This document shows, piece after piece, positions 1 to 31,496 of a stretch of DNA of 31,496 nt. Source of the DNA: Deinococcales bacterium (GTDB taxonomy: Bacteria > Deinococcota > Deinococci > Deinococcales > JAAFIG01). Position 1 is the first letter of the stretch, and each line of letters starts with the position of its first letter. The translations under genes were made by a program, and so were the position numbers. The notes beneath the pieces were generated by a model. That model was not told where the DNA came from. It did no database searches and saw only the letters and a program-made list of their open reading frames with translations. The stretch covers positions 1 through 31,496 of the forward strand of contig JAYWGM010000035.1 in the NCBI GenBank assembly GCA_043778225.1, in the 5' to 3' direction.

Positions 1-20
1 GAGCTATGCGAGTGAACACA

Positions 21-98
21 AAGTACATTGTTGACGAGTGCGGAGACTCTTTGGAGCGAAGCGGAAAATAGTCAAAGCATTTAGTAAACAATGTACTT
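21..98. repeat. Long imperfect hairpin, REP-like/small non-coding repeat candidate
   Basis: AAGTACATTGTTGAC (21-35) matches the reverse complement of 84-98 at 14/15 nt. Inner arms GAGTGC/GCATTT and GACT/AGTC extend the stem, and the loop holds GAGCGAAGCGGA. Non-coding, downstream of the oxidoreductase. Confidence 0.55.
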
Positions 99-168
99 AG
101 GGCTTTGATTGGAACAAATAAGGTTCGTTTTCTCTACTCGAGAAACGGATTTTTGACGACCACAGATT

Positions 169-1152
169 TTATGGCTCGATTAAAACTTTGCCTGTGCTTG
201 CCCTCGACATCACAAATTCAAAGGCTTTCCCAGCTTCCTCGAGACTAAAAACCTGTCCAACTTGCGGCTTGACTTTGCCACTTTCGAGGAGCGGATAAAT
301 AAAGGCTGTGGCGGCTTGTAATTCTTCGGGGATACCCATAAAAGGAGTCAACCAAACACCAATTACGGCGACATTCTTTTTCATTAAAGCCGTCGGGGTC
401 AGGCTGGCAGCTTCGCGGCTGGCATTGCCAATCACCATCACCCGCCCAAGATGATTCATGACGCTCAGGCGGTCTTGGAAACCACTGCCACCCGCCACCG
501 ATAAATAGACATCCACGCCTTTTGGTGCAAAATCCATAATTTTCTGGCGTAAATTCTCGTCGCCGCCAAGAAAAACGGCATCTGCGCCAAGGCTTTTAGC
601 AAGCTCGAGTTTGGCTTGGGTACTGGCGGTGGCAATCACGGTACAGTTCATGGCTTTTGCCAATTGAATGCTGGCTGTGCCAAGCGCACCGGCGGCGGCT
701 TCGACCCAAACGACTTCTTTTTCTTGGACTCGCCCAAGCGTTTTTAAGGCAAAATAGGCGGTGTAAAACGAGACGGGCAGGGCAGCGGCTTCTCGAGCAT
801 TCAAGGCACTTGGAATCGGCAGACAAGCGCCAGCCTGAATCGTGGCGTACTCGGCAAATGCGCCACTGCCGCCTAAGCCAGCCACCAATTGCCCAAGCTC
901 GAGACCCGTTACGCCCTCGCCAAGGGCGGCGACTGTACCGCTAAACTCCATGCCGGGGGTATACGGGGTACGGGTGCGGGTTAAATACTCGCCGCGTACT
1001 GCCAGAATATCGGCAAAATTTAAGCCAACGCTCGAGACTTTAAGCAGCACCTGCCCTTTACGTGGCTGTGGCACAGGAACGGTCTGAATTTCTAGGACTT
1101 CGGGTCCGCCAACATTTTCTACAATCACAGCTTTCATGGTTTGGGGGGTCAT
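169..1152 (-). CDS. NADPH:quinone oxidoreductase family (zeta-crystallin/MDR)
   Basis: 327 aa with MKAV..GGPEVL, GLNFAD, PGMEFSG, AAAGALG nucleotide-binding motif and C-terminal GKVL. TAACCT -10 lies 7 nt upstream of the ATG. Confidence 0.93.
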   Translation of the reverse strand: MTPQTMKAVIVENVGGPEVLEIQTVPVPQPRKGQVLLKVSSVGLNFADILAVRGEYLTRTRTPYTPGMEFSGTVAALGEGVTGLELGQLVAGLGGSGAFAEYATIQAGACLPIPSALNAREAAALPVSFYTAYFALKTLGRVQEKEVVWVEAAAGALGTASIQLAKAMNCTVIATASTQAKLELAKSLGADAVFLGGDENLRQKIMDFAPKGVDVYLSVAGGSGFQDRLSVMNHLGRVMVIGNASREAASLTPTALMKKNVAVIGVWLTPFMGIPEELQAATAFIYPLLESGKVKPQVGQVFSLEEAGKAFEFVMSRASTGKVLIEP

Positions 1153-1212
1153 AACAACTAGGTTAGCATTCTTTGAATTGGCTTTGTATGTGTTAAATTC
1201 CTTGTCGGGATT

Positions 1213-3012
1213 CTATTCTTTGGGGGTTTCTTTTCTCGAGAAACGCTGCAAAAACCCTTGTGCCAATTTGCCCATTCGTACTCGGAGTGGCTCAGCCGTT
1301 GGCTCGGGCTGGGCTTCGGGGGCGGGTGTTTCCTCGAGTGGCTGACCTGTCAAACGGGCATAGGAGCGGCGGTCTGCCATGACCACCAATTCATCCAGAG
1401 CTTCGAGGCTGGTGCTGCCACGTGGCACACGGACATGACCTTGGCGCAAAATTGCCACCAAAAGTGTGTCTTGCCAATCCAAATCGCGCACCATTTGGTC
1501 ACGCCATGCCTCTGGAACTGGTAAACGGTACAAGCGTTCATCGTCAGTATCCGAAACAATCAGGGCATCGCGCTCGAGTAAATCAAGTAAATCTGGGGTG
1601 TCGCGCAAACCCGTGGCGCGTTTTAAGTATTCGTTGATATGGACTGGGCTGCTCGAGCGCGATTCGGCTTGGGCGGGCAAAATGCTTTCGCGCCCAGTCA
1701 GGGCATAACCCGCCAGCGTGGTCAGTAAAAGTGGGGTCAGCAAGCCATAACCGCTCCATTCGGTGATTAAAAGCGTCGCCGCAAGGGGTGCGTTGACCGC
1801 CCCAGCCAAAAAAGCCGCCATGCCAGCCAACGTAAAAGCGGCAGGTTCGATCGGATAACTTGGAAAAATCGCGTTTAAGCCTTGGGCATATAAATTGCCG
1901 ATTAACCCACCAAGCACCAGACTTGGCGTGATTAAACCACCCGTCACGCCACTCGAGCCAGCCAGCAGCACAATTCCAGAGCGCAGAATCAGCAATGCCA
2001 AGACCGTACCAAGCGGTAAAAAATTAGATAAGGATAACTGCATCCAGCCTAAGCCATCACCGAGGGCATAGGGTGTAAAAATTGCCAGAACGCCAATCAG
2101 ACCACCAGCCAAGACCAGTCGCAACCACGGCGGGATTTTACTTAGACTCCAGCCTAGGCGCAGTCCACGCAAAGCCAGCACAAAGCCAGCCGCCGCCAGT
2201 GCCTCGAGTAAACCCAGCACAAAAAAAGCAGGCAGCAATGCCGCCGGCTGCCCGCTCAGTTGCGGCAATTCAAACAAAGGCTCAAAACCACGAAATAAAC
2301 CAAAAACCGCAAACGCCACGACACTCGAGAACACCGCCGGCATCAGGGCTTCGATTTCAAATTCAAAACGGCGGTATAACATTTCGACCGCCAAAACCGC
2401 CGCCGCCAGTGGCGCTCGTAAAGCCAAGCCAAGCATGGCGGCTAAAGTTGCCACAAACATCAAACGGCGGTCTTCGTCGGATAACCTCGAGAGCCGTGCA
2501 AAAACTGGCGAGAGCAGCATCGCTAAACTGGCAAAAACTCCTTCGCGCCCGATTGGCGCACCAACAATCACGGCTAAGCCACCTTGCAATACCTCGAGAC
2601 TGGTGCGGCGTGGGTCGGCATTGGCGGCGGTTTGATGAAATGCCTGCAAAGCCGCATTGACCCCATCGGACTCGAGTGGCACAGTATTTTTTTTGTACCA
2701 AAAAGCGATGCTCGAAAACCCGAAAATCATTAAAATTGGCAGTAAAGGCGCAACTGGAATATCCAGCAGCCCAAATAAAGAAATCGTCTCTTGTGGCGCA
2801 TAGGCTTGTAAAACCCCACCTTCATTGGGTAAGCCCGGTGGGCGCAAACCGGTTAAACCCGTCAAAAAAAATTCTTGTAAAAACTCGAGCAGCAGCGCCA
2901 AAAGTGTTCCAGCCATGCCGACCAATAAGCCAGTGCCAATGCTGTACAAAACAATCCGACCGGTCTCGAGTCGAGCGCCAAAAAAAGGCAATGCGCGGCG
3001 GGTCGGTTGCAT
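1213..3012 (-). CDS. ClC-family chloride channel/H+ antiporter with C-terminal TrkA-C (RCK_C)-like domain
   Basis: Many TM helices with GREG, APLAAAVLAVEM, GGLITPSL and GMAAFLAGAVNAPL. The C-terminal ILRQGHVRVPRGSTSLEALDELVV is TrkA-C-like. Start moved to ATG 3012 (TACGCT -10 7 nt upstream). Confidence 0.88.
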   Translation of the reverse strand: MQPTRRALPFFGARLETGRIVLYSIGTGLLVGMAGTLLALLLEFLQEFFLTGLTGLRPPGLPNEGGVLQAYAPQETISLFGLLDIPVAPLLPILMIFGFSSIAFWYKKNTVPLESDGVNAALQAFHQTAANADPRRTSLEVLQGGLAVIVGAPIGREGVFASLAMLLSPVFARLSRLSDEDRRLMFVATLAAMLGLALRAPLAAAVLAVEMLYRRFEFEIEALMPAVFSSVVAFAVFGLFRGFEPLFELPQLSGQPAALLPAFFVLGLLEALAAAGFVLALRGLRLGWSLSKIPPWLRLVLAGGLIGVLAIFTPYALGDGLGWMQLSLSNFLPLGTVLALLILRSGIVLLAGSSGVTGGLITPSLVLGGLIGNLYAQGLNAIFPSYPIEPAAFTLAGMAAFLAGAVNAPLAATLLITEWSGYGLLTPLLLTTLAGYALTGRESILPAQAESRSSSPVHINEYLKRATGLRDTPDLLDLLERDALIVSDTDDERLYRLPVPEAWRDQMVRDLDWQDTLLVAILRQGHVRVPRGSTSLEALDELVVMADRRSYARLTGQPLEETPAPEAQPEPTAEPLRVRMGKLAQGFLQRFSRKETPKE

Positions 3013-3052
3013 GGGACTAAGCGTATCATTGTTTACTGGCGCTTTGACCCAA

Positions 3053-3140
3053 CCCATGCGACGCTGGTGCGGATTCCCATGCGACGCTGGTGCAGATTCC
3101 CACGCGACGCTGGTGCAGATTCCCATGCGACGCTGGTGCG
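3053..3140. repeat. Tandem 23-bp direct repeat, about 3.8 copies (CCCAYGCGACGCTGGTGCRGATT)
   Basis: Units start at 3053, 3076, 3099 and 3122 (last one partial), with no spacers, in the divergent intergenic region. Confidence 0.95.
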
Positions 3141-3159
3141 ACGCACAGTTTGTTATCTT
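3126..3159 (+). promoter_or_regulatory. Putative activator box (TGCGACGC x2, 11-bp period) plus extended -10 for the S8 protease
   Basis: TGCGACGC at 3126-3133 and 3137-3144, then TG-t-TATCTT at 3151-3159. Confidence 0.45.
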
Positions 3160-3283
3160 GAGGCTCGAGAGTTTGGGGCTTGTCTCACGCTTATCTAGCC
3201 TACCTAAGGTTAGAGTAGGTTTGAGATTCAATTTCTCGGTTCGGTATTTTTGGCATCCGCCTTCTTTAACAGGAGAAACAACC

Positions 3284-5008
3284 ATGCAGAAAAAACGTTT
3301 TGTGGCTCAACTTTCTATGCTGTCCGTACTGACCATGGCACTTATCGCTTGTGGTGGTGGCAACGGTTCAATTTCGGGTACAGTTAGCCCCGGAGCAACC
3401 AAACCCTCGAGTGCCGAGTCCTTTGTGGCTGGCGAAGTGATTGTTAAATTCCGCAGTAAAATCCAAGCCACCAGTGCGGTGACTTTGCAGGCTGGCGGTT
3501 TACAACTGGCTCGAGTTCGCAATCTGGGTTTGGCACGCACCAGCTTGTACCGCAGCCAAGCCAACCACGCCAAAACGCTCGAGTTGGTCAAACAACTGAG
3601 CAGCCGTAGCGATGTTGAATACGCCGAAGTCAACGGCATTAACTATGCCATGGCTGTACCAACCGACCCACAATACGTTCGTCAGTGGCACTACGAAAAC
3701 ATGAACTTACCCGCCGCATGGGACATCAGCACAGGTGTTGCCAGTACCGTGGTTGCGGTGATAGATGATGGAATGCTCTATAATTTGACCGATACTGACC
3801 CAAAAACCCACCCCGATTTTGCTGGGAAAGTGATTGGCGGTTACGACATGATTAGCGATCCCAATGGGGCTGGCGACGGCGATGGACGCGACGCAAACCC
3901 CTACGATAACCTGATTGGTTTACATGGTACACACGTTGGCGGAACAATTGCTGCTGCTACCAACAACGATAAATTTGGTGCTGGAGTCAACTGGAATGCC
4001 AAACTGATTAACGTGCGTGTTTTGGGCAATGGAGGTGGCACGGTGGCTGATATTGCCGATGGTGTGCTTTGGGCAGCCGGGGAAACAGTGGATGGACTTC
4101 CAGTCAATCCAAACCCCGCTAAAGTGCTGAATTTAAGTCTCGGTGGCGATGGTGCGTGTAGCGCGACCTATCAAACTGCTTTTGATACAGTCACGGCTAA
4201 GGGTGTAATTGCGGTTGTGGCGGCTGGAAACGAAACCGCCAATACCGCCGATAAGAACCCAGCCAATTGCAACAATGTGATTACGGTTGGTGCGACTGGA
4301 CCAACCAATAAACGGGCTGGCTACTCGAATTTTGGCGCTCGAATAGATGTCATGGCACCTGGTGGCGACCTCGAGTTATCGGTCAATCGTGGTGGCGAAG
4401 ATTTCCAAGCTGGTGTTTTTAGCACCTATGCCGATAAAGCCAACGGCAACGCATTTAACCTTGGGTCAATCCAAGGCACAAGCATGGCAACCCCACACAT
4501 GGCTGGTTTGGTTTCTTTGATGGTCGGTATTGACCCAACGCTCAATTACACCAAAACGCTGGCTTTCCTCAAAAACAATGCCACGGCATTAGCTGCCGGT
4601 GACTGCTCCAATGGCAATGCCACAGTCACCGATGCCTTTTGTGGTTCTGGTCTGGTCAATGCTGCCAAAACCCTGAAAGCCGTCAAAGATGCTTTGGGTG
4701 GTCCAGTCACACCACCACCACCTGCCCCACCTGCTCCGCCCGCCGTCAAAACCACCAAGAATTTTGTACGGGCAGTGGACAGCAGCGATGCCAGTAAAGT
4801 CAAGCAAGTCGAAATTAACCTCACCAAAACAGCCGTTGCTTACAGCCTGACCGACCTTGCTCCCGGAACATACAAAGTCACGGCTTACGACGACCTCAAC
4901 GGCAATGCTGCACCCGATGCCAACGAGCCAAAAGTTTCGCTAGATATAACCATTGGGGCTGGCGAAAACAAAGCCAATATCAACTTGACGATGCAGCCAG
5001 ACAGTTAA
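3284..5008 (+). CDS. S8 subtilisin-like serine protease, lipoprotein
   Basis: RBS AGGAG 3271-3275 and ATG 3284. Lipobox LIAC-GGG, prodomain GEVIVKF, triad VIDDG / HGTHVGG / GTSMATP, Pro-rich linker and a C-terminal beta-sandwich-like domain. Confidence 0.93.
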   Translation: MQKKRFVAQLSMLSVLTMALIACGGGNGSISGTVSPGATKPSSAESFVAGEVIVKFRSKIQATSAVTLQAGGLQLARVRNLGLARTSLYRSQANHAKTLELVKQLSSRSDVEYAEVNGINYAMAVPTDPQYVRQWHYENMNLPAAWDISTGVASTVVAVIDDGMLYNLTDTDPKTHPDFAGKVIGGYDMISDPNGAGDGDGRDANPYDNLIGLHGTHVGGTIAAATNNDKFGAGVNWNAKLINVRVLGNGGGTVADIADGVLWAAGETVDGLPVNPNPAKVLNLSLGGDGACSATYQTAFDTVTAKGVIAVVAAGNETANTADKNPANCNNVITVGATGPTNKRAGYSNFGARIDVMAPGGDLELSVNRGGEDFQAGVFSTYADKANGNAFNLGSIQGTSMATPHMAGLVSLMVGIDPTLNYTKTLAFLKNNATALAAGDCSNGNATVTDAFCGSGLVNAAKTLKAVKDALGGPVTPPPPAPPAPPAVKTTKNFVRAVDSSDASKVKQVEINLTKTAVAYSLTDLAPGTYKVTAYDDLNGNAAPDANEPKVSLDITIGAGENKANINLTMQPDS

Positions 5009-5024
5009 AAATACGTGGCTCGAG

Positions 5025-5055
5025 AATCCCCCAAGTGTAATTGGGGGATTTTTTT
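5025..5055 (+). terminator. Intrinsic terminator, possibly bidirectional
   Basis: AATCCCCCAA-GTGTAA-TTGGGGGATT followed by a T-run, between convergent genes. Confidence 0.88.
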
Positions 5056-5292
5056 ATCGGCTGTAATAGGCTCGTCCAACGCCATCAAAAGCGTCCAGAC
5101 TTCATACAGCAATGCTTAAAACGCTTTGCAGCCCCACATGGGCAAGGGTCGTTGCGCCCAAGTTTCTCGAGCAGTTCTTTGTTGCCATGCACCACGCGCT
5201 GACCACGTTTGACTTTTGTTTCGGATGGATACCCTTTGCGGCGTTTACTGATGACCTCAAAAGCAGTCTTGTTCCTCAAGTAGATGCACCAT
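5054..5292 (-). CDS. Small SEC-C Zn-binding motif protein, proposed about 78 aa via two +1 frameshifts
   Basis: SEC-C core [19 protein letters not shown] lies in ORF 5085-5279. The RBS GGAGG (5298-5302) with ATG 5292 is in another frame ending TTT-TGA at 5262-5257, and the core ends TTT-TGA at 5090-5085. The SEC-C domain is secure; the boundaries depend on the frameshift model. Confidence 0.7.
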
Positions 5293-5383
5293 AAAAACCT
5301 CCGTTGGCTCGAAATAACTCGAGCAAGGCAGTTTAATTTTTATCGAGGCTGTTGCCATCCGCCAAATCAATTAGAATGCCTTT

Positions 5384-6676
5384 ATGACCATTCCAGAAAT
5401 CATCGAACAAAAACGCGAAGGCGGCACACACAGCCGCCAAGAACTCGAGCAACTTATCCTAGGTTTTGTGGCTGGCAGTGTGCCAGATTACCAGATTGCG
5501 GCGTGGCTGATGGCGGTTTTTATACGTGGCATGACTGCCCAAGAAACCACTGTCCTGACCCAAGTGATGGCAGCCAGTGGCGAACAACTCGACCTCTCGA
5601 GCTTGCCGCGCACCACCGATAAACACAGCACTGGCGGGGTGGGCGATAAAACCAGTCTGGTCTTGACCCCAATGCTGGCAGCCTGCGGCGTGACGGTCGC
5701 CAAAATGAGCGGGCGCGGTTTAGCACACACGGGTGGCACAATAGATAAACTCGAGAGTATTCCAGGGTGGTCGCCGAATCTCGAGGAAGCCGCTTTTTTG
5801 AAGCAAGCCAAAGAAATTGGTTTGGTGCTGGTTGGGCAGTCAAAAAACCTTGCGCCCGCCGATGGGCTGCTTTATGCGCTGCGTGATGTCACCGCCACCG
5901 TGCCGAGTATTCCTTTAATCGCCTCAAGCATCATGAGTAAAAAACTTGCCAGTGGCGCAAAAACCATTGTGCTGGATGTTAAAGTTGGCGCAGGTGCATT
6001 TATGAAAACCCTACCAGATGCTCGAGCGCTGGCACAGGCGATGCTTGAAATTGGGCGCTTGGCTGGGCGCAACACCCGAGCCATCCTGACCGATATGGAA
6101 ACACCTTTGGGCAGCATGATGGGCAATGCGCTCGAAGTCCAAGAAGCGATTTATACTTTGCAAGGGCATGGCGCAACAGACTTACGAGAATTATGTCTAG
6201 CATTGGCGGAAGAAACACTGCTTGCCGAAGGATTCTCGAGCCAAGATGCCCTTGCCTTGCCGCAAAAAGCCCTCGACTCTGGGGAGGCACTCGAGAAATT
6301 TAGGTTGTTTATTGCGGCTCAAGGCGGCGACCCAAGTTTTGTGACCAACCCAGAAAAATTAACGATTGCGGCAGGGCAGCAAATGATTGTGGCACAAGAA
6401 AGCGGCTATCTCGAGCGCTTGGACGCGCTGGCGGTCGGCAAGGCGGTTCTGGCACTGGGCGGCGGGCGCGAACAAAAGGGCGAAGCCATAGACCACAGTG
6501 TCGGTGTGGAAATTCATGCCAAACCTTCAGATAAAATCCAAGCAGGTGCGCCACTGGCTACGATTTACCACAATCAGCGCGGACTCGAGACCGCCAAAAC
6601 CCTGCTCGAGAATGCTTTTTCGGTCGTGCAACAGCAAGTCAAGGCTGCACCACTAATTCTTGAGCGTCTGGCATAA
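5384..6676 (+). CDS. pdp: Pyrimidine-nucleoside/thymidine phosphorylase
   Basis: [54 protein letters not shown] and [12 protein letters not shown] motifs. Confidence 0.95.
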
Positions 6677-7268
6677 ACTCGAGGTGTGCCGTGTCGTTGT
6701 AAACCAATAAACGCCCTTTATTGGCTGCCTTGACCTCGAGTTTTGAGATGCTGGTGTTGCCGCGCTCGGCAAGGTCAAGATGTTGCTCGAGGTCGTTCAG
6801 AATGACATGAATCGCGCCGCGAATTGCGCCACCATGCGAAAAAACTGCAACTCGAGAATCGGCAAATTCTGTGTACAGTTGCTCGAGTGCAGCGCCTACA
6901 CGGTTCATCACATCGCGTTTGGATTCGCCACCTTCCCACGGCTCGGTCATTGGGCGAATATAGCGGGTTTTTCCTGTCAGCAACAATTCAGAATAGGTTA
7001 AACCTTGCTGTATGCCCATATGAATTTCGCGCCACGCGGTATCGGAGCGAATCGGTAGCTCGAGTTTTGCCGCGACAATTTCGGCGGTTTGGTAAGCTCG
7101 AGACAAATCACTCGAGATGATGGAGTTAAATTTAGTGTGCTGCAAGCGCTTTGCCAGTGCTTGGGCTTGGGCAATGCCAAGCGGTGAAAGTGGGACATCG
7201 AGTTGCCCTTGAGCGCGTTGTTCCCTGTTCCAAAGTGTTTCGCCGTGCCGAATAAGCCAGAGTTCCAT
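6639..7268 (-). CDS. Histidine phosphatase (phosphoglycerate mutase-like) family protein
   Basis: [28 protein letters not shown] and YNDTAHL motifs. Confidence 0.93.
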
Positions 7269-7288
7269 TGGGTAAAAATTACCATGAA

Positions 7289-7801
7289 TTAAGAATCGGA
7301 TTTTGCCGCCTCGAGTTCACGCAGTTTCTCGAGAATTGGGGCAGTGAAAGGTTGGGTTTGACTCAAGAATTCGTAATACCCACCGTGCCAAGCCCAAAAA
7401 TCAGGTGCTTGACGGGCAAATCTGGCAAAGGCTTCTTCTCCAAACCACAAGACAACATTGTGTGGAATGGTATTCAGGATTTCGCGTTGTACATTGGCGT
7501 AACCCGCAGCTTGGCTAAGTTCTTCTTGTAAATTCCCTTGGTAAATCATAAAAACGGTTTGCTTAGGCTCGAGCGGTAAGTCTAAAACGGGGCGCAATGG
7601 ATTTAATTGCTGACTGTTCAAAATAAATCTTGGAATCTTTGTTTTCCAGCGTTGCTCGAGGGCATTTTGTACCTCTTGAATGTCGTTCATGATGCGGTAA
7701 ATACAAAAAGTCAGTGAACCTGTATTGGAATACTCGAGTTGCACCGCGAGATGGTCTAATTCGCTGGTTTCAAGGGTGCTTGGCTCGAGAACAGTATTCA
7801 T
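7289..7801 (-). CDS. Hypothetical ATPase-partner protein with APDFWAW motif, possibly C-terminally truncated
   Basis: ATG 7801 overlaps the ATPase stop (ATGA). Contains NVQRE...VVLW...FARQAPDFWAW. Confidence 0.65.
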   Translation of the reverse strand: MNTVLEPSTLETSELDHLAVQLEYSNTGSLTFCIYRIMNDIQEVQNALEQRWKTKIPRFILNSQQLNPLRPVLDLPLEPKQTVFMIYQGNLQEELSQAAGYANVQREILNTIPHNVVLWFGEEAFARFARQAPDFWAWHGGYYEFLSQTQPFTAPILEKLRELEAAKSDS

Positions 7802-9120
7802 AGCAAATCGTGAACAATTGGGTGGACATCGTACCAAACTTTGCCGTTGACATATTCAATCACACTGAGGTTATGGAGCAGTTGCAAATAACCTTTTTCG
7901 GGGTCTGTATCTATAGTTTTCTTGGTTCTAACGTCTTGTAGTAATTCAAGTTGAGCGTAAGTCAACATTTTTTGGAAGGCTTGGCGTTCTCGAGTAATCG
8001 CTCGTGCTACATCATCGGTGTTGACTTGGGTGTCTTGTCGGACCACAGCATTGACACAAGCTGCTTTCGCTAATTGCAGTGCAATACGTGGAATACCGCC
8101 ACTGGCTTGACAAATGTCTTTTAAGGCTACTGGATTAAATAAGTTGGCTTGTACGCGCCGCGTAATAATATGCTGTAGTCCTTCAATACCGTGTTTACAA
8201 TGCTCGAGTTCTGCATCTTTTTCGGCTTGGGTACTTTGGTGTTGTTGGGCTTGAATCTTAAAATTAGGCAGCACAAAAGTATCGTTAAAATAAGCGGTAA
8301 TTTGATTAAATTCTTGGCTACTTTGTAAGGCAACAGGGAAGGTGTAAACCACTGAAACTTGTGGGGCGCTTAAATCCGCACCATTTTTATAAAACAGGGT
8401 TTCGGCAATCTCTATGGTGGTTTTGTCAGTACCATCTACCAAGCACACAACTTGTTTTTGGGTTAAACGAAATATCTCTTGTTGTAGGTCGTCAATAATT
8501 GCCAGTAGTTCAGAAAAGGCTGGTTTGATGGTTTTACGAATGGCTTCTCTGGTCTCTGTTTCTTTGCCAACCCGTCCACCAACAGATAATAAGGCTTTGA
8601 CAGGCAAGGTCAGCCACCCCAAACTTGGTGTGCTTATTTCGGCTTTTGTTTCAGCACTCATCTGGGCTGATTCTCCAATCGTTTTAACAATTTCAATTTC
8701 ATTACTCCAAGTCTCGAGTCGAAGCTGCACAGCTTTACTCAATTTGAGGTTATGTTTTTTGCATTGCTCGAGAATTTCAAGTGCCATCAAGAAAATAATA
8801 TCTTTGCTGTCAACATCACTCAAATTGAGTTTATCAAGAATCGAAATCGGTACAACCCATAAACCATTACCGATTTCAAGCATCTGCTCGAGCTTGGTTA
8901 AGGCACTGCTTTTACCCGCCCCACGATGTCCAGTTAGTAAAAATTTGCAATTATTCTGTACTTGTAACTCCACTTCCATTCGCTTCAGAAGTTCGGTTAC
9001 TTCTACTCTGTCCTCATAAAAACGCTCGAGTTCACTGATTTGCAATGAGCGTGTCGGGTCAAGGTTGGGTATGGCTTGCCTGAGTGTCGTGGCAATTTGC
9101 ATTTCCGAAGTATCTGGCAT
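7798..9120 (-). CDS. P-loop AAA/STAND-like ATPase
   Basis: Walker A GHRGAGKS, Walker B VVCLVDGTDK, SGGIPR and C-terminal WYDVHP. TATAAT 7 nt upstream supports ATG 9120. Confidence 0.85.
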   Translation of the reverse strand: MPDTSEMQIATTLRQAIPNLDPTRSLQISELERFYEDRVEVTELLKRMEVELQVQNNCKFLLTGHRGAGKSSALTKLEQMLEIGNGLWVVPISILDKLNLSDVDSKDIIFLMALEILEQCKKHNLKLSKAVQLRLETWSNEIEIVKTIGESAQMSAETKAEISTPSLGWLTLPVKALLSVGGRVGKETETREAIRKTIKPAFSELLAIIDDLQQEIFRLTQKQVVCLVDGTDKTTIEIAETLFYKNGADLSAPQVSVVYTFPVALQSSQEFNQITAYFNDTFVLPNFKIQAQQHQSTQAEKDAELEHCKHGIEGLQHIITRRVQANLFNPVALKDICQASGGIPRIALQLAKAACVNAVVRQDTQVNTDDVARAITRERQAFQKMLTYAQLELLQDVRTKKTIDTDPEKGYLQLLHNLSVIEYVNGKVWYDVHPIVHDLL

Positions 9121-9251
9121 AATGGACATTATAGGCGCTTGGGTTAAGAAGTGTTTAGCGCTATACCTGTCCGCAGATTCACCCCTTGCTCGGGCATCCG
9201 CAAAGACCAACAGCCATTCTCTTTTCAGTAAGCTCGTTTTTGACAAAGCCC

Positions 9252-9794
9252 TCAATTGACCTCGAGTGGTTTATTGGACTGTATCAAGGCAGTCTCGAGT
9301 TGCTGTATAGCATTGGCAAGTGCCTCACCTTGTTTGGTCAGCTTGTACTCGCGCTGCAAATGCCATACATACCCACCTTGCTTGAGGTCTTTTAAGGTCA
9401 TGGTTAAAGCCCTCGAGGTGATATTGGGTAACACTTCCAGCAATCTCGAGAAGCGAGTCTGTTGTTGTAATGCCTGAATCGTCGGCAATGCCCATTTGTT
9501 GAGTAAAGTGTCTTGTGGCTCGAGTTGCTGCATCAAGGTAAAAGCACTGGCGGCAAGCGCTTTGGTGTGGGCTGTGAGGATGTATTCGGGGCGGAGCGGA
9601 TGGGCATAAACTGTGTTGCGGGTAATCAGTTCTAGGGTTTGCATTTGATTCAAAGTGCGACTGAGTGAATCGCGGCTGAGTTGTAAGCGGTTAATCAGCG
9701 TCACAAATTTGCTACCACCGTTTTGGCGGTGCAATTCGGCTAGAATTGGCAGTATCCAGCGATGGTGGCAGAGTTCGATTAAATTGGTTTTCAT
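9252..9794 (-). CDS. Tandem HxlR-type winged-helix transcriptional regulator
   Basis: Two HxlR-like units: HRWILPIL...LSRTL...PLRPEYILT and NKWALP...RFSRL...ITSRALTMTLKDL...EYKLT. Divergent from the VOC gene. Confidence 0.85.
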   Translation of the reverse strand: MKTNLIELCHHRWILPILAELHRQNGGSKFVTLINRLQLSRDSLSRTLNQMQTLELITRNTVYAHPLRPEYILTAHTKALAASAFTLMQQLEPQDTLLNKWALPTIQALQQQTRFSRLLEVLPNITSRALTMTLKDLKQGGYVWHLQREYKLTKQGEALANAIQQLETALIQSNKPLEVN

Positions 9795-9947
9795 ACAGAA
9801 TTTATTTGTTGAATATGCTCTTGACAAAATCAAGTTTTTGTATAAAAATAGTACCACTAACAAACGAGGGTGTCAGCAAGGTGCATTGCTATTTAGAAAT
9901 AACTCAGCCTGCGTTTGCTATAAAAATCGTACCAAAAGGAGAACATC

Positions 9948-10343
9948 ATGTCCACAAAAAATCGTCTCGAGTCCCTTGGTTTCAAACCCAGCGTCGTTGC
10001 CTCCACCAATGTCAGCAATCTCGAGGAGAGTATCAAATGGTACTCGGAAAAACTTGGCTTTGAACTGATTTACAAAGTAGACGAAATTGCTTGGTGCGAA
10101 CTGACCAGCCCTGTACAAGGCGTAACGATTGGTTTATCACAAGTCGAAAGCCCAGAAACCAAAGGCACAGTGCTAACTTGGGAGGTCAGCGATGTTGCCC
10201 ACACCCGAGCCATGCTCGAGCAAGCAGGCGTGAAATTTGCAGGAGAAACCAGCACCATCCCCAACCTTGTTACCCTTGCAAGTTTTTATGACCCAGACGG
10301 CAATACTTATATGCTTTCAGAAACGCTGGCACAGCCTTCATAG
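9948..10343 (+). CDS. VOC/glyoxalase family protein
   Basis: RBS AAGGAG, with VSNLEESIKWYSEKLGF and FYDPDGN motifs. Confidence 0.92.
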   Translation: MSTKNRLESLGFKPSVVASTNVSNLEESIKWYSEKLGFELIYKVDEIAWCELTSPVQGVTIGLSQVESPETKGTVLTWEVSDVAHTRAMLEQAGVKFAGETSTIPNLVTLASFYDPDGNTYMLSETLAQPS

Positions 10344-13300
10344 TTACCAAGCCATTTTCTTCTTAATACCCATGCCTCGCTGACCTCGAGCCGACGTTTT
10401 TGGCAAAGCGCCAGATTGACCTCGAGCGGTTCGCCTTTTTGGACTACGCCAACTAAACTCGAGATAATCAGCTTGGCGGCTGCCAAATCCCCAACTTTTT
10501 CTAGGGCTTGTACCTCGAGCCAATGGTACAATTTGGGAGCATGAAGTCCGCGCCAATAGTTGCTTTCTTGGCGGATAAAAATAGCCTTTTTGGCGTGTTG
10601 GGCTGCCATTTCCCAATCGTTTAAGCCAACACAAGCGGCACACAGATTGGATTCAATATAATTAGCATAACGCTGCTCGTTTTTGAGTAATTCTGGAATA
10701 CGCCCACTTGCCTCGAGCAGTATATTTTTGGCTTCTAAGAAGCGTTTTTGCTCGAGCAGCATGATTGATTGGGCAAATTCAAATTCGATCGCAATACGAG
10801 CGGCGGCTTGGTGTCGTAGGTCAAAGGCTTGTTGGCATAGAGTCAAGGCTTCTTGGGACGCGCCAGTCTCGAGCAAAGGATACGCCAAATAGACGGCTGC
10901 CATACCCGTAAAAATCGGGTTGTCGTCTATTTGCTGCTTAATGCTCAGGGCGCGTCTGGCATCATCAATAGCCGCTTGGTAAAAACCGGTGTTGGTTCGA
11001 CAAAAAGCCAAATTCTCGAGGTAGTAGGCAGTGGTATCGCTGATTGGCTGTAACTCAAAGCGCTCGAGAATATCCTGCCAGTGCTGAGTAGCAATTTGCC
11101 AATCGCCACGAGATTGATAAGCGTCGGCAAGTGTCACCGTTGCCCAACGCTCATGGTCTGGGCTGAGTTTTTTGGCTCGAGTCAACAATTCAAGAATTGG
11201 TTCAACTGGGTAGTTATCGCCAGTCGTCAGGCGCTGATGGCGCAAATTGGACATGGCGGCTTCTATTAAGCCGATTGGATCGTTTAATTCTGTAAAAATC
11301 GCGCTGGCTTGAGCAAATAAATCCTGTATTTTTTCAACTTTGACTTGTGTCCAACTGTAGGTGTTGGCGACAAAAACCAAGGTGTGGGCTTTGAGTTTCA
11401 AATCACCCAGTTCTCGAGCCAATCCCAGCGCTTCTTGGGCTAAGTTGGCAGCCATGGCGGATGGTTCGTTTAAGGTCACATATAAATTTGATAACGAACC
11501 GTACAGGTGTCCGATTTCATCGGTGGTCAAGGTTAAACCAAGCGGCGTGTTGTCGGGGCGTTGGGTCAAAATACGTCTGGCAGCCTCGAGATGAAAAACC
11601 GCATCGCGCCACGCATAAATTCGTTTGGCATCATCGGCTGCCGCCACCGAAAAGCGCACCGCCAAAAGCCACGCCCGAGCCCCATACGCATGACCCGCCC
11701 GTTGGGCGGCACTGCCAGAAACTCGAGTCAATGCCAGTTGTTGCAAAGCCTGTAAGCGTGGCGCACTGAGGCGCTGCAAAGCGGTTTCACGCAGTTTATC
11801 GTGCGAAAAGGTGTATTTGACCAGACCCAATCCAAGCGCGGGTAACTCGAGCAGCACCCGAGCGCGAAGGCATTCCTCGAGTGCCAGCAGCAAATCTGGC
11901 TCGAGGATTTGTGCCACCTTAGCGGCATCGGCAAAGCTAAACCCCTGCCCCAAGACCGCTCCAGCCTCGAGTAAAGTCCGTGCTGCTTTGCTTAAACGGG
12001 CAAACCGAGCCTCGATGACAGTGCGAACCCCGGGGGCGGTCTGTTGGTCGCCAAGTTGGACTGTCCAGCCATCGCGGTTGGCTAACAATGCCCCACTTTC
12101 CGAAAGACTCCGCAGGGTCTCGGCGATGTACAAAGGCTGCCCACTGGTTTCTTGGTACAACCAATCCAAAAGCGCGGCGGGCGGCACACCGACATCCTCG
12201 AGTAAACGCAAGGTTTCATCCCTAGAAAAAGCCTCGAGTGATAATTGCTCAAGCGGCATATCTCGAGCTAAACTGCCCAGCCACGTTTGTAACCCGAGCA
12301 GTGCTTCACTACGAACTGTCACCAGCAGTAAAATTGGAGTTTTCTCGAGCGCGGCGCGGCGCAAGGTAAACAACAAAACCTCGAGCGAAGCCGCATCTGC
12401 CCATTGGGCATCGTCGAGTAACCAAATCAGATGCCCCAACCGAGATGATAACTTGACCACCGCTTCAAAAATCCTCGAGCGCCCAAGCGATTCATCCGAA
12501 ACAGGCAAAGGTAAATTGGCGATGTCCAACAATTCAGGCAGTAACCGCGCCAATTCTGCCAACCAAACAGGCGAAAGCAAGGTCTCGAGGTTGGGTATAC
12601 GGCGCAGCGCATCGGCAATACACTGATACGCCAGTGCCGCTCCTTCAAACGCCCGAGCCGAAAGAACGGTTGCATCTCGAGCCGCTGCCCATGCCAAAAA
12701 CTCTTGCGCCAAACGGGTTTTACCAATGCCTGGTTCGCCCGTCAAAACCACCACACTGGGTGTTTGCTGGGCGCTGCTGTAAAAGGCAGCCACAAGGCGC
12801 TGAAATTCTGAGACCCGTCCAACCAGCCTTGACTCGAGCAGCAAACTTGGCAGACTTGGCATCCGCCCAACCCGTGGCTCGAGTTGCAAGGCATCTGCCA
12901 TTGCCAAGATTTCTGGACTTGGCAAAATCCCTAATTCGGCTTGGATGCGTGCTTTGAATCCTAAAAAAAGCTCAAGCGCCCTTGAGCGCTGTCCAGCTTC
13001 GGCTAAAAAACGTAACAACGCCAAATGCGCCACTTCGGACCATGGCTCGAGCTTCGCCCACTGGAGCAAAACCGCCTCGTTTGGTTCAGCTATCTCGAGG
13101 CTTTTTAGGGCAGCTTCTAAAACCTGTCTGCGGGCTGCCTCGAGCCAATTTTCGGCTTCGGGTGCATCGATTCCATCCAGCAGTTGACCACGATAATTGA
13201 GCGCTGCCTCGAGCGAACCCTGCAACACCAAAAGGGTATCGCAACGAAAATCGGTCAGCCAAACATGATTTCGGTCAGCTTGGAGTGTGCTGCCTAAGCT

Positions 13301-13504
13301 GTAGCGTAAACTCGATAAGGCATTGCGTAAACTGTTTTTGGCTTCTTTTGAATCTGCCCAGAGCAACAATGCCAAACGCTCCCGAGTAACCCGCCCCTCG
13401 AGCGCCAAGATGCACAGCAGGACCAAGGCTTTACGGGTTTTGAGGCGCACCTCGAGACCAGCCAACCTCACCACAGGACTACCTAAAAACATCAACTCGA
13501 GCAT
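10307..13504 (-). CDS. SARP-like wHTH-BTAD + AAA/STAND NTPase + TPR transcriptional regulator
   Basis: N-terminal KALVLL...TRERLALLLW...SLRNALSSLR, BTAD (LEPWSEVAH...ELGILPS), Walker A GEPGIGKT, LLDDAQWAD, TSGQPLYI, FSHDKLRE and a helical repeat C-terminus. Confidence 0.9.
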   Translation of the reverse strand: MLELMFLGSPVVRLAGLEVRLKTRKALVLLCILALEGRVTRERLALLLWADSKEAKNSLRNALSSLRYSLGSTLQADRNHVWLTDFRCDTLLVLQGSLEAALNYRGQLLDGIDAPEAENWLEAARRQVLEAALKSLEIAEPNEAVLLQWAKLEPWSEVAHLALLRFLAEAGQRSRALELFLGFKARIQAELGILPSPEILAMADALQLEPRVGRMPSLPSLLLESRLVGRVSEFQRLVAAFYSSAQQTPSVVVLTGEPGIGKTRLAQEFLAWAAARDATVLSARAFEGAALAYQCIADALRRIPNLETLLSPVWLAELARLLPELLDIANLPLPVSDESLGRSRIFEAVVKLSSRLGHLIWLLDDAQWADAASLEVLLFTLRRAALEKTPILLLVTVRSEALLGLQTWLGSLARDMPLEQLSLEAFSRDETLRLLEDVGVPPAALLDWLYQETSGQPLYIAETLRSLSESGALLANRDGWTVQLGDQQTAPGVRTVIEARFARLSKAARTLLEAGAVLGQGFSFADAAKVAQILEPDLLLALEECLRARVLLELPALGLGLVKYTFSHDKLRETALQRLSAPRLQALQQLALTRVSGSAAQRAGHAYGARAWLLAVRFSVAAADDAKRIYAWRDAVFHLEAARRILTQRPDNTPLGLTLTTDEIGHLYGSLSNLYVTLNEPSAMAANLAQEALGLARELGDLKLKAHTLVFVANTYSWTQVKVEKIQDLFAQASAIFTELNDPIGLIEAAMSNLRHQRLTTGDNYPVEPILELLTRAKKLSPDHERWATVTLADAYQSRGDWQIATQHWQDILERFELQPISDTTAYYLENLAFCRTNTGFYQAAIDDARRALSIKQQIDDNPIFTGMAAVYLAYPLLETGASQEALTLCQQAFDLRHQAAARIAIEFEFAQSIMLLEQKRFLEAKNILLEASGRIPELLKNEQRYANYIESNLCAACVGLNDWEMAAQHAKKAIFIRQESNYWRGLHAPKLYHWLEVQALEKVGDLAAAKLIISSLVGVVQKGEPLEVNLALCQKRRLEVSEAWVLRRKWLGNYEGCASVSESI

Positions 13505-13590
13505 GGCAAATTATACGCAACTCAAAGCACCAAAAAATTTAACGATTGATTTAACGCTTTGTTATTGGTGGCTTTGTACAGTCTGTCTTA

Positions 13591-13636
13591 GCGCTTAACT
13601 CGGTGAACCTCCGTGAGCCGAGTTGAGTGCAGGAGG
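13591..13636 (+). promoter_or_regulatory. 5' leader hairpin abutting the RBS
   Basis: 13-bp stem 13591-13603/13618-13630 with two G-U pairs, CCTCC in the loop and AGGAGG at 13631-13636. Confidence 0.55.
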
Positions 13637-13641
13637 AAATC

Positions 13642-13827
13642 ATGACTGACCTGAATATGTTTCGTGCCGTAGCGCAAAGCCGCCAAATTATCGAAGAAGA
13701 ATTTGTACCACGTTTGCCACCCAGATTGGCTTTAGAAGTGATTGGCACTACGCCAAAAGGGATAAGCGCCACACCATCGAGAGGTGTAAAAATCCGTGAT
13801 ACACCTCGAGTACAGCGTCAGTATTGA
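13642..13827 (+). CDS. Small hypothetical protein (61 aa)
   Basis: Perfect AGGAGG 5 nt before ATG 13642, divergent from the BTAD regulator. No recognised domain. Confidence 0.55.
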   Translation: MTDLNMFRAVAQSRQIIEEEFVPRLPPRLALEVIGTTPKGISATPSRGVKIRDTPRVQRQY

Positions 13828-14321
13828 ACCGTAGGATGAGCCAGTACATGGACAGAAGTGTGTGTGGTATCTCGAGCAATTGGGGCAAGCAGAACTTCTC
13901 GAGGGCTTAAACCAACCGCTGTAGCCTGTTGCTCGAGTTGTCCATAAGCTGCCTCAGACAAGAGTATGCAGCGTTGGGCGGCTGGTGTGATGGGTACAAG
14001 TTCGCCGTTTATTTCTAAACCCATCACCAATTTTGCACCAGTGGTCTGGCAAAGCTGTAGCAACGTCTCGAGGGTGTGGTTATGGTCTATTTTTTCCCAT
14101 TTAGAGACCAGACTTTGACGCACTCCAAGTTCGCTGGCAAGGCTGGTTTGGGTGTGTCCAGAGGCTTCTCGAGCTTGGGTTAGGGCAACAGCGAGGTTAT
14201 ATTTAATTTCTTCTTCAGCAGCAATGGCTCGGTTTTTTGGGGTATCTGGCAGAATACTGTCTAACCACTCGAGGACGTTTAGGGTATTTGCCCCAATGGG
14301 CAAAGTTTTTTTAGGCTTCAT
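13818..14321 (-). CDS. XRE-family HTH protein, HigA-like antitoxin
   Basis: LTQAREASGHTQTSLASELGVRQSLVSKWE...TLETL HTH. Starts 3 nt after the upstream relic ORF stop. Confidence 0.85.
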   Translation of the reverse strand: MKPKKTLPIGANTLNVLEWLDSILPDTPKNRAIAAEEEIKYNLAVALTQAREASGHTQTSLASELGVRQSLVSKWEKIDHNHTLETLLQLCQTTGAKLVMGLEINGELVPITPAAQRCILLSEAAYGQLEQQATAVGLSPREVLLAPIARDTTHTSVHVLAHPTVQY

Positions 14322-14324
14322 CAG

Positions 14325-14507
14325 TCACCTTTTTTTCTTTTTTGGTTCGGGTTTGACTTGCTTGGCAGCTTCTTCGGCTTCTTTTTCGAGTCGCGTTTCG
14401 AGTTCTTTTTTTCTGCGTCGTGCGATAATTTTTTCGGATTCTGGTACTTTATCATGAGTCGTCTTTGATGATTTTGTTAAACTAAGAATCCCTGACACAT
14501 TCGACAC
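14325..14507 (-). pseudogene. Probable C-terminal remnant of a HigB/Gp49 (RelE-like) toxin
   Basis: KTTHDKVPESEKIIARRRKKELE resembles the KKT.KTP..EI..A..R tail of HigB/Gp49 toxins and sits directly upstream of the XRE gene. The N-terminal nuclease core is absent. Confidence 0.55.
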
Positions 14508-14533
14508 ACTTATTCTGTCAGAATGCCAAAATC

Positions 14534-16408
14534 ATGCCCTCTTTTACTTCTTCACGCGAACGCTCTTGGCTGGCTTTCAATCGTCGGGTGCTGCTGCAAA
14601 CCACCCGTGCCGATATTCCATTGCTCGAGCGAGTGCGTTTTTTTAGTATTTTTCAAAATAACCTCGACGAGTTTTTTACGGCTCGAGCGCAAGCCAGTCA
14701 GCAAATTGCCAAAGCGCCCAAAGCCAGTTTGGATGAGAAAAAAATTTACTTGGATTACCTAGCCGCCGCCCAAGAACAACAAGCCAAAGCCCTGACCCTG
14801 CTTGAACCTGTGCTGACCGAGTTGCACCAAGCAGGGATTCATCTGCTCGAGCCAACTGATTTAACCGCCGATGAACAAAATTACTTTGGCGCGTATTTAG
14901 CAGAAAGCATTGCTCCAGCCACCGATGTGTTGCCGCCCGAAAGCCTAAGCGCCCTAGACTCAAGGGCGTTGTACCTCGCAGCTGGACTCGAGACCTTAGA
15001 AGCAATTATTCGTGTTCCAGATCGTCTGGCGCACTTTATTGCTGTCCCCGGACGGGAAAACAGTTTTGTGCGCCTAGAAACTTTAATGCAGTGGCGCAAC
15101 GACCTGTTTTTACCCGAAGCCCGCCCGATGTTCGCCTTGCGCTTAACCCGCCGCGCCAACATCGAACTTAAAGGGCAAATAGACTGGGAAGATGTAGCTC
15201 ATGCGCTCGAGAGCCGCCTCGATGGTGGAGTCAGTCGGCTTGAAGTCCAGACTGGTTTCCCGTGGCTCGAGACGGTACAAAAAACCTTGGGCTTATGGCA
15301 GGAAGAAATAAGTAGCGCCACCATGCTCGATTTACGCTGCTTTGACACGATTGCCAATTTAGCTATTGCAAGCCTTAAATACCAGCCATTTGTGCAGCGC
15401 AAGCGCACCAAGTTTCACACCCACCCATTTGGATTTATCGAAAAGCAAGACATGGCGCTGTATCACCCATCGGACGATTACAACACGGTGGTGCATTTTG
15501 TGATGGCAGCCGCCATAGACCCCGAAGTGGATAAAATTCGTGCCACCCTTTACCGACTGGGGCGCGATAACCCGATTGCCGAAGCCCTTTTAACAGCCGC
15601 TAAAAACGGCAAAGATGTGGCGGTTTTTCTCGAGGGACGAGCGCGGTTCGATGAACTTGCCAACCTCTACTGGTCATTGCGTTTTCGGGCTGGTGGGGTG
15701 CGGGTTCTGCCTTACCCACAAGACCTCAAAGTTCATGCCAAGGCTTTGTATGTGCGCCGCAAAGGCAAAGGCTTTGTGCATCTTGGCACAGGCAACTACA
15801 ACCCAGCCACAGGTAAACTCTATACTGATTTAAGCCTTTTATCTGCCAGTAAACGCCTGACCAAAGATGCTTTAGAATTTTTTACAGCTCTTGAAGAAAG
15901 CCGTTTGCCAAAACTCGAGTGGATGAAAGTTGGCATTCAAGCTCGAGAAACCCTGATTGGCAGAATTCTCGAGGAAGCCCACCCAACTGGGCATATCATT
16001 CTAAAACTGAATCACCTAACCGACCCAAGTGTCCTAGAATCGCTCGAGCAAGCTGCCCAAGCTGGGGCAAAAGTCGAATTGATTATTCGCAGTACGCTGA
16101 CCTTAATTCACCCCAAATTTAAGGCGCGAAGTCTGGTTGGGCGCTTTTTAGAACACGCCCGAATTGCTGCCTTTAAGCGCAATGGTGATTGGGAAGTTTG
16201 GGCGGGCAGTGCCGACTGGATGCCGCGCAACTTTGAAAAACGACTCGAGCTTGTTTTCCCAATTCTTGACAAAACCGTCCGAACACGGGTGCTAAAACTT
16301 TTACGCGCCCAACTCGAGGATGATGTCAATGCTTTTACCTTGACTGCCAAAGGTACAGAAAAAGCACTTTGGGGTGGCACAAAGGATTCGCAGAAACTGA
16401 GGCTCTAA
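14534..16408 (+). CDS. ppk1: Polyphosphate kinase 1
   Basis: RERSWLAFNRRVL, ERVRF..IFQNNLDEFF, ARFDE, KVHAK (phospho-His), HLGTGNYN, SLVGRFLEHARI and GSADWMPRN motifs. Confidence 0.92.
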   Translation: MPSFTSSRERSWLAFNRRVLLQTTRADIPLLERVRFFSIFQNNLDEFFTARAQASQQIAKAPKASLDEKKIYLDYLAAAQEQQAKALTLLEPVLTELHQAGIHLLEPTDLTADEQNYFGAYLAESIAPATDVLPPESLSALDSRALYLAAGLETLEAIIRVPDRLAHFIAVPGRENSFVRLETLMQWRNDLFLPEARPMFALRLTRRANIELKGQIDWEDVAHALESRLDGGVSRLEVQTGFPWLETVQKTLGLWQEEISSATMLDLRCFDTIANLAIASLKYQPFVQRKRTKFHTHPFGFIEKQDMALYHPSDDYNTVVHFVMAAAIDPEVDKIRATLYRLGRDNPIAEALLTAAKNGKDVAVFLEGRARFDELANLYWSLRFRAGGVRVLPYPQDLKVHAKALYVRRKGKGFVHLGTGNYNPATGKLYTDLSLLSASKRLTKDALEFFTALEESRLPKLEWMKVGIQARETLIGRILEEAHPTGHIILKLNHLTDPSVLESLEQAAQAGAKVELIIRSTLTLIHPKFKARSLVGRFLEHARIAAFKRNGDWEVWAGSADWMPRNFEKRLELVFPILDKTVRTRVLKLLRAQLEDDVNAFTLTAKGTEKALWGGTKDSQKLRL

Positions 16409-16430
16409 AAAAGCCCCCAAATTTGGGGGC
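16407..16430 (-). terminator. Intrinsic terminator for the SRPBCC gene
   Basis: Palindrome GCCCCCAAATTTGGGGGC (16413-16430) preceded by an A-run on plus, giving a U-tract on minus. Confidence 0.8.
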
Positions 16431-16435
16431 GAGGC

Positions 16436-16882
16436 TTAGCTGCCAGCTTCGATTTTACTTTTAATCGTCTCGAGACCTTTGTCAAAGTCGTTTTGTGGAA
16501 AACCAAAAGCATTCATCGTTTCGGCAACTTTATTGGCAATCGCGTTGGGCAAACTGTAGCTAAAAATCAGTTGCACATGGGTTGCGCCGCCTTCTTCCTT
16601 AAAGCTCAGGCTGCCCTCGCTTTTGACCGACTCAGCCTCGTTTTCGTCGTGGATGCTGTTCCATTTAATCAATTCGTTTTCGATGCTTTGGGTGGTTTTG
16701 GCATCAAATTCGACCTTGGTACGCAATGGTCCACGCACCACCCAATGGCTGGTGTCGTCGCCAGTGCGCTTGATGGATTCGACACTGCCGATAAACTCGG
16801 CAAAATTCTCAAAGTTCTGCCAGAATTTGTACACTTGACCAATTGGGGCGTGAATAGCAATGGACTTGTCAATCGTAATCAT
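16436..16882 (-). CDS. SRPBCC (polyketide cyclase/dehydrase-like) protein
   Basis: RBS GGAGG with ATG 16882. Motifs KSIAIHAPIGQVYKFWQNFENF...SHWVVRGP...IKWNS. Confidence 0.88.
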   Translation of the reverse strand: MITIDKSIAIHAPIGQVYKFWQNFENFAEFIGSVESIKRTGDDTSHWVVRGPLRTKVEFDAKTTQSIENELIKWNSIHDENEAESVKSEGSLSFKEEGGATHVQLIFSYSLPNAIANKVAETMNAFGFPQNDFDKGLETIKSKIEAGS

Positions 16883-17093
16883 AAAACCTCCACTCGAGTT
16901 GTTGCGGCTCGAGCCTAGAAAACTCCGACTGCTGGTTTTGGGAGTGGTCGCCACCAAGACCTGATTACTGCGAAGCCCGCAGAGCAATTGAAAACGCAAC
17001 CATCATATTTTGATGACTGTTTCACCACAATAAACAGCCTTACAAAAAACCAGTGAACCCAACTACGAAGACCAAAATTTGGTAGCATGAGGT

Positions 17094-17573
17094 GTGAATC
17101 CGCTTGTTGGCATCATCATGGGCAGCAAATCCGACCTCGAGACGATGCAGTACAGCGCCGATACACTGCGCGACCTAGAGATTCCTTTTGAAATGCGGGT
17201 CGTCAGCGCCCATCGTACCCCAGATTTACTCTTTGAGTACGCCAAAAGTGCCGAAGCTCGAGGCTTAGAAGTGATTGTGGCTGGGGCGGGTGGTGCAGCC
17301 CATTTGCCCGGCATGGCTGCCAGTCAGACGGTGCTGCCCGTGTTGGGTGTGCCAGTGCAAAGTAAAGCCCTCAACGGCTTAGATAGCTTACTGAGTATTG
17401 TCCAGATGCCAGCAGGTATTCCAGTGGCGACGCTTGCGATTGGACGGGCTGGAGCAGTTAATGCCGCACTTTTGGCGGCGGCGATTCTTGGCAATAAATA
17501 CCCAGAGACTCGAGCCAAGCTGCATTTGTACCGCCAGCAACAAACCCAAAAGGTACTCGAGGCTTGGCTGTGA
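17094..17573 (+). CDS. purE: N5-carboxyaminoimidazole ribonucleotide mutase
   Basis: [28 protein letters not shown] and [13 protein letters not shown] motifs. Confidence 0.97.
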
Positions 17574-18664
17574 TTTTGCCAAACAGCACGATTGGTATTC
17601 TGGGCGGTGGACAATTAGCACGGATGCTGGCGTTGGCTGCTAAACCGATGGGTTATCACGTCGTGGCACTCGACCCAGACCCCGATTGCCCCGCCTCGAG
17701 CGTGGTGGATGAAGTGATTGTTGGTGGTTTTAACGACCCCAATAGCTTTGCCCAACTGGCTCAGGTCTGTGATGTCGTGACGCTCGAGTTTGAAAATGTA
17801 GCAGGCGAACATTTAGCCTTGCTCGAGAAAAGTGTGCCGCTTCGCCCGAGCCGAAAAATCCTTGAAATCAGTTGCAACAGAATCCTCGAGAAAACTTTTA
17901 TTGCCAAAGCCGGTGGGCGTTGTGCGCCGTTCCAAGCGATTTATACCTCTAGCGACCTCGAGAATGCCCGTTACCCGGCGATTCTTAAAACCGCCACCCA
18001 AGGCTACGATGGCAAAGGGCAAGCCAAAGTCTATACCCAACTCGAGGCGTTGCGGGCGTTTGAACGCTTTGGGTCTGTGCCGTGTGTCCTTGAGGGAATC
18101 GTGGATTTTTTTCTCGAGATTAGCGTCATTGTGGCGCGTTCTGGTCACCAAACCAAATGTTTTCCAGTCTTTGAAAACCAACACCAAAACGGCATTTTAG
18201 ACATCACCATTGTGCCAGCCAGAATCCCCGAAGAAACCCAAGAAAAAGCCAAAGAAATCGCCGTAAAACTTGCCACGAGCCTTGGGTTACATGGCTTACT
18301 GTGTGTCGAAATGTTTGTCACCAACAACCGCCAAATTTTGGTCAATGAAATCGCGCCGCGCCCGCACAACAGTGGTCATGTCTCGATCGAAGCCAGTCTC
18401 ACCAGCCAGTTTGAACAAGCTGTGCGTGCCATCTGCGATTTACCATTGGGCAGTTCCGCTTTACACTCAAGCGGTGCAATGGCAAATTTACTTGGCGACC
18501 TCTGGGAAAACGGCGAACCGAACTGGCAAGCAGCGCTTGAGACAGGCGCAAAACTGCACCTTTACCAAAAGCACGAGGCTCGAGCCGGACGTAAAATGGG
18601 GCATTTAACTGCACTGGGTGAAAACGCCCTCGAGACCGTCAAAGCTGCCCGAGCCGCCTTATAA
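17570..18664 (+). CDS. purK: N5-carboxyaminoimidazole ribonucleotide synthase
   Basis: GTGA overlap with purE. Motifs [34 protein letters not shown] and GRKMGH. Confidence 0.96.
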
Positions 18665-18667
18665 AAA

Positions 18668-20302
18668 CTAGCTGCAAACGCGGTTTTTTCCACTTCGTTT
18701 GGCTTGGTACATTTTTTCATCGGCTAAGGATAAGAGTTTTTCATGGGTCTGCACGGTGGTATCGCAGGCAATGCCAATACTGACCGTAACGATTAAATCT
18801 GGGTGGATGGTGTGCCAATTAAACTGCTCGACATTCTTACGCAAACGCTCACAAACGACCACAGCAGCTTGGGGTAAAACATTGGGTAGAACAATCACAA
18901 ATTCTTCTCCACCATAACGAGCCGCTAAGTCAGAAGGGCGCAACGCCTGATGCAGCAAAACACCAATTTCGCGCAAGACCTGATCGCCAATATGATGGGA
19001 AAAGGTATCGTTAATGTCCTTAAAATTATCAATATCAAGCATTGCAACTGGCAATAATGAAGCTGTTCTCGAGGCTCGTTGAAATTCTAAGGTCAAGCGC
19101 TCTTCTAGGTAGCGACGGTTAAAAAGTTTAGTTAAAGGGTCACGAATCACCTGTTGCTGTAATTCAAAGGTGGTAATTCTTAGCTGCCCGAGCAATTCGG
19201 TTTTTTCGCGGCTACTGGCTTCGAGGGCTGCCAAGGCTTGGGCTAATTCAAGGTTGCGGGCTTTATGGTTTTCGGTTTCTGCACGGGCTTTCTCGAGACC
19301 AATTTGCACTTCAAAAGCTCGGGTGGCTTTATCGGTGTTTTCATTGCGAACTTTTTGTTCTAAAATATAAAAACGCTGATGATGTTTTAAGGCTTCTTGG
19401 TAGGCTTGGGTGGCAATGCACAAGTCACAAAGCGCCTTTTCAAAATCAATCTCGAGGGCTTTGTGTGATAAATCCTGAGCTTCACGCACCCCTTGCTCTA
19501 AAAAATCTCGAGCCGCACTAAATTCTTGCAGCTTAATATGGGCATGACCAAGATAGAGCAAAGTCGAAGCGGCAGCATCGGCATTGGAGACCTCAAGGCA
19601 CGCCGCTCTGGCTTGGTGCAGGACTTCAAGTGCCGCTTGGGGAGTCTCGAGTTCAAGCATCGCCTCGCCTAAATTGGCAAGATTACGGGCAGCATCGCCA
19701 CGAATACCAAGTTCGGTACAACGCGCATAGGCTTCTCGCATCAAGGCAAGACTGGTTTGGTCTTTGAATGCCGAAAAACGGGCTGTACCTAAGTTGGTCA
19801 GGGCGTGTATTTCACGCACGGCATCATGGCTGGCACGGCTGCGCTCTAGGGCTTCTTCAAAGACTGGAACGGCTAAAGTGAATTGTTGTGATTCAAAATG
19901 CAGCAATCCAATGTTAATTAAGCTACCGATAATGCCGCTTTCATCGCCAAGCAACATATTTAAGCGGTAGGTTTCTTCGACATAACGATTGCCCGTATTG
20001 AGGTCGCCCAAGCGCACCAATGCCGCACCAACAAGATTACTGCAATCGCGCTGTAACAAACGATCCTCGAGTCCAATCGCAATCTCGCGTCCATCCAACA
20101 TATGTTGCAGGGTTTTTGGGAAATCGCCCGTGCAAAAAGCATAATACCCTTTGTTGCGGAGGACATAACCTTGTACTTCTTGGGTATCGGCAAGTTGTTC
20201 GGCTTCTTGGGTTTGGGCTAAACAGGCTTGATGGTCACGCTGACGCAACGACCATGCCTCTCGAAGAAGCAACATGGCTTGTGCATCTGGGCTTGAGTTC
20301 AT
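18668..20302 (-). CDS. TPR-repeat diguanylate cyclase
   Basis: N-terminal TPR-like helices, coiled coil, DPLTKLFNRR, DIDNFKDINDTFSHHIGD, I-site RPSD and active site GGEEF. Confidence 0.93.
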   Translation of the reverse strand: MNSSPDAQAMLLLREAWSLRQRDHQACLAQTQEAEQLADTQEVQGYVLRNKGYYAFCTGDFPKTLQHMLDGREIAIGLEDRLLQRDCSNLVGAALVRLGDLNTGNRYVEETYRLNMLLGDESGIIGSLINIGLLHFESQQFTLAVPVFEEALERSRASHDAVREIHALTNLGTARFSAFKDQTSLALMREAYARCTELGIRGDAARNLANLGEAMLELETPQAALEVLHQARAACLEVSNADAAASTLLYLGHAHIKLQEFSAARDFLEQGVREAQDLSHKALEIDFEKALCDLCIATQAYQEALKHHQRFYILEQKVRNENTDKATRAFEVQIGLEKARAETENHKARNLELAQALAALEASSREKTELLGQLRITTFELQQQVIRDPLTKLFNRRYLEERLTLEFQRASRTASLLPVAMLDIDNFKDINDTFSHHIGDQVLREIGVLLHQALRPSDLAARYGGEEFVIVLPNVLPQAAVVVCERLRKNVEQFNWHTIHPDLIVTVSIGIACDTTVQTHEKLLSLADEKMYQAKRSGKNRVCS

Positions 20303-20315
20303 AAAAAGCCCCGTT

Positions 20316-21560
20316 CTACTTGGTAAATTTATAAAAGTCTAAACGATTAGAGAGAATCCTCAGGCAAAGACAATCGGTTGGCATCGGTAGACCATAGTTA
20401 AGCGCATCATCCATTTCCTCGAGGGCTTTTTTGTCGTCCGATAAACCCAAAGCAAAAGCGGCTGCCACCAAAGGGGTCGCCATGGATGTACCACTCCAAG
20501 CCGCCTGACGATTCTCGGGGTACGCCGACCAGATGTTATCACCAGGGGCAAAGATTTTTAACTCTGTGCCGACATTGGAATACTTGGCTCGCTTATCGCT
20601 AAGGGTAGATGCACCAACCGATGTGATGTTTTTAGTCCAGAGCAGACTTTTAGCCAGATTAGCAGGAAATCCAACCGAATTTTTACCATCATTACCACTG
20701 GCAATCACAACATAGATACCACTTTTGGCGGCAGCTTGGATTGCTTTAGCGAGTGGGTCACTGACTTTACTACCTAAAGATAAATTGATGACTTTTGCCC
20801 CACGGGAACGCGCCCATTCAATCGCACGAATCACATTGCTAATGTCGCCATAGCCAGACGAATCAAGCACCCTGAGTGGCATGATTTTTGCGTTAGGTAC
20901 AACTTGGGCAATAATTCCAGCCACCGCAGTTCCATGTCCAAAAGGACCAGTACCTTCGACTTCTTTTGGTTCGGGGTCTTCGTTGGAAAAATCGTACATA
21001 TCCGAAGCTGCCACCAAGCGCCCTGCAAACAAGGGGTGTTTAAGGTCAATGCCGGTGTCAATCACTGCAATGGTTATTCCAGCCCCACGGCTTGCTGCTC
21101 GAGCCACGGCAGAGGGAAGTCGTGTTAAATCCCAAATACGCTGATTTAAGTTATCAATGTTTTTACTGACTTGCCCAGTAGCCCAGCTTGAAGTCCCAGT
21201 AGCCCATGAGCTTGTGCCATTGCTCCAAGTGGATGTTCCAAGTGCCATCACCGATGAAGCGGTCGAGTTTTTGTTGCTCGAGACCGAACCATTGTTTTGT
21301 GAGGCTTGTAATTCTAGGCGCTTTTGATTACTGCCGACCACAGCAAAACCCTCTTCGGGATGCCAGCTTAAAATTTTACCGCCATATGCCGCCGCGATTT
21401 GTTCTTGGTTGTCTGTACTCGTAATTTTAGCCGTGAGAACATACTCAAAATCCTGCTGACTGCTTGTTTGTTGGGTTGGCAGCGCACCGCAAGCCGATAG
21501 AAACCAAGCCGATAGCAGGCTGAGCAGAATGGGTTGTTTATTGAAGTAAAAGTTTTTCAT
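20316..21560 (-). CDS. S8 subtilisin-like serine protease, lipoprotein, with GTSxW heptad linker
   Basis: Lipobox LSAC-G and triad IDTG / HGTAVAG / GTSMATP. GGGAGA RBS upstream of ATG 21560. Confidence 0.92.
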   Translation of the reverse strand: MKNFYFNKQPILLSLLSAWFLSACGALPTQQTSSQQDFEYVLTAKITSTDNQEQIAAAYGGKILSWHPEEGFAVVGSNQKRLELQASQNNGSVSSNKNSTASSVMALGTSTWSNGTSSWATGTSSWATGQVSKNIDNLNQRIWDLTRLPSAVARAASRGAGITIAVIDTGIDLKHPLFAGRLVAASDMYDFSNEDPEPKEVEGTGPFGHGTAVAGIIAQVVPNAKIMPLRVLDSSGYGDISNVIRAIEWARSRGAKVINLSLGSKVSDPLAKAIQAAAKSGIYVVIASGNDGKNSVGFPANLAKSLLWTKNITSVGASTLSDKRAKYSNVGTELKIFAPGDNIWSAYPENRQAAWSGTSMATPLVAAAFALGLSDDKKALEEMDDALNYGLPMPTDCLCLRILSNRLDFYKFTK

Positions 21561-21843
21561 GATTTGGAATATCTCCCGAAAATACAACTGAAAGTCATGG
21601 TACTAAAGTTCTCTTACAATGTACTTACGGCGACAAAAGAAATAAAAAGACCTCTAGGATTGCTTTTTTCTTTTGGATATACCAAGGCGACTGGTCAAAA
21701 ATCACACTGCGTTTGTACGAGTGTAGACTTTATAAATTGTAGTATAGCAAGTAAATCTTTGAGTAAATGTGAAAAAATTTACGCTAGAGGTATTCTGAAT
21801 TCTACGCCAAATAGCGCATTTCTCGAGCCACGCCTAAAATGCT

Positions 21844-22638
21844 ATGACTGTAGCCATGCGTTTATTCTGGGAAATTACCAAACGCGCCTTGGCTCGGCAT
21901 TTGACGTACCGCGTTGCCACAATCACAGGTTTAATCACCAATTTATTTTTTGGTGTCTTGCGTGCCAGTGTCCTCTTGGCGCTTTTGGGCAACTCGAACA
22001 GCGCCAACGGCTGGAATGCCCAAGACATCGTGACTTATGTGGCTTTAACCCAAGCCCTGATGATGGTGGTCTCGATTTTTGGCTGGTCTGAACTGATGAA
22101 CACGGTCTATCGCGGCGAAATTGCTGCCGAATTGCTGCGCCCAACCAGCCTGTATACTTTTTGGTTGGCTCAGGATGTTGGACGTGGTTTGACTGCCCTT
22201 CTGACTCGAGGCATCAGCATCATGCTGGTCTGTTGGCTCTTTTTTGCGATTCGAGTCCCCAACAATTTCTGGCAATGGTTAGCGGTACTTTTATCGCTTG
22301 GATTGGCAATGTGCCTCAGTTTTGCGTTTCGTTTTATCGTCAATTTAGCCGCCTTTTGGTCGCCCGATGCAAAAGGCATTGCCCGATTTGCATTTATTGT
22401 GCTTGGTTTTGCCAGTGGTTTTTTAATGCCCTTACGCTTTTTTCCAGATTGGCTACAGCAAATTTTGGCACTGACCCCATTCCCACACATGATGAACAGC
22501 ACGATCGAAATCTATATTGGCTCGAATAAAACCCTCGAGCTACTGGCTTTACAGCTTTTCTGGGCAATCGTACTGACTTTAATTGCCCAACTCATTTTGG
22601 CTCGAGCCACCAAAAGGTTAGTGATTTTAGGAGGATAA
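21844..22638 (+). CDS. ABC-2 type transporter permease (start may be 21856)
   Basis: Hydrophobic, with VYRGEIAAELLRP and ASGFLMPLRFFPDWL...LTPF, ending VILGG. Confidence 0.88.
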   Translation: MTVAMRLFWEITKRALARHLTYRVATITGLITNLFFGVLRASVLLALLGNSNSANGWNAQDIVTYVALTQALMMVVSIFGWSELMNTVYRGEIAAELLRPTSLYTFWLAQDVGRGLTALLTRGISIMLVCWLFFAIRVPNNFWQWLAVLLSLGLAMCLSFAFRFIVNLAAFWSPDAKGIARFAFIVLGFASGFLMPLRFFPDWLQQILALTPFPHMMNSTIEIYIGSNKTLELLALQLFWAIVLTLIAQLILARATKRLVILGG

Positions 22639-22641
22639 ACC

Positions 22642-23454
22642 GTGCTGCTCGAGAATTTACGACTTTACCGTTTTTTATTGCTGGCACAACTCCGCAGTGC
22701 TTTGCAGTACCGTCTGTCTTTTGGTTTGGATGTTCTCAGCACCAGTTTAGTGACGGTTACAGAGTTCGCGGCGTTTGTGCTGGTGTTCTCACGATTCGAG
22801 GGCTTGGGCGGTTGGACACTGGTCGAAATCATGTTTTTATACGGCTTGGTTGAGTTTACTTTTGGTTTAACCGATATGGTTTTTGATGGCTTTGACTCGC
22901 CAACCTTTTCCCAACATATTCGCAAAGGTACACTCGACCAGTTTTTGCTGCGTCCTGTCAACCTGATGATTCAGATTTTTGGTTCGTCTTTGTCTTTTCG
23001 GCGTATCGGACGGGTACTGTTTGGCGCGAGTATTTTTGCCTATGCGCTGCTGCATAACCCCCAAGTCTGGCAACTCGAGAAAATGCTCTACTTACCGCTT
23101 GTGATTTTTGGAATGGCTTTGTACTTTGGGGCGCTGTTTTTGATTGGCGCAAGCATCACGATTTTTACAGTAGACAGCACCGACGCAATGAATTTATTGA
23201 CTTATGGCGGTAAAGATATGATGTCTTATCCGATGAGTATTTACACCGATTGGCTAAGAGTTATGTTTACCTTTTTATTTCCAGTGGCACTTGTTAATTA
23301 TTACCCAGCACTCTTTTTTCTCGAGAAACCAGACCCGTTTGGCTTTCCGAGCTTTATGCCGTTTCTTGCGCCGTTGGCTGGAATAGCGATGTTTTTGTTG
23401 GCGCTCAGGTTTTGGAAATTTGGTTTAATACGTTATCAGGGTGTTGGGTCATGA
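22642..23454 (+). CDS. ABC-2 type transporter permease
   Basis: LQYRLSF, LGGWT, IRKGTLDQFLLRP, YPMSIY and ending RYQGVGS. Confidence 0.88.
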   Translation: MLLENLRLYRFLLLAQLRSALQYRLSFGLDVLSTSLVTVTEFAAFVLVFSRFEGLGGWTLVEIMFLYGLVEFTFGLTDMVFDGFDSPTFSQHIRKGTLDQFLLRPVNLMIQIFGSSLSFRRIGRVLFGASIFAYALLHNPQVWQLEKMLYLPLVIFGMALYFGALFLIGASITIFTVDSTDAMNLLTYGGKDMMSYPMSIYTDWLRVMFTFLFPVALVNYYPALFFLEKPDPFGFPSFMPFLAPLAGIAMFLLALRFWKFGLIRYQGVGS

Positions 23455-24455
23455 TTAAAGTCGAAAATTTATGCAAATACTTTGAAATTCGCAACCACCA
23501 TAAGAGCGGTTTAGCGGTGCTGCAAAACTTTTTTAAGCCCGACTCGAGAACCCTTAAAGCCGTGGACAACATTTCGTTTACGGTTAGTAAAGGCGAGATG
23601 GTCGGCTATTTAGGACCAAACGGTGCAGGCAAAAGCACCACCCTAAAAATGCTTTCGGGCTTACTTGTGCCAACTTCGGGGCGGCTCGAGGTGGCTGGTT
23701 TTGTGCCATGGAAATCACGCCAAGCCTATGTGGCACGAATCGGCGCGGTCTTTGGGCAGCGCAGCAGCCTGTGGTGGGATTTACCAGTTATTGAGAGTCT
23801 CGAGTTACTACAACACATTTATAAAATTCCAACGCCTCGCTTCTCGAGTAACCTCAAAGCATTTAAGAAATTGCTCGATTTGGACGAATTTATCACCTCC
23901 CCAGCCCGTTCTTTAAGCCTTGGGCAACGTATGCGGGCAGATTTATGTGCGGCGCTGCTGCACGACCCAGAATTGCTTTTTTTGGACGAACCAACGATTG
24001 GCTTAGATGTGGTTGCCAAAGAGCGAATTCGTGAATTTATGAAGCAAATTAACTCGGAGCGCGGCACAACCGTGATGCTGACCACCCACGACCTCAGCGA
24101 TGTGCAAAAACTTTGTTCTCGAGCCATGATTATTGACCATGGAAAATTATTATTTGATGGGCAACTCGAGGACTTGACCAGCAAATTTGGTGGACTGCGG
24201 CGTTTGATTCTGGATTTTGAAGACGCGCCACAAAGGCTCGAGGTGCAAGGTGCAAGCGTTGTTAGCCAAGCTGGCTCAAGGCTGACGCTCGAAATTTACA
24301 AAGAGACTGGCGTGATGGATTTGATTGCCCAAATTTCTCGAGCCTACAGCATTCGGGATTTACGCCTTGAAGAACCCGAAATCGAAGCCACAATTCGCCG
24401 AATTTATGAAGGGGATTTGCTGTCCGCCTCTGCTTTTGGCGCAAATACCAATTGA
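23451..24455 (+). CDS. ABC transporter ATP-binding protein
   Basis: ATGA overlap. Walker A GPNGAGKST, signature LSLGQ, Walker B LFLDEPT and H-loop TTHD. Confidence 0.95.
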   Translation: MIKVENLCKYFEIRNHHKSGLAVLQNFFKPDSRTLKAVDNISFTVSKGEMVGYLGPNGAGKSTTLKMLSGLLVPTSGRLEVAGFVPWKSRQAYVARIGAVFGQRSSLWWDLPVIESLELLQHIYKIPTPRFSSNLKAFKKLLDLDEFITSPARSLSLGQRMRADLCAALLHDPELLFLDEPTIGLDVVAKERIREFMKQINSERGTTVMLTTHDLSDVQKLCSRAMIIDHGKLLFDGQLEDLTSKFGGLRRLILDFEDAPQRLEVQGASVVSQAGSRLTLEIYKETGVMDLIAQISRAYSIRDLRLEEPEIEATIRRIYEGDLLSASAFGANTN

Positions 24456-24463
24456 AACCTCAC
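24404..24463 (-). pseudogene. Probable N-terminal stub of a RelE/ParE toxin (19 codons)
   Basis: GTG overlaps the upstream TGA (GTGA) and reads MRFQLVFAPKAEADSKSPS*, resembling the first strand-helix of RelE/ParE. Confidence 0.5.
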
Positions 24464-24660
24464 CATTTGAAATGATGCTTTGCGGCGAGTTGCTCGATGC
24501 TGATGCAATCGCTTGGGTCAATAGGTTCGGTTAGAAGCTCAATGATTTCAGAACGCAACTCGAGACCTGCGTCGGGGTCTGTTTCACGCATGGTTTCTCG
24601 TACAGTTTCTTGAATAATAAAACGCAATTCGGCTACTGTTAAATCTGCGACTCGTTGCAT
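24460..24660 (-). CDS. Small antitoxin-like protein (66 aa)
   Basis: VADLTVAELRFIIQETVRE...DPDAGLELR...ISIEQLA resembles antitoxins found before RelE. TAGAAT -10 lies 7 nt upstream of the ATG. Confidence 0.7.
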   Translation of the reverse strand: MQRVADLTVAELRFIIQETVRETMRETDPDAGLELRSEIIELLTEPIDPSDCISIEQLAAKHHFKW

Positions 24661-24730
24661 ACCAAAAATTCTAAACCTTTGCCCTTAAAAAAGCGAATCC
24701 AGTCTCGAGTCTCTGGTATTCTAGTTGCTA

Positions 24731-25198
24731 ATGAAACGAGCCGTAACAATTCATACCGATGGCAGTTGCCTTGGAAACCCCGGGGCTGGTGGTTGGGCAG
24801 CCGTCCTCGAGTACCAACACAAAAATGGTCAGACCACAACCCTCGAGTTAAGCGGCGGTGAGGCGCACAGCACCAACAATCGGATGGAACTGAGCGCTGC
24901 CATCGGGGCGCTCGAGGCACTGAATAAGCCTTGTATGGTGACGCTCTACACCGATTCGCAATACCTGCGTAAAGCCTTTGAGGAGGGCTGGCTTAAAAGC
25001 TGGCAGCGCAACGGCTGGAAAACCAAAGATAAGCAACCAGTCAAAAACAAAGAACTCTGGGAGAAATTGCTGCTGCTCGAGGCACAGCATGAAGTCTCTT
25101 GGGCGTGGGTTAAAGGTCATGCGGGCAACGACCTCAACGAACGCTGTGACCAATTGGCTCGAGTCGCGGCACAAAAATATCGGGAGGCAGGAAAATGA
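24731..25198 (+). CDS. rnhA: Ribonuclease HI
   Basis: [34 protein letters not shown] and [12 protein letters not shown] motifs. Confidence 0.97.
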
Positions 25199-25644
25199 AC
25201 AACCAAACCGTCAGACGAATGCTTGGTAGTGGTCATGCTTTTGGGCAAGCAAACCAAATTTTAGCCAACCTCGAGCCAGAAATCGCGCTTAAAATTCCAG
25301 CCAATGCCGTTCACAGCATTGCGGGTCATGTGGCGCATATGGCATGGTGGCAACGGCAAATGCTACTCGATATTGAACTTGGCAAACGCCAACGCCAGAC
25401 AACCGACGAATTTCCCAACACGATTGCGCTCGAGGCTTGGGAGGCGGTGCAAAAAGATTTTCTGGATGGTCTCGAGCAACTAAAAAAATGCTGTGACGAC
25501 CCAGCCCTATTGCAGCAAAAATACATTCACACCTCCGAAACGATTGGCGAGGCGCTGCTGGATTTTGCACTGCATAACGCTTATCACCTTGGGCAGATTG
25601 TGCTGCTGAGGCGTTTGCAAGGTGCTTGGAGTCCTCAATCATGA
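25195..25644 (+). CDS. DinB/YfiT family protein
   Basis: [13 protein letters not shown] and HNAYHLGQI His motifs. ATGA overlap with rnhA. Confidence 0.9.
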
Positions 25645-25812
25645 TTCGTTCGCTTGGCTACAGAACCGATTTATTCTTTCGTGGCTTTGAAGGCGAAATT
25701 CTCGAGGAAAATGACTTAAAAGTCTTGCCAACTTAATTGCTCGAGAATAGTAAACCCCTATTAGGATATTGCGCCAATATTGAGACTTTAGAAAGTAAAG
25801 TAGACTGTTGCT

Positions 25813-28506
25813 ATGCTTCGGCTTTTTGGCATGGTTTCGTACCAAGAAATTTCGATTACGCTTGAACGTGCCTTGTACTTGGTGGCACTGCTGGTCTGTC
25901 AAGACACTTGGGTGACTCGAGATGAAGCTAAGTTGCTGCTCTGGCACAATGATGCTGTCTACCCTGAGCGCTTGCGACAACTGCTCTATAAAACTAAACA
26001 CTTGCCTTATGGAACGCCTTTAGAAGTCACTCGGGCGCAGTTGCGTTATGTGGGGATGTCGGACATCACAGCCTTTCGCCAGTCAATCGCGGCTCAAAAT
26101 TGGCGAGCGGCGATTGACCTCTACCAAGGTGATTTATTGCAATACGCCAAGTTTGACAACCCCGAACTCGAGCAGTGGTTTACTTTTGAACGTGATGCTT
26201 TGCGCCATCAGTTTAGAAAAGCAGTTCTCGAGCAAATTTGGCGTGTTCAAAAACCCCAAGCGATGGTGTTGCTCGAGAATGCCTTGAAACTCGATGCTGA
26301 TTGTGGAGATTTTCAAGAAGCGCTTGGTCATTTTGGACAGACATTGCCAATAGCCATCAATCAAAATAAATTACCAGCCACAATCAATCACTTTATCGGC
26401 AGAGGACTCGAGTTGGATTCGATTTCAAAAATTCTTAGCAATCCTGATTGTCGGTTACTCAGTCTGGTTGGCATGGGTGGCATTGGCAAAACCCGCTTGG
26501 CACTCGAAGTAACCAAGCCAATGCCTAACACGGTTTTTGTGGACTTAGCCCGTTTAACAAACAGCCAAGATGTTCCAATGGCGATGCTCGAGGCATTAGG
26601 ACAACGTTCTAGCGAAAAACCACTAGAGCAATTGCTCGAGCTTTTAGAACAACAACAATTATTTTTGCTGCTCGATAATTTTGAACATTTAATGGCGGCT
26701 CGAACTGACATCGCTTTTTTACTGGAACATAATCAAACGGTGCGATTTTTAATCACCAGCCGTGAGAACTTGGGTTTAGTCCAAGAACAGGTTTTTGAAG
26801 TCCGAGGCTTTGCCATGCCAGACACCACTTTTGACTTTGAAGCACAAGATACAGCCCGACTTTTTTTACAGGCGGCACAGCGCAACGAAGCCAGTTTTCG
26901 TTTTTATAACAGCGACGAAGTACCTTTTAAGCGCATTATACAAGCCGTCAATGGTATTCCTTTGGGTTTAGAATTGGCTGCCAGTTGGACAAAAATTTTA
27001 AGCCTCGCCGAAATTGCCACCGAACTCGAGCAGAGCCTTGATGTTCTGAGCATCAATGCACCTGATATGCCGCAGCGTCATCAGAGTTTAGAAGCGGTGT
27101 TTACCTCGAGTTGGACATTATTAAGTCCCACCGAACAAAATGCCTTGGCGCAATTATCGGTTCTGCGCGGTGGTTTTGATAAAGTCATGGCAAACCAAAT
27201 TGCGGGTGCGAGCTTACAAAGACTGCTGCGCTTGGTCAATAAATCCTTAATTATTCGAGATGGACAGCGCTTTTATATGCACGAAATGATTCGCCAGTAT
27301 AGCCAAGAACAATTATCTCTCGAGCAAAAAGATATGGCTTTGCAGCAACTTGGTAAAATCATCTTTGATCTTTCTAAGCACTGGTATGAACACAGCATGG
27401 ATGCAACCCAAACCGAACTGAGCCAGCGACTCGAGTATGAAATTGCCAACATTCGCGTATTACTACAATGGATTTTACAAAACGACAGTCTACTTGGAGC
27501 AAGGATTGTCGGTAATCTCGAGCATTTCTGGTACTCAAGAGGTTATTGGCGCGAAGGAATTGATTTGGCAGCCCAATTTCTGGCTTTTTCTGGTCTGCCA
27601 GACAGCATTCGCTTACGGTTAATTTGGGTGCAAGTCACGCTGTACAAAGAATTAAGCGATTATGATTTATCTCGAGCCACTTTAAGTCAATACCATAGCC
27701 TTGCCAAGTTACTTGACGACCAAGCTGCCATTGCAGGGGCAGAGAAGTTTTTGGGCGTTCTCGAGTTAGACCAAGGTCATTTAGAACTTGCCAAAATTCA
27801 CTTAGAAAATGCCCAACAATTCTACCAAAAAGAAAATGACCAAAATAAGGTTGCTATTTGCCTTAATGACCTTGGGGCTGTGTATTATAGGCAAGATAAC
27901 CTTGAAACCGCCAAAGCACTGTTCACCCAATCATTGCACTTAAAGCAGCGTATTGGCGATAAGCAGGGCATTTCTTATGCAATCGGCAACCTTGCTAACA
28001 TCGCTGGGCAACAAAAAGATTTTGCGCTCGAGAAAACCCTGCAAGAAGAATCGTTGCGCCTAAAACGCGAACTGGGCGATCAAAAAGGCATTGGCTTGTG
28101 CTATCACTCGCTTGGTGCAAATGCGCTTGACCAAGACCAACTGGAGAGCGCGATACCGCATTTTTTAGCCTCACTCGAGATTTTTATGCGTTTAGGACAA
28201 CGTTATACCAGTTCAGTGATTTTAGAGGACTTCTCGAGAATTGCTGGAAAAACCAAGCAGTTCAAAACCGCAATTATTCTGGCGGCAGCAGCCAGTAATT
28301 TGGTCAGTCAAACTCGGCATAGTCCACCGGGAAACTGGACAGCCAAACACGATGATTTACGCCAAGCCAGCCAATTAAGCGACTTAGACATTCTCGCACT
28401 CGAGCTTCGCGGACAGAATTTAAGCCTACAAGAAGCTGTGGCGTTTGCACTGGCAAACAAAGACGCTTGGCTCGAGCCAGCAAAATCTACAGCCTCGAGC
28501 AGTTGA
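25813..28506 (+). CDS. wHTH/partial BTAD + NB-ARC (STAND) + TPR regulator
   Basis: VTRDEAKLLLW, LYQGDLL, FIGR, GMGGIGKT, LLLDNFEH, ITSRE, GIPLGLELAA, HEMIRQY and C-terminal TPRs. Confidence 0.9.
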   Translation: MLRLFGMVSYQEISITLERALYLVALLVCQDTWVTRDEAKLLLWHNDAVYPERLRQLLYKTKHLPYGTPLEVTRAQLRYVGMSDITAFRQSIAAQNWRAAIDLYQGDLLQYAKFDNPELEQWFTFERDALRHQFRKAVLEQIWRVQKPQAMVLLENALKLDADCGDFQEALGHFGQTLPIAINQNKLPATINHFIGRGLELDSISKILSNPDCRLLSLVGMGGIGKTRLALEVTKPMPNTVFVDLARLTNSQDVPMAMLEALGQRSSEKPLEQLLELLEQQQLFLLLDNFEHLMAARTDIAFLLEHNQTVRFLITSRENLGLVQEQVFEVRGFAMPDTTFDFEAQDTARLFLQAAQRNEASFRFYNSDEVPFKRIIQAVNGIPLGLELAASWTKILSLAEIATELEQSLDVLSINAPDMPQRHQSLEAVFTSSWTLLSPTEQNALAQLSVLRGGFDKVMANQIAGASLQRLLRLVNKSLIIRDGQRFYMHEMIRQYSQEQLSLEQKDMALQQLGKIIFDLSKHWYEHSMDATQTELSQRLEYEIANIRVLLQWILQNDSLLGARIVGNLEHFWYSRGYWREGIDLAAQFLAFSGLPDSIRLRLIWVQVTLYKELSDYDLSRATLSQYHSLAKLLDDQAAIAGAEKFLGVLELDQGHLELAKIHLENAQQFYQKENDQNKVAICLNDLGAVYYRQDNLETAKALFTQSLHLKQRIGDKQGISYAIGNLANIAGQQKDFALEKTLQEESLRLKRELGDQKGIGLCYHSLGANALDQDQLESAIPHFLASLEIFMRLGQRYTSSVILEDFSRIAGKTKQFKTAIILAAAASNLVSQTRHSPPGNWTAKHDDLRQASQLSDLDILALELRGQNLSLQEAVAFALANKDAWLEPAKSTASSS

Positions 28507-28516
28507 TTGTCACCCC

Positions 28517-31390
28517 TCACCGAGCTTGCCACGGATTGCCCGCAGGAAAATTAACCAGCGTTCCGCTCGAGCCATCCGTAATTTCATTGAGTGCGGTTGT
28601 CCCACTTGGGCTGTCCAATTTGAAATAGGCGACCAGATTTGTTGGGTACGGGGCGTTGAGTTCACGAAGTGCATCTTGTTGAACTTGGTTGCTTGTCCGA
28701 GCCACATTCCAAATTCGTACCTCGTCGAGTACGCCACCAAAACCCGGAGCAGGGTTGTTGCGTCCCATCAGCAGCGTAGAGGGCGTGAAAAGTTGCAAAC
28801 CATCGGTGGAATCGGTGGCGCTGGCAGCCAGCACACCATCTAGGTACAAAGTTAAAGAACTTGCGGCGTTCCGCACAAAGGCAAGGTGATGCCATTGGTT
28901 GTCGTTGACCAATTGGCTCGAGAGCAGCGTAGATACATCGCAAGTTAGAAAGCTGCCCGTTTTCGTACCGCAGTATTCAAGACCAATTTTACCGTTGCTA
29001 AAAAAGAGATTAAATGGTTGCTTCCCGATTTTTAGCATACTGACAATCGGGTAGGTTTCATTTTGGTTAAATGCCGTGTTGGGAATCTTGACCCAAGTTT
29101 CGACGGTGTAACTTTGGGCGGTTGCGCTGGTCAGGGTATTATCTGTGGCGGATACAACCGCATCGCGTGAACCACCAAAGTTGAGGGCATTAGCAAAGTT
29201 CTTGGTTGCGTTGAGCAAAACCGAAATAACGCCAGAGGGAGAATCGGTGATGGTGAGAATGTCAAGCGCTCGATCGTTGTTGAAGTCGCCCAATTCCACC
29301 GCAGAAGCGAAGTTCCCTCCGATTGTGGGACTGACAGGATTACTAAAACCGCCCAGACCATCGCCAATCAGTACCTGTACTTTGCTTCCAGAGGTGTAGG
29401 CTGGCAAGGCTGCGTCGAGTTTACCATCGCCATTGAGGTCGCCTAAGGAAACCAAATCCGCCCGTTGGGTAAAACTAAACTTTGTCCCAAAGCTAAATCC
29501 GCCTTGACCATTGCCCAATAATGGTAGGACTGCAAGGGCAGAGACCGCCAGTGCATCGAGTTTGTTATCGCCATTTAAGTCGCCAAGGGCAATCGAAGTG
29601 ACTGCGTTTCCAAGCGTGGTATCCAGCGCAATATCTGTGGTTTTGACAAAGCCACCAAAACCATTACCAATCAGTACCGAAGCACTGCTCGAGTTTAAGT
29701 TAAAAACCATCGCATCAAGAGAACCATCGTTATTGAAGTCGCCAATTTCAATTTTAATTGGAAATGCCCCAACCGCAACCTCCGAGATTTTAGCAAAACC
29801 ACCCAGACCGTTGCCTATCAGCACCGAAACATCGTTTGAGCTCAGGTTGACAACGGCGGCATCGAGTTGACCATCGTTATTAAAGTCACCGAGTGCCAGT
29901 GACTTTGGAGCATTGCCAGCAATCACATCTGGAGCGCTCGAGAATGTTCCGTCGCCGTTTCCCAGTTTGACCGCGACCACCCCATCAGCGAAAGTGGCAA
30001 TCATGGCATCCAAGTTGCCATCGCCGTTCAAGTCGCCCAACGCCGAAGCGCTAGGCGCAATAACTGCAAAGCTAAGATTTGGGGCGGTGGTGAAGCCACC
30101 CTGTCCGTTGCCCAGACGCACCACCACCGTGTTGGCGGATTGATCACTGGTTATCGTATCGAGGTTGCCATCGTTGTTAAAATCACCTAAACTGCCCAGT
30201 TCACTGTTAAGTCCAATTGCAAAATTCTGACCCACCAATGCCACGCTTGGAATGCTGCTACCCACTTTTGGCAGACTGGCAACCCGAAACCTCGAGACAC
30301 GACGACATGAGCTTGACCCCGAAGCTGTGCTGATGTTCTGGGTTTGCGCCACTTCGACTTCTTCGCTTGGAAAAAAAGCCTGGCTATTGGTTTGGATTAA
30401 ATTATTGCCCGTTGCCAAATAGCCACTCGAGCGAGTCCCAGATTGTAAACCACGCACAGTCAAGCCCAAATTGGTGTTTAGCAAAGATGGAAAAGTCGCT
30501 GTTACACTCGAGTTGATAGGATTAAACATGGTGTTTGGGGCAGGCGTAAGGTTTGAACTTGTGATGCGCCCATCGAGCGTGAAGCCTTGGGTTGCCACAA
30601 GTGGGTTAGCTGTTCGCACCCCACACAGTGCTTGGCTGGCACTGAGCGCGTAACTCGAGCCAGTCATGATTCGCACCAGTGCAGGGGCAGCCAAGCTACC
30701 CACACCCCGCGCTCGAGCCAGAACAAGCCCATCATTATTTTGTTCGGCTTGACTTTGCGTCACAACACCGATGTCGTCGGTACTGACAATAAAGGTTAGT
30801 GCAAAACGGTACGGCGCGGTTGTGGCAGCGTTATCCTGTGCCGTAGGAAGCTGCACCGCCAGTGTGACTTGCCCCATGCTGCCACTGAAAATGCTTCTCA
30901 GGTGCGAAGTGGCACTTCTACGGGCAATAAAACCATACTCGAGCGCGGTGTCGGATGCGCCAATCACACCAGCATTACGCGCCGCTATTGTTAAATTATT
31001 TGCCTCGAGTGGTAACAGAATACCCATATCAGCCCGAAAAGGGTCAACCGCCAACGAGCCATTCGTTCCGTGGGCTGGTTTGATGCTCTGGGCGTTGCTA
31101 CTCGAGGCAGTGCCACCAAAAGTAAAAATGTTTTTGACAGCCGTCCCACCGACATTGCTCGAGGCTTGGTTGTACGCCACCAGCATGATGTTTTGTAAGA
31201 TGTTACCACTGGTTTGCCTCAGTCCAAAAGTTGCCGAAAGGGTGCGAATCCCAGCTTCATCTCGAGTCAGTACACTGGTTGGTGGAACAAAAGTAAACGA
31301 TGCTTCTGGTTGCACAGTTAGCGCTGCTGTACCGAGTTTGGCACTCGAGAAAACTGCTTTTGGGGCAGTGTTATCGCTCGAGAAAACCAC
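28517..31390 (-). CDS. FG-GAP (integrin-like beta-propeller) repeat protein with C-terminal LamG domain; true start uncertain
   Basis: Seven GD(F/L)N(N/G)DxxLD repeats. LamG motifs TVETWVK, QWHHLAFV, LYLDG, LDEVRIWN and LVAYF. Confidence 0.85.
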   Translation of the reverse strand: MVFSSDNTAPKAVFSSAKLGTAALTVQPEASFTFVPPTSVLTRDEAGIRTLSATFGLRQTSGNILQNIMLVAYNQASSNVGGTAVKNIFTFGGTASSSNAQSIKPAHGTNGSLAVDPFRADMGILLPLEANNLTIAARNAGVIGASDTALEYGFIARRSATSHLRSIFSGSMGQVTLAVQLPTAQDNAATTAPYRFALTFIVSTDDIGVVTQSQAEQNNDGLVLARARGVGSLAAPALVRIMTGSSYALSASQALCGVRTANPLVATQGFTLDGRITSSNLTPAPNTMFNPINSSVTATFPSLLNTNLGLTVRGLQSGTRSSGYLATGNNLIQTNSQAFFPSEEVEVAQTQNISTASGSSSCRRVSRFRVASLPKVGSSIPSVALVGQNFAIGLNSELGSLGDFNNDGNLDTITSDQSANTVVVRLGNGQGGFTTAPNLSFAVIAPSASALGDLNGDGNLDAMIATFADGVVAVKLGNGDGTFSSAPDVIAGNAPKSLALGDFNNDGQLDAAVVNLSSNDVSVLIGNGLGGFAKISEVAVGAFPIKIEIGDFNNDGSLDAMVFNLNSSSASVLIGNGFGGFVKTTDIALDTTLGNAVTSIALGDLNGDNKLDALAVSALAVLPLLGNGQGGFSFGTKFSFTQRADLVSLGDLNGDGKLDAALPAYTSGSKVQVLIGDGLGGFSNPVSPTIGGNFASAVELGDFNNDRALDILTITDSPSGVISVLLNATKNFANALNFGGSRDAVVSATDNTLTSATAQSYTVETWVKIPNTAFNQNETYPIVSMLKIGKQPFNLFFSNGKIGLEYCGTKTGSFLTCDVSTLLSSQLVNDNQWHHLAFVRNAASSLTLYLDGVLAASATDSTDGLQLFTPSTLLMGRNNPAPGFGGVLDEVRIWNVARTSNQVQQDALRELNAPYPTNLVAYFKLDSPSGTTALNEITDGSSGTLVNFPAGNPWQAR

Positions 31391-31496
31391 CTCGAGCCGT
31401 AGGGCAAACGCACCAACTATGCCTTGCCTGATAAACCAAGTAACGATAGCAAGTAATCATCATGTAATAACGCCTTCAAACGTTTCCGTCGCTTAG

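Follow-up and report, generated by a model that had tools for sequence, protein, structure and literature searches.

Anatomy of the gene and its predicted product

The window, i.e. the whole 31,496-nucleotide stretch analysed here, belongs to a Deinococcales metagenome-assembled genome (107 contigs, 89% complete) and carries on its minus strand a small gene flanked by genes for a subtilisin-like protease and a pyrimidine-nucleoside phosphorylase. The parts of this gene are collected in Table 1. If each of its two TTTT runs is read as a single Phe step, its three segments join into one 78-aa product that requires exactly two non-standard steps, at F11 and F68, the second segment terminating as ...CCMKSGRF at the second TTT TGA. 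The first-pass annotation, made from the letters alone, had described the frame opened by the ATG behind a Shine-Dalgarno (SD) sequence, the two TTT TGA breaks and the 78-aa total, and a recheck confirmed each of its statements on the sequence. The hairpin that it placed beyond the stop codon is present, with a folding energy of -17.7 kcal/mol on the minus strand (z -3.3) and -22.2 kcal/mol on the plus strand, and a consensus terminator scan listed no terminator there; since the U-run lies on the plus-strand side, the hairpin would in the first instance be taken for a terminator serving the convergent protease gene.

Table 1. Features of the frame-broken SEC-C gene in the window (positions counted from the first letter of the window)
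Feature	Position	Strand	Description
Shine-Dalgarno GGAGG	5298..5302	-	ends 5 nt ahead of ATG 5292; 18 nt ahead of the called TTG 5279
Segment 1	5260..5292	-	frame 0 from ATG 5292, 11 codons, ends TGC TTT TGA
Shift site 1	5257..5265	-	TGC TTT TGA (TTT 5262-5260, TGA 5259-5257); predicted skipped base T 5259, resuming at GAG 5258-5256
Called TTG	5277..5279	-	start codon that a gene caller would assign to a 64-aa ORF; not taken as the true start
Segment 2	5088..5258	-	+1 frame, 57 codons, ends CGC TTT TGA; carries the SEC-C knuckle
SEC-C zinc-knuckle motif (CPC...CC)	5100..5156	-	Pfam PF02810, residues 42-60 of the 64-aa ORF
Family site 2 (RF|K)	5115..5120	-	unshifted in this gene, TTT AAG
Shift site 2 of the window (family site 3)	5085..5093	-	CGC TTT TGA (TTT 5090-5088, TGA 5087-5085); predicted skipped base T 5087, resuming at GAT 5086-5084
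Segment 3	5054..5086	-	second +1 frame, 10 residues and TAA at 5056-5054
GC-rich 10-bp hairpin	5025..5050		intergenic between convergent genes, beyond the stop; U-run on the plus-strand side

The knuckle of the second segment matches the SEC-C model PF02810 over its entire length (profile positions 1-19 of 19) with 33.8 bits against a gathering cut-off of 20.4 (E 3e-8), which places it alongside the comparable CPC...CC knuckles of the SecA C-terminus, YecA and YchJ. However, the family of the window gene lacks the UPF0149 or YchJ body, and we rejected the YecA and YchJ names found in the source databases, as only the last ~23 model residues match, with 17-34 bits against cut-offs of 120-158 (29-34 against 140-158 for the NCBIfam equivalogs). 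The KRRKG[YF]PSE...VKRG.R.VHG part and the DG..R..YF tail matched no curated family. The identity with ribosomal protein bS21 suggested by the name that one source gives to a member, and by an RFK..C..G...R..Y resemblance, was likewise discarded for want of HMM support: S21 models and PF01165 gave no match at E up to 10 for P0121, P0031, P0042 and other members, and PF01165 was not found in the window's 89% complete genome. An AlphaFold2 model of the natural in-frame homologue P0120, built on a 16-sequence alignment, has a mean pLDDT of 55 and is confident only at the knuckle (residues ~40-60). In a mobile-element check the family matched no phage and, among plasmids, two records of Candidatus Manganitrophus.

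Frame breaks and coding constraint in related loci

A survey of related loci in many phyla, 89 of them genomic and 78 metagenomic (167 in all, in counts that include kin and hence are not independent), showed that their frame breaks fall at the same three positions, almost always right after a TTT Phe codon that is followed by T or C. Every one of the 124 fully scorable loci requires shifting, once in 8 loci, twice in 100 and three times in 16. Outside the three junctions there is just one break (in L003), and one locus has an in-frame TAG (L009). All eight homologues in the window's own family combine TTT TGA at site 1 with one or two further breaks after TTT, and across the +1-class relatives site 1 is TTT_TGA or TTT_CGA in 68/72 genomic and 48/58 metagenomic cases, two of the four genomic exceptions (L057 and L061) being TGC TTT C GAG misplaced by an anchor offset. 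The initial claim that the window gene needs two +1 shifts at UUU_U thus gains support from breaks at the same positions in relatives across phyla. As the hexamer TTTTGA is common in the window, occurring 47 times on the two strands, a motif count is not the evidence; the coincidence of both TTT TGA with junctions that are frame-broken in relatives across phyla is, judged from the aligned loci, above chance.

Site 2, which is in frame in the window gene, has an extra base after TTT (TTT C AAR or TTT T AAR) in 28/89 genomic and 33/75 metagenomic relatives, and here the codon usage separates shifted from unshifted copies: in the genomic set the shifted copies have TTT 27 times and TTC once while the in-frame copies have TTT 9 times and TTC 50 times (Fisher 1e-13), and on fresh metagenomic loci the same test gave TTT/TTC counts of 33/0 for shifted versus 10/31 for in-frame copies (1.7e-12). 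A shifted site 2 comes before the final two Cys ligands of the knuckle, so that the unshifted product of such a locus cannot be a SEC-C motif. Site 3 is shifted in 64/89 genomic and 47/73 metagenomic loci, and 57 and 41 of these shifted copies have a P-site TTT; a minority of the site-3 shifts have P-site codons without re-pairing (CTG, GTA, ACA, CCA, ATT or ATA). Some loci (8 and 10) need a shift of -1 or +2 rather than +1, and one subclade has T7 runs at site 1. The shifts at sites 2 and 3 are negatively associated, with an odds ratio of 0.054 computed from kin counts that are not independent.

In-frame versions of each junction occur naturally, with TTC or TAY. An ATG or GTG supported by an SD and lying in the frame that needs the +1 shift, 8-18 codons upstream of the junction, is found in 60/89 genomic and 48/78 metagenomic loci. 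An SD-supported start in the core frame alone was seen in no genomic and in two metagenomic loci (L221 and L232), both natural fusions (MAHIHEWEESNFEITSKRRKG...) in which TTC or TAC replaces TTT; further in-frame proteins are P0003, P0082 and P0120. Knuckle and tail share one frame in 25 genomic and 26 metagenomic relatives, among them L004 (...QRFDGVLRDYYFRE) and L005 (...GRFDGVQRNHYFRK), and the continuation ..RFDG..R.YY that the first-pass annotation had given for relatives proved correct in both.

The three segments differ in constraint. Segment 2 keeps about 70% amino-acid identity across phyla, and in close pairs the third codon position takes 70% of the substitutions in the core and 60% in the tail, the latter counted in its own shifted frame; a DG..R..Y[FY]-type motif ends 162 of the 164 loci that reach site 3. 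Segment 1, by comparison, gave no sign of amino-acid constraint in the codon-phase test (third-position share 35%, and 36% in same-length pairs; chi-square p 0.49), and its length differs among relatives by whole codons. Conservation at the protein level, for which the first-pass annotation had looked to both outer segments, is therefore seen for segment 3 and not for segment 1, and the N-terminal segment may be only a runway.

These observations bear on another reading of the locus, that it reflects a homopolymer assembly error or a decaying pseudogene. The window does come from a fragmented metagenome-assembled genome, and L003 and L009 have extra defects; yet the same breaks recur in more than 160 independent assemblies, including isolates and closed chromosomes (e.g. 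Massilia pinisoli JCM 31316, Stieleria magnilauensis TBK1r, Pelomonas cellulosilytica P8 and Acidobacteriaceae KBS 96), they are limited to three positions, and the protein is under strong purifying selection. Two independent Logan assemblies, possibly of the source samples themselves, show no difference over the stretch, and both T4 runs persist in a ~90% identical contig of a different study, which has 50 substitutions and a 3-nt insertion in segment 1; this support for the T4 runs comes from assembled contigs. We consequently regard an artefact or local decay as scarcely credible.

Predicted slippage of tRNAPhe on UUU_Y

Based on the conservation of the breaks and of the protein on either side of them, we propose that the window gene is a real, conserved and recoded gene, and that its family is subject to a programmed +1 ribosomal frameshift at UUU_Y; we put the probability of this reading at about 0.8. 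Ribosomes would start at ATG 5292 in a frame that closes after 11 codons, and once tRNAPhe occupies UUU in the P site while UGA stands in the A site, some of them would slip +1 to the overlapping UUU, skipping T 5259, and go on to read the SEC-C zinc-knuckle frame. A second, identical slip at CGC UUU UGA, skipping T 5087, would add the conserved tail and complete the 78-aa protein. Ribosomes that do not slip would release an 11-aa or a 68-aa product, so that the full-length yield would be the product of two slip efficiencies and would be expected to be low and to respond steeply to the speed at which the A-site codon is decoded. Where two or three UUU_Y sites must be passed without a stimulator, this yield could be tiny.

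The proposed slip has precedents. Shifting at UUU_Ynn was reportedly described by Fu and Parker in 1994 (argI) and by Schwartz and Curran in 1997, and a passage of Atkins et al. 2016 (PMC5009743) names UUU_Ynn as a +1 shift-prone tetranucleotide in bacteria. Both window sites have UUU followed by a pyrimidine, a configuration in which tRNAPhe re-pairs in the +1 frame, and TTT occupies the P site in 27/28 genomic and 33/33 metagenomic copies of shifted site 2. Like the UUU_Ynn cases and the Yersinia pestis YopN-TyeA hybrid, these sites would need no strong stimulator, a slow next codon sufficing to raise shifting; however, those cases are errors or a single optional fusion, whereas the window's family has multiple obligatory sites, kept at fixed positions across phyla. 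A further parallel is the influenza A PA-X site, given as UCC_UUU_CGU in an excerpt of PMC3498833. Many relatives (e.g. L045, L048, L058, L064, L073 and L089) have TCC TTT CGA, and in both settings tRNAPhe would slip at UUU_C ahead of a poorly read CGN codon, although PA-X is viral and eukaryotic and makes a minor extra product at a single site, and the window has UGC or CGC_UUU_UGA instead. Candidate stimulators of other kinds found little support in the window: RNA structure does not go beyond shuffled sequences at either site (z -0.33 and -0.07), and a special tRNA was rejected, both tRNAPhe(GAA) genes of the genome having ordinary 7-nt anticodon loops. A further, odd tRNA-like call ('ggtc') on C28 is not a Phe tRNA, and its anticodon stem is weak.

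To our knowledge, obligatory +1 frameshifting in bacterial cellular genes is known essentially from prfB alone. The prfB-type precedent and the perfect re-pairing of tRNAPhe at UUU_U, both invoked in the first-pass annotation, hold, and the genome's own prfB has the frameshift site CTT TGA C. As in prfB, the P-site tRNA of the window gene would slip +1 onto an overlapping codon with UGA waiting in the A site, and the main frame is preceded by a short ORF with a good SD; a slippery NUU_U with an in-frame UGA is present at 5262-5257 and at 5090-5085. The differences are equally clear. Neither of the window sites is preceded at 3 nt by an SD-like element, site 1 having an SD-like GAGGA that ends 10 nt before TTT and family site 3 just a GGA ahead of CGC, and in place of the C that follows the UGA of prfB they have TGA G and TGA T, UGA-U being a strong terminator. 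Unlike the single site of prfB, there are two or three sites per gene in this family, with CGA or CAA in place of the stop in relatives, and, the product being a protein other than RF2, an autoregulatory loop is not evident. A stimulator of the SD type is at best partial and confined to site 2 of relatives, where a GGAGG-type element stands at the prfB spacing of 3 nt in 7/28 shifted copies and the mean duplex energy is -4.9 versus -3.4 kcal/mol in in-frame copies; as a general explanation we rejected it.

The first-pass annotation had gone further and read the gene as a double sensor of RF2, in which both shifts need slow RF2 at UGA and the protein is made only when RF2 is limiting. In favour of this, both sites of the window gene are TTT TGA, as are 9/9 site-1 copies in its family; UGA is read by RF2 only, the genome retains the autoregulatory shift of prfB, and a passage of PMC12421855 reports TTTTTGA in the prfB of 21 genomes as a rare natural UUU_UGA variant. 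The pattern does not extend to the family, where CGA outnumbers TGA at site 1 (45 vs 23 genomic, 32 vs 16 metagenomic) and CAA outnumbers TAA at site 2 (24 vs 3 genomic, 27 vs 2 metagenomic), so that RF2 dependence is not the conserved trait. Site 2 is mostly TTT CAA even in the window's own family, and the want of an SD-like stimulator and of a C after UGA in the window also speaks against RF2 specificity, which we consider unlikely. By the codons found at the junctions, what is conserved is not UGA but UUU_Y with RA after it.

A more conventional alternative is that the middle ORF alone is translated, yielding a SEC-C protein of ~57-64 aa from TTG 5279 or a non-canonical codon to the TGA at 5085, with the upstream ATG frame as a separate leader peptide and the tail untranslated. 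This is what gene callers and databases annotate, with many entries of 52-65 aa; it agrees with the lack of amino-acid constraint in the N-terminal segment, with a Met codon (..E.MSKRRKG) that could be an internal start in about half of the relatives, and with the capacity of a SEC-C motif to terminate directly after CC. Against it, the window's family has I, L, T, A or S where this Met would stand, an SD-supported core-frame start is absent in 60/89 loci, and TTG 5279, for which the first-pass annotation had already seen no SD at a usable distance, lies far from the SD and is not conserved, the aligned codon being a non-start in L002 and L004-L009. Nor would an untranslated tail be expected to be conserved with substitutions concentrated in third positions of its own frame and to be fused in frame in 51 loci, and the CC ligands come after the break wherever site 2 is shifted. 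Furthermore, the CGA-type junctions have no frame-0 stop, so that termination and reinitiation cannot explain entry into the core frame. We hold this reading to be quite improbable. An even smaller chance attaches to correction of the frame at the RNA level, with transcriptional slippage or editing removing one U and the ribosome not responsible. The breaks do lie in or beside T runs, and the subclade with T7 at site 1 has reached the length at which slippage of RNA polymerase becomes possible; however, T4 is far below the known slippage length, most relatives have TTTC, which is no homopolymer, and the single-base excess is identical with T or C.

RNA-repair neighbourhoods and significance

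Examination of gene neighbourhoods revealed that genes for RNA-repair proteins (Hen1/Pnkp, RtcB, RNA ligase, Thg1 and RlaP) lie directly downstream on the same strand in 12/80 genomic loci and in 6/63 fresh metagenomic loci. Full operons that include a family gene comprise Hen1-Pnkp, RNA ligase with an HD-kinase, kinase-Thg1-ligase, and RtcB with a PrfH-like RF-1 domain protein. As the first 15 loci among the 40 nine-kb regions behind this operon survey were picked for known repair genes, only the 80-locus and 63-locus counts are unbiased. The window gene itself has no RNA-repair neighbour; RtcB and an RNA ligase of its genome are encoded on other contigs, and Hen1 was not found in this 89% complete assembly. 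[quoted passage not shown]

Because the gene heads several different RNA-repair operons in other phyla, we tentatively suggest that its product might be a small and basic zinc-knuckle protein with the translation or RNA machinery as its target, and that its synthesis would serve as a readout of slow decoding. RtcR reportedly senses tRNA fragments (Hughes et al. 2020). The relatives at the head of Hen1-Pnkp, RtcB-PrfH-like, RNA-ligase and Thg1 operons invite comparison with RtcR and with PrfH-RtcB2, presented in a passage of PMC9304027 as a ribosome rescue and repair system, in that a gene needing slow A-site decoding could report damage to translation; the window copy differs from these systems in not standing beside repair genes. 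More speculatively still, and with rather long odds, the family as a whole might be a translational damage gauge for RNA repair. The full-length protein would then be made only when decoding of YGA or YAA in the A site is slow, whether from depletion of tRNAArg(ICG), tRNAGln or RF2 or from cutting of tRNAs or the decoding centre by ribotoxins, and two or three UUU_Y slips in series would give a steep response. The protein would bind ribosomes or broken RNA and activate or aid repair by Hen1-Pnkp, RtcB-PrfH, ligase or Thg1, and the predominance of exactly two slips (100/124 loci), together with the negative association of sites 2 and 3 (0.054), would reflect selection for a set-point.

If the proposed +1 shifting at UUU_Y is correct, this would be a second obligatory +1 family, whose genes of about 240 nt contain two or three UUU_Y sites that lack a stimulator and whose conserved range runs from Deinococcales-like bacteria to Planctomycetota, Verrucomicrobiota, Proteobacteria and Acidobacteriota. 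It would provide a compact natural model for the tuning of P-site slippage where neither an SD element nor RNA structure takes part, and would imply that hundreds of database entries for the family are truncated or mis-started. The link to repair operons would, moreover, make the sensing of tRNA and ribosome damage by cells directly testable.

Reading frames of the window gene

The protein encoded in the window is a SEC-C motif protein, with its middle reading frame matching Pfam PF02810 at 33.8 bits against a cut-off of 20.4; profile comparison rejected both membership of the YecA or YchJ families and identity with bS21. The first-pass annotation had described the gene as apparently requiring two +1 shifts, and a codon-by-codon rereading of the gene confirmed the frames, stops and coordinates (see table). 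When each TTTT is taken as a single Phe step, the three segments give a single product of 78 residues, with non-standard steps at F11 and F68 and nowhere else. The gene-caller ORF would begin at a TTG situated 18 nt from the Shine-Dalgarno element. The hexamer TTTTGA occurs 47 times in the window, both strands counted, and being this common its count alone says little. Since the U-run of the hairpin lies on the plus strand, this element looks primarily like a terminator for the convergent protease gene; a consensus terminator scan listed none, this hairpin included. We found no description of a frameshifted SEC-C family in the literature searched, which does not take in Burroughs and Aravind (2016), the principal survey of RNA-repair neighborhoods.

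Coordinates of features in the window and on other contigs of its genome (G000)
Feature	Contig	Position	Strand	Remark
Shine-Dalgarno GGAGG	window	5302-5298	minus	five bases before ATG
Segment 1, ATG GTG CAT CTA CTT GAG GAA CAA GAC TGC TTT TGA	window	5292-5257	minus	frame 0
TTG of gene-caller ORF	window	5279
Segment 2 (core)	window	closes CGC TTT TGA, 5093-5085	minus	one base further than segment 1 frame
Segment 3 (tail)	window	closes at 5054	minus	one more base further
10-bp hairpin	window	5050-5025		3' of gene's stop
Protease ORF	window	2825-5008	plus	convergent neighbour
CTCGAG, examples	window	5019-5024, 5166-5171, 5318-5323, 5444-5449
prfB shift site	C59	~3487-3560	minus	CGG GGG TAT CTT TGA C
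Array of 26 tRNA genes	C19	~9,900-14,200		39.6-kb contig
tRNA-like gene	C28	46067-46151		ARAGORN call, 85 nt
RtcB	C80	47009-49219		matches lie within a 947-codon open frame

Judged by sequence motifs, the long ORF of the convergent neighbour codes for a putative subtilisin-like serine protease; its first ~140 codons appear non-coding, and the real start is probably an internal signal-peptide-like Met (MQKKRF...). The palindrome CTCGAG is highly iterated, occurring 207 times in the 31.5-kb window against 4.15 expected from shuffles, and also fills the loci of same-family relatives, an iteration that we take to resemble the cyanobacterial HIP1.

Recurrence of the broken junctions across the family

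The gene is present in eight of 18 other genomes of the window's family, and all eight copies display a short ATG frame with a strong Shine-Dalgarno element that ends in ...TTT TGA and is followed by the core in the +1 frame. At site 2, within the zinc knuckle (CPCG..RRF / K.CC), seven of the eight have one surplus base after TTT (TTT C AAA, TTT T AAG or TTT T AAA); this site is in frame in the window and in the relative L003. Within the family, only the window's genus has a shift at site 3, the junction of core and tail (GRF|DGV); copies from the other three genera are in frame there, which bears out the earlier suggestion that relatives continue as ..RFDG..R.YY.

Beyond this family, a protein search recovered 471 matches of 35-112 aa, a genome scan at least 597 confirmed loci and a metagenome scan 558 loci. 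Taxa named for them are Planctomycetota, Verrucomicrobiota, Beta- and Gammaproteobacteria, Acidobacteriota, Gemmatimonadales, Bdellovibrionales, MAGs of Cyanobacteria and Melainabacteria, and one Deinococcales MAG, whose locus (L109) equals the g5 sequences of the window's family. Isolates with the gene include Massilia pinisoli JCM 31316, Stieleria magnilauensis TBK1r (on the chromosome), Lysobacter sp. CA196, Pelomonas cellulosilytica P8 and Acidobacteriaceae KBS 96. The core retains ~70% identity across phyla, and several genomes have two to three copies.

Junction status in the genomic set (n=89: the window, eight family relatives and the best 80 of at least 597 genomic loci) and the metagenomic set (n=78: those of the best 80 of 558 metagenomic loci that show the core)
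Junction	Genomic	Metagenomic
Site 1 (segment 1/core)	+1 60; -1/+2 8; ambiguous 15; no SD-supported start 6; core-frame-only start 0	+1 48; -1/+2 10; ambiguous 10; none 5; too near contig end 3; in frame 2
Site 2 (knuckle)	shifted 28; in frame 61	shifted 33; in frame 42; not scorable 3
Site 3 (core/tail)	shifted 64; in frame 25	shifted 47; in frame 26; not scorable 5

Breaks recur at the three junctions across the 89 genomic and 78 metagenomic loci. Among the 124 loci scorable at all three sites (the other 43, undetermined, are left out), none requires zero shifts, eight require one, 100 two and 16 three. A shift at site 2 is negatively associated with one at site 3 (20 loci have both, 41 site 2 alone, 91 site 3 alone and 10 neither; odds ratio 0.054), which could result from selection on slip number or from shared ancestry. 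In a mostly planctomycete subclade (L041, L047, L052, L053, L056, L066, L068, L101, L107, L111, L165-L168, L172, L174, L180, L181 and L223), in which some assemblies are perhaps long-read and homopolymer lengths less certain, site 1 has an additional T (T7, or TTTTC after TTG), which leaves the SD-supported ATG in a frame needing -1 or +2. Were tRNAPhe to slide by +2, from UUU to UUC, the result would be the ..PFFE.. protein of the +1 class.

Two other readings of the broken frames are an assembly error and a decaying gene. The window stretch is identical, with no differences, in two Logan assemblies, which are not independent as they may be the source samples; a ~90% identical contig from another study covers the whole stretch and, with assembled contigs compared, shows indels elsewhere, including a 3-nt insertion within segment 1, and none at either T4 run. 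L003 (G004:C191) is broken a fourth time, within the core (TAT CCT TAG TGA, with one surplus T after CCT), and L009 (G010:C196) has an in-frame TAG in segment 1, so that some copies are perhaps decaying; for these two, misassembly of an incomplete genome is the other possible cause. For the family we consider the frameshift reading well supported by the comparative evidence, at a probability of 0.8.

Probable joining of the segments and a proposed slippage model

Natural fusions were found at every junction: site 1 is fused in L221 and L232 (MAHIHEWEESNFEITSKRRKG..., with TTC or TAC) and in the proteins P0003, P0082 and P0120, and many loci need no shift at site 2 or at site 3. In copies with a shifted site 2, the knuckle's CC ligands come after the break. 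In close pairs read in the proposed frames, third positions take 70% of substitutions in the core and 60% in the tail, and this signal is absent from segment 1 (35%, or 36% in same-length pairs, p 0.49). Protein-level conservation, put forward earlier as a check on segments 1 and 3, is seen in the tail but not in segment 1, the sequence of which seems free to vary; what is kept in that region is the Shine-Dalgarno element, a wrong-frame start 8-18 codons upstream, a loosely acidic composition and a final [CSF]F.

TTT precedes the extra base at shifted site 2 in 27 of 28 genomic and 33 of 33 metagenomic copies, and at shifted site 3 in 57 of 64 and 41 of 47, whereas in-frame copies favor TTC at site 2 (50 TTC versus 9 TTT genomic; 31 versus 10 metagenomic) and TAY at site 3. 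Fisher tests on the site-2 codon give 1e-13 (genomic) and 1.7e-12 (metagenomic), values overstated because kin are not independent. The extra base, T or C, turns the next zero-frame codon into TGA or CGA at site 1 and at site 3, and into CAA or TAA in the case of site 2; the +1 codon following it is GAR, AAR or GAY. Exceptions are CTT TGA, the prfB site, in three genomic loci and one metagenomic locus; CTG C, GTA Y, ACA T, CCA T, ATT T and ATA T at site 3; and a single TTC A at site 2 (Lysobacter, L057). The suggestion of an RF2 sensor suits the window's lineage, where each of the two junctions has TGA, but does not hold for the family, in which CGA is commoner than TGA at site 1 (45 versus 23 genomic, 32 versus 16 metagenomic).

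Atkins et al. (PMC5009743) describe the bacterial tetranucleotide UUU_Ynn as especially +1-prone with no stop codon required, UUU_U as a minority prfB site and UCC_UUU_CGU as the PA-X shift site, and a 2025 survey (PMC12421855) records TTTTTGA in prfB of 21 genomes. The family's sites match the tetranucleotide as described there, and the TCC TTT CGA of many relatives is like the PA-X site. The prfB of the window genome carries a canonical programmed frameshift. A search of that genome for a special tRNAPhe found none, no local RNA structure at the window sites was significant, and an SD-like element at prfB spacing is restricted to seven of the 28 shifted site-2 copies of the genomic set, with neither window site having one; hence we read the events as gated P-site slippage of tRNAPhe. 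Recoding would work like slippage in prfB, at UUU_Y and in PA-X, and the window sites lack two defining prfB features, an SD-like element 3 nt before the slippery codon and a C following UGA. In this model tRNAPhe would slip in the P site with slow A-site decoding as the gate, perhaps at low efficiency.

Among the genes of the tRNA array in the window genome is another tRNAPhe(GAA), whose G37 C38 loop is unusual; PMC8421152 deals with long tRNA arrays and translational stress. The tRNA-like gene has a four-base anticodon, ggtc, and a weak anticodon stem of G-U pairs.

Gene neighborhoods and RNA repair

Among 80 genomic loci (the best of at least 597) with 600-nt flanks, 12 have an RNA-repair-type gene downstream on the same strand: Hen1 in five, RNA ligase, RtcB and an AAA_33 kinase in two each, and in one an ADP-ribosylglycohydrolase with an RNA ligase after it. 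Nine-kb regions reveal whole operons headed by the SEC-C gene, which is followed by Hen1 and Pnkp; by Hen1, a NIF phosphatase and RlaP; by RNA ligase and an HD-kinase; by a kinase, Thg1 and a ligase; or by RtcB and a 209-aa RF-1-domain (PrfH-like) protein. Of the 40 such regions, the first 15 were picked for known repair neighbors, and none of the other 25 has one. Same-strand Thg1, kinase, RNA ligase, RlaP or RtcB genes occur at six of 63 metagenome loci with a downstream ORF, and one further locus has RtcR on the opposite strand. The window copy is flanked by the protease gene and a nucleoside phosphorylase gene; this genome (89% complete) has its RtcB and RNA ligase genes on contigs other than the window's, and a search of it for Hen1 gave no match. 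Its RtcB on C80 matches in three pieces within one open frame about twice the usual length, a possible intein-like insertion. Downstream of a second SEC-C copy in another genome (L120, G076:C4) lie genes for an ApeA-type HEPN protein and a NADAR-domain protein, a defense or conflict-type neighborhood.

The link with RNA repair suggests a possible role at the interface of translation and RNA damage, and offers a testable lead on the function of the family.
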